Origin: Mobula hypostoma
Taxonomy: Eukaryota
DNA length: 60,000 bases
Assembly: GCF_963921235.1 (NCBI RefSeq)
Contig: NC_086108.1
Coordinates: 29,700,001-29,760,000 of the forward strand
Direction: 5' to 3'
A program made the position numbers and the translations under genes. Positions 1 through 60,000 of this stretch are shown one piece after another; positions within the stretch are counted from its first letter, which is position 1; each line of letters begins with the position of its first letter. The notes under the pieces were generated by a model that was not told where the DNA came from, did no database searches, and saw nothing but the letters and a program-made list of their open reading frames with translations.

Positions 1-162
1 AAATTTGAATGTTTGGGGAATTATTTCTTATTTGGGAATATTTTGCTGAGGCCCAGCATTATTCTCAAACTTTATTGCCATACAGTCAAAAAAAAGGAAC
101 TAATTTACAGATCCTTGTGAAGTAATTACTCAGAGCAGCCTAGCTTGGCATGAAGGTAAAAG

Positions 163-297
163 ACAAACACAGAGATTCTGCAAATGCTGGAATTTTAGAG
201 TAATACACACAAAATCCTGGAGGAACTCAGCAGGCTGAGCAGCATCTACAGAGAGGAATAAATAGTTGACATTTTAGGCCAAGACCCCTCATCAGGC
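163..297 (-). mobile_element. Penelope-like element (PLE) terminal fragment with degenerate hammerhead motif
   Basis: Shares the ctgcagatgctgg...ggaggaactcagcagg...gcagcatct...ttcatcagg module with about 10 other copies in the window. Minus strand reads CTGATGA-ggggtcttggcct-AAAATGTC. Confidence 0.75.
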
Positions 298-407
298 TAA
301 AAATAATGAATATAAAAGAAATAGAAAATAAAATGAATAAAGGTAAAAATGAAGATAAAAGAACTCTGTTCCCTAGTAATGTTTCCTAGGCAACATCATA
401 GCATAAT

Positions 408-1206
408 GAAGAGAAAATCTACAGATGCTGGAAATCCAAGCAACAGGCACAAAATGCTGGAGAAACTCAGCATCTCTGGAAAAGTGTAAACAGTTGATGT
501 TTCAGGCAGAGACTCTTCATCAGGACTGGTTAAAACAAAAGATGAGAAGTCAGAGCAAGAAGGTGGAGGGAGGGGAGGAAGAAATACAGGGTGGTAGCTG
601 ATAGGTGAAACCGGGAGAGGGCGATGTAAAGTGCTGGGAAGTTGACTGGTGAAAGAGATAAAGGGTTAGAGAAGGGGGAATCTGATAGGAGACGGTAGAA
701 GACTATGGAAGTAAGGGAAGGGGGAGGAGTATCAAAGGGAGGAGATGGGCAAGTAAAGAAATAAGTTGAGAGAGGGAAATGGGAATGGGGAATGCTGAAG
801 GAGAAGATGAGGCAATTACCAGAAGTTTGAGAAATCAATATTCATGCCATCAGGTTGGAGATTACTCAGACAGAATATAAGGTGTTGCTCCTCCAACCTG
901 AGTAAGGTCTCTTTGTAGCGGTAAGGGAGGACATGGACTGATATGTCAGAATGGGAATGGGAAGTAGAATCGAAATGGGTGGCCACCAGAAGATCCCATT
1001 TTTCTGGTGGACGGAGCATAGGTGCTTGTGAAGCAGTACCCCAAACTATGTTGGGTCTGACCTATATATAGGAGGCCACAGTGGGAACACTGGGTACAGT
1101 CGATGACCATTACAGACTCAGTTCACCTGGAAGGACTGTTTGGGGCCTTGAATGGTGGTGAGGGAGGAGGTGTAGAGGCAGGTATAGAACCAATTTGGAA
1201 AATTAA
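408..1206 (-). mobile_element. 5'-truncated Penelope-like retroelement (GIY-YIG C-terminus, 3' region, hammerhead-bearing end) with 16-bp TSD
   Basis: ORF 816-1019 (VATHFDSTSHSHSD...LRLEEQHLIFCLSNLQPDGMNIDF) matches the PLE GIY-YIG C-terminal signature. Perfect direct repeat aacatcatagcataat at 392-407 and 1207-1222. Confidence 0.85.
491..528 (-). ncRNA. Minimal type-I hammerhead ribozyme motif (partly decayed)
   Basis: Minus strand reads cagtc-CTGATGA-agagtctctgcct-GAAAC-ATC-aactg. Core boxes are intact, stems are weakened and the triplet is AUC. Confidence 0.55.
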
Positions 1207-1782
1207 AACATCATAGCATAATTTTGTTACAAGCCATAGAAGAACTATTGATAATAATGAACTTTTGTGTCATTATGAAGTACAACAGGAATCTGAATTC
1301 ATGCAAGTGGACTAAACAAAAGGGGGCAGAATTGTGGCTCGGAGTTTGAGATGTGGATTATACTGCAGAGGGAAGCATGCCAGTAATCATAACCTTTTTT
1401 ATTTATTTGAACACACGCAGAACAACCCTGATAAACCAGCAGTTTGAGCGAACATTGGAGGGCAGCACCATGCAAATACTAGAGGGCAGCACTGCACCAA
1501 TCGGAGGGGGCCAGCCCCCAGCCTAGTACGAAATTCAGCAGCAGGCAGCCAGCTCTGATGTCTCATTCACCGGTAACCCTTAAAAGGGACTCCAAGGCAT
1601 ATGGGCCTTGTCCTCGCCACAACTGAGGCAACACAGCTGTCATTTTCACCAATGAATCAGTTAGCCAGGCTTGCAGTATTCTATGTTAACAATGTTGAAC
1701 AGGGTCTTGTAATCACAATAAAAAGCCTCTGAGTCGGTAGGTTGTGGGTTCTAGTGAAATCGGAGCACAAATCTCCCCAGTA

Positions 1783-1983
1783 CAGGCCCTCCCCAGGTTA
1801 ACACAGGGTTCTATTCCTGAAAACCAGCTGTAACCCAGACAGTTTGCAAACTGGAAATGTGACTGCAGACTGAATTCCCACACACTGAAGATGCCTGCAG
1901 CCCCACAGCAATTGTCAAGTCTATCTTGCTATTTGTCTGCATGGCCTGTAATAAGTCAGGTATTTGTAACCTCGGGAGAGCTT
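1783..1983. mobile_element. Tigger/pogo-like MITE
   Basis: TA followed by caggccctccccaggttaaca at the left end, imperfect inverted tgtaacctcgggagagct at the right end. Non-coding, about 200 bp. Confidence 0.45.
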
Positions 1984-2070
1984 TCCAGCATCGAGGGAGT
2001 GATCATCAGGATGGAATGTTGAATGCCATCAGTGGAGATAACAGAACCCCTGCCACTGTTTCTTCACAGT

Positions 2071-4468
2071 AGACAATAGACAATAGGTGCAGGAGTAGGC
2101 CATTCAGCCCATCGAACCAGCACCGCCATTCACTGTGATCATGGCTGATCATCCACAATCAATATCCAGTTCCTGCCTTATCCCCACAACCTTTGATTCC
2201 ACTATCTTTAAGAGCTCTATCCATCTCCATCTTGAAAGCATCCAGAGACTTGGCCTCCACTGCTTTCTGGGGCAGAGCATTCCACATATGCACCACTCTC
2301 TGGGTGAAAAAGTTCTTCCTCAACTCTGTTCTAAATGGCCTACCCCTTATTCTTAAACTGTGGCCTTTGGTTCTGGACTCACCCATCAGCGGGAACATGC
2401 TTTCTGCCTCCAGCATGTCCAATCCCTTAATAATCTTATATGTTTCAATCAGATCCCCTCTCATCCTTCTGAATTCCAGTGTATACAAGCCCAGTCGCTC
2501 CAATCTTTCAATATATGATAGTCCCGCCATCCCGGGAATTAACCTTTTGAACCTATACTGCACACCCTCAATAGCAAGAATTCCTTCCTCAAATTTGGAG
2601 ACCGAAACTGCACACAATACTCCAGGTGTGGTCTCACCAGGGCCCTGTACAGCTGCAGAAGGACCTCTTTGCTCTTATACTCAATTCCCCTTGTTATGAA
2701 GGCCAGCATGCCATTAGCTTTCTTCACTGCCTGCTGTACCTGCATGCTTGCTTTCAGTGACTGATGTACAAGAACACCTAGATCTCATTGTACTTCCCCT
2801 TTTCCTAACTTGACTCTATTTAGATAATAATCTGCCTTCCTGTTCTTACCACCAAAGTGGATAACCTCACATTTATCCACATTCAACTGCATCTGCCATG
2901 CATCTGCCCACTCACCCAGCCTGTCCAAGTCACCCTGCATTCTCATAACATCCTCCTCACATTTCACACTGCCACCCAGCTTTGTGTCATCTGCAAATTT
3001 GCTAATGTTACTTTTAATCCCTTCATCTAAATCATTAGTATATATTGCAAACAGCTACGGTCCCAGCACTGAACCCTGCGGTACCCCACTGGTCACCGCC
3101 TGCCATTCTGAAAGGGACCTATTAATCTTCGTTTCCTGTCAGCCAGCCAATTTTCAATCCATGTCAGTACTCTGCCCCCAATACCATGTGCCCTCATTTT
3201 GCCCACTAATCTCCTATGTGGGACTTTATCAAAGGCTTTCTGAAAGTCCAGGTACACTGCACCTACTGGCTCTCTCTTGTCCATTTTCATAGTTACATCC
3301 TCAAAAAATTCCAGAAGATTAGTCAAGCATGACTTCCCCTTCATAAATCCATGCTGACTCGGACCTATCCTGTTACTGCTATCCAAATGTGATGTAATTT
3401 CATCTTTTATAATTGACTCCAGCATCTTTCCCACCACTGACGTCAGGCTAACTGGTCTCTAATTCCCTGTTTTCTCTCTTCCTCCCTTCTTGAAAAGTGG
3501 GCCAACATTAGCCACCCTCCAATCCACAGAAACTGATCCTGAATCTATAGAACATTGGAAAATGATCACCAATACGTCTACGATTTCTAAAGCCACCTCC
3601 TTAAGTACCCCGGGATGCAGACCATCAGGTCTCGGGGACTTATCAGCCTTCAGGCCCAACAGTCTATCCAACACCATTTCCTGCCCAATATAAATTTCCT
3701 TCAGTTCATCCATTACCCTAGGTCCTTTGGCCACTATTATATCTGGGAGATTGTTTGTTTCTTCCCCAGTGAAGACAGATCCAAAGTACCTGTTCAACTC
3801 ATCTGCCATTTCCTTGTTCCCATAATAAATTCACCCTTTCCTGTCTTCAAGGGCCCAATTTTGGTCTTAACTATTTTTTTTTCCTTTTCACATACCTAAA
3901 GAAGCTTTTACTATCCTCCTTTATATTCTTGGCTAGTTTACCTTCGTATCTCATTTTTTCTCTGCATATTACCTTTTTTGTTATCTTCTGTTGCTCTTTA
4001 AAAGTTTTCCAATCCTCTGGCTTCCCACTCATTTTTGCTATGTTATACTTCTCTTTTATCTTTATACTGTCCTTTACTTCCCTTGTCAGCCATGGCCTCC
4101 CCTTACTCCCCTTAGGAGCTTTTTCCCTCTTTGGAATGAACTGATTCTGCACCTTCTGCATTATTCCTAGAAATACCTGCCATTGTTGTTCCACTGTCAT
4201 CACTGCTAGGGTATCTCTCCAGTGAACTTTGGCCAGCTCCTCCCTCATGGCTCCATATTTCCCTTTGTACAACTGTAATACTGACACTTCCAATTTTCCC
4301 TTCTCGCTCTCAATTTGTAGATTAAAACTTATCATATTATGGTCACTACCTCCTAATGGCTCCTTTACCTCGAGGTCCCTGATCAAATCCGGTTCATTGC
4401 ACAACACTAAATTTAGAATTGCCTTCTCTCTGGTAGGCTCCAGTACAAGCTGTTCCAAGAATCCATCA
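2071..4468 (-). mobile_element. 5'-truncated CR1 LINE (ORF2 endonuclease end plus RT, frameshifted)
   Basis: ORFs contain LGGSDHNMISF, KSPRPDGLHP, QHGFMKGKSCLTNLLEFFE, YLDFQKAFDKVPH and LVRPHLEYCVQF. The 3' tail is a (ctattgt)n repeat at 2071-2086. Confidence 0.95.
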
Positions 4469-4659
4469 TTCTAGGAATGTTTAGAAGACAACAGGCAAAT
4501 TGATTCTCCTGTCCTGACCACTCTTTTTCCACAAATGAATATCATATTATCTGATAGTCAGTAGTCATTGGGAACATGCTGTGAGGAAAGTGTACAGGTT
4601 TCTACAGTACAACTGCATAATGCACTTTCTACATGGCTTCAAAGAGAAATGAAAATAAA

Positions 4660-4762
4660 TAAAATATGCAGATGCTAGAAATCTGAAATAAAAACAGGGA
4701 GTGCTAGAAACACTCAGCAGATCAGGCTGTGGAGAGAGAAGCGGTGTTAACTTTTTAGGTAA
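4660..4762 (-). mobile_element. PLE terminal fragment (older subfamily)
   Basis: tgcagatgctagaaatctgaaataaaaacag..gtgctagaaacactcagcag..tcagg module. Confidence 0.6.
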
Positions 4763-4949
4763 GAATGGACAGAGTCCTGGACTTTTAACTTTGACTCCAT
4801 ATGACTTCGGCGGCCATGAAAATCCCAGTCGTTGCTTTTCAATGTCATTGTAGGTGTGTAGCCAATTCCCTTAGGAGTTAACCTTAGTCGCTTGGCTCTG
4901 GTATAATTATTGTCTGTTGTAGAAACCCATGGCTTCCATATCGAACAGG

Positions 4950-5950
4950 GAGAATTATTTTTGTTTCGAAGAGCTTTGATTTGATGGCTCCCGGCTACTG
5001 CTAGTTAATTGTGTTTGCCCTGTCTCTTTAAGTGGGCGCTTGTTCACTGCTTCACTCTGAGCTAAGTAAATGGAAATAGCAGGCTGTTTGGAGCGGCACA
5101 GCGGTACCTCGCCTCGCACTGCAGCGTCTGGGAGCTTGAGCCGCAGGCGCTGGGAACAGAGAGCGACCAAAAGTCAGCCGGCAAATGAAGGGCAAAAGGA
5201 CAGCTTCTATCCCAGAGCAATGGAAAGTCTCCTTCTTGACCATCAGGTGAGTGTCGACAGTCCTCACCTACTGCAACGGCACGGCGACTCGTTTCCTTTC
5301 ACTCCAATTAAAATTTGGGTATCTGTAAATAAACACTTCTCCTAACCTTAATTACAATTCCCTTTGCAGGAACTGCCCCACAAGGCATTAATTTATGGTT
5401 TTAAAAAATACGCAGGTTGCAAAGCTAGCGTTAATATTATTCCAATATTTGGCAATTAGCTTTTGCTTTGCACCTGGGGTTACTTAGCATTTCGTCAATA
5501 ATTTGCCAGTTTTTCAGACCCCTCCAGTGCACTGGTACTGTTGCTGAACTCGCATCCCACGATTTGTTAATGACAACATCCCATCCCTATTTAATCTCAT
5601 TTTGGCGATGATTAATCCACCTTTTGCGGTTGATTTTAAAATTCTCCTAGGAGCAGTGTTGGCGCAGTATGCGATTTTTTTTGTCATTCCACCTTGAGTT
5701 CAAAATGCGCTTATTTCCTCGTTAGTGATGAGAGGAACGCGTTTCCTGTGTTTAGATGTACACCCCAAAGCGGAATCTAACAAGATATTTCTCAGCCGGG
5801 AGTTATTTAACGTTGTCCCACGGTGGGGTTCGGTTTAAAAGTTGATGCAATTCAGTGCAACTTGAATCTAGTAACTTGAACACAAATTGAAATTATTTAC
5901 TGAAAAGGACTGCTTACTGAGTGATGCCTTTGCTTCGACGAACTATATGA
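4950..5950 (+). promoter_or_regulatory. CpG-enriched putative promoter / first-exon region
   Basis: Repeat-free and visibly richer in CpG than the flanks (gagcggcacagcggtacctcgcctcgcactgcagcgtc...). Contains a consensus splice donor at 5247. Confidence 0.55.
5220..5246 (+). CDS. Putative coding part of a host first exon (MESLLLDHQ, phase-0 donor); gene unidentified
   Basis: agagcaATGG (purine at -3, G at +4) followed in frame by CAG|GTGAGT at 5246/5247. Could instead be a 5' UTR exon. Confidence 0.35.
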
Positions 5951-6046
5951 TTGACATTTTCCAGTACTGAATGGAATTTGCACTTCCTTTACTTTTAAGA
6001 GTACAGACAGAAGTCGTCTAATTTCTGATGAATCAAGTACCTTTTG

Positions 6047-6062
6047 GGCGCCCCCTACTGAC
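6047..6062 (-). promoter_or_regulatory. CTCF-like motif
   Basis: Minus strand gtcagtagggggcgcc is close to the CCASYAGRKGGCRS core. Confidence 0.4.
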
Positions 6063-6214
6063 AACTTTAAGCTACCATGTTTCTGTATAGCTGGCGGAGC
6101 CAGTTAGTTGCTGGAGGCTTTTGGAATAAAGCAAAGCTATTCAGACGGGAATTTTTCTCCGTTCAACTCGTTCTTGACTGGTCAGTGTCTGCCTCAGTCA
6201 GTCATAAATAGTGG

Positions 6215-6535
6215 GGAGGATGTTTCCAGTAGTGCGAGAGTTACGGACGGGACAACATGGCCTCAGAATAGAAGGATGTTCCTTTAGTACAGAGTTGAGG
6301 AATTTCTTTAGCCTGAGGATTGTGAATCTGTGGAGTTCATGGTCATCGAGGCATGTCACTAGGCATGTTTAAAATGGAGGATGATGGGTTCTCGATTAGT
6401 AAGGGTGTCAAAGATTACAAGAAGAAGGCAGAATTATAGGGTTGAGAGGGAAGATAAACCAGCCATGATCAAATGGCAAGGTAGATTTGATGGGCCGAAT
6501 GGCCTGATTCTACTTCTATTTCTTGTGGTTTTATT
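6215..6535 (+). mobile_element. CR1 3' end fragment
   Basis: ggatgtttcc..gaggaatttctttag..gtgaatctgtgg..gatgggccgaatggcct..tattt 3' UTR pattern shared with the other CR1 ends. Confidence 0.85.
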
Positions 6536-7515
6536 TTTCTTGTCACCCACTCAATTATCCTGCATCGTCGACAGATCTTCTCTGGATCATCTCAGACAGT
6601 TCAACTCTGTTGTTATCACCTGTGCCACTTCCCTTTCCCTTGCAACACTATCAGAGGAGCAGTTCTCTCTGACTTCTATTGGGCAGATCTGTGTCATTGG
6701 AACACCTTTGATCTGGTAGGTTCTTGGGCATAATCTTCCCAATAAGCTATCTGCTGCCTGGGCCCTGCAAGAGCCTGTTCTTGATTTCACCAGCCTGTTT
6801 CTGATCGGGATCCTTCTCTGGGCTAGATTGACTCATGGCCAACTCACCCAGCACACAGTCCGGTGGATTTGAGGAGTGGCCTCACCAGTTCAAATCGAAG
6901 GGTGGCAGCCGAGGTAAGGGGTTTGAGACAAAACAAGGTAAACTGCCTGGTGCCTCTGACATCCATCATCGTGAGTGCTTCGAGAAACTGATTACAACAC
7001 ACATCAGCTCCAGTTTCCAGACAGCCTCGACCCTCTGCAATTTGCCTGTTGTCGGATGGTGAAGTCCATCTATCTGGCCTTGCACTCATCCCTGGAGCAT
7101 CTGGATAGGAACGGCATGTACAGAGACTATTGTTTATTGACTACAGTTCCACCTTATTATAATTCCAAGCAAACTCATCTCAGACTCTGAGATCTGGGAG
7201 TCAGCATCTCCCTCTGGAACCAGATCACAGACTTCCTGCAATCGGTAAGAGGCACGATTGTTCTTGTCACTGTTCCTCCACAAGATGGTGTCCTCAGGCT
7301 GTACTCTACCACCTGGATACTCAGGACTGCATAGCCAGATCCTGCTTTTGCTCAGTTCGTAGGTTTGCAGATGAAGCCACTGTCGTGGGCTGTATCTCGT
7401 GTAACAGTGAGTAGAAATACAGGAAGGACATGGAGAGCTCAGTGATTTGGTGTCATGGCAACAACCTTTCCCTCAGTGTCAGCGAAACAAAAGAGCTGGA
7501 CGTTGACATCAGGAA

Positions 7516-8828
7516 GATTCAAAATTGTTTAATGTTATTTCCTGCACGCAATCGTAAAGGGGAACAAGTAATTGTTACTACTGATCTGATGCAGCACAAA
7601 AATGCACAATAAGATAAAGAACACAATAATAATGAAAAAACACTGAATAAATACATAAGATAACGTATGTATTCTATATCCATAAAGTGACGCTAGGCAA
7701 TCAAGTGTCTGTGCAGTACATTAGGTAACTGCCAGGAACAGATAAAATAGTGGCGGATGGGAGTGAGTAAGGGTGAGTTCGTGGGTGGAGATGTTGATCA
7801 GCTTTATTGTTTGGGGAAAGTAGCTATTTTTGAGTCTGGTGATCCTGACGTGGTTGCTATATAACCTCCTCCCTGATGAGAGTGGGGCAAACAGTCCATG
7901 GGCATTGTGGATGGGATCCTTCAAGATGTTACTGGCCCTTTTCTTGCATCTCTATCTCTATCTCTATCTCTATCTCTATCTCTATCTCTATCTCTATCTC
8001 TATCTCTATCTCTATCTCTATCTCTATCTCTATCTCTATCTCTATCTCTATCTCTATCTCTATCTCTATCTCTATCTCTATCTCTATCTCTATCTCTATC
8101 TCTATCTCTATCTCTATCTCTATCTCTATCTCTATCTCTATCTCTATCTCTATCTCTATCTCTATCTCTATCTCTATCTCTATCTCTATCTCATATATTA
8201 TGTGAGTATAGATGTGCAGATCCCAGATCTCTTCAGCCTCCTCAAAGCAGAGGCTTTGGTGAGTTTTCCTGATTGTGTAGAATGTGTTGTGGGACCATGA
8301 GAGTTTGTGCAAGATGTGCGCTCCCAGGAGTTTGAAACTCTTTGCAGTGTCCACTACTGCACCGTTGTTAGTGATCAGCCCCACCGTTGTCATGCCATCC
8401 GCAAACTCAATCATGTGATTACGCCAGTATTTGGTCGTGCATTCGTGTATGAGCAGAGTGTACAGCAATGGGCTCGGCATACAGCCCTGGGAGGTACCCT
8501 TGCTGAGGATGATAGGGAGGGAGGAGCGGTTGTGCATCTTGATGGCAGAGGTCTGTTGGTTAGGAAGTCCAAAACAGTTGTATGATGGTGTATTTGGAAT
8601 GAGGAGTGGGAGTTTGTTCACCAAGGTCTGTGGGCTAATGGTGTTGAATGCTGAACTGAAATCCAGGAACGATATTCTGACATAAGTATCCTTGTTTTCT
8701 CGGTGTGTCAGGGCCAAGTGCATCACCAAAGCTATGGTATTGGCCATAGAGTGGTGATGTTGGTAAGCATATTGGTAAGTGTCCAATGTGGCAGGAATAG
8801 TGTTTCCCCATGTGCCATTACCAGCCAT
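7516..8828 (-). mobile_element. Rex1/Babar LINE fragment (RT plus 3' end) containing a hexamer microsatellite
   Basis: LDTYQYAY, YVRISFLDFSSAFNTI, GTSQGCMPSPLLYTL, FADGMTTVGLI and LSSGRRL..RLKNSYFPQTIKL. Confidence 0.85.
7951..8190 (+). repeat. (TCTATC)n microsatellite, about 40 perfect units
   Basis: Directly visible as 240 bp of uninterrupted repeat. Confidence 0.98.
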
Positions 8829-9859
8829 AGAAGGGGAGTGTGAAAGTGCTCCTGTTTTTGTCAATGGTACTAATGTTGTCAGCTTCAAGTTTGTGGAAGT
8901 GAACATCACTAGTAGCCTATCTGGTCTAACTACATAAATGCCACGGTCAAGAAAGCTTGCCAACACCTCTCCTTCCTCAGGAGGGTAAAGAAGTTTGGCA
9001 TATTCCCTGTTGATCCTCACCAATTTTTACTGATGCACTATAGAAAGCATCCAATCTGCATGCATCACAGTTTGGTATGGCAACTGCTCTAACTGTACCT
9101 GCAAACAGCCGCAGAGATTCGTGAGCATGAGCACACTTCAGTACATCATGGACACGAGCCTCCCCTCCATGGACTCGGTCTATACTTGTTGCCTCAGTAA
9201 AGCAAACAGCATAATCGAAGATCCCACCTGTTCTCTGCTTTCCCTCCTGTCGGGCAGAAGATACAGCTGTCTGAAACTATGTACCACCAGACTCGGGTGG
9301 CTTCTACCCACTTTTAAAAACTATTGTATGTTCCTCTAATACAATAAAATGGACACTTGACTGGTCAGTCTACCTTGTTATGATCTTGCATCTTATTTAG
9401 CTGCCGACACAATCTGTGCCATTTTTTTCTGCATTCTTTTATTTGTTTACCTTGTGGTATCTCAATGCACTACATGATAATTTGATCTTCATTTACAGTA
9501 TGCCAGGCAATCTTTTCACTATCTCGGTACAAGTGACAATACAATTGGAATTCTGCCTGCCTGTGTGCCTCCCAGAGTCTGGCTATAGCAGAAAATGGAG
9601 GAAAAGCCAACACAAATAAGACTGGAATATCCCACGAATTTGCAGCCTTTGGAATATCATGCTCTGGAGAATTCAGAGCCCTGTCCATTTCCCTGGGATT
9701 AATAAATAACAATGGGCATTGAGACTGATAAATTGGGGGAGGGGTGGTACGTTTGGGGGGGGGGTGGGGGGGTGAGGGGGGTGAATGGTAAGAAACCAGC
9801 AGAGGCATATTAGACTATCTGGTGCATTATCACTTGGTCCATTTCTGACACCACCTTCC

Positions 9860-11080
9860 CCTTTCCGATCTCCACCTCTGGAAACGAACTATCAACCGAC
9901 ATCTTTTACTTCCATGGTTGTCCTGACTATACTTCCCACCCTGTCCCCTGTAAAAATGCTATTCCCTTTTCTCACTTCCTTCATCTCTGCCGACTCTGTT
10001 CCCAGGATACAGCTTTCCTTTGCAGGAAATCAGATGCTCTCCTTCTCCATTCTTTGGCGTTTCCCTTACTCCAGCATTGGTGCTACCTTCACCCACATCT
10101 CCATTTCCCATACATCTACGCTTACCAAATCTTCCCACCGCCATAAACAGTGATATTTCTCTAGCCCGCATGAGCCTCTGCATCCAACACGTCATCTTCC
10201 ACAGCTTCCCCCATCTCCCAAGGGATCCTACCACAAACATATCTTTACCTCTCTCTGCTTTCCACAGGGGTCCCTCCCTCTGTGATTCTCTTGTCTATTC
10301 ATTCCTCCCTGTTAATCTCCCTCCCAGCAATAACCCTGAAAGCAGCCAAAGTGCTATACCTGCCCATGCAGGGCCGCAATTAGTCCCTTCAGGTGAGGTA
10401 ACACTTTACCAGCGAAATTTGTGATCCCAGCAGATATGTCCGGTGCTTCCAATGCATTGCTCAGATACGTCATAAATTGGGGGACTGCTTCATTGAACAC
10501 CTCTGCTCCATCTGCCAAAAGCAGGTGAGGGTGGCCCAATATTTTAATTCCAATTACCATTCCTGCTCCGACATGTCGGTCCATGGCCGCCTCTTGTGCC
10601 GCAATGAGGCCACCCCCGGTGGAGAAGCAATGCCTTGTTTTCTCTCTGGGTAGCCTCTAACCTAATGGTATGAATATCAATTTGTCTTTCTGGTTTAAAA
10701 ATAAATAATATCTCCCCTTTCCCTCTTCTTTTCCCCACTCTGGCCTCTTGCCTCTACTCACCTGCCTATCACTTCCCCACTGGGTGACTTCCTCCATTCC
10801 TTTCTCCTCCAGTCCACTCTCCTCCCCTGTATGATTCCTTCATCTCCAGCCCTTTATCTTTCCTGCCCACCTCCCTTCACTTATCACCTTCTAGCTATCC
10901 TCCTCCTCCCACCTTTTTATTTTGGTGTTTTATCCCTTCCTTTCCAGTCCTGAAGAAGGGTCTCTACCCAAAACATTGACTGTTTATTCATTTCCATAGA
11001 TGCTGCCTGACCTACTGAGTTTCTCCATTTTGTGTGCATTGCTTTGGATCTCCAGCATCTGCAGACTTTCTCCTGCTTGT
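9860..11080 (+). mobile_element. Penelope-like element 3' portion (degenerate RT C-terminus and GIY-YIG, terminal hammerhead motif)
   Basis: Homologous to the 408-1206 element. Ends cagtc-CTGAAGA-agggtctctaccc-AAAAC-ATT-gactg (10945-10982) and ccagcatctgcag. Confidence 0.85.
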
Positions 11081-11699
11081 GGTCCACTACCATTCTGTCA
11101 AACTATTAACAATACAATCTCTGCCCATCCTCCCCATTCTCCAGAGGCTTGAATGTATTTTTTCTTGCATGTCAATGGGACAAGATTTGTAATTGGAATT
11201 TGAAGTCTGTCTGCTACATGGCCTTCAGAGGGTGCTGTTCTCCATCAAATATGGACTGAGGGAAGGATGTGACAGTGGATGTGTTGGATGTGGTTTAATG
11301 TATTCCCAGTTATAGAGCAATGATTGATTTGCCACTGCATGATTTGTGACTCATTGGATCCTGTTCAGTAATGCACTCATTTGACCATGGTGGACTGAAG
11401 TATAGCAGTTTTGATGTTGAGTCTCAAAGGAGTTCCTTGTTCTGAATAATGTTCAGCACAGGCTTTGTTGGACTGGTTAGCTGAATGTGGGGGAACCTGA
11501 AAAGGAGTGTAAGCTATGGTTTTTCCATAGTACACCCTGTTACACTGCGTATCACAGGTGTAAACCCATGAGTAATGTCATCATATTGGTAACAAAAAGA
11601 TGTTCTGATGATCAGAACAACCTGAATTGAGATTGCAGTGTATGAGCAATGTTGAACTTCAATCCCACCATATCTATCCTTGCCCTGCCCCACATTCCT

Positions 11700-12100
11700 G
11701 CGTTCTGTAGGGCCCATTCCCAGGTCTATTTATCGCATTCTCTCCCTGACTTCTGCAACCAATGCAGTGGTTCAGTTGTCCCTTCACATCTCGCCTGCCA
11801 CCATTTGTGTATCTGAGCAGCCTTTTCAGTTGGGCAGAAGCTCACTTGCACCTTTTTCCAACATGACTTGCTGCATTGAATACTCATAATATGGCCTCCT
11901 CTACATTGGAAAAACCAAGTGTGGTTTCGATGACTGATTAGGGGGGTGTCTGAGCTCTCTATAGCACTGTAACTACCACACCATCCTGTCTGTTGTTCGT
12001 CTTCTCCATTGGTACAGAGAAGGTCAAATGAAAATTGGAACAACATCTTAACCCAATGTTATGAACATCTGAATTTTCTACTTTACCTCTGGTATTCTTC
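11700..12100 (+). mobile_element. Highly decayed PLE GIY-YIG fragment
   Basis: cttttcagtt..cacttgcacc..ggcctcctctacattggaaaaaccaag (GLLYIG-T-like) and aaattggaacaacatct. Confidence 0.55.
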
Positions 12101-12519
12101 TCCCCCCCCCCCACCCCCACATCGAGCTCCACCTGTCCCACTCTTCCTTTATATTGCTTTATCCAAGCAAACTTTCCTCTTCCCTTTCAGTCCTCCTTTT
12201 GCCTGCACAGATACTATTTCACCCAGTTAAGTTATAACAATGCCCTATCTATTATCTCCTCTACATTAACAAATGCAGATTGATTGAGAGATTTACAGAA
12301 CACTTTTCATCAGTCAGCAATCATTGCACAATTTTCGAGACATCTGTTCCTTATTTATAACTTTGGCCTCCTGTATCTTTCAATGATGCTCAGCACAAAC
12401 CAGACGGATAGTGTTTTTATATGACTGCTTCAATTCAATAGCAGATCTCATTTGCATCTCGATTTGCAATTTGTCTCTTTACTACTTTCATCGCCACACC
12501 TTATTTTGCTTTGCAGCAA

Positions 12520-13432
12520 CATCCATTTGTCTTTCACTTGTCCCTGTACAGGTAAATAACTATTATTATCACATACTGAGGTACATAAGAATCTTGTCTT
12601 GCACACCATCCATTCAGGTAAATTCACTACAAAGGTGCATTGAGGTAGTACAATGTAAAACAATAGCAGTACAGGGTGCATTGTGGGTAGACAGTCAGGT
12701 ACAAGGTCACATGAGATGGGTCAAGAGGTCAGGAATCAATCTTGTTCTGTGGAAGCATCCAGTGCTCTAATAACAGGGAAAGTAGCTGGTCTTGGGCCTG
12801 GTGGTGTGTTTTCAGGCACTGTCTCTTGCCTGATTTGGTGGGGTAGGGGTGATAGAAGAGAGAATGTCTAGGGCAGATGGGGTCTTTGGTTATGCTGGCT
12901 GCTTTCCTGAGGTAGTGAAGTACAGAGAATCCATGAGGGAGAGGCTGGTTCTGTGACGTGGGCACAGATCAGCGCAATGCTCTGCAATTTCTTGTGGTCC
13001 CAGGCAAATCAGTTGCTGTACCAAGCCATGATGCATCTGGAAAGAATGTTTTCAATGTGGCACAGTAGTGTCCTGGTTAGCACAATGCTTTACTGTACTG
13101 GTGACCCAGGTTCAATTTCAGCCGCTGCTGGGGAGGAGTTTGTATTCTCTCCCTGTGACCACGTGAGTTTCCTTCGGGTGCTCCTTCTTCCTCCGCAATT
13201 GAAAGGTCTACCATTGGTAGGTTGCATTGTAAATTGTCTTGTAACTGGGCGAGGATTAAATTGAGGGTGCTGATTGACATGGCCCAAAGGGTCAATTAAG
13301 CTATATATCAATGAATAAGATTGGTGACAGTCAAAGGGGACATGCCAGATTTCTTGAGCACCCTGAAGAAGTAAAGGTGCTGACAAGCTTTCATAGCTGT
13401 GGTGTCTGGGATTAGACCAGGACTGGTTATTG
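12520..13432 (-). mobile_element. Rex1-type 3' fragment interrupted by a V-SINE
   Basis: ORF 12729-12965 contains YLRKAASITKDPICPRHSLF, typical of the Rex1 C-terminus. The fragment continues at about 13300-13432. Confidence 0.7.
13058..13295 (+). mobile_element. tRNA-derived V-SINE (HE1-like)
   Basis: A/B-box-like head (tggttagcac..caggttcaatt) and V-domain ggagtttgtattctctccctgtgaccacgtgagtttccttcgggtgctcc. Confidence 0.75.
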
Positions 13433-16164
13433 ACGTCTTCCCTAACCTGAAATCTGATTAATCAGAACTCTTGTTTAGAGTTGTGAAAGGTCATAACCTG
13501 AAAAGTTGCTCTATTTTGTCATCAAAGTGTATCTGACATGAATACTGTCAGTTTTTAATTCAGAATTCATTTTCCTTTGATTCCATAACTCTTGCTTTAT
13601 TTGACTAACCAAAACTTTGATCAGCTGATATCTTCAAAAGCTTGGTCACTCTAACCCTTGCCCATCCAGTAACTTGCACACAACTAACAATGGGCCCATT
13701 TCCCTCTTTTAACAGAATGCTGGCCAATTTCCAAGTTAACAGCATAATTCCCAATTTTGGTGCGTTCATGTTGCCGCAAAACACACAAGAATACTTTCCC
13801 CATTACACCAAGAATTCCTTCATTTTTATAGGTAGCTTTATGGAAATGGCCCTTTTTGTACTCCAAGGCAATGTATTTTACTGAGTCATTAACTATTAAT
13901 GAGCAAATAGATTGATATTCTACAACTCATTTATCTTACACTTAGCAACAAGGTGATTCACTGGTTGATTTAATTTCTCAGTGGTCATAGACATCAGCTG
14001 GCACACTTGAAGTGTTGGATTATCATTAATATTGTCATCTAGCCTTGATCTATTATCTATTAAAAATGATCTTCCAGTACTGTACTAAATATATGGGAGA
14101 TTATATCCCCTAACAAATAAGGACTGTGTTGCTTCGCTATTTGAAGTAAAGTAGATTGCATTTAAGCATAGTGTTGGGGGTTGCTTAATGCATTTTGGGG
14201 GGGGGGGGCGGGTAGCAGCTATTCCAGGAGCCCAATAGATATATTTGCCTAGAATTGAGATAGATTGACTATTGGGACAGTGCTAGGTCATTCAAACTGA
14301 AGAAAGTTGCAGGTTGTGTTTGCTCACTGAATGTTGGTGTTTGCTGACAAATTCATGAGAATTGTGATGGTGTCCAAGGGCGAGGTCTGACCTTCCTTGG
14401 ATTCCTTGGCACAGCATTCTGGAAATAGCTAATTGGATCCCCTAAGTGGGCTTGATGTAAGATGTAAACCTCCATTAAATTCAGTGGTGCTTCTGAGGCT
14501 GCAAATTGTGGTTAAAAGGGGAAGATTAAAAAATATCTTGCTTTAATATTTTGCTTATTTCTAAATATTGGTTTAAACACATTCCTGTTTTTATTGTATT
14601 TAAAACAGTTGTTTACCTGAGGAACATAATTCAAAAATTGGAAGCTTTGCCCCACCTTTGTGTCCAAATGTTTCTGTCAATTGCATAGCCAAAATACAAG
14701 TTGTTAAAAGTAGCTAGAGATTAGCAGTATCTGTAAACTACCTTTTAAGGTAGTTAACCCCCACAGCAGGAGTGTTAATGCTGCAGCAGCGTGGAATGAG
14801 GAAGCAGAACAGCCGGCCATATAGCATCTGTCAACGGTGGAATTGCGTTTTCTTCAGTTGGTAATTCTCCTAGAAGTGCCAGGATTTTTTTTTCTGAAAG
14901 ACCATTTGTATATTTTAAAGGAAAACTTTTTGCAATTTTTCTTTGCTTCCTGAAAGGGAGGAGGAGTGAGGTTATTTGACTAACCATTGATGGTAAGGTA
15001 ATTTAGATTAGGAATCAATTAAAGCCAATTGTATGGACAACTATCAACTTTCCCCTTTTTTTTGCCTTGGAGAACTATTTAGAGTGACTTTTTTTTCATT
15101 CCTAACTTGCCCAAAGAGGTGAATATTAATGCACTAGGTTAATGGATGTCATCCTGCGTAGTTTTCTTTACTGTGTACATTGGAACAAAAATTCTGTAAT
15201 ACATAACTGTTTCATTAAATAAATCACAAGACCCCCCTCCCCAACTGAAATTTGTGGCCAGTGATTATAATCAATGATGGGAAGGTTCAAATAGTGAAAT
15301 GCTTCAGATGTTTGGGGTGGCTTCATTTTATCAGATTGCATGTTTTAATCATTGATGGCATCACAGTGGCTGATGACATCACAGTGGCTTTAAATCAGTA
15401 ACCATGAGAACTATCTTGGTTTTGATATCCCAGCTATCAGACAAGAAGCACAAACTGTCGCCTTTCAGTCTTCAGCGAGCAAATACCAGAGGGGTGAAAG
15501 GGTTGACAGGTAACGCAAGTAGGAGCAAGAAAGATAAATTTGGTCAAGCGGTTGTTTCTTGTGTGGTTCTTTCAAAGGTAACATGTTTGAGATGAACATT
15601 AAACTGTTGTTCCGTCTGCCATTGATTATGAAGATCTTGTGGTGTTTTGTAGAATGTTATAGTTTATGCTTTGGGGCCAGTCAATGAAATCATCTAATCT
15701 TGTTCCACTTGTATGTTCCACAATTTATAATTCCCTATTTGATTTCTATCATGCTGTTGGCATTCCTTAGAACTCTTGTATGTACAGTAATATTATTGTA
15801 ATAAATAAAACATTGTGTGTAACACCCATACAGAAGCCAAGCAATACTGGGGAGGGGTGAGACTGAGTTAGTGAGCCAACATCAGTAAGTTTGAGGGTTT
15901 GGGCTCAGAGGCTGGAGCAGTTTAGTGAAATATATGAAAGGGTATAATGGGACGCATTGAAAGGGCAGGGAGGGGGAAATCCAATGGATGGACGACAGAA
16001 TTTAAGTTGCTGGATATTAAACTTTGCAGGCCGTACTAAGTAAAATAAGAACATTGAAGATGGTGTTGTGAGGAATAGATCCTCTTGAGGCATTGTATTT
16101 TAATTTGGCTCCAGTCGTGAAGGCATTGTGAAGTTGCAATAGATTGAAATTAATTTTCACTAGG

Positions 16165-17095
16165 ACTTAGTACATTATAGCCCAGTGCAGGCCCTTCATC
16201 CCATGATGTTGTGCCAACCTGTTAAAGATCAATCTACCCCTACATGAGCCTCATTTTTCTGTCATCTGTGTGCCTGTCCAAGAGTTTCTTAAATTCCCCG
16301 AATGTATTTGTCTCAACCACCCCAGCAGGGTACTCCATGCACCCCCCACTCTCTGTTAAGGACTTGCTCTGCTGATATGCCCCCGTGCTTTTCTCCAATC
16401 ACCTTAAAATTATGCCACTTTTAGTATTAGCCTGGGGGGTGGGGGGGGGTTGGTGGAGATGGTGTCTGGCTATCCACTCTATCTATGCCTGTTGTACACC
16501 TCTCATCCTCCTTCACTCCAGAAAGAAACACCCTACCTGGCTCAACCTGTCTTAATAAGACATACTCTGTAGTTCAGACAGCACCCTGGTATATTCCTCT
16601 GAACCCTCTCTGAAGCTTCCACATCCTTCCGGTAATGATGCAACTGGAACAGAACACAAGACTCGAAGTGTGGACTAATCAGGGTTTTATAGAATTGTAA
16701 CATTACCTTGTGACTCTTGGACTCCAGCTCCTTGATTAAGGATGGCCAACACACTATGCCTTCTTAACAAACCTATCAACTTGAGCAGTGACTTTGAGGA
16801 ATCTATGGACATAAACCCCAAGATCCCTCTGTTCCTCCACTCTGCTCAGTCTTGCCATTAACCTGGCTTCAAACTCAACCTACCAGAATGAATTGCTTAA
16901 CATTTTTCTGGGTTGAATTCCACCTGCCATTTTTCAGCCCAGCTCTGCATCCTGTCAATGTCCTGTTGCAACCTACAACAACCCTCCACGTTATCCACAG
17001 CTTCACCAACTTTCATCTGCAAACTGACTAACCCACACTTCCACTGCCTCATCAAAGTCATTTATAAAAACTACAAAGCAGGTGTCCCAGAACAC
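16165..17095 (-). mobile_element. CR1 3' fragment
   Basis: VMLQFYKTLISPHFESCVLF..YRKDVEASERVQR and a CR1 3' UTR. Confidence 0.9.
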
Positions 17096-17341
17096 TGACC
17101 ACTATCTCTCAATTGCATCATTTGTTCAACATGCATTTTGAAAACAGAACAGCTTTGACTTGTTGCTGCTCTTTGAGGCAGGAAACTTGCTGAGCTAGAT
17201 ACATTGTTTTTGTTTTGAACTCAGAATTTTAAAAAAATGTGTAATACTGGTAGAATGTTCCTTAAATTATTTTTGTTCTACAGTATAATAAATGTGGGTG
17301 GAGATGAGCAACATGGTTGGTGTCTTAGGAAAGTGGAATAC

Positions 17342-17533
17342 TCATTGCTTATTTATTTTTGTATTTGCACAGCTTGTCTTCTGTACTTTGGTTGAACACC
17401 CAAGTTGGGCAGTGTCTCATTGATTCTGTTAGGGTTGTTATTCTATAGATTTATTGAGTATGGCCACAAGGAAATGAACCTCAGGATTGTATAGGATGAC
17501 ATATATGTACTTTGATAACAAATTTACTTTGAG
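17342..17533 (+). mobile_element. Rex1-type 3' UTR fragment
   Basis: Clearly homologous to 55545-55737 (tatagatttattgagtat..gtactttgata..aaatttactttga). Confidence 0.7.
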
Positions 17534-18077
17534 TAAAAGGGAAGAAGAGAATTTTGGACTTGACTAATCAATGCCAATTCCAGCTCATCATTCGTAAGAG
17601 CTGCCCATAGAACCAATCACACTTCACTTTCCCTTTCCCTTCTACCTGCTAAAATGGATATATTGTAAATTGGCAAACTTAAATAGCTTTTTTTTAATTA
17701 TTGTGTGCATCAATGTTATCTGGCAGCATAAACTAGAATGCCCTGTTTTTTAAACACACCAATCCACTTATTTTAGCAACATGTATTTATATACTACTGT
17801 GATCAATTTCCCAAATTTAACAACCATTCAATGTGCCATTGTAGGACTCAAAACTGCCAATGATTAAAGTTCACTCCTTAAACAAGTTTTTAAGAGGGTG
17901 TCAGGTGAAATATTTTCATCTCATTAGAGGAAAGATATGGAAACTTCAGAGAGAGTGCAGAAGAAATTTACCAGGCTGCTGGCTAGACTAGAGCATGTAT
18001 TATAAGGAAAGGTTGAACAAGCTAGGGTTTGTCCCTTTGGAGTGAAATAGGATGAGAGGTGATTTGATAGAGCTGTA

Positions 18078-19152
18078 GTGCGATCACTTGAGTTGAGTGT
18101 TCTTCTAAAACGTTGTGTATGGGTGTATGGGGGGGGGTGTTCTTGGGTGACTGTACAGGCTGATCCAGGATATATCTGTTCGGGTGCAGTGTGGGCAAGA
18201 GTGATTGTAGTTGGTGGCTGGGTGTTTTTGGTTGTTCAGTCTCTTTCACAGCTGCCACTTGTTCTCAGTGACACCGCAGAGATTGCTTTTGTAGCGTAAC
18301 CCATTCTTGAACAGATTTCTTCCAGGTGTATCTATTGAGTGCAATCTCTTCCTAGTTTATAGATGTAATGTTCAATTTCTTCATCCTGATTTTAAAGTTT
18401 CTTTTGCCCACTGGGTCTCGTTGACATTCCTTCCACTGGAAATAAAGGATCTGTTTGGGGAGATGTGAATTGGGCATCTGGATGATGGTAATGTAGGAAG
18501 AACGACTGCTCTATATACCAAAAGATTTAGTTGGACCTGTAGGTTGTGATTTTCAGACTCTTTTCCTCGATCTTGCACAGTCTCCACTCGCATTACTTGA
18601 GTGCCAGTTGATCTTTGAGTGGAAATCTACTTCTGAGGAGAGAATGCTGGCAAGGTAGGGAAAGTGGTCTACATTTTCACAGAAGATAATTGTCAATTTT
18701 TATGGAGGCCTGGATAAATGGCTGGATGGTGGCTGATCAGTTTTGTATTCAAAACGAGACTCGAGGCCCTATATGACTTGGCAATGTATCCTGAATACCT
18801 TTTGGAGGTCTTTTTCAGAGTGTGCTGCAGTGAAGTTGTCATTTGCATACTGAAGCTCCATGATAGTGGTGGTGCTAACCTTGTTCTTGGCCTTGAACCG
18901 GTAGAGATTGGAAAGCCTGTTGTCCATTCTACAGACATTTGGGATTCCCTGTGGCAGGTTTTGGCTGATGAGGTGAAGGATGACAGCAATAAAGATGGCG
19001 AATGGGGTGGGCCCAATGATACAGCCCTGTCTGGTTCCAGTCTGGACAGCGAAGGGTTCTGATTCAGCGCCACTGTTGCTGAATACTGTAGCTAACAGGT
19101 CATCATTCAGTAGCTCAGTATTCATAAGTACATGTCGGTCAACCATTGGGAG
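18078..19152 (-). mobile_element. RTE-clade LINE, 3' (non-inverted) part: RT C-half to C-terminus
   Basis: LLNDD..SEPFAVQTGTRQGCIIGPTPF..ELQYAND, LLVYRAVVLPTL, and a C-terminal ISLYSHPRT. Confidence 0.85.
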
Positions 19153-22100
19153 TGCATAAACACCAACTCTAGAGTACGGAAAAGGTCTTCTATGGTTCCT
19201 AGAAGTAACACTGAGTATCTCAAGGAAAGGAAGGCACTGGCTACATCAACTCAGATGGATTATTTCTACTCACCATGTGTGCTGGTGCACAACCTTATCA
19301 GGAACATTTCCAATAAGGGGGAAAAAAACAGATTCCAGGCATTTTGGCAGCGCCTCTGATCCAGAAGTGAAGAGTCAGCAGAGTGGCCATCGTGGGAGTG
19401 GACTGCGTTATAGGTGTCGGGCTTTGGCTTAACAGACTTCGGCAAGCGCAGGGCACAGGTAAGTTTCTAATAAGTATTTTTCCCCCCCTGTTACTACATA
19501 GCTAGTGTGCTGAGTATGCATCCAGAGTTAGTGGTATTTCTTGTGTGAGATGTGGGAACTTTGGAGACCTTCAGTCTCACTGAGAACTACACCTGCACGA
19601 GCTGTAGCTCCTTGGAGACCATGATAAAGAGCTGCAGCTGCAGATAAATGACCTTCAGCTCGTGCGTGATTATGAGGTGATGAACACTACAGGGAGGTAG
19701 TCAACCCCAAATTGCAAGAGGTAGGTACGTGGGTGACTGTCAGGAGAGGGAAACAGAATAGGCAGCTAGTGGAGAGTAACTCTGTGGCCAGTCCCCTCAA
19801 AAAGTACACCACATCGGATACTGTTCGGGGAGGGTGAATGACCTACTGGGGGAGCCGGAGTGACTGGTCTCTGGCACTGAGTCTCTCTGTGGTTCAGAAA
19901 GGAAAGAGGGAGAAGGAGTGCAGTAGTGATAGGAGATTCCATAAATTCAAGAATTCTGTGAATGTGAGAGAGACACCCGGATGATATGTTGCCTCCCAGG
20001 AGTCAGGATCAGGGATGTCATGGATTTGGTCCACAGCATTCTAAAGGGAGAGGGTGAACAGCCGGAAGTCAGGGTATACATTGGGACCAACACCATAGCT
20101 AGGAAAAGGGAGGAGATCCTGGAGAGAGAATATAGGGAGTTGGGTAGAAAGCTGAACACCAGGACCTCCAGGGCAGTAATCTCTGGATTGCTACCCGTGC
20201 CAGTGAGGGTAAGAATAAAAATACTTGGCAGATGAATGTTTGGCTGAAGAATTGGTACAGGGATCAGGGCTTCAGATTTCTGATCATTGGGATCTTTTCG
20301 GAAGGAGTCACCTGTACAAAAATGATGGGTTACACCAGAATCCAAGGGGAGCCAATATCCTAGTGGGCAAGTTTGCTCAAGCTTCTGGGGAGTGTTTAAG
20401 CTACTTTGGCAAGGGGGTGGGAACTAGAGTGATGGGGCTGCGGATAGCTGTTGGTATCTATCTAGATGCAACATGCAGTGAGACTGTGAGGAAGAGCAGG
20501 CAGGTGATAGGGCAAAGTTGTAGTCAGTGGGAAGACTTAAGGTATAATAGTGGGCCAAAAATGGATGATTATTACAGGACTGGAGGTGTTGTATTTGAAT
20601 GCATGCAGTATACGAAATAAAGCAGGTCATCTTATAATGCAGTTGGAGACTGGCAGGTATGATGTGGGTGTCCCTGAGTCATAGCTGAAAGAAGATCATA
20701 GTTGGGAGCTTAACATCCAAGGATACACATTGTAGTGAAAGGACAGGTAGGTCGGCAGTGGGGGTGGGGTGGCTCTGTTGGTTTAAAAAAAATAAATTGA
20801 AATCAAGTCCTTAGAGGTGACATAGAATGGGAAGACATAGAATCACAAGACATTGAATCGCTGTGGATAATAAAACTGCATGATGGGCGTTTATATATAG
20901 GCCTCCGAACAGTAGCCAGGATGTGGGCTACAAGTTATAACAGGAGATGGAAAAGGCATGTAATAAGGGCTATGTTATGATAGTCATGAGGATTTCAATA
21001 TGTAGATAGACTGTGGAAAATCAGGTCGGTGCTGGAACCCAGGCAGAGGAATTTATGGAATTCCTACGATGTGGCTTTTTCGAGCAGCTTGTAGTTGAGC
21101 CCACTTGAGGAATGGCAATTTTGGATTTGGTTTTATGTAATGACTGATTTTGATTAGTGGGTTAAAGGTAAAGGAACCTTTCGGAGACAGTGATCATAAG
21201 ATGATAGCATTCACCCTGCAGTTTGGGAAGGAGAAGCTATAATTGGATGTATTAGTACTACAGTGGAGTGAAGGGAATTAGAGGCATGAGAGAGGTGTGG
21301 GCTAAAGTTGGTTGGAAGAGGACATCAGCAGGGATGATGGCAAAACAGCAGTGGCTGGAGTTTCTGGGAGTAATTCAGAAGTTTCAAGAAAAATGCATCC
21401 CAAAGATGAAGTTGTATTCTAATGGGAGGGTGAGGCAACCGTGACTAACAAGGTAGTCAAAGAAGCATAAAAGCAAAAGGGAGAGCATATAAGGGAGCAA
21501 AAATTAATGGGAAGGTAGAGGATTTGGAAGCTTTTAAAATCCAACAGAAGGTAATTAAAGTCATAAAGAGAGAAAAGATTATAGACAAAGGTAAACTAGC
21601 CAATAATATAAAGGATGCAAATTTTTTTTCCAGATTATGTGATTGTGTAGTTTAAAAAAAAGGATGAGATCAGAGTGGACATTGGGATGCTGGAAAGGTA
21701 GCAATGGGGGGGGGGGTGCAAAGAATAGCAGAGAAGCAGAAATGTGAGCGTGTCAGGGGGCAGAAGTGAGTTGTGGCCATTACTAAGGGGAAGGTGCTTG
21801 GGAAGTTGAAGGGTCTGAAGGTAGATGAGTAACCTGGACCAAATGGACTACACACCAGGGTTTTGAAAGAGGTGGCTGAAGAGACTATGGAGGCATTAAT
21901 AATCTTTCAAGAATCATTAGACTCTGGAGGACTGGAAAACTGCAAATGTCACTCCTGTCTTTAAGAAGGGAAGGACACAGAAGAAAGCAAATTATAGGCC
22001 AGTTAGACTGCCTTCAATGGTTAGAAAGATGACCGAATTTCTTCGGCAGTTGAACAGGGCACGACTGCGCAAGCGCGAGTAAGGCAGACTGTGAGGCAGC

Positions 22101-22291
22101 GGGAGTATTTAAAAGAGAGCAGATTAGTGGAGCAGGCGATGTTGTAGCGGGTGACAGAGTAGAGGGAGACAGAGTAGGAAGGCTTTAGTGCCTGAGGCTT
22201 CGGCGAGCAGAGGCTGAGGACGAGCTTCACTCCAAGTGAGGTAAGGCCGGGTAATTTCCTTTAATAAATCTAATTACCTTAAGAGTAGGTA

Positions 22292-23229
22292 ATGGAGGCA
22301 GCAGTTAGGGCAGTTGAGTGCTCCGTTTGCAGAATATGGGAAGTCAGGGCGAGCACAATCGTCCCTGACTACACCTGTGAAAGGTGCATCCAGCTGCAGC
22401 TCCTGACAAACCGAGTTAGGGAACTGGAGATGGAGCTGGATGAACTTCGGATCATTCATGAGGCAGAGGCAGCAATGAACAGGAGTTACAGGGAGATAGT
22501 CACCCCTAAGAGTCAGGAGACAGGTAGCTGGGTGACTGTCAGAAGAGGGAAGGGGAAAAGACAGAATGAGCAGAGTGCCCCTGTGGCTGTTTCCACCAAT
22601 AATAAGTACATCGTTTTGGATACTGTTGATGGGGACAACCTACCAGGGACAAGTTGCAGTAGTTGCGTCTCTGGCACCGAGACGGGACCCTCAGCTCAGA
22701 AGGGAAGGAGGGAAAAGAGGAGAGCAGTAGTGATAGGGGATTCGATAGTTAGGGGAACAGGTAAGAGGTTCTGTGGAAGAGATTGAGAATCCCAGATGGT
22801 CTGTTGCCTCCCTGGTTCCAAGGTCCGCGATATCTCAGGTCGAGTTCTCAGTATTCTCAAGAGGGAGGGTGAGCAGCCGGATGTTGTGATCCATGTAGGG
22901 GCCAATGACGTGGGTAGAAAGAGTGAGGAGGTCCTGAAGGGTGAGTTGAGGGAGTTAGGCGCCAAGTTAAAGGACAGAACCTCCAGGATAGCAATCTCAG
23001 GATTGCTACCAGTGCCACGTGCAGGCGGGTTTAGAAATAGTAAGATAGTGCAGATCAACACGTGGCTGAAGACATGGCGCAGGAGGGAGGCTTCAGATTT
23101 GTAGATAATTGGGCAGTTTTCCAGGGAAGGTGGGACCTGTTCCGGCGGGACGGTTTACATCTGAACTGGAGGGGGACAAATATTCTTGCAGGTAGGTTTG
23201 CTAGAGAGGCTCCAGTGGATTTAAACTAG
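22292..23229 (+). pseudogene. CR1 ORF1 (CxxC zinc finger, leucine zipper, SGNH/GDSL esterase); in-frame stop at 22784 and a frameshift near 23085
   Basis: CSVC..CERC, LQLLTNRVRELEMELDEL, VVIGDSIVR and VIHVGAND. This domain set is the established CR1 ORF1 esterase architecture. Confidence 0.9.
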
Positions 23230-23352
23230 ATACAAGGGCGGAGGGGAACCAGAGTGTAGAAACAGATGTACAGGAGAAGGAAGAAAAAGAAAATAGTAAA
23301 GTTGTTTGCACCGTTCGTGATAAACAGAGAGTAAGAGGTGGAAAATTTCTTA

Positions 23353-26138
23353 AATGCATTTATTTTAATGCTAGGAGCATTATAAAAAAGGTAGATGAGT
23401 TTAAAGCATGGATTGATACCTGGAAGTATGATGTGGTAGCCATTAGTGAAACATGGTTACAGGAGGGGTGTGATTGGCAACTAAATATTCCTGGATTTAA
23501 TTGCTTCAGGTGTGATAGAATCAGAGGGACAAGAGGGGGAGGTGTTGCATTGCTTGTCAGAGAAAATATTACAGCGGTGCTCTGGCAGGATAGATTAGAG
23601 AGCTCGTCTAGGGAGGCTATTTGGGTGGGATTGAGGAATGGGAAAGGTGTAGTAACACTTATGGGGGTGTATTATAGACCACCAAATGGGGAGCGAGAAT
23701 TGGAGGAGCAAATTTGTAAGGAGATAGCAGATATTTGTAGGAAGCATAAGGTTGTGATTGTGGGAGATTTTAATTTTCCACACATAGACTGGGAAGCCCA
23801 TACTGTAAAAGGGCTGGATGGTTTGGAGTTTGTAAAATGTGTGCAGGATAGCTTTTTGCAACAATACATAGAGGTGCCAACTAGAGAAGGGGCAGTGTTG
23901 GATCTCCTGTTAGGGAATGAGATAGGTCAGGTGACGGAGGTATGTGTTGGGGAGCACTTCGGGTCCAGTGATCACAATGCCGTTAGTTTCAATATAGTTA
24001 TGGAGAAGGATAAGACTGGACCCAGGGTTGAGATTTTTGATTGGAGAAAGGCTAACTTTGAGGAGATGTGAAAGGATTTAGAAGGAGTGGATTGGGACAA
24101 TTTGTTTTATGGGAAGGATGTAATAGAGAAATGGAGATCATTTAAAGGTGAAATTTCGAGGGTACAGGATCTTTATGTTCCTGTCAGATTGAAAGGAAAG
24201 GTTAAAAGTTTGAGAAAACCATGGTTTTCAAGGGATATTGGAAACTTGGTTCGAAAAAAGAGAGACATCTACAATAAATATAGGCAGCATGGAGTAAATG
24301 AGGTGCCCAAGGAATATAAAGAATGTAAATAGAATCTTAAGAAAGAAATTAGAAAAGCTAAAAGAAGATATGAGGTTGCTTTGGCAAGTAAGGTGAAAAT
24401 AAATCCAAAGGGTTTCTACAGTTATATTAATAGCAAAAGGATAGTGATGGATAAAATCGGTCCCATGGAGAATCAGAGTGGATAGCTATGTGTGGAGCCA
24501 AAAGAGATGGGGGAGATTCAAGCAATTTCTTTTCTTCGGTATTCACTAAGGAGAAGGATATTGAATTGTGTAAGATAAGGGAAACAGGTAGGGAAGTTAT
24601 GGAAACTATGATGATAAAAGTGGAGGAAGTACTGGCACTTTTAAGGAATATAAAAGTTGATAAGTCTCCAGGTCCTGACTGGATGTTCCCTAGGACCTTA
24701 AGGTAAGTTACTGTGGAAATAGCAGGGGCTCTGACAGAAATTTTTCAAATATCATTAGAAACGGGGATGATGCTGGAAGATTGGTGTATTGCTCATGTTG
24801 TTCCATTGTTTAAAAAGGGTTCGAAGAGTAAACCTAGCAATTATTGGCCTGTGAGTTTGACGTCAGTGGTGGGTAAATTGATGGAAAGTATTCTTAGAGA
24901 TGGTATATATAATTATCTGGACAGATAGGGTCTGATTACGAACAGTCAACATGGATTTGTGCGTGGAAGGTCATGTTTGACAAATCTTATTGAATTTTTT
25001 GAAGAAGTTACTAGGAAAGTTGACGAGGGTAAAGCGGTAGATGTTGTCTATACGGACTCCAGTAAGGCCTTTGACAAGGTTCCACACGGAAGGTTAGTTA
25101 GAAAGGTTCAATTGTTGGGTATTAATATTGAAGTAGTAAAATGGATTCAGCAGTGGCTGGATGGGAGATGCCAGAGAGTAGTGGTGGATATCTGTTTGTC
25201 AGATTGGAGGCTGGTAACTAGTGGTGTGCCTGAGGGATCTGTACTGGGTCCAATGTTGTTTGTCATATACATTAATGATCTGGATGATGGGGTGGTAAAC
25301 TGGATTAGAAAGTATGCAGATGATACTAAGATAGGTGGAGTTGTGGATAATGAAGCAGGTTTTCAAAGCTTGCAGAGAGATTTAGCCCAGTTAGAAGAGT
25401 GGGCTGAAAGACGGCAGATGGATTTTAATACTGATAAATGTGAGGTGCTACATTTTAGTAGGACTAATCAAAATAGGACATACATAGTAAATGGTAGGGC
25501 ATTGAAGAATGCAGAGGGATCTAGGAATAATGGTGCATAGTTCCCTGAAGGCGGAATCTCATGTGGATAGGGTGGTGAAGAAAGCTTTTGGTATGCTGGC
25601 CTTTATAAATCAGAGCATTGAGTATAGGAGTTGTGATGTAATGTTGAAATTGTACAAGTCATTGGTAAGGCCAAATTTGGAGTATTGTGTACAGTTCTGG
25701 TCACCGAATTATAGGAAAGATGTCAACAAAATAGAGAGAGTACAGAGAAATTTACTAGAATGTTACCCGGGTTTCATCACCTAAGTTACAGAGAAAGTTT
25801 GAACAAGTTTGGTCTTTATTCTTTGGAGCATAGAAGGTTGAGCGGGGACTTGATAGAGGTATTTAAAATCATGAGGGGGATAGATAGAGTTGACGTGGAT
25901 AGGCTTTTTCCATTGAGAAATTCAAACAAGAGGACATGAGTCGAGAGTTAAAGGGCAAAAGTTTAGGGGTAACATGAGGGGGAACTTCTTTACTCAGAGA
26001 GTGGTAGCTGTGTGGAACGAGCTTCCAGCAGAAGTGGTTGGGGCAGGTTCAATGTTGTCATTTGAAGTTAAGTTGGATAGCTATGTGGACAGGAAAGGAG
26101 TGGAGGGTTATGGGCTGAGTGCAGGTCGATGGGACTAG
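23353..26138 (+). pseudogene. CR1 ORF2 (APE endonuclease plus reverse transcriptase), disrupted
   Basis: YFNARSI, VAISETWL, GDFNFP, SDHN, KAFDKVPH, GVPEGSVLGP and YADDTK. Confidence 0.92.
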
Positions 26139-29100
26139 GTGAGAGTAAGAGTTCGGCACGGACTAGAAGGGCTGAGATGGCCTGTTTCTGTGCTGTAATT
26201 GTTTTATGGTTATATGTTGGAGTCTGTTATTGGTTTTGGGGTACTTGGAGGCACATGACAAAAAGGGCTAAAGTTAGCATGGTTTCCTTATGTTGAAATC
26301 TTGCTTGACAAATCTGTGGAATTGTTTAAGGAAATAACTAACAGAAAAGATGAAGGGAGAGTCAGTGGATGTTGTTCACTTCGATTTTCAGACCTTTGAC
26401 AAGATACTGATCATGAAACTGCTTAATGAGATAAGAGCCCAAGATGTTACAGGAAGGATATGAGCATGGATAAAATATTGGCTGACTGGTAGGAGGCAAA
26501 GAGTCAGAAAAAAGGGGACCGATTCTGGTTTGTTGCTGGTGACTAGTGGAGTTCCACAGGGGCTGATGTTGGTGCTGTTTCTTTTAAAGTTGTATGTCAA
26601 TGATTTAGATGAAGGAATTAATGGCTTTGTGGCCAAGTTTGCAGATGATGCGAAGATGGGTGGAGGGAAAGGTAGAGTTGAGGAAACGGGGTGTCTGCAG
26701 AAGGGCTAGGATAGATTAGGACAATGGGCAAAGACGTGGCAGATGGATTATAGTGTAGGGAAGTGTATGGCCATATACTTTGGCTGAAGGAATAAAGGTG
26801 TTGACTATTCTAAATGGTGAGAAAATTCAAAAATCAGAGGTGTGGAGGAACTTGGGAGCCCTCGTGCAGGATTCCTTGAAGTTTAGCTTGCAGGTTGAGT
26901 TGGTGGTAAGGAAGGCAAATCCAATGTTAGCATTCATTTCCAGAGGACTAGAATTCAAAAGCAAGGACTTAATGCTGAGGCTTGTATTCGAGAAGGTCCA
27001 GGGAGGTTTATGAGAATGATCCCAGGAATGAAAGGGTTAACAGGAGCGTTTGATGGCTCTGGACCTGTGCTTGCTGGAGTTTCGAAGAAGTAGGGGTGGG
27101 GCATGTCATTGAAACCTATTGAATGTTGAAAGACTGAGATGAAGTGGATGTGGAGAGGAGGTTTCCTATTGTAAGAGAGTCTAGGACCAGAGGGCATTGT
27201 CTCAGAATAGAGGGTCATCACTTAGAACAAAGATGAGAAGGATTTTTTTTATATAGTCTGAAGGTGGTATATCTGTGGAATTCATTGCCACAGATGGCTG
27301 TGCAGGCCAGGTCATTGGGTATCATTAAGGCAGAGGTTGATCGGTTATTGATGAGGTTATGGGGAGAAAGCGGGAGAATGGAATTGTGGGGGATAATACA
27401 TTCTCTTCCCCCCCCCATTATAGAATGGCAGAGCAGACTCAATTGGCCAAATGGCCTAATTCTACTCCTCTGTCTAATGGTTTTGTGGTCTAAGGAGTAG
27501 TATCTCATTAACTACCCTTGTCTGAGTTAGGGACTGCCCTGATGTAAACATCGCAAGGGCTATGAGTGGCACAGATGACTGCTGGATAGATCTGTGCCTG
27601 ATCCACTCCACCATGTCCATTAGACTCATGAAAAAGAGGAGGGTTCATAAGAAGCAGACCAGGCCAAGACTACAATTCAAGACCTTTTTTGACACTGCCA
27701 CCCAACATCATCTTCAGGCCTCGTTTGGGGAAAACCTCCAAACGGAACATCCAGAGGATGTCGAAGAACGCTGGGGTCTGCTTAAATCCACCTTCCTCGA
27801 TGCCTGCTAAAATATCCTTGGGTACAAGTCCAGAGTACATCAGGATTTGATGATAACATGGAGATAAATTGGCCTGTCTTCAAGAAAATAAACCTTTTGT
27901 CCCTGGTAGAATGACATTGGCAGCAAGGCCAAAAGAGAAGCTTACTCCAGAGCCAAGGCAACAGCCCTGGAAATCCAGACACAGGCAGACTCTGGTGACA
28001 CGAGAAGCTTCTTCAGTGCCACCAGAGCAGTCTGTGGTCCAAGTTACTGCAATTAAACCCCCCTGCAATCAAAGGACAGGCAAAATTTGCTAATGGATTG
28101 GAAAAATATCACTGATCAATGGAGAGAGCACCTTTAAGAATTTGTTAACTGCGACAGCACTGCTAAACCAAAGGTTGCTAACCAAATCCTCCAGAGACCT
28201 GTGAAAGAAAACATGGGGGAAATCCTTCCAATGTGAAAGAGGTCCATGATGCCAGCAGGTGCGTGAAAAGCAACAAAGCCATTGGTCCTGACGGGATCCC
28301 AGCAATAATCCTCAAGGTAGACCAGCACACCTGTACCACGTACACTCCCTGCTCCTGAAGGTCTAGGAAAAGGAACAAGTGCCCTCAGAGCTCGGGGAAG
28401 CTCTAATAGTGAGCATATCAAAGAAGGGAGATGAGGCAGATTGTGGCAATTAGACATATCTCCCTCTATCAACAGGAAAAGCGCTTGCATGTATCCTTAT
28501 CAACTAACTCCACTATCTGAAGAAGTATTCCCCCAACTGCAATGTGGTTTCTGCCCATCGAGAGGTTTCACAGACATGATCTTCACAATACACCAGTTAC
28601 AGGCAAAATACCATGAACAGAGAGCTTGAGGATTTACTGTGCAAAATGCCTTTATCAAATCCATTGATAGCGGTGTATAAGATAAGAGGTATAGATAGAT
28701 AGTAGACAGCCAGCATCTTTTTTTCCCTGGGTAGCAATGGCCAAATCAAGAAGACATTCTTGAGGTGATTAGAGGACAAGTATAGGGGTAATGTCGGAGG
28801 TAGGTTTATTTTAGTGTTAAGTACATGGAATGCACTGACAGGTGGTAGAAGCAGATACTTTAGTGGCATTTACAAGACTCGGGCACACGCATGAAAGAAA
28901 ATAAAGGGTTGTGTGGGAGAGAAGGATTAGAATAATCTTTGAGCAGGTTAAAGGGTCAGAAGAACACTTTGGGCAGAAGGACCTGTACTGTTCCTGGCAG
29001 TGCTGTTGGAGAATATTACAAGGTGGGGGAGGAATCTGTTAGTTTTCTCTCTTGGATTTTAAAGTCCACAGGGAGGACATGCAGGCTCTGCCAGAATTTA

Positions 29101-30901
29101 ACTCCAAACCCTACAACGCCTTGTGTCACGATAACCACTACGTTCCCATGGCGTGTGGTTATTTTTCATCCGGGTGATGAAAAATGGTTCTCTTGACCGC
29201 TGCTTGAAGACCTGTGTAACAGTGAACTTAATCTCTGGCAGTTCAGAGTCCACAATGGCACGAGGATGATACTTTCTGATTGAAATGTGGTTAATTGGAA
29301 AAAGTTATCATAATAGCACTTTACTAGATGTTGCTGGTGTAAGTGGATTGTTGTATTTATAGGCCCATGTGTTCTAATATCTAATCTATGCTTGTGGTTG
29401 AGGAGCAGTGTGATGGAAGGAAATATGACTTTGGACGTGATTTGGCTATTTCTGGGTATTGGGAGAGGAATTTTCCTATTAGGCCCAGTTTTAGTTTTAC
29501 CTCTCCTAAGAAATTGCGTGATTATGCAGGAATATAGAATAATTGAGTTGCGGTGCTTTGACCTTTGTGTCAAGCAGAGTTCATGAACCACCTAGCACTT
29601 CCTGCCCGTGGAAGTTTGTATTCTTCAATTCCCGCTCGGTTGGCAAGTTCTAGGGAAGATGTGTCATTCAAAAATCAGTAGATTAGTAGATGGCGACAGC
29701 AAACAACGTGACCAAGAGTGATATCCTTCAGACTTGGAATTTTTAAACCGTTCATCATTTGAAAGGCTACCGGATTTTGACATTACCAGCAAGTTCAGGC
29801 TGCAGACAGTCTTAGTCGGGGTTGTGCGTTGCTCTTCCTGTTAAACTGCGTTCATTGGCAGAACTGACTTCTCGGGCAGGAAAATACACATTGTGGAGTT
29901 CTGACCTTAAACTTAAAGTTGATCATTTGGGAGTGCAATCAGGAAGTCTGTTTCATCAAAGGAAGTCATTCTTATCCAGTTTTATGGTTTACCTGTATTT
30001 CCTGTATTTTTTTAAGTTTTGCAGCTTTTGGCCCTAAGGGAATTGGGGAGTGGGGGGGGGTGGTGGAATGAATTGCATTCTAGGTCAACTGTAAGCTAAC
30101 AAGGTGGTGGTACAAGCATGAGGACTTCAATGTTCTTCCTCATCTGTATTCTAATGTAAAAATATTCCCCACACTGCTCTTCCTTCTCGACCTTCCATTA
30201 TATTTCCTCAAATCCTTGTTTCTTTAGCACTAAGCTCTTGTTTTCAGTTTTCTCACTATGGTATAATTTCTATTGTTTTATCTGTAGCTCTGTGACTGTG
30301 AAGCTGATGCAAACATGATTTTTCACTCCTCGTATTTGCGCCTTTCACATACTCACTTGTGCAAATGATAATAAACTTGAAATCGAGGACATTCAAAGTC
30401 CATGGATAAGCCAAACGAGGCCATGTAAAAACCTAGAGGACTTTGAGTCACTGCCACTCCATATCATTACACAAAGGTACATCATTCTTGTGGGAGGCTA
30501 CTGTTTTTGGCACTTTGACAATGGGATGTGCAGCCACACCACATTTTAGTCCAATGTCACCCATGCTGTAATGTTGTTGGAAGTGGGTTAACTTGAGATT
30601 TAATGAAAGTAGCTTGGGAACATCATGTACTTGTGGTAATTCTTATCAATTGTAGGGAAAATTATGAATCTATTTAAACAAATTGTTGCATTGCCTGCTT
30701 CTCAAATCTCCCAAGATTTTAAATGTGGGAATCATTGTAAATTGATTGGAAGTAAGACAAGCATTATGCAGGGCCATGATCAATGATTCTTAATTTGTTA
30801 GTAACTAATATTTGATAACACCTTACTACAGTAACAACTGGGTCTGTGGAGTTTTGCTTTGGTTTGAACACAAGATATTTCAAGCCAGGAAGTGGAAATT
30901 T

Positions 30902-30957
30902 AAGCAACATACATCAAAGTTGCTGGTGAACGCAGCAGGCCAAGCAGCATCTATAGG
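30902..30957 (-). mobile_element. Short PLE terminal fragment
   Basis: agcaaca..aagttgctggtgaacgcagcaggccaagcagcatctatagg. Confidence 0.6.
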
Positions 30958-30974
30958 ATTTTGTTTTTTTTAAA

Positions 30975-30990
30975 CCAGCTGAGGGCGCTG
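30975..30990 (+). promoter_or_regulatory. CTCF-like motif
   Basis: ccagctgagggcgctg, one mismatch from ccagcagagggcgct. Confidence 0.35.
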
Positions 30991-31014
30991 TTAGTTTAGT
31001 TAGTGACTTGAAGA

Positions 31015-31230
31015 TAGTGCAGCATAGGCCCAGTGACCCATCGATTTAACCTTGGCTTAATCACAGGTCACTTTACAAAGACTAATTGATCTACTAACCA
31101 GTACGCATTTGGACTGGGGGAGGAAACCCATGCATTTGACGAGGAAGACATATTATCTCCTAATAGGACACAGGAATTGAAGGCTGAGCTCTGATGCCCT
31201 AAGTTGTAATAGTCGTGCTAACCGTTACAG
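31015..31230 (-). mobile_element. V-SINE
   Basis: tttggactgggggaggaaaccca..ggaattgaa..gtgctaaccgttac is the reverse of the V-domain and tRNA head. Confidence 0.65.
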
Positions 31231-31809
31231 ACTTCAGTGCTATGCTCGTGTAAGTTAGGAGCTGTATAATTTGTAGTGGGGTGAGTGATTTTTCAGCAAG
31301 TGTTTTAACACTTTCATGATGTGTTTAATTTATTAGCGGGTAGGATGGGAAACAGGAAATTTTTTTCCAGGAAACAGGAAACAGCACCTTTCTGATGGCT
31401 GATTCATTTCATTTTATCAATGCAAACACATTCATGTCCTACAAGAAGATTCTTTATAGAATCACCTGTAAACCCTGCACTCTTCCTATGTTTCAAACTC
31501 TGCTGCTAGTGTAGCATCCACTCCAGAGGCTCACTGATGTTTGTTCTTTGTGTACCCACATCCAGGTGGGAGTTGGGTAGAATTCTGTTTTTTATTTCTG
31601 GTGCATATTGAATGATTTCCTCCTGCCACCAGCCCAAAAGTGCCATTTGTCAGAAGGATTGCAGCAGTTCAAGCCACCATTTCCTTGCAGTAAGTTCTGA
31701 GGAATGCTTCCTCTGCCAGTGCTAGCTGCATATTTTTTTAATGCATCTTTCTCTGGATTGCAGCTCCTTTCTGTTATGTCAGGAAACTGAAAGAAAAACT
31801 ACTTGAATA

Positions 31810-32380
31810 AATGGGGTTTACCACTGCCATACTGTACGTTGTGAAATTTGCTTGTGGCAGCAGTACAGTCCTTAATAAGAACTGTGTGTCCTCCCAGCTT
31901 CCCCTTCCTAAGGTCCACTATCAATTCTTTCATCTTGCTGACGTTGTCTGCAGGGTTGTTGTGCCCCCACTCAACCAGCCGATCTGTCTCATTCCTCTAC
32001 AAAATCTCAATGCCAGCAGCAGTGATGTCATCAGTGAATTTACAGATGTTGTTTGAGCTGTGCCTAGCCACAGTGATGAAGGTCGAGCAGTGGACTAATC
32101 ACGCCTTCTAGAGATGTGCCTGTGTTGATTATCAGTGAGGAGGAGATGTTATTTCCAATCCAAACTGACTGTACTCCTGTTAAGAAATTCAGGGATCCAG
32201 CTGCAGAGGGAGGTATGGAGGCCAAGGTTTTGAAGCTTGTGAGTTAGTACGGGGGGGGGGCGGCGGTGGATGATGGTGTTGAACGTCGAGCTGTAATTGA
32301 TAAACAGCAGTATGATGTAGATATTGCTGTCATCCAGAAGGTCCAAACTGAGTGGAGAGCGAGTAAGATAGAGTAGTGTT
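31810..32380 (-). mobile_element. Rex1/Babar RT fragment
   Basis: ILLFINYSSTFNTII..KLQNLGLHTSLCSWIPEFL. Confidence 0.75.
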
Positions 32381-32659
32381 AAGCACAAAGGATGTTGGAG
32401 ATCATTAGCAATTCCTTGGGGGCATTTGGGGAAGCCTTTGGGTACTTCACAACTTGAACTGAAGGGATGCTCTTGGACGTTTGTTCTATTTGGAACCCCA
32501 GAAATGAAGTAGCTCATGTCTGCAATCTTGACCATCTGAAAGTAACTAATTCTCCCTGGTATGCAGAGAAAATGAGAATCCAATCCTCCATCTGTACATG
32601 TCCTTGGGTCTACTATTGCCCAGAAACCTGGCTGCATGTGCTATACACCTATTGACTTT

Positions 32660-33150
32660 GATGGGTCTGAAGCCGGTATCCTCCAGTGGCTAGCACATCT
32701 CCCATTCTCCAAAACACTTCTCATTATCTGTGCGTCTAATGTGGTGGGATGCTTCACCTTCGCTGGTTGAGTGCAAGTACAACAGTATTTTGAAGCTCAA
32801 CAAAGCTGAATACAAATTAGCTTGACTGATGAATGATCAATCTCTAGCCTGGACATTTCCCTTCTTGCCACTTCTTATGGCTGCTGTGTCTGCCAGCTAC
32901 ACGACATATTTAACGACCCACCTAAGCTGCTGTGATTGTGCCTTCCAACACCATTGCCACTAAATCACTAGAACAAAGGAACCAGACATATAACAATACT
33001 ATAATATTACAAGGCTGCATGTTGTCTTTCTCCATAATTGTTTATCTAGATGATAAAAATGCCTTATTTGACTGACTACTCTGTAGGAGTACTTGCAGTG
33101 GGTAAGAGTTACTTCATCTTGAGGTCATCATCATGGCTTTCCTAAATCCT
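32660..33150 (+). mobile_element. Ancient CR1/L2-group LINE remnant
   Basis: Decayed gtgggatgcttcacc..ggttgagtgca..aagctcaac motif typical of old shark LINE RT C-termini. Confidence 0.35.
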
Positions 33151-33729
33151 ATCCTTGCCAGCAAATCCTACATTTATTTGTATGAACAATAAAAATAGTA
33201 GCTTTCAACCTAAATGTCTTTACAGTAGTCTCAACCAAGTGTAATGTAGAAGGCTACTTGTGTTATTGGGTTTGTGTGTACACTTATTGCCCCCTTTGTA
33301 TAGCATTTATCCGCACCACATCTCTCCTAGGCAATTCTGTCTCCTTTAGATCTGTGCTTCATTTTAAACCCTGCTGTGTAAAATTGCTTCACCAGCCATA
33401 CAATGTACATTCCCAGTTTTCTTTAACTACTTTCAGTTTGAATTATTTGGAAGCAGGTAGTTTAGCAGATGTGTATCCAAACATTTTTGTCAACCAATCT
33501 GACAACTGCTCCGCCTCATGGCTCTGGAGACCCAGATTCAATCTTTGCATCTAGTGTTGTCCATGTGAAGCTTTACACTTTGTTCCAAGACTGAAGGTTT
33601 CTGAGCACTCTAATATATCCCCCCCTCATTTGAAGTCATACTGGCTGGTTAATTGATACTGTAAACTAGCTCTTGAGTGGCAACAGGAGTTCAAGGACAT
33701 CAGATGAAAGTTCAGGGATACTGTGAAGA

Positions 33730-34180
33730 ATGGGGGCTGCAGAGGATTGTAAACTCAGCCAGATCCATCATGGGCACCAGCCATCCCAACATAGAGGACA
33801 CCTTCTATGTTGGTACCTTAAGAAGGTAACACACATCATTAAAGATCCACACCATCCAAGTATCCCCACAGAGAAAGGGATCTCATGATTGTATGAGGTG
33901 ACATATATGTACTCTGATAATAAATTTTACTTTGAACTTTGACATGCCCTCTTCTCATTGCTACCTTCAGGGAGGAGGCACAGGATCCTGAAGAGAGACA
34001 CTTGCTGTTTAGGAACAGCTTCGTAACCTCCTTCGGATTTCTGAACAGGATCTCACTATTTGTGCTCTTTATGAGCTACTTGTATATATTTCTTGTAATA
34101 ATTTTGTCTTGCACTTTACCACTGTTGCAAACCAAATTTTGTAATGTAAGTTGATGATGATAAACCAAATTCTGATTCAT
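33730..34180 (+). mobile_element. Rex1-type 3' fragments
   Basis: ctgcagaggattgtaaactcagcc..catcattaaagatccacaccatcc..tttaggaacagcttc, with a short 3' UTR piece at 33870-33937. Confidence 0.65.
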
Positions 34181-34744
34181 TTTAGAAACTGTTAAGCCTT
34201 TGATGGCCTGAATGTCTGCCTTCGTGGTAAGCAAGAAAGGCCAGTCATAAGAGTGATATCTACTTATTGACTGCAACGGAGTACAATCTGGTGTTAATTC
34301 TGCGCATGGAGACGTGCATTGTCACATAGCTGTTTCTGCTCCCAGTGAGACTGACTGCATTTCTATTGGAAAGTCAGATGGTACGGTCATTGGACAGGTA
34401 TTCTCAAGGTTGCTGCATACAGCCTCCACATGTTATTTTGCCATTTCATCAAGATATCTGTCAAAGTCATCTGTGGGGGGGGGGGCGGGGGACATCTGCA
34501 CTGTATGCATGAGGTGTCTGGCCTGATGTGATTTGCTGATTTACCTTTGCAAGCTCAGGTCACGAAAGGCCAACTAGCTCAAATCATTAACAACATTACA
34601 GAATGTTGTATTACTCTTCCCCCCCCCCCCAAAAAAAAAACTTTAATTTGGAGCATTTTACTAGTTATTTTTTCATTAAGTTTCCACAGAATGTGACATG
34701 AATTGTTGGTGATTCCTCTTTAACCTCTAGGACTAGGGAAGGCA

Positions 34745-35680
34745 GCAACATGCACAAAACTCTGTAGGAACTCAGCAGGCCAGGCAGCATCTATGGAAAA
34801 GAATACACATAACGTTTCGGGCTGAGACCTTCATTGGGACTGGAAGGGAAGATGAGTCTTCAGAGTAAAGAGGGGAGACGGGAGGAAGAAGTAAAAGGTG
34901 ATGGGTGAAACCAGGAGAGGGATGAAGTAACAAGCTGGGAAGTTGATGGATGAAAGAGATAAAGGACTGGAGAAGGGGGAATCAGATGGGAGAGGGCAGA
35001 AGGCCATGGAAGAGAGGGAAGGGGGGAGGAGCACCAGAGGAAGGTGATGCAGGTAATGAGGTGACGGGGGGAAATCAGAATGGGCCCCATGAAGGAAGGG
35101 GCCTAATTACTGGAAGTTAGAGAAGTCGATGTTCATGCCATCAGGTTGGAGACTACCCAGATGGAATATAAGGTTTTGCTCCTCCAACCTGAGTGTAGGC
35201 TCATCATGGCAGTAGAGGAGGCCATGGCAGAATGGGAATGGGAGGTGGAACTGAAATGAGTCTCCACCAGAAGACCCTGTTTTTTTTTTGTGGTGGATGG
35301 AGTGAAGGTGCTCGGCGATGTGGTCTCTCAATCTATGTCGGGTCTCACAGATTATACAGGAGGCCACACTGGGAGCATTGGGTACAGTAGATGACCCCAG
35401 CAGACTTGCAGGTGAAGTGCTGCCTTACCTGGAAGGACTGTTTGGGGCCCTGAATGCGGTGAGGGAAGAGATGTAGGCTCAGGTATGGTACTTGTCCCTC
35501 CCCACTGACCTCCCTCCTGGTACTTTGCAAGCGGAATGAGTATAACAAGGGAGTCGAGTAGGGAGAGATCCCCGTGGAAATTGGGACAGGGGGAGATAAC
35601 GATGTAATTAGTGGTGGGATGGTCGAAGTTACGGAGAATTATTTGCTGAGTGCGGAAGCTAGTGGGGTGGTAGGTTAAGA
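34745..35680 (-). mobile_element. Penelope-like element 3' portion
   Basis: QGPKQSFQVRQHFTCKSAGVIYCTQCSQCGLLY, ETRHRLRDHIAEHL and LEEQNLIFHLGSLQPDGMNIDF (GIY-YIG). Degenerate hammerhead at about 34808-34843. Confidence 0.9.
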
Positions 35681-35821
35681 AAACCAACTTGCATTAAAAC
35701 TTGGAAAGGAAATGCCCATCCAGATTTGGGTAGTTATGAGTTCGGGCTTTGAACTGTGCACAGTGTGGGAGAAGATATAATGACTCAGCAGGGATTTTTG
35801 CATTAATATTGGCTGTACAAC

Positions 35822-36118
35822 AAGGTCCAGCAGTGGGGAAGTCCAGGACCAGGGAAACAGCCTCGGAATACACGGACATTCTTTTAGGTAAGAGGTGGAG
35901 AGGAATTTCTTATGCAAAGGGTGGTGAATCTGTGGAATTCATTGCACCAACAGCTGTGGAGGCTAAGGCAGAGGTTGATAGGTTCTTCTTAGTCAGGGCA
36001 TCAAAGGTTATGGGGAGAAGGCAGGAGAACAGGGTTGAGAGGGATACATCAGTCATGATTGAATGGTGGAGCAGACTCAATGGCTGAATGTCCTACTTCT
36101 GCTCCTAGCTCTTATGGA
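35822..36118 (+). mobile_element. CR1 3' end fragment
   Basis: gtggggaagtccaggacc..ggtggtgaatctgtggaattc..cttctgctcctagctcttatgg. Confidence 0.85.
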
Positions 36119-38074
36119 ATGAACTGCACCTAAGCTTGCACAAGATCACTTTTCCTTTCTGAACATTCCCTTGCTTTCTTGGTTCTTTTCAGTTTGTGCT
36201 TCCTTTTTCATTTGGCTCACTGCAGTGTTGCATTTACAAATGTCATACCTAAATACAGAGTGTTCTCAAGATTGTTTGGTGACTGTTCTGCGGAAGGACA
36301 TTAATCTTTAACTCTGCCATAAGCAATGTAGTACGATCTGTTTATGCAATGAAAATGAATGATGTTTGACATTTGTGCATGGACAAATTGTGTAACGTGA
36401 AGTGCTTTATGTTTCCAATTATAAGCACTTGTTTCCTCCCAACCACATAGGGTGCTGATTTTTGCAGATTGCAGTCATGGGGGTGGATGGGGGAGGGTTC
36501 TCTCCGTGTAAAATTAACTTGAGAGCTCTTGCCACCACCCAAGACTTTAGCCCCACCCAACAGTATCACCGGGTGCCCACTTAACCACAAGTGCAATGAA
36601 TAGCATTTATAACAAATTTGGGGATAATGAATGAAAATCCCAAAATATAAGCAATGATGGAAATACTTGTCCAGCAGCATCTTTATAGCTTCCCTAAACA
36701 GATTTATCAAATTGTTTCCCACCAATACGGATGCTGTCTGAGCTACTGGGCCCTTCCGGTTCTACTGGGGGCTGATGTAGAGGAGTTTGTGTATCATTCC
36801 AACTTCCTTTTCTATTTCCTTTCTAGAGTGGTTCTGCTTGCCAACTAAGGTATCCAATCTGTGGGAAATTGGCTCGTGAGTCCTGTGATTTGACGCACTA
36901 ACATTGGCAGAATGCTAAATGGTGAAACCTGAAATGATTGTGGCATGGGCGCAGTTATGTACCTACTGGAGAACACCAAGTTTGATAATGCTTTAGTTAT
37001 GAAGGGGGAGAAGTGCCTTCTGATTTAAAATTTTGTAAATGTAATTGATTTCAACCAACATCTGCCTAACTGATTTAATGGGAGATCTATGGGACGCTTT
37101 ACCGGTCTGAGGTTAAAGGAATTATTCTTTGTGTCTGTTTACTCTGAATATATTTAAAAAAGAATATCATGGAAACTGACTGGTGCAAATTGATTTGTGG
37201 TCAGAACCCAGAAACTCTAGGCCAGTTGTGCCTATATAAAATAATTTTTTCCCTGAATTGCCACGAGAAATCAACACATGCTGTCCAGATGTGAGTGCAT
37301 ATAGCCTTTGCTTTGGAATAGCACTAAAATTTTTATTAATTGTCTCAGTTGGCACCAATTTGTGCTGTAGTAATTCCATTCATTAGAACAGGTTTGGCAG
37401 CAATTCAGACATTTCTGGTCTATTGTGTTGTGTGCAAAATAGCATTGCTGTTGATATGACTACTTTGCAAAAGACAAATGAGGATGTGATTGCATTGCTT
37501 CAATAGAGGGCATTTCTGTGATCAGCTATTTGGCTTTGTCATGTGAGAGTTTCTATTGAAACTTGTTACTATTACCAACACTGAATCACCTCCCAGCTCT
37601 AGTGAATTTGCTGGGTGTGCAGGTCTGGGGAACAGTCAGGCATAGTTGCCTGCTTGGGAATCTGACTGCAATTGTGCCTGTTATTTGAACAAAAGCTAAT
37701 AGTGGGCAGCTGTTGGCTTCTTCCACTAGTCCATTCAGAGGAAACATAGAAAATCATCAGCATGGGACTCTTGCCTTGTGACCATGTGCTGGGAAGCTAA
37801 AGAACCCTCATTGTGCAAAGCAATTCCCAGCTATGACAATAGCCGTATAGTGGTGCAGGTTGCCAGTTTTATGGGGTAGAGGCAGGAAAAGGGGAGAAAA
37901 GCCCTTGTACAGATCTTTAAAGCTGTAATAGCATGAGCAGATTTGCTATCATTTTAACAATTTGTTTAATAAGAAACACCATTCAGTTAGCCTCCTGATA
38001 TCAGTCACCAGACATCAGCCTAGCTGAGCAGGGAGGCTATCTGCAGAGCCTCTCCCTGGGTGAAGTGGCAAAAA

Positions 38075-38743
38075 GGAGGGGAGGAGAAGATGGCGGCGCA
38101 ATGCAGCGCGCGCGGCCGCTCCGAAATGGTATTGGTATTTGTTAAGTAGGTACCGTACACAATCCTGATTTGATGGAGACAGACGTGAGAAGCATGGAGG
38201 AATATCTGGAGAAACTTCTGAAATGCCTGCTTCGCTGCCACTGCTACTGTGCGATTAAGAATCTCCGGAGACGAAGGCCCCAAATCCTCGGCTTTGCCTA
38301 TTGCCTGTTGCCGGGGCCGGGGTCGAAGCGCTCGGCAGAGATGGTGCTCGGTGTCGGAGGGGTGGTCGGAGGCTCGAAGTTTTCGGATGGACTCAAGAGT
38401 CGGCTGTGGTCGGGTGCTTCCAGGGTGCTGCATTTGCAAGTTTGCGGCGCTGGAAGTTCATGGCAGGAAGAGTTTTTCTTCCTTCTACCGTCTGCGTGAG
38501 ATGATGGGACTTTTGAGAGATTTTGAGACTTTTTACCGTGCCCATGGTCTGTTCTTTATCAAATTACGGTATTGCTTGCACTGTTGTAACTATATGTTAT
38601 AATTATGTGGTTTTAGTCAGTTTTTCAGTCTTGGTTTGTCTTGTGTTTCTGTGATATCACACTAGAGGAACATTGTATCATTTCTTAATGCATGCATTAC
38701 TAAATGACAATAAAAGAGGACTGCATGTCCTCATAATCATAAT
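38075..38743 (+). mobile_element. CpG-rich non-autonomous retroposon, copy 1
   Basis: Highly similar to 59261-59893. Starts ggaggagAAGATGGCGGC and ends with AATAAA plus a (cataat)n tail. No coding domain recognised. Confidence 0.8.
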
Positions 38744-38789
38744 TGACTTGACAGCCATTGGGGCTCTGCTTCCAGGTTAATTTGATGTC

Positions 38790-39000
38790 ATAAACAAGAA
38801 GTCTGCAGATGGTGGAAATCCAATGTAACCCAAAAGCTGGAGGAGCTCAGCAGGTCAGGTAGCATCTAATGGAAATGAATAGATAGTTGACATTTTGAGC
38901 CAAGACCCTTCAGGACTAAGAATCTCAGCCCAAAATATTGATTATTTATTCACTTCTATAGATGCTGCCTGATCTGCCTCTCTCCAGCAATTGGTGTGTT
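38790..39000. mobile_element. PLE-derived fold-back (inverted) element, decayed
   Basis: Left arm ctggaggagctcagcaggtcaggtagcatcta..gaatagatagttgacattttgagc is mirrored by gcccaaaatattgattatttattc..tagatgctgcctgatctg..ctccagc. Confidence 0.7.
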
Positions 39001-39374
39001 TTCAGTTATATATCAGATAGAATATTAGTTTCACTGTACTTAGATATTGCTTTCCTGTTTGGAAATCCTAGCTCCTGCCCTCTGCCAACATGTCGGGGTC
39101 AGTGGGATATGCGTGTGCGCGTGGGTGTGTGTATACACACTTCATAGTGTCAAATAATAAATCATTGAAAATGTGGCATTTTAATTTTTTAAAATCAACA
39201 TCCAAAGGCCTAGAAAATCTGCTGGTCCAGCACCCTAAGCTGCGATGAGGGAACGTGACTGTATTACAGGTTCATGAGGTTTACATTTAAAATTAGTACT
39301 CTTCTGCATTAATCAAAAAAATTTTTAATTTATTCTCCTCCTTTCCGTTGCTTCGAACTTCCAAGAGCCAAGTC

Positions 39375-40160
39375 AGATGTACAGCACAGGCTTCTTGGCC
39401 TAGCAAGTCATGGCCAGCCATCGACCACCTGTAGGGTTGCCAACTGTCCTGTATTAGCCGGGACATCCCATATATTGGGCTAAATTTCCCCCGCTAAGGT
39501 TGAGCGTTCCTATGAAACTGTTCGTAAGCCGACATGGCGTAAAGCAAAGAAGCAATTACCATTAATTTATATGGGAAAAATTCTTGAGCGTTCCCAGACC
39601 CAAAAAATAACCTACCAAATCATACTAAATAACACATAAAACCTAAAATAACACTAACATATAGTAAAAGCAGGAATGATATGATAAATACACGGCCTAT
39701 ATAAAGTAGAAATAATGCATGTACAGTGTAGTTTCACTTACCAGAATCAGGAAGATTAAGCCAAAACTGATTTGTAGAAAAAAATCGGCACGTACACGCA
39801 TGTGCACACACCTGCCCGCGCAAAGCTTCATGGTCATGGTAGTCTTTCTCGGGGTAAACACAAGTGTCCCATATTTGACTGCTACTTTTGTCCCATATTT
39901 GGGAGTGAGGAAGTTGGCAACCCTAACCACTCGTGTACATAAATCCTTCATTAATCCTTTCCGGTTCTTCCCATAAACCTCCCCACCCTCTCCCTCCCTA
40001 CAACCTATCCACACAACTGGAAGTAATTCAGTAGGCAATTAAGTTAGTAAGCTGCATTTCTTTGAAAGGAAACTGAAGCACTGGGAGGAAATCCACAGTC
40101 AGAGGGAGGATATGGAAATTTCTCCAAACCTGAATTTTCTTGTGCTGCAAGGCAGGTACC
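39375..40160 (-). mobile_element. Decayed SINE interrupted by a hAT MITE
   Basis: tacagcacaggc..ttggcc tail at the left; ggaaactgaagcactgggaggaaatccacagtc V-domain-like block at 40068-40110. Confidence 0.5.
39432..39925. mobile_element. hAT-type non-autonomous DNA transposon (494 bp)
   Basis: Perfect 14-bp TIRs tagggttgccaact / agttggcaacccta. Imperfect 8-bp TSD accacctg (39424-39431) and accactcg (39926-39933). Confidence 0.85.
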
Positions 40161-42522
40161 TCTAGTAGTTGTCACACTCTGTTACCCTAAAGCTAGTTAG
40201 TTGATTGATACCCATCAGCCTAAAGATCTGAAGTTGGAATATTGAAGGCAGGTTAAATTTGAAGTTTCTCAAATCTGAGGAATCTGATGGGGAAATGAAA
40301 ACTTGTTTGAATGTTTTTAAGGTAGAGTTAGATGAGTTCTTGATGAGCAATGGGACATCAATTAATAGAACATAGAATAGTACAGCAAAGTACAGGCCCT
40401 TCGACCCACATTGTTGTGCCTCCCATATAACCCCCCACCTTAAATTCCTCCATATACCTGTCTAGTAGTCTCTTAAATTTCACTAGTGTATCTGTCTCCA
40501 CCACTGACTCAGGCAGCGTACTCCACGCACCAACCACTCTCTGAGTAAAAAAACCTTCCTCTAATATCCCCCTTGAAGTTCCCATCCCCTACCTTAAAGC
40601 CATGTCCTCTTGTATTGAGCAGTGGTGCCCTGGGGAAGAGGCACTGGCTCTCCACTCTATCTATTATCTATTCTTAATATCTTGTATACCTCTATCATGT
40701 CTCCTCTCATCCTCCTTCTCTCCAAAGAGTAAAGCCCTAGCTCCCTTAATCTCTGATCATAATGCATACTCTCTAAACCAGGCAGCATCCTGGTAAATCT
40801 CCTCTGTACCCTTCCAATGTTTCCACATCCTTCCTATAGTGAGGCGACCAGAACTGGACACAGTACTCCAAGTGTGGCCTAACCAGAGTTTTATAGAGCT
40901 GCATCATTACATCGTGACTCTTAAACTTTATCCCTCGACTTATGAAAGCTAACACCCCATAAGCTTTCTTAACTACCTTATCTACCTGTGAGGCAACTTT
41001 CAGTGATCAGTGGATATGTACCCCCAGATCCCTCTGCTCCTCTACACTACCAAGTATCCTACCATTTGCTTTGTACTCTGCCTTGGAGTTTGTCCTTCCA
41101 AAGTGTACCACCTCACAGTTCTCTGGGTTGAACTCCATCTGCCACTTCTCAGCCCACTTCTGCATCCTATCAATGTCTCTCTGCAATCTTCGACAATCCT
41201 CTACACTATCTAAAACACCACCAACCTTTGTGTCGTCTGCAATCTTGCCAACCCACCCTTCTACCTCCACATCCAGGTTGTTAATAAAAATCATGAAGAG
41301 TAGAGATCCCAGAACAGATTCTTGTGGGACACCACTAGTCACAACCCTCCAATCTGAATGTACTCCCTCCACCATGACCCTCTACCTCTGCAGGCAAGCC
41401 AATTCTGAATCCACCTGGCCAAACTTCCCTGGATCCCATGCCTTCTGACTTTCTGAATAAGCCTACCATGTGGAACCTTGTCAAATGCCTTACTAAAAAC
41501 CATGTAGATCACATCCACTGCACTACCCTCATCTATATGCCTGGTCACATCCTCAAAGAACTCTATCAGGCTTCTTAGACATGATCTGCCCTTCACAAAG
41601 CCATGTTGACTTGACTGTCCCTGATCAGATCATGATTCTCTAAATGCCCATAGAGCCTATCTCTAAGGATCTTTTCCAACAGCTTTCCCACCACAGATGT
41701 AAGGCTCACTGGTCTATAATTACCTGGACTATCCCTACTACCTTTTTTGAACAAGGGGACAACATTCGCCTCCCTCCAATCCTCCGGTACCATTCCCATG
41801 GACAACGAGGACATGAAGATCCTAGCCAGAGGCTCAGCAATCTCTTCCCTCACCTCATGGAGCAGGCTGAGGAATATTCCATCAGGCCCTGGGGACTTAT
41901 CCGTCCTAATGTATTTTAATAACTCCAACACCTCCTCTCCCTTTAATATCAACATGCTCTAGAATATCAACCTCACTCATATTGACCTCACCATCATCAA
42001 GTTCCCTCTCATTGGTGAATACCGAAGAGAAGTATTCATTGAGGACCTCGCTCACTTCCACAGCCTCCAGGCACATCTTCCCACCTTTATCTCTAATCCG
42101 TCCTACCTTCACTCCTGTCATCCTCTTTTTCTTCAGATAATTGAAGAATGCCTTGGGGTTTTCCTTTACTCTACTCACCAAGGCCTTCTCATGCCCTCTT
42201 CTTGCTCTTCTCAGCCCCTTCTTAAGCTCCTTTCTTGCTTCCCTATATTCCCCAATAGACCCACCTGATCCTTGCTTCCTAAACCTCATGTATGCTGCCT
42301 TCTTCCACCTGACTAGATTTTCCACCTCACTTGTCACCCATAGTTCCTTCACCCTACCATTCTTTATCTTCCTCACCAGGACAAATTTATCCCTAACATC
42401 CTGCAAGAGATATCTAAACATCGACCACATGTCCATAGTATATTTCCCTGCAAAAACATCATCCCAATTCACACCAGCAAGTTCCAGCCTTCAGCAGGTC
42501 AGGAAACATCCGTGGAAAAGAT

Positions 42523-42560
42523 CGGTCGACGTTTCGGGCCAGAACCCTTCGTCAGGACTG
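42523..42560 (-). ncRNA. Minimal type-I hammerhead ribozyme, intact core
   Basis: cagtc-CUGACGA-a-gggu(ucug)gccc-GAAAC-GUC-gaccg: both conserved boxes, stem II, stem I (guc/gac) and a palindromic ACGU stem III. Predicted cleavage between 42528 and 42527. Confidence 0.75.
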
Positions 42561-42774
42561 TAGAGGGAAGGGGCAGAGGCCCTATAAAGAAGGTGGGGGG
42601 AGGATGGGAGGGAGAAGGCTGGTAGGTTCCAGGTGAAAAACTAGTAAGGAGAAAGATAAATGGATGGGAGAGGGGAGGCACTTCCCCTTACTGGTTTTTC
42701 ACCTGGAACCTACCAGCCTTCTCCCTCCCATCCTCCCCCCACCTTCTTTATAGGGCCTCTACCCCTTCCCTCTA

Positions 42775-42812
42775 TAGTCTTGACGAAGGGTTCCGGCCGG
42801 AAACGTCGACCG
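42775..42812 (+). ncRNA. Hammerhead ribozyme motif, variant copy
   Basis: tagtc-TTGACGA-agggttccggccg-GAAAC-GTC-gaccg, with a C3>U change and loss of the stem II closing pair. Confidence 0.55.
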
Positions 42813-44547
42813 ATCTTTTCCATGGATGCTGCCCGACCTGCTGAATTCCTCTAGCATGTTGAGTGTTGCTTTGACCCCAGCATCTGCAGATTATTTTGTG
42901 TTTAAGTTCTAGCCTTATAGCATCATAATTTGCCCTTCCCCAATTAAAAATTTTCTTGTCCTCTCTGATTCTATCCTTTTCCATGATAATGCTGAAGGCC
43001 AGGGAGTGGTGGTCACTGTCCCCCAGATGCTCACCCACTGAGAAATCTGTGACCTGACCCGGTTCATTACCTAATACTAGATCTAGTATGGCACTCCCCC
43101 CTAGTCGGCCTGTCAACAAACTATGACAGGAATCCGTCCTGGACACACTTAACAAACTCTGCCCCATCTAAACCCTTGGAACTAATCAGGTGCCAATCGA
43201 TATTAGGGAAGTTAAAGTCACTCATGATAACAACCCTGTTATTTTTGCACTTTTCCAAAATCTGCCTCCCAATCTGCTCCTCGGTATCTCTGCTGCTACC
43301 AGGGGGCCTATAGAATACTCCCAATAGAGTAACTGCTCCCTTCCTGTTCCTGACTTCCACCCATACTGACTCAAAAGAGGATCCTGCTACATTACCCACC
43401 CTTTCTGTAGCTGTAATAGTATCCCTGACCAGTAATGCCACCCTTCCTCCCCTCCCCCACCCCCATTCCTTTTAAAGCACTGAAATCCAGGAATATTGAG
43501 AATCCATTCCTGCCCTGGTGCCAGCCAAGTCTCTGTAATGGCCACTACATCATAATTCCATGTATGTATCCAAGCTCTCAGTTCATCACCTTTGTTCCTG
43601 ATGCTTCTTGCATTGAAGTACATGCATTTCAGCCCTTCTACCTTACTACCTTTACACCCTTTATTCTGCTTCTCTTTCCTCAAAGCCTCTCTGTATGTTA
43701 GATCTGGCTTTATTCCATGCACTTCTTTCACTGCTCTATCACTCTGGGCCCCATCCCCCTTGCAAATTAGTTTAAACCCTCCCGAACCATGCTAGCAAAC
43801 CTACCTGCAAGGATATTGCTCCCCCTCGAGTTCATGTGCGACCCATCCAATCTGTACAGGTCCCACCTTCCCCAGAAGAGATCCCAATGATCCAAAAGTC
43901 TAAAACCCTGCCCCCTGCACCAACTCCTCAGCCACACATTCAACTGCCATCTCCTCCAATTCTTACCATCACTGTCACGTGGCACTGGCAGCAATCCTGA
44001 GAACGCCACCCTTGAGGTCCTGCACTTCAGCCTGCTGCCTCGTTCCTGAAACTCACACTTCAGGACCTCATCCCTCTTCCTGCCTATGTCGTTGGTACCA
44101 ACATGTATCACGACTTCTGGTTGCTTTCCCTCTCGTACTAGGATGGCGTGCATCCAGTCAGAGACATCCCAGATCCTGGCACCCGGGAGGCAACAAACCC
44201 TATGGGTGTCCTTCTCACGTCCACAAAATCTCCTGTCTGCGCCCCTGACTATAGAGTCTCCAATGACGACAGCTCTCCTCTTCTCCCTCCCACCCTTCTG
44301 CACCAGAGGGTCAGACTCAGTGCCAGAGGCCCTGCCACCATGGCTCACACCTGGTCGATCATCCCCGCCAACAGTATCCAGGACGGTAAATTTATTATTC
44401 AGGGGAATGGCTACAGGGGTACTGCAGATAAATGTGAATATGGAATTAATGTTGTGTTTGGATTAGGCGTGATATTAAATGCTGGAGCAGGCTTGAGTGG
44501 TCAGCTCCTTGCATGTATCAGATCCTTTTCTAACAGAACCTTGATAC

Positions 44548-44624
44548 CAGGGGTTCCAAAATTTTGTGCCATGGGCCCCTACCATTAACCAAGGGGTCCA
44601 TGAACCCCAGTTTGGGAACCCCTG
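44548..44624. mobile_element. 77-bp hAT (Charlie-like) MITE
   Basis: TIRs caggggttccaaa / tttgggaacccctg. Degenerate 8-bp flanks cttgatac / ctctacac. Confidence 0.7.
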
Positions 44625-45574
44625 CTCTACACTAATTCCATTCCTGTCATGTGCTGTATTCAGCAATAACTTAAAAACTGGAAGGAGACCCAAAAAAAGT
44701 CCCTAGCTTTTAAATGTAGGTCATTGTTCAAAGACTTCCTGTCCTGTAAAGAGCATTGAATTTATAAGGAGAAAGTGTAGAGAATAACAAGTGCTAACGT
44801 TGATTACAAATGGTGAACAGGAGACTTGAGAGCTGAAAACTTAATTTCAAGTAGCAGACTATTCTTGTCATGCACTTGTTGTAACAATGCTTGTGTTAAT
44901 GGGGAATTGTGCCTGATTTTTAAATTTTTGATTACATGTGAAATGTTTGTAAATGGATAGCAGCAAGTCTTGAATCAAGGCCACAGTCATTACGGTCCCA
45001 AGTAGGCTATTCTGTGTATTGAGTCTGTGCCTATTTAGCAGTCAGGTTAGTCCCATTCCCCTGCTTACTCATAAACTGGCAAGTTTTTGTTTCTGCTTGA
45101 TTGCTTATTCATTTCCCTGTTTGGGAAAGATGTGTGGATAGACAAGAGCGTGCTTTGTCCATTAAGCAGAAAATACTCAGAAGATGCTGGAAATATTTAG
45201 CAGGCCTGGTCAGCTTTGGGATGAGAAACAGAAGAAAAATAGCCTGAGTCCTCAACCTGAATTGTTAGTTGTACTTCTCTTCCTACAGAAGCCTGACTCA
45301 GTGAGCATTTTTATTATTCTGTTTGATTTCTGGCATTTGCAGCTCCTCTACCGCCCTCTTCCCCCCCCCCCAAATATTCTTGAAGTGTGGTTTAACTGGA
45401 TTTAAAGGGTCAGCTGTCAAGCATATTAAGCACTTCTGAATGGGACTGATGATTCAAAAATAGAAAAGAACTTTTGAAAAGTTGATGCTTTATTCCTCTG
45501 CGTGAAATTCAAAGTTTCTGCAATTCAGCAGTTATGCGGAGTTCAAAGTGAGTGTGTAATTGGAGTATCACAGA

Positions 45575-46445
45575 CCACCCAACATACACAATGTGCTGGA
45601 GGTGCTCAGCAGGTTGGGCAGCATCTGTGGAAGTGAGTAAACAGATTTTGGGCCAAGACCCGTCATCAGGACTGGAAAGGATGAGGGAAGAAGCCAGAAT
45701 AAGAAGGTGGTGGAGGGCAAGCCCAAGGTGATTGGTGAAGCCAGGTGGTGGGATGAACCTTGAAGGTGATGGGTGGCAAAGGTAATGGGCTGGAGAAGGA
45801 GGAATTTTATAGGAGTGGAAAGTGGAGCATGGGAGAAAGGGATGGAGGTGATAGGCAGGAGGGAAGAGGTCAAGGGGGGGGCAGAGTGAGGATGTGAATG
45901 GAGGGGTGAGGGAATAAATTACTGGAAGCTGGAGAGATCGATCTTCATGCCATCGGGTTAACCAGACAGAAAATGAGGTGTTGCTCCTCCAATCTCAGAG
46001 CTGCGTCATCATGGCAATGGAGGAGGCCATGAACTGTCATGTTGGAATGGGGATAGGAATTAAAATCATTGGCCACATGAAATCCTGCTTGTCAGAGGTG
46101 GAGCGAAGGTAATCGACAAAGTGTTACCCCAATCTGTGTCAGGTCTCAGCAATGTAGAGGAGACTGCTTTGGGAGCACTGGAAACAGTTGATAACCCCAA
46201 CAGATTCGCAGGTGACATGTTGCCTCATTTGGAAAGACTCGGGGTCATGAATACAGGTGGGAGAGTAGTGAATGGGCAGCTGTATCAGTTCTCTTGCTTG
46301 CAGGGTTAAGTGCCAGGAGGGAGCCTAGTGGGGAGGGGCAAATGGACAAGGGAATCATGGAGGGAATGAAGCCTGCAGAGAGTGGGGGAGTGGGAACTCA
46401 ATGTCTGTTTGGTAGTAAGGTCCCACTGAGCATGACTCCTGCACT
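45575..46445 (-). mobile_element. Penelope-like element 3' portion
   Basis: Colinear with 408-1206 and 34745-35680. Decayed hammerhead at about 45642-45675. Confidence 0.85.
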
Positions 46446-46999
46446 TGGGGAAATTTGAAACTTGGCATATGTTGACAACTGATGGTAATACAGCATGGCT
46501 TTCCAAGGGCATTTTGGAAAGAATGCATTTGCAGTGGATTTATGGATTTCTTTTTGGTGGTGTCTTGCTTTGTTTCTGATTCCAATAATACACTTGGCAT
46601 TCCAATGTGAATCAGAATAGGTAATTAATGACCTCAGTGTCATATACTTTGACAAATTTTTGTCCTGTATCCAGTGAAACTTCCCTTCTGTCATGCAGAC
46701 AACATTGCATAATGCCAAGATCATTTGCTTTCCAAGTTTGACAGTGGAAATGAACCAGGCACAACATATGCTGAACTTCTCAATTGTAGTGTTGCAAACT
46801 TAAGCACCTCGCTCCCTCATTGAAGAAATATTTATGTACTCACCACATAAAGATTTTCTGTGCCTGTTTGGATATATGACAGAATAATTATCCGAGCATA
46901 CTGTTTTTTGGTTTTGAAACTAAAATTAAGCACATCCCAAGGCAGCAGTTAAGCATCATAACCTTGAACTTTCATCTTTCACAAGCACATTTCCCATTC

Positions 47000-47240
47000 T
47001 TCCTCTATGGTTGGGAGGGCTTTACCCATGATAGACAGGGCCGTATCCATTACTTTTTGTAGGATTCTCCATTCAAAGGCATTAGTGTTTCCATTTCAGG
47101 CTGTGATACAGCCAGTCAATATACTCTCCGTTACACACCTACAGATATTTTATCGAAGTCTTGTACATCATGCTCAATCTCTGCAAATTCCCGAGGAAGT
47201 AGAGAAGCTGCTGTGCTTTCTTTGTAATTCTTTGGAAATG
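47000..47240 (-). mobile_element. Rex1-type C-terminal fragment
   Basis: gatacagccagtcaatatactctcc..gaggaagtagagaagctgctgtgctttc, the reverse of a KAQQ.LYFLR / ESILTGCIT-type segment. Confidence 0.7.
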
Positions 47241-47376
47241 TTAATTTGATGTAAGACTGGAGTGCTAGGGTTTAATTTAAAACACAAATGTGATTGCAAC
47301 ATAACACATCCAAAATCTGATGTGTATTTCTGTAATATGAGAGTCATCTCTGTAATCAAAACTTCCTCAGTACTAT

Positions 47377-47563
47377 AACAAACAAGAGAAAATTTGCAGA
47401 TGCTGGAAATCCAAGCAACACAAAATGCTGGAGGAACTTAGCAGGCCAGGCAGCATCTACAGGAAAAAAAGTACAGTCGATGTTTTGGGCCTGAAACATT
47501 GACTACTTTTTTTCTATAGATGCTGCCTGGCCCGCTGAGTTCCTCCAGTATTTTGTGTGTGTT
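47377..47563. mobile_element. PLE-derived 187-bp fold-back mini-element with 16-bp TSD
   Basis: Arms acacaaaatgctggaggaac..gtcgatgttttgggc and ctgaaacattgac..gttcctccagtattttgtgt. TSD acttcctcagtactat (47361-47376) and acttcctcactattat (47564-47579). Confidence 0.85.
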
Positions 47564-47727
47564 ACTTCCTCACTATTATCATTATGTTATCTTCACTTTC
47601 CTGTCACTTTCTGAATATCACCTATCCTGAAATATTTATTTCGCACCTCTGGTCATCTTGCAGACATATTTCTAATGGTGTCAAACTTCATTTACCTCTC
47701 TTTGCACCACAGATGGAAAAGAAATCT

Positions 47728-50216
47728 TTTTTTTTAATAATAATTTTTATTGAGTTTTCAAAAAGAATACATGAAAGATAAAATCTACCCTCCCCTTCCC
47801 CTTAACCCTCCCCCCCCCATATATAGTCCTACCTAAAATGAAGAAGAGAAAAAAAAAGAGCCGCCTGGGTATTGGAAGGTTTCCACATGCTCCATGGGAT
47901 TCAAAATAAATGTGGTATAATTATTCGTTACTTTCCCCAAGGGACCAAGATCTTTTTTGGAGCACTTAAATATGCCATCCTATCTTTTGTAAATAAGGGC
48001 GCCAAATATTCAAAAATGTTACATATTTATCTCTTAAATTATAAGTAATTTTTTCGAGTGGAATAGAACTAGCCATTTCATTATTCCAACGATCCATACT
48101 TAAATACGAATCAGATTTCCAAGTAACTGCTATAGTCTTCTTAGCTACTGCCAATGCAATTTTTATAAATTCTTTTTGATATTTATTCAATTAAATTTCG
48201 GTTTTATCCCTTCAATATCACCTAATAGAAATAATACAGGGTTATGTGGAAGTTGAATTCCAGTAATTTGTTCCAATAAGATTCTTAAATTTATCCAAAA
48301 GGGTTGAATTTTAAAACAAGACCAAGTAGAATGTAAAAAAAGTACCAATTTCTTGATTACACCAAAAGCATTTATCGGATAGATTTAAATTTAATCTATT
48401 TATTTTTTGTGGTGTAATATATAATTGGTGTAAAAAATTATATTGTACTAATCTAAGTTGAACATTTATTGTATTTGTCATACTGTCAAGACAAAATCTT
48501 GACCAATTTGTTTCATCAATATTAATATTCAGATCTGTTTCCCATTTTTGCTTTGACTTATGGATTCCTTGTTTAATTGTCTGTTCTTGAATCAAATTAT
48601 ACATACAAGAAATAAATTTTTTAATTTTCCCTTTTTGAATTAAAATTTCAATTTCATTAGGTTTTGGCAAAAACATTGTTTGACCCAGCTTACCTTTTAA
48701 GTAAGCCCTTAATTGAAGGTAACAAAAGAAAGTATTATTTGATATTTTATATTTATCCTTTAATTGTTCAAATGACATCAATATACCTCGTTCATAACAA
48801 TCTCCTATAAATTTAATCCCTTTTTGGTACCAATTATATAAAAGTTGATTGTCCATTGTAAAAGGAATAAGTCTGTTTTGGAACAAAGGTCTCCTTGCTA
48901 ATAGAGATTTCTGTGTTTCATTATCAACATTTATCTTATTCCATAGATCAATCAAATGTGTTAATATAGGAGATTCTTTCTTTTCCCGTATCCATTTAGA
49001 TTCCCATTTATATATAAAATCTTCAGGTCTATTTTCTCCTATCTTGTCTAATTCTATTTTAATCCATGCTGGTTTTCAATCATCGAAGAAAGATGCAATA
49101 AATCTAAGTTGATTTGCTTTATAATAATTTTTAAAGTTTGGAAGTTGTAACCCTCCTAACCCAAATTTACATGTCAATTTTTCCAATGATATTCTTGACA
49201 TTTTACCTTTCCAAAGAAATTTTCTCACACATTTATTTAACTCTTGAAAAAATTTCTGTGGCAGTTGTATTGGTAATGTTTGAAACAAATACTGTAATCT
49301 AGGAAATATATTCATTTTTACAACATTGACTCTACTTACTAATGTTATTGGTAATATCATCCATTTGTCAAAATCTTCTTGAATTTTTTTCAATAGTGGT
49401 AAATAATTAAATTTATATAAATTCTTTACATCATTATCACGTCTTATACCTAAATACTTTATACCATTTACCGGCCATCTAAATTGGGTTACTAATCGAC
49501 ATTGACTATAGTCTCCTTCAGTAAGAGGTAAAATTTCACTTTTATCCCAGTTTATTTTGTAACCTGATACCTTCCCATATTCATCCAATCTAGAAGATAA
49601 TTTATGTAACGAATGTTGTTGGTTTGTTAAGTAGATCAAAACATCATCGGCAAAAAGATTAATTTTATATTCCTCCTGATTAACTCTAAAACCCATAATA
49701 TCTGGATCAATTCTGATTAGTTCTGCTAATAGCTCTATCGCCAGTACAAATAAAGCAGGTGATAATGGACAACCTTGTCTAGTTGACCTTTTTAACTGGA
49801 ATGGTGTTGAAATTTGAGAATTTGTCACTACTTTAGCCTTCGGGTTAGAATTTAAAGTTTTAATCCAATTTATAAAAGATGTTCCTAACCCATATTTTTC
49901 TAATACTTTAAATAAAAAATCCCATTCTAATCTATCAAATGCTTTTTCTGCATCCAAGGCTACTACTATACTCTTCTCGTCCCTTTTTTGTGCCAAATGA
50001 ATTATACTGAGTAGCCGGGTTACATTATCTGCCAATTGTCTATTTTTAATAAATCCTGTTTGATCCATATGTATTAATTTTAGTAAATATTTAGATAATC
50101 TATTCGATAAAATTTTTGCTATTATTTTGTAATCCATATTCAATAGAGAAATAGACCTGTATGATGTTGGTTTCATAGGGTCTCTGTCTGTCTTTTTTTG
50201 GCAATACTATTACAAT
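47728..50216 (-). mobile_element. 5'-truncated L1-clade LINE (ORF2 RT to C-terminus, polyA tail), perfect 16-bp TSD
   Basis: YRSISLLN..DQTGFIKNR..LDAEKAFDRLEW..TRQGCPLSP..LFADD..YLGI, a C-terminal CxxC knuckle, and poly-T at 47728. TSD gatggaaaagaaatct at 47712-47727 and 50217-50232. Confidence 0.95.
49076..50176 (-). pseudogene. L1 ORF2 reverse transcriptase domain (open for 366 aa)
   Basis: Non-LTR RT motifs are present without stops. Frameshifted continuation at 48955-47966. Confidence 0.9.
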
Positions 50217-50274
50217 GATGGAAAAGAAATCTGAGTAAATGTAAGAAACTAGGAGAGGCAAAAATCGTTGATAA

Positions 50275-50565
50275 CATGCACAACATTGGAGGAGCTCAGC
50301 AAATCAGGCAGCATCTATGGAGGGGAATAAACAGTTGATGTTTCAGGCCAAGACCGTTCATCGTGACTGGAAAAGGTGGCAGAAGTTGGAATAAGAAGTC
50401 CGGGGAGGGGATGGAGTACAAGCTATCGGGCAAGTCCAGGTGCGGGAAGGAGTGATGAAGTTGGGAGGGGATGGGCGGAAGAGGTAAAAGGCTGAAGAAG
50501 GAATCTAATACGAAAGGATAGTTGGCCATAGAAGAAAGGGCAGGAGGAGGGGAAACAGAAGGAAG
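50275..50565 (-). mobile_element. PLE terminal fragment
   Basis: ggaggagctcagc..gcagcatctatgg..cagttgatgtttcaggccaagaccgttcatcgtgactgg. Confidence 0.8.
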
Positions 50566-50811
50566 TAATAGAAACACTTCTTTATCACACTTGCTGAGGT
50601 GGTAATTATGGCGTATGAGAGGGGAGGAGGGTGAAGAAATGCCTGAAAGGCTAGGCAGATCGAAGGAGTTTGAAGAGGCATTGGGACAGCTCTAGGAGCA
50701 ATGAACAATAGAAACAACTTGTGAAAGGGGTGGTTACATCATGTGTAATGGCATGCAGTGAATCAGCGATCTTGCATTACGGGATAAACACTGGGGGGAG
50801 GAAGTGGTTTG

Positions 50812-51070
50812 TTTAGTGGTACAGCACAGAGTAGGCCATTGTAGCCCTTCGAGCCACACCGCCCCGGCAAACACAATTAACCCTAACCTAATCATGGGAC
50901 AATTTACAGACTAATTAACTTAGTCTTTGGATTGTGGGTGGAAACCGGAGGACCAGAGAAAACCCACGCATAAAGAGATTCGTTACAGAATGGTGCCAGA
51001 ATCGAACTCTGAACTCCAGAACACCTCCAGCTGTATTAGCATTGCACTAACGATACACTACCATAGTGCC
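50812..51070 (-). mobile_element. V-SINE
   Basis: tctttggattgtgggtggaaaccggag..aaacccacgca..agaatcgaactc..gcactaacgatacactacc. Confidence 0.75.
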
Positions 51071-51074
51071 CTAG

Positions 51075-52558
51075 ATTTGATTTGGGATTTTTTTGATACT
51101 GATTAACAGAAAAAGACAATTTCATGTCAAAGTAAAAACAGATCTTTACAAAGTGATCTAAATTAATTACAAATATAAAACACAAAATAATTGATTGAAT
51201 GATTACTCACCACGTTCAAGTTAGTATTTAGTAGAAGCACTTTTGGCAGCAATTACACCCTTAAGTCTGTGTGGATAGGTGTCTATCAGCTTTGCACATC
51301 AGGACACTGCAATTTTTCCCTATTCTTTTTACAAAACTTCTCAAGCTCTGTCAGATTGCATGGGGATCATGAGTGATTGAGATCTGGACTCTGACTTGGC
51401 CACTCCAGGATATTAACTTTGTTTTTAAGCCATTCCTGTGTAGCTTTGGCTTTATGTTTTGGGTCATCGTCTTTCTGGGAAACAAATCTTCACCCAAGTC
51501 GCAGTTCTCTTGCAGATTGCATCAAGTTTTCTTCCAGTATTTCCCTGTATTTTGCTGCATTCATTTTACCCTCTACCTTCACAAGCCTTCCAAAGGCCTG
51601 TTGCAGAGAAGCAACCCCACAGCATGATGCCGCCACCAGCATGCTTCACAATAAGGATGGTGTGTTTTTGATGTTTAGTCTCTCGGCCGAAAAGCTCAAT
51701 TTTGGTTTTGTCAAACCATGAGCCGCCTTCCAGCCGACTTCAGAGTCTCCCACATGCTTTCTGGCAAGCTCTAGCTGAGATTACATGTGAGTTTATTTTT
51801 CCAACAGTGGCTTTCTCTTTGCCACTCTCCCATAAAGCTATGACTGGTGAAGCACCCGGGCAACAGTTGCTGTGTGTGCAGTCTCTCCCATCTTAGCCAC
51901 TGAAGCTTGCAACTCCTCCAGCATTATCACAGGTCTCTTGGTGGCCTCCCTCACTAGTCCCCTTCTTGCACGGTCACTCAGTTTTTGAGGACGGCCTGCT
52001 CGAGGCAGATTTACAGCTGTGCCATATTCTTTCCATTTCTTGATGAGTGACTTAACTGTACTCCAAGGGATATTTAATGATTTGGAAATTTTCTTGTATC
52101 CATCTCCTGACTTGTGCTTTCCAATATCCTTTTCAGAGTTGCTTAGAGTATTCTTTTGTCTTCATAGTGCAGTTTTTGCCAGAATACTGGCTCAGCAGCA
52201 GTTGGACATTTCAGATACAGGCATATTATTACCACAACTAATTGGGCCACTTCGACTGCACACAGGTCTCCAAAGACGGATCTCCATTTGATTAATTATG
52301 TGACTTGTAAAGCCAGATGGCTGTACCAGTGATGACTTGCTGTGTCATATTACGGGTGAATACCTATGTAATCAATTTCTTTGTGTTTTTTATTTGTAAT
52401 TAATTTGGATCACTTCATAGAGATCTGTTTTCACTTTGACATGAAAGTCTTTTTCTATTGATCAGTGTCAGAAAAGCCAAATTAAATCCACTATGATTCA
52501 AAGTTGTAAAATAATAAAACAGAACTTCTAAGGGGGAGAATACTTTTTACAGGCACTG
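51075..52558 (-). mobile_element. Tc1/mariner transposon, decayed, with long (about 200 bp) inverted repeats; outer left end missing
   Basis: Right end tacttttacaggcactg+TA. 51075-51212 is the inverse of about 52355-52490. The transposase from 52165 (-) reads MKTKEYSKQL..HKSGDGYKKISKSLNIPWSTVKSLIKKWKEYG..LPRAGRP. Confidence 0.9.
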
Positions 52559-52575
52559 TAATACATAAATTACCA

Positions 52576-52638
52576 CAGTACTGTGCAAATGTCTTGGGTA
52601 TGATATATATATTTTTTAAAGACTTTTTCATAGTTCTG
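52576..52638. mobile_element. Tiny Tc1-type MITE
   Basis: cagtactgtgcaaatgtctt ... aagactttttcatagttctg+TA inverted termini around an AT spacer. Confidence 0.55.
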
Positions 52639-54194
52639 TACATTGGACATGAGTGAAGCATGAATATTGTGACACAATTACATTGGCAAGAGGGGAAAAT
52701 TCTCATTAAAAATTACCTTTTTGGGTTCATCTGCAGATAAATGAGTTTTTCAAAAGCACTTGTCTAACATCTCAGTGAAAACCTTTTCTGAAGATGTAAA
52801 AGCTCCATTGGGAAAGTGAATATTGTCTTTATTCCATGTCTATTTCTCAATGTTGTGAAGGGGCATATAAACTGCAAGAATAAGATTCTAAAATGAGCTG
52901 TCTGGAGTGATATATAATGTCCCAGGGAAATGGTGATGATAGAAATTGTTACTTCAGGGAGTGTATTTGATGTTAAACTTCATTTTCTCTAAAATACTGA
53001 GTTTGGAATTCCCAGGCACGCTGCCTCCCTACCCATGATAGCTAGATAAAGCCAGTAACAACCTAATCTGCCCTCAGATCACTTTTTGGTATCTTACTGA
53101 GCCATGCCTCTCTCCCTTGTTGGTCGTGAAAGCTGTCAATTCAATTGTTTGAGTGTCTGATTCAAACGTTTAAAAACTTGTTACAGTCTTCAGTAAATTA
53201 AAGTGTAAATTCTAGGAAGCACATGGTAGCTCTTAAAATGAATGTATTTGCTTGAACCCTGTTATTGCCACACTTCAGTTCTGCCCTTTAACCTGTGCAT
53301 GAGGGGGAAGATCTGCAATTCCTGTATGAATTGTGCAACGTTATTGCTGGTAGTTGTATATTAATTCTGGAGAAGTTGGATAGAGGAAATCCGTGATGGA
53401 TTTAAGATGGAGACTGTGAAATATGATATGTGCCAAATTAATACTTTGGGGAAAATTATGTGGTGTAAATAGAACTCTGGACGTGAGAACTAGACTGGCA
53501 TTCACTTGTGGAGCCGGAATTTATCAAATGCTTCCCACTGCTGGGGCAGTTCTAAGACAGCAGCATTGTTGATGTGCGGATCTGAAATGCTTTGATTTTC
53601 CTCAGTGTCTCTCTGAAACGCACTTCAATGACGTGTGACAAAACTCCTTCCTTTGTCCCATTCTAGTCAAATCTCCATCACTTGTGGTGAAGGGAGGGAG
53701 TATGTAGTACTGTTGGTCTGACTGAAGTTCTTTCTAAGTGGAACTTCCTGTCCTGTTCATTTAATTTTAGTACTTGTTAAAAACATCAATTGTGCAACCT
53801 GTTCCTGCTTTTATCTTTCGATACTTGTAGGTAGGGGAGAGAACATGTGTAAAAGCTGAGAATTTGGAGAGTATTTAAATGAAATCCATTTAACTTGCAA
53901 ATTAACAAAGATCTAAGAAAAACTACTTGGGGATATTTCAATTTGTACTGTATATAGAAAGGTTTACAAAATTAATAACACTATTTGGAGGGGTGTGGGG
54001 TGAGCAGAAGAATTAAATTGATACTTACTAGAGACTTCATTTTAATCTGTCATTAGGTCTTCCTTGATGCCATAATACTCCCAAGTTAGTGGTGCCCTCT
54101 TGCCTTAAGGTACAGCTATCCCAGGAATGTCTTGGCAACAGCATTCTTCACATTGCTTTGTACATTTTGTTCAAATGGTAAGCTGATGCTGTTT

Positions 54195-56270
54195 AATGCA
54201 CAAAATACTCCAAGAACTCAATAGGTCAGGCAACATCTATGAAATGAATAAACAGTCTGTTTTGGGCTGAAGCCCTTCTCCAGGACTGGAAAGGAACGGG
54301 GAAGACGCCAGCATAAAAAGAAAAGGTGAAGGAGGACGAGCTAGAAGGTGATAGGTGAAGCCAGATTAGTGATAAAGGTAATGGGCTGGAGAAGGAACCT
54401 GATGGTCATTGAGGCATCCTGTTCTATCACCCAGAAACACACAGATCCACAGTGAGGAAGTGTTTCAAAAGGTTGGTGATGAAATCTATCAACTCCTGCC
54501 TGAGAATTGACTTAGATCTGCTCCAATTTGCCTACCGGTACAACAGATCCACAACTGATGCCAGCTCATTGGCTCTTCATTCAACCCTGGAACACCTGGA
54601 CAGCAAAAATGCGTACATCAGAATGCTCTCTATCAATTACAGCTCAATGCCATCATCCCCCCAAAACTATTCAATTGGCTTCAATATCTTGACCCCAATA
54701 CCTCCTTGTGCAATTGGATCCTGAATTTCATCACTTGCAGACCCCAGTCAGTTCAGATTGGCAACAACATCTCCATGGTCCCCATCAGTGCACCGTAAGA
54801 CTGTGTTTAGTCCCCTGTTCTACTTGCTTTATACTTGTGACTGCGTGGTTAAGCACAGCTTCAGTGCCATATTCAGGTTTGCTGATGACACCACAGTCAT
54901 AGGCCCAATGAAAGATGATGAATCAGCTTACAGGACAGAGATTGAAAATCTGGCAGAGTGGTGTCATAACAGCATCATCTGACACCAATGTCAGCAAGAC
55001 CAAGGAGATGATTATAGACTTCAAGAAAAGGAAATCACAAATCCATGAGCCAGTCCTCAGAGAAGGATCAGAGGTGGAGAGGGTTCGCAACTTTAAATTC
55101 CTAAAGTGCTATTATTTCAGAGGACTAGTCCTTGTGTGCAATTACAAAGAAACCACAGCAGCACCTCTACTTCCTTAGGAGTTTGTAGAAATTTAGTATG
55201 ATCTGTAAAACTTTAACGAGCTTCTGTAGAGAGTATGTTGAGTGGCGGCATCACAGCCTAGCTTGGAATGAAACACTCCAGCGGGAAAGTGGCATCCATC
55301 ATCAGGTACACCCCCCCCCCCGCCCACCACCACCACCAGACGGAGGGCTCTTTCTCACTGCTGCCATCAGTAAGAAGAGCTTTGGGACTCCCAACACCAG
55401 GTTCAGGTACAGTTACTACCCCTCAACCATCAGGCTCTTGAACCAAATGGGATAATTTCAATCAACTTCACTTGCCCCTTCTTCGAAGTGTTCCCACACC
55501 AAACGGACTCACTTTCAAGGACTCTTCATCTCAGGTTCTTGATATTTATTGCTTATTTATAGCTTTTGTTGCATTTGCACAGTTTGTCTTCTGCATGCTG
55601 AACACCCTAGACGGACGGTCTTTCATTGAATCTGATATAGTTATTCTATAGATTTATTGAGTATGTATGCTCACGAAAAAATGAATCTCTGGTTGTATAT
55701 GGTGACATGCATTTACTTCTGATAAAATTTACTTTGAGGAGAGTGGACCATGGGAGAGAGGGAAGGAGAAGGAGCATCAGGGGAAAGAGAGAAGGGGCCA
55801 GAGTGGGGAATACAAGAAGGGGGAGGGGAAAAATTACTGGAAAGAGAATTTGATGTTCATGCCATCGGGTTGGCGGTGACCTAGACAGAATGAGGTATTG
55901 CTTCTCCACCCTGAGAGTGGCCTCATTGTGGCAAAGGAGGAGACCATGGACCAACAGGTCAGAATGAGAATGGAGATGGGAATTAAAATAATTGGCCACT
56001 GGGGAAATTGCACTTTGGGTGGATGGAGCAGAGGTGCTTGACAACCAGTCCCCTAATTTACACTGGGTCACAAAATGTAGAGAAGGCCACATTGGGATTA
56101 CAGGATGTAATAGACAACCCGAACAGATTCGTAGGTAAAGTGTTGATTCAACTGGAAGGTCTGGTTGGGGCTCTGAATAGAGGTAAGGGAGGAGGTGAAT
56201 GGGCAGGTGTAGCATTTGTCACTTGTGGGGGGCATGTGAGTCTTGTAGGAGGGATGAATAGACAAGTGAA
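54195..56270 (-). mobile_element. Penelope-like element split by a Rex1 insertion (pieces 54195-54405 and 55738-56270)
   Basis: ggagaaggaacctgat at the left resumes as ggagagtggaccatggg at 55738. GIY-YIG remnant SPVANYFNSHLHSHSDLLVHGLLLCHNEATLRVEKQYLI. Confidence 0.8.
54440..55737 (+). mobile_element. 5'-truncated Rex1/Babar LINE
   Basis: [56 protein letters not shown] and RYSYYPSTIRLLN, plus the 3' UTR. Confidence 0.9.
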
Positions 56271-58839
56271 TCAGATGGTGCTGATGCTGTTTGTTATAAC
56301 ATTTCTTCCACTTTTCAACATCAGTTTTTGTTTTCCTTACCCTCCCCCAATTACACATTCATCTGTTTTAACTGACCTTGTGAAGCACTCGTGCATCAGT
56401 TGAACCATTTATGGTCAGTTTAATTCTCTGTAAAAGAACACTAAAATGACCCTCATCTGCATTTTGTTGGCTTCTGCCTATTAACCGTATTCTTAATCAC
56501 ACAATTTCATTTGGAATTGGAGAAGGAAGAGTTGACAGGACATGGAGCAATCTTGATATTTGCAAACAAGCATATGATCAATAATGCAGGAATGTTGTCA
56601 TTTGTAAGATGAGTTTACATCAGAAACAACCAGTACTTCAAATCTTAAACTCTCAATTGGCTTCCATTTTAGGTTTGAATAATCATTAATGTGGTTTGCA
56701 GATGTTCATTTGAGTTACCAGAAGCTTTTGAATGCTGCCGTTTTGAACAAATTGTCATAGGAATGTTGGGCAGATGAGCAGATTGAACAAGCTGCCAGAT
56801 TTTTTTTTCCATTCTGGCATATTGTTTTGGAATAGAGGGTCGGCTGATTTTCTGAAGATTCAGATCAGAGCTAATAATGAAAAATGTCACTTTCTCAAAC
56901 TTTGTGATTGGGTTGCTGTTTCAAATATACAAAAAACAATTCTGGTCTTGCATTTTTCTATTTCAGTTTGAAATTCTGAGCTGCTGGCTACTTACACAAG
57001 TTCAGCTAATTGCTAATCTATAGTCCGGGCCACATTTGAAGGAATTACTGAATGCTGGGCTGTTGTGGCTTCATTTTATTCAATCATGATGAGATCATGG
57101 TTAAAAATCGGGATATTAATTGGAAAGTTAGTTCTTTACAGCAGCATGTATGGTCATCAGTCCGCTGGATCTGACCTTGGCAGATTTCCCAGGTTCACTG
57201 AGTTATTCAATACCTGAACTCAGAAATGCTGTAGCTAGTTGTAAATTTAATGAGAGTTTTGTGGATTTTTTTTTACTACTTGCCAATATTGAAACTACTC
57301 TTTCATTGTTTATTCAAAGCAAATGTGTAGAATGCAACCGGCATGGACCTTTGACTTAAAATATGCAAATCTGTATGTCAGAACTACTGCCCACAATATA
57401 CATTATATGCATGTGAATTGCTATAATATTGTGCTTCGTACTCTTCCTGAACTGATAGACTGAATTTTGCAATGAGCTTTCTGGGCCTGTGTGGGGAGCC
57501 AGAGAGTGCTGGGCTCCAAGGTTTTTAGAGAAACTGAATTGGTTAATTATTTAATAAGAGTTGTTAATCGTTAGAGTTCTTTGTGTTTTTCTTGAGTGAC
57601 TCGCTCTTTGTAATATGGTCTCCGGGTGGTTTCTCTTTAAATTTAAGTTTATTTTGATAGGCTCAGGAATTCTGTGTCCTATTACCTAAGCAGACACCCG
57701 ATTAGAGCTAATCAGTGTCTTAGTTTTGAAAATGTTAAATTTCGTGGTATCACTCAGCCGAGCCACCAATGATCTGTCAGAATTCTGATGAATAAACTTT
57801 GGTCACCATCTCTACATGGGAGTCTATCTTTTCTCCACATTTGGATTCCAACATTGCCAGTGCACATCATGACAAGTTTTGTCTCCAGGCAAGACTGATT
57901 CTAATGGTTTTCCATTTGATGCTGAACACATGCTATAGGTATCTGCTGCTCAGCTGACATCATCTTCTGGTCTTCAGAATTTTGTGTTTGAGTAGTTGAT
58001 CCATTTCTTAGTAGTCCTATTGGATTCTTAAGTAAATGGAGCCACTTACAAAATGAAGAATCCGAATACAAATCCATGTAATTTTCAAATACAAAATTGT
58101 TGCTCTTTAATTGTATCCAGAAGCATATAGTGAAAATTTGTTTTAGTTTTGCTGGGAAAGGCTAGCATAGAAGCCTGAAAAGACTATGTAAATTTTGGCA
58201 GCTGGTACTTCTAAATGTAATACGAGCCAGGAACTGTTTTTTATGAGCCATCTGAAGTTTGTTTGGTCTTACAATGCAAACATTTACTTCAGGATTTCCT
58301 TTGACATGAGGGAGTGTTATTAAGTTATTGTAATAAACAGGAGATGCAGATGGGGAAAAAATTCACAGTAATATGTGAAGTATATCTATCCAAGATGGTC
58401 TGTGTTTGTTTTCCCTCTTGGTGCTTCATTGATAGTGGTAGTCCTAACGGTTAACTGTTCAGAAAGTATTGATCAAAAGTGTGCTTTTTTTTAAAAAGGA
58501 GCAGGATCTCCAAATCCTATTTGTGAAGCAAAATGGCTTGTAATCCACCATGTGTAGAACAATTGAAAGTTATTTTTGGTTCCGAGTTGTGAAGGAATGA
58601 AGATGACACTTTCTAATATGCATATCCGGCAGTTAACATTTCTCGAGTTGCAGCTCCCACAGTGCGGTTACATTAAGAGAAACAATGTAATTTGAACAGG
58701 AATATTGAAGTAAAAGATTATATATTCCCTCAGATCTGGAGTTTATTCCTGATCCTTGATTAACTTCCAATAGCTTCATGCTTGGGTATTGAGGAGCCAG
58801 AGCAGATCAATGTGAAGATCAAGATGAAGGTTCAGTTGC

Positions 58840-59097
58840 AACATTCTAAGAGGAGTTTGGATAGATACATGAACTTCCTTAGTCAGAAGATGGTGAATGT
58901 ACGGAATTTGTTGTCACAGGCAGCCGTGGAGGCCAAGTCATTGAGTACATTTAAGGCAGAGGTTGATAAATTCTTGATTATGAAGGGTTATGAGGAGAAG
59001 GCAGGAGATTGCAGCTGAGAGGGAAATGAATTAGCCATGCTGGAGCAGGCTCTGGGCTGAATAGCCTATTCTGCTCCTATAGCTTATGGTCTTATTA
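58840..59097 (+). mobile_element. CR1 3' end fragments
   Basis: QKMVNVRNLLSQAAVEAKSLSTFKAEVDKFL and gcctattctgctcctatagcttatggtctt. Confidence 0.85.
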
Positions 59098-59260
59098 GAG
59101 GTTTGGAAGGCTACTGTCAGAGCAGCTAATATGAGGATCCAGCTAAGGTGAATCAAACTTGACTCAGTTTTCCAAAACTGATGTGATAACTTGCGAGTAG
59201 TTAGTTTTGATCATGAAATATTAACTTGGACAAAGGCAATCATGATACTTGTACATCAAA

Positions 59261-59893
59261 GGGAGGGAGGAGAAAATGGCAGTGCGATGCAGCGCGCGCA
59301 GCCATTCTGAATGATAGCAATACGTGTAACTAGGGGGCCGTGCACAATCTGGAGACAGCCGTGAGAAGTGCAGAGGAACATCTGGAGTAACTTCTGAAAT
59401 GCCTGCTTCGCTGTTGCTGCTACTGTGCGATCGAGAATCTCCGGAGACGAAGGCCCCAATTCCTCAGCTTTGCGTATCGCCTGTTGCCGGGGCCAGGGTT
59501 GGAATGCTCGGCAGAGATGGTGCTCTGTGCTCGGTGTCGGGAGGTGGTCGGAGGCTCGGAGTTTTTCGGACAGACTTGGAGTCGGACTGTGGTTGGATGC
59601 TTCCAGGATGCTGCACCCGCAAGTTGGCGGCACTGGATGTTTACCGTCTGCGTGAGATGATGGGACTTTTGAGAGACTTTGAGACTTTTACTGTGCCATG
59701 GTCTGTTATGAAATTACGGTATTACTTTGCGCTGTTGTAACTATATGTTATAATTATGTGGTTTTTGTTTTTAAGTCGGTTTGTTATGTGTTTTCATGAT
59801 ATCATTCTGGAAAAACATTTTATCATTTCTTAATGCATGCATTACTAAATGATGATAAAAGGGGACTGTGTGTCCTCATAATCATAATCATAA
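59261..59893 (+). mobile_element. CpG-rich non-autonomous retroposon, copy 2
   Basis: Colinear with 38075-38743; (cataat)n tail. Confidence 0.8.
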
Positions 59894-60000
59894 ACACCTC
59901 AAATCACAAAGACACTCTAGACTATGTCTAGTCTGTGCCAGCCTGGTATATGTAGAATATGGAATAAGGTCGATGTTCTCATGGTACACTTGGAGATTGG

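Follow-up and report, generated by a model that had tools for sequence, protein, structure and literature searches.

Here, we describe a 412-bp insert (42492-42903) in a 60,000-nucleotide stretch of the Mobula hypostoma genome (NC_086108.1; hereafter the window) that splits a dead CR1-like LINE and that we ascribe, with high confidence, to one insertion event of a Penelope-like element (PLE), whose product is now decaying. As a first-pass annotation of this DNA had claimed, it consists of two PLE 3' ends joined head-to-head, and it is best explained, on balance, by PLE insertion with priming from both cut target strands followed by joining of the cDNAs. The insert is real, well bounded and ordinary in kind, and both the head-to-head layout and the idea of self-priming are already in print (PMC3846280, PMC8557442, PMC4209133). 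The layout is most likely a recurring integration by-product rather than one mobile hairpin.

Results

The insert is flanked by the two copies of a 13-bp target-site duplication (left copy 42479-42491, right copy 42904-42916), which match at 12 of 13 sites; the length and position first given for this duplication stand. In four of four public runs, contigs from LINE copies that lack the insert leave out exactly 425 bp (412+13), with slack of up to 13 letters that fit on either side of the skip edge, and the reading frames of the host LINE to the left and right of the insert are in phase after subtracting 425 bp. These two observations independently confirm the insert boundary, and with it the earlier claim of a 412-bp insertion that splits the LINE. 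The exact locus reached a best share of words of 0.64 in the public runs, and the outer junctions of the insert were crossed by none of the contig pieces displayed (4 of 24 listed runs, all contigs).

The host LINE (41010-44462, minus strand) is carried in several broken frames with Pfam matches to a GDSL-esterase ORF1 (PF13472; 43770-44462), an AP endonuclease (PF03372; 43390-43791) and a reverse transcriptase (RT; PF00078; 41596-41958 and 41010-41381). The insert interrupts the linker between the AP endonuclease and the RT, and the two LINE frames adjoining it gave no Pfam match. We take this LINE to be CR1-like from its domain layout, which is of a kind familiar from CR1 elements.

The two arms (42492-42653 and 42682-42843) are 162 nt long and differ by 11 mismatches, 9 of them transitions; an inverted-repeat search returned 164 nt at 93% identity, 2 of those nt belonging to the duplication, and the arms are the longest among 20 inverted pairs in the window (at least 25 nt, within 1500 nt). 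Repeats, sequence and a contig define the short untailed arm (42492-42680, minus strand, centre included) as a 5'-truncated PLE end in inverted orientation. The long tailed arm (42682-42903, plus strand) is a 5'-truncated PLE end that reaches the main 3' end of the family, as contigs leaving at 42904 indicate. Its one-sided 3' extension of 60 nt (42844-42903, plus strand), delimited by loose contig ends and alignment, finishes in about 30 nt of usual PLE tail, and the 3' end of the short arm falls 60 nt before the end of the plus arm.

The 28-nt centre (42654-42681, minus strand) is assigned to the minus arm as its 5' extension, and not to the plus arm, by matches to older copies and by a contig; position 42681 is assignable to neither arm. 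The central junction, first placed at 42650-42686, is relocated to 42680/42682, where no clear microhomology was seen. The minus arm is about 27 nt longer at its 5' end and the plus arm 60 nt longer at its 3' end; since each arm holds sequence absent from the other, neither is a plain copy of the other. On the minus strand the centre is 82% pyrimidine, and the element sense strand is 79%. When compared ungapped with four older copies as an extension of the minus arm, the centre scored 54/112 matches versus 36.8 for shuffled sequence (p 0.003; this version leaves out two older copies with extra inserted sequence), and 20/112 matches (p 0.32) against the same four copies when read as continuing the plus arm; for the minus-arm reading, including all six older copies gives a p value of 0.031. 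Pairwise versions were weak or misaligned (46/1000 and 495/1000; c10.9 in plus orientation, 28/1000), and a test on MAFFT columns (p 0.002) was set aside as biased by the alignment itself. The statistical test lends modest support to the centre as a probable minus-arm extension. One contig of organism B (run X5, 85% identity) follows the insert ungapped over 42537-42680 and then leaves it.

Both arms share two letters (42604/42731 and 42610/42725) at which 92-100% of the family depth reads otherwise in all four runs, and both carry private changes (42775, 42780, 42799 and 42823 on the plus arm; 42541, 42642 and 42650 on the minus arm), the shares being biased by the placement of each contig on its best-fitting arm. 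Overall arm divergence is 6.8%, which fits arms that would have been identical at insertion and have since decayed by about 3.4% each. The shared rare letters, the private changes on both arms and the one enclosing duplication together point to one insertion event, as had been proposed at first pass.

The plus arm matches nine other places in the window at 66-80% identity. PLE ORF ends were found by tblastn at five places in the window; at four of these, a hammerhead-like end follows some 250-400 nt downstream. One window ORF fragment is 57% identical over 84 aa to protein P0001, which joins the terminal part of an RT domain to a cysteine cluster and to a domain resembling GIY-YIG (20.9 bits, short of the Pfam cut-off of 22.6); two window ORF fragments that were scanned gave no Pfam match. 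Among longer relatives of P0001 (72 hits), most carry RT and some GIY-YIG. The cysteine cluster lies between RT and endonuclease in both P0001 and P0002, and such a cluster, a zinc-finger-like motif, is described for Neptune/Nematis rather than Poseidon (PMC8557442). The closest protein match of the older related elements is from a ray. Indirectly, by way of older homologous copies that carry an ORF end, the insert sequence would be the end of an RT and GIY-YIG element, the link between those copies and the young subfamily at the locus being DNA homology only; no attached ORF was found for the young subfamily itself.

Family copies end at one of two 3' positions some 30 nt apart. At the far one, contigs depart at 42904 into dissimilar AT-rich sequence (226 in run X2, 182 in run X5), and at the short one they leave at 42861 and run on for about 13 nt (201 in X2, 191 in X5); the segment between the two ends is the PLE tail. 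At this locus the plus arm extends to the far end, and the minus arm ends 25-30 nt before the usual short end. The target-site duplication contains AGTTCC, identical to the six family letters next after the end of the short arm, a single case that may be due to chance. The arm family is very abundant, with 27,152 contigs in X2, LINE flanks included. We found no paper on Penelope ribozymes in elasmobranchs, and subscription papers or supplements might describe this family.

Two other head-to-head PLE inserts occur in the window. The second (47377-47563; 47361-47579 with its 16-bp duplication, 14/16 matching) has a one-sided tail and no loop, its arms meeting at GGCC (47488-47491) inside hammerhead stem II. 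The third (38790-39000, ends approximate) is more decayed, has its longer 5' end on the tailed arm and yielded no duplication. The three inserts thus present three junctions and three geometries, with the extension on the untailed arm, no loop, and the extension on the tailed arm, respectively, three junctions being a very small sample.

The minus arm contains a minimal type-I hammerhead with an intact core (42523-42560, minus strand), whose predicted cut, from sequence and numbering, lies between 42528 and 42527. It has the full core (C3-U4-G5-A6-N7-G8-A9, G12-A13-A14 and U16.1-H17), an extra base after position 9, G10.1-C11.1 and a palindromic ACGU stem III, which are all the features listed for PLE minimal hammerheads in PMC4209133, and its first-pass description as intact is upheld. 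The copy on the plus arm (42775-42812, plus strand) is damaged, as seen in its sequence and in contig depth: C3 is changed to U at 42780 and C11.1 to G at 42799, leaving U3 opposite G8 without a compensating A8 and a G11.1 that breaks G10.1-C11.1. At both positions most of the depth in X2, X5 and X15 reads C, the family letter; the thin depth of X10 does not. Judging from position conservation and from the C3G and G8C mutants reported in PMC11167929, these lesions probably kill the ribozyme; the earlier statement that ribozymes occur on both strands is not supported, given two lesions at conserved positions.

Rfam models detected no hammerhead, neither in the window at gathering score nor among the 50 matches down to E 10 over 42300-43100. 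Matches to Rfam microRNA models all fell short of their gathering scores and stem from the long hairpin. Searches with hammerhead patterns gave 0 loci in metagenome, viral and prokaryote collections. Constraining stems I and II to form carries an energy cost of 56.5 kcal/mol (minus) and 60.9 kcal/mol (plus) within the full hairpin, and still of 10.5 (minus) and 13.1 (plus) kcal/mol within a single arm, and when two copies are co-folded the GUCGAC palindrome pairs over the cut site instead, all under an energy model ignorant of the catalytic core. A transcript from either direction would hold one sense hammerhead, with the antisense copy transcribed before it, so it should fold into a 160-bp hairpin and should not cleave. 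These folding models support the first-pass view that a long hairpin would mask the ribozyme; cleavage at the locus is unlikely and the ribozyme there is presumably inactive. In PMC4209133, a monomer gave no cleavage and dimers low cleavage. Places with A>G and T>C differences numbered 6 and 10 in X15 (guessed to be RNA) and 6 and 12 in the DNA run X2; the counts are alike and speak neither for nor against RNA editing or expression.

Discussion

The insert resembles complex insertions of EN+ PLEs (PMC3846280, PMC8557442, PMC8969392) in its head-to-head inverted ends, its extension at one end, the single duplication around the unit and its insertion into another retroelement. An inverted 5'-truncated copy with a one-sided tail of 30-40 bp is described as typical of PLEs (PMC8557442), and inverted pLTRs have duplications of 8-10 bp in rotifers, with head-to-head the most frequent inverted form (PMC3846280). 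The insert differs in that truncation of its two copies reaches into the untranslated end, leaving no ORF, and in its longer extension (60 nt) and duplication (13 bp). Pairs of minimal hammerheads on opposite strands, 100-700 bp apart, were described by Cervera and De la Pena (2014; PMC4209133), and the metazoan PLE hammerheads in that paper likewise have no loop 3, a palindromic 15.2-16.2, the extra base after 9 and G10.1-C11.1 (minus copy); compared with its Schistosoma families, the motifs here are shorter, with a stem I of 3 bp plus a mismatch, a stem II of 4 bp and a damaged plus copy. PAc, a Poseidon element of Anolis (PMC11167929), shares the two 3' ends about 30 nt apart and the AT-rich flanks, but its hammerhead overlaps the ORF start, whereas here hammerheads are seen downstream of ORF ends, in older copies.

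Non-LTR retrozymes (bioRxiv 10.64898/2026.07.22.740005) are likewise non-coding and PLE-derived with a type-I hammerhead. They are head-to-tail tandems with two sense hammerheads per transcript, whereas the insert is head-to-head with one; the definition in that work requires a tandem with two intact hammerheads, and with a single intact one here the insert is not a retrozyme in that sense. The two arms overlap by 162 nt.

In LINE-1 twin priming, both target strands prime on one RNA and the two resulting parts hardly overlap. The insert would share the priming from both strands, has a like inverted product within one duplication, and differs in that 162-nt overlap. The overlap had been read at first pass as pointing to fold-back or self-priming rather than twin priming, and this reading fails in its simple form. 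In a one-step fold-back, a copied arm can hold nothing that is absent from the loop-bearing template, whereas here it would have to; moreover, arms that overlap are equally expected if each target strand primes on a PLE end of its own, so the overlap is no pointer to fold-back.

We infer dual priming and end joining, and give priming from both cut target strands about an even chance of being the mechanism, which makes it the most likely one. An RT/GIY-YIG protein would cut both LINE strands 13 bp apart; the bottom-strand end would prime reverse transcription at the tailed 3' end of the family, giving the plus arm, and the top-strand end would prime further inside, giving the minus arm. PLE RNA of one source would be the template for both cDNAs, which would stop early, about 27 nt apart, before their ends were joined and gap filling produced the target-site duplication; the hammerheads would be passengers of the terminal repeat of the element. 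The three varied junction geometries are as expected from independent truncation of two cDNAs. Purified Poseidon PLE protein nicks and extends both target strands, which would make a head-to-head layout, starts at two internal sites bounding the tail, has a predicted dimeric form and does not depend on hammerhead cleavage for insertion (PMC11167929); in the available text of that paper, the word 'inverted' occurs once, for a blocked oligo. Against dual priming, a single template molecule would explain the rare letters common to both arms no less well, the central junction lacks clear microhomology, and the end of the minus arm, 25-30 nt short, needs an extra start site, which was absent among 24 of 1491 loose ends. 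A search of the literature on Penelope and twin priming returned no paper on PLE integration, judged by title. Extended to head-to-head PLE inserts generally, the same idea is offered tentatively: such inserts may arise without a hairpin intermediate when a dimeric protein primes both strands and the truncated cDNAs are joined end to end, at times via a self-complementary site such as the GGCC of the second insert, and pairing of RNA with the target may set unusual starts.

The best-surviving alternative, which we regard as a serious though lesser possibility, is fold-back: a hairpin would have been copied from a cDNA or an antisense PLE RNA folded on itself, and then either trimmed at one end during integration or shortened later on one side of its centre. 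For head-to-head PLE junctions, self-priming has been proposed in print (PMC3846280), and the tail has been ascribed to endonuclease resolution of an intermediate (PMC8557442). A single template molecule would account for the two rare letters common to both arms, and the insert at 38790-39000 has fold-back geometry. Long palindromes often lose central bases on one side. Here, however, the loop-bearing arm is the arm without the 3' extension, so a second step is needed, and the insert at 47377-47563 has no loop, which fold-back could not give unless by later deletion.

Two separate events, either a tailed insertion followed by an inverted PLE end at its 5' edge or a local inverted duplication, are improbable. 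PLEs tend to insert beside earlier copies (PMC6765202) and the arms do differ at 11 sites, but a single duplication encloses both, they have the rare letters in common, their changes are split as for equal age, and a local inverted duplication could not supply the extra 27 nt of the minus arm. Least probable of all is that the 412-bp hairpin forms a non-autonomous family that moves and is copied as one unit, its ribozyme being under the control of the antisense arm: the clean duplication encloses the unit in full, mobilisation in trans needs no more than PLE ends (PMC3846280) and the arm family is very abundant, but the junction is single-copy within the 60 kb, the two other inserts have other junctions (which also tells against the distinct fold-back retroelement first proposed), the arms have decayed by 6.8%, and, more weakly, in four of four runs the adjoining arm bin has 12 to 25 times the summed contig depth of the centre bin (depth not being copy number) and 42681 was crossed by 0 of 32 pieces examined out of 75,320.

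According to PMC8557442, the way in which PLEs produce tandem and inverted insertions is still unsettled. The value of this insert is as a data point, its junction geometry being a usable test of PLE integration, in which simply counting how often each arm has the 5' extension tells self-priming and dual priming apart. Transcripts of such hairpins, if made, could be a source for small-RNA silencing, as seen with inverted Penelope copies in transgenic Drosophila (PMC3681739). If head-to-head inserts do form without a hairpin intermediate, the junctions of this abundant family would be a genome-scale record that decides between dual priming and self-priming.

Besides the main insert (42492-42903), composed of two 5'-truncated Penelope-like element (PLE) ends, the window contains a second and a third head-to-head PLE insert. 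The second (47361-47579) is flanked by a 16-bp duplication with 14/16 identical positions, and its arms meet without a loop at a GGCC palindrome within hammerhead stem II. The third (38790-39000) is older and has a 5' end about 10 nt longer on the tailed arm; a target-site duplication was looked for at this insert and not found.

Other PLE remnants in the window include five decayed ORF ends (810-1195, 9832-10687, 35110-35678, 45969-46434 and 55843-56283), four of which are followed by a hammerhead-like end. Two further PLE ends, in the same orientation and ~230 nt apart (160-620, minus strand), are possibly a partial tandem. Another PLE end (50281-50405) lies directly upstream of an AT-rich LINE ORF2 (48311-50206, minus strand), which has two long frames separated by a single stop, a reverse transcriptase match (E 1e-39) and an appearance that we take to be L1/Tx1-like. 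An inverted repeat of about 100-120 nt (51089-51211 and 52355-52475; 83-86% identity, 1.1-1.3 kb apart) may represent DNA transposon termini, and a long six-base tandem repeat at about 7940-8100, reading as repeated Ile-Glu on the minus strand, lies at the terminus of a LINE fragment.

Both main-insert arms carry an A-C mismatch variant of hammerhead stem I (42524, 42811). In contigs from public sequencing runs, the pairing letter occupies this site in ~37% of family depth (contig depth for the PLE family) in X2 and X5, and in the majority in X10. Within the main insert's target-site duplication (42479-42491), AGTTCC equals the six family letters directly past the short arm's end (counterpart on the long arm within 42844-42856), as read from contigs of public runs; this match could reflect RNA-target pairing or chance.
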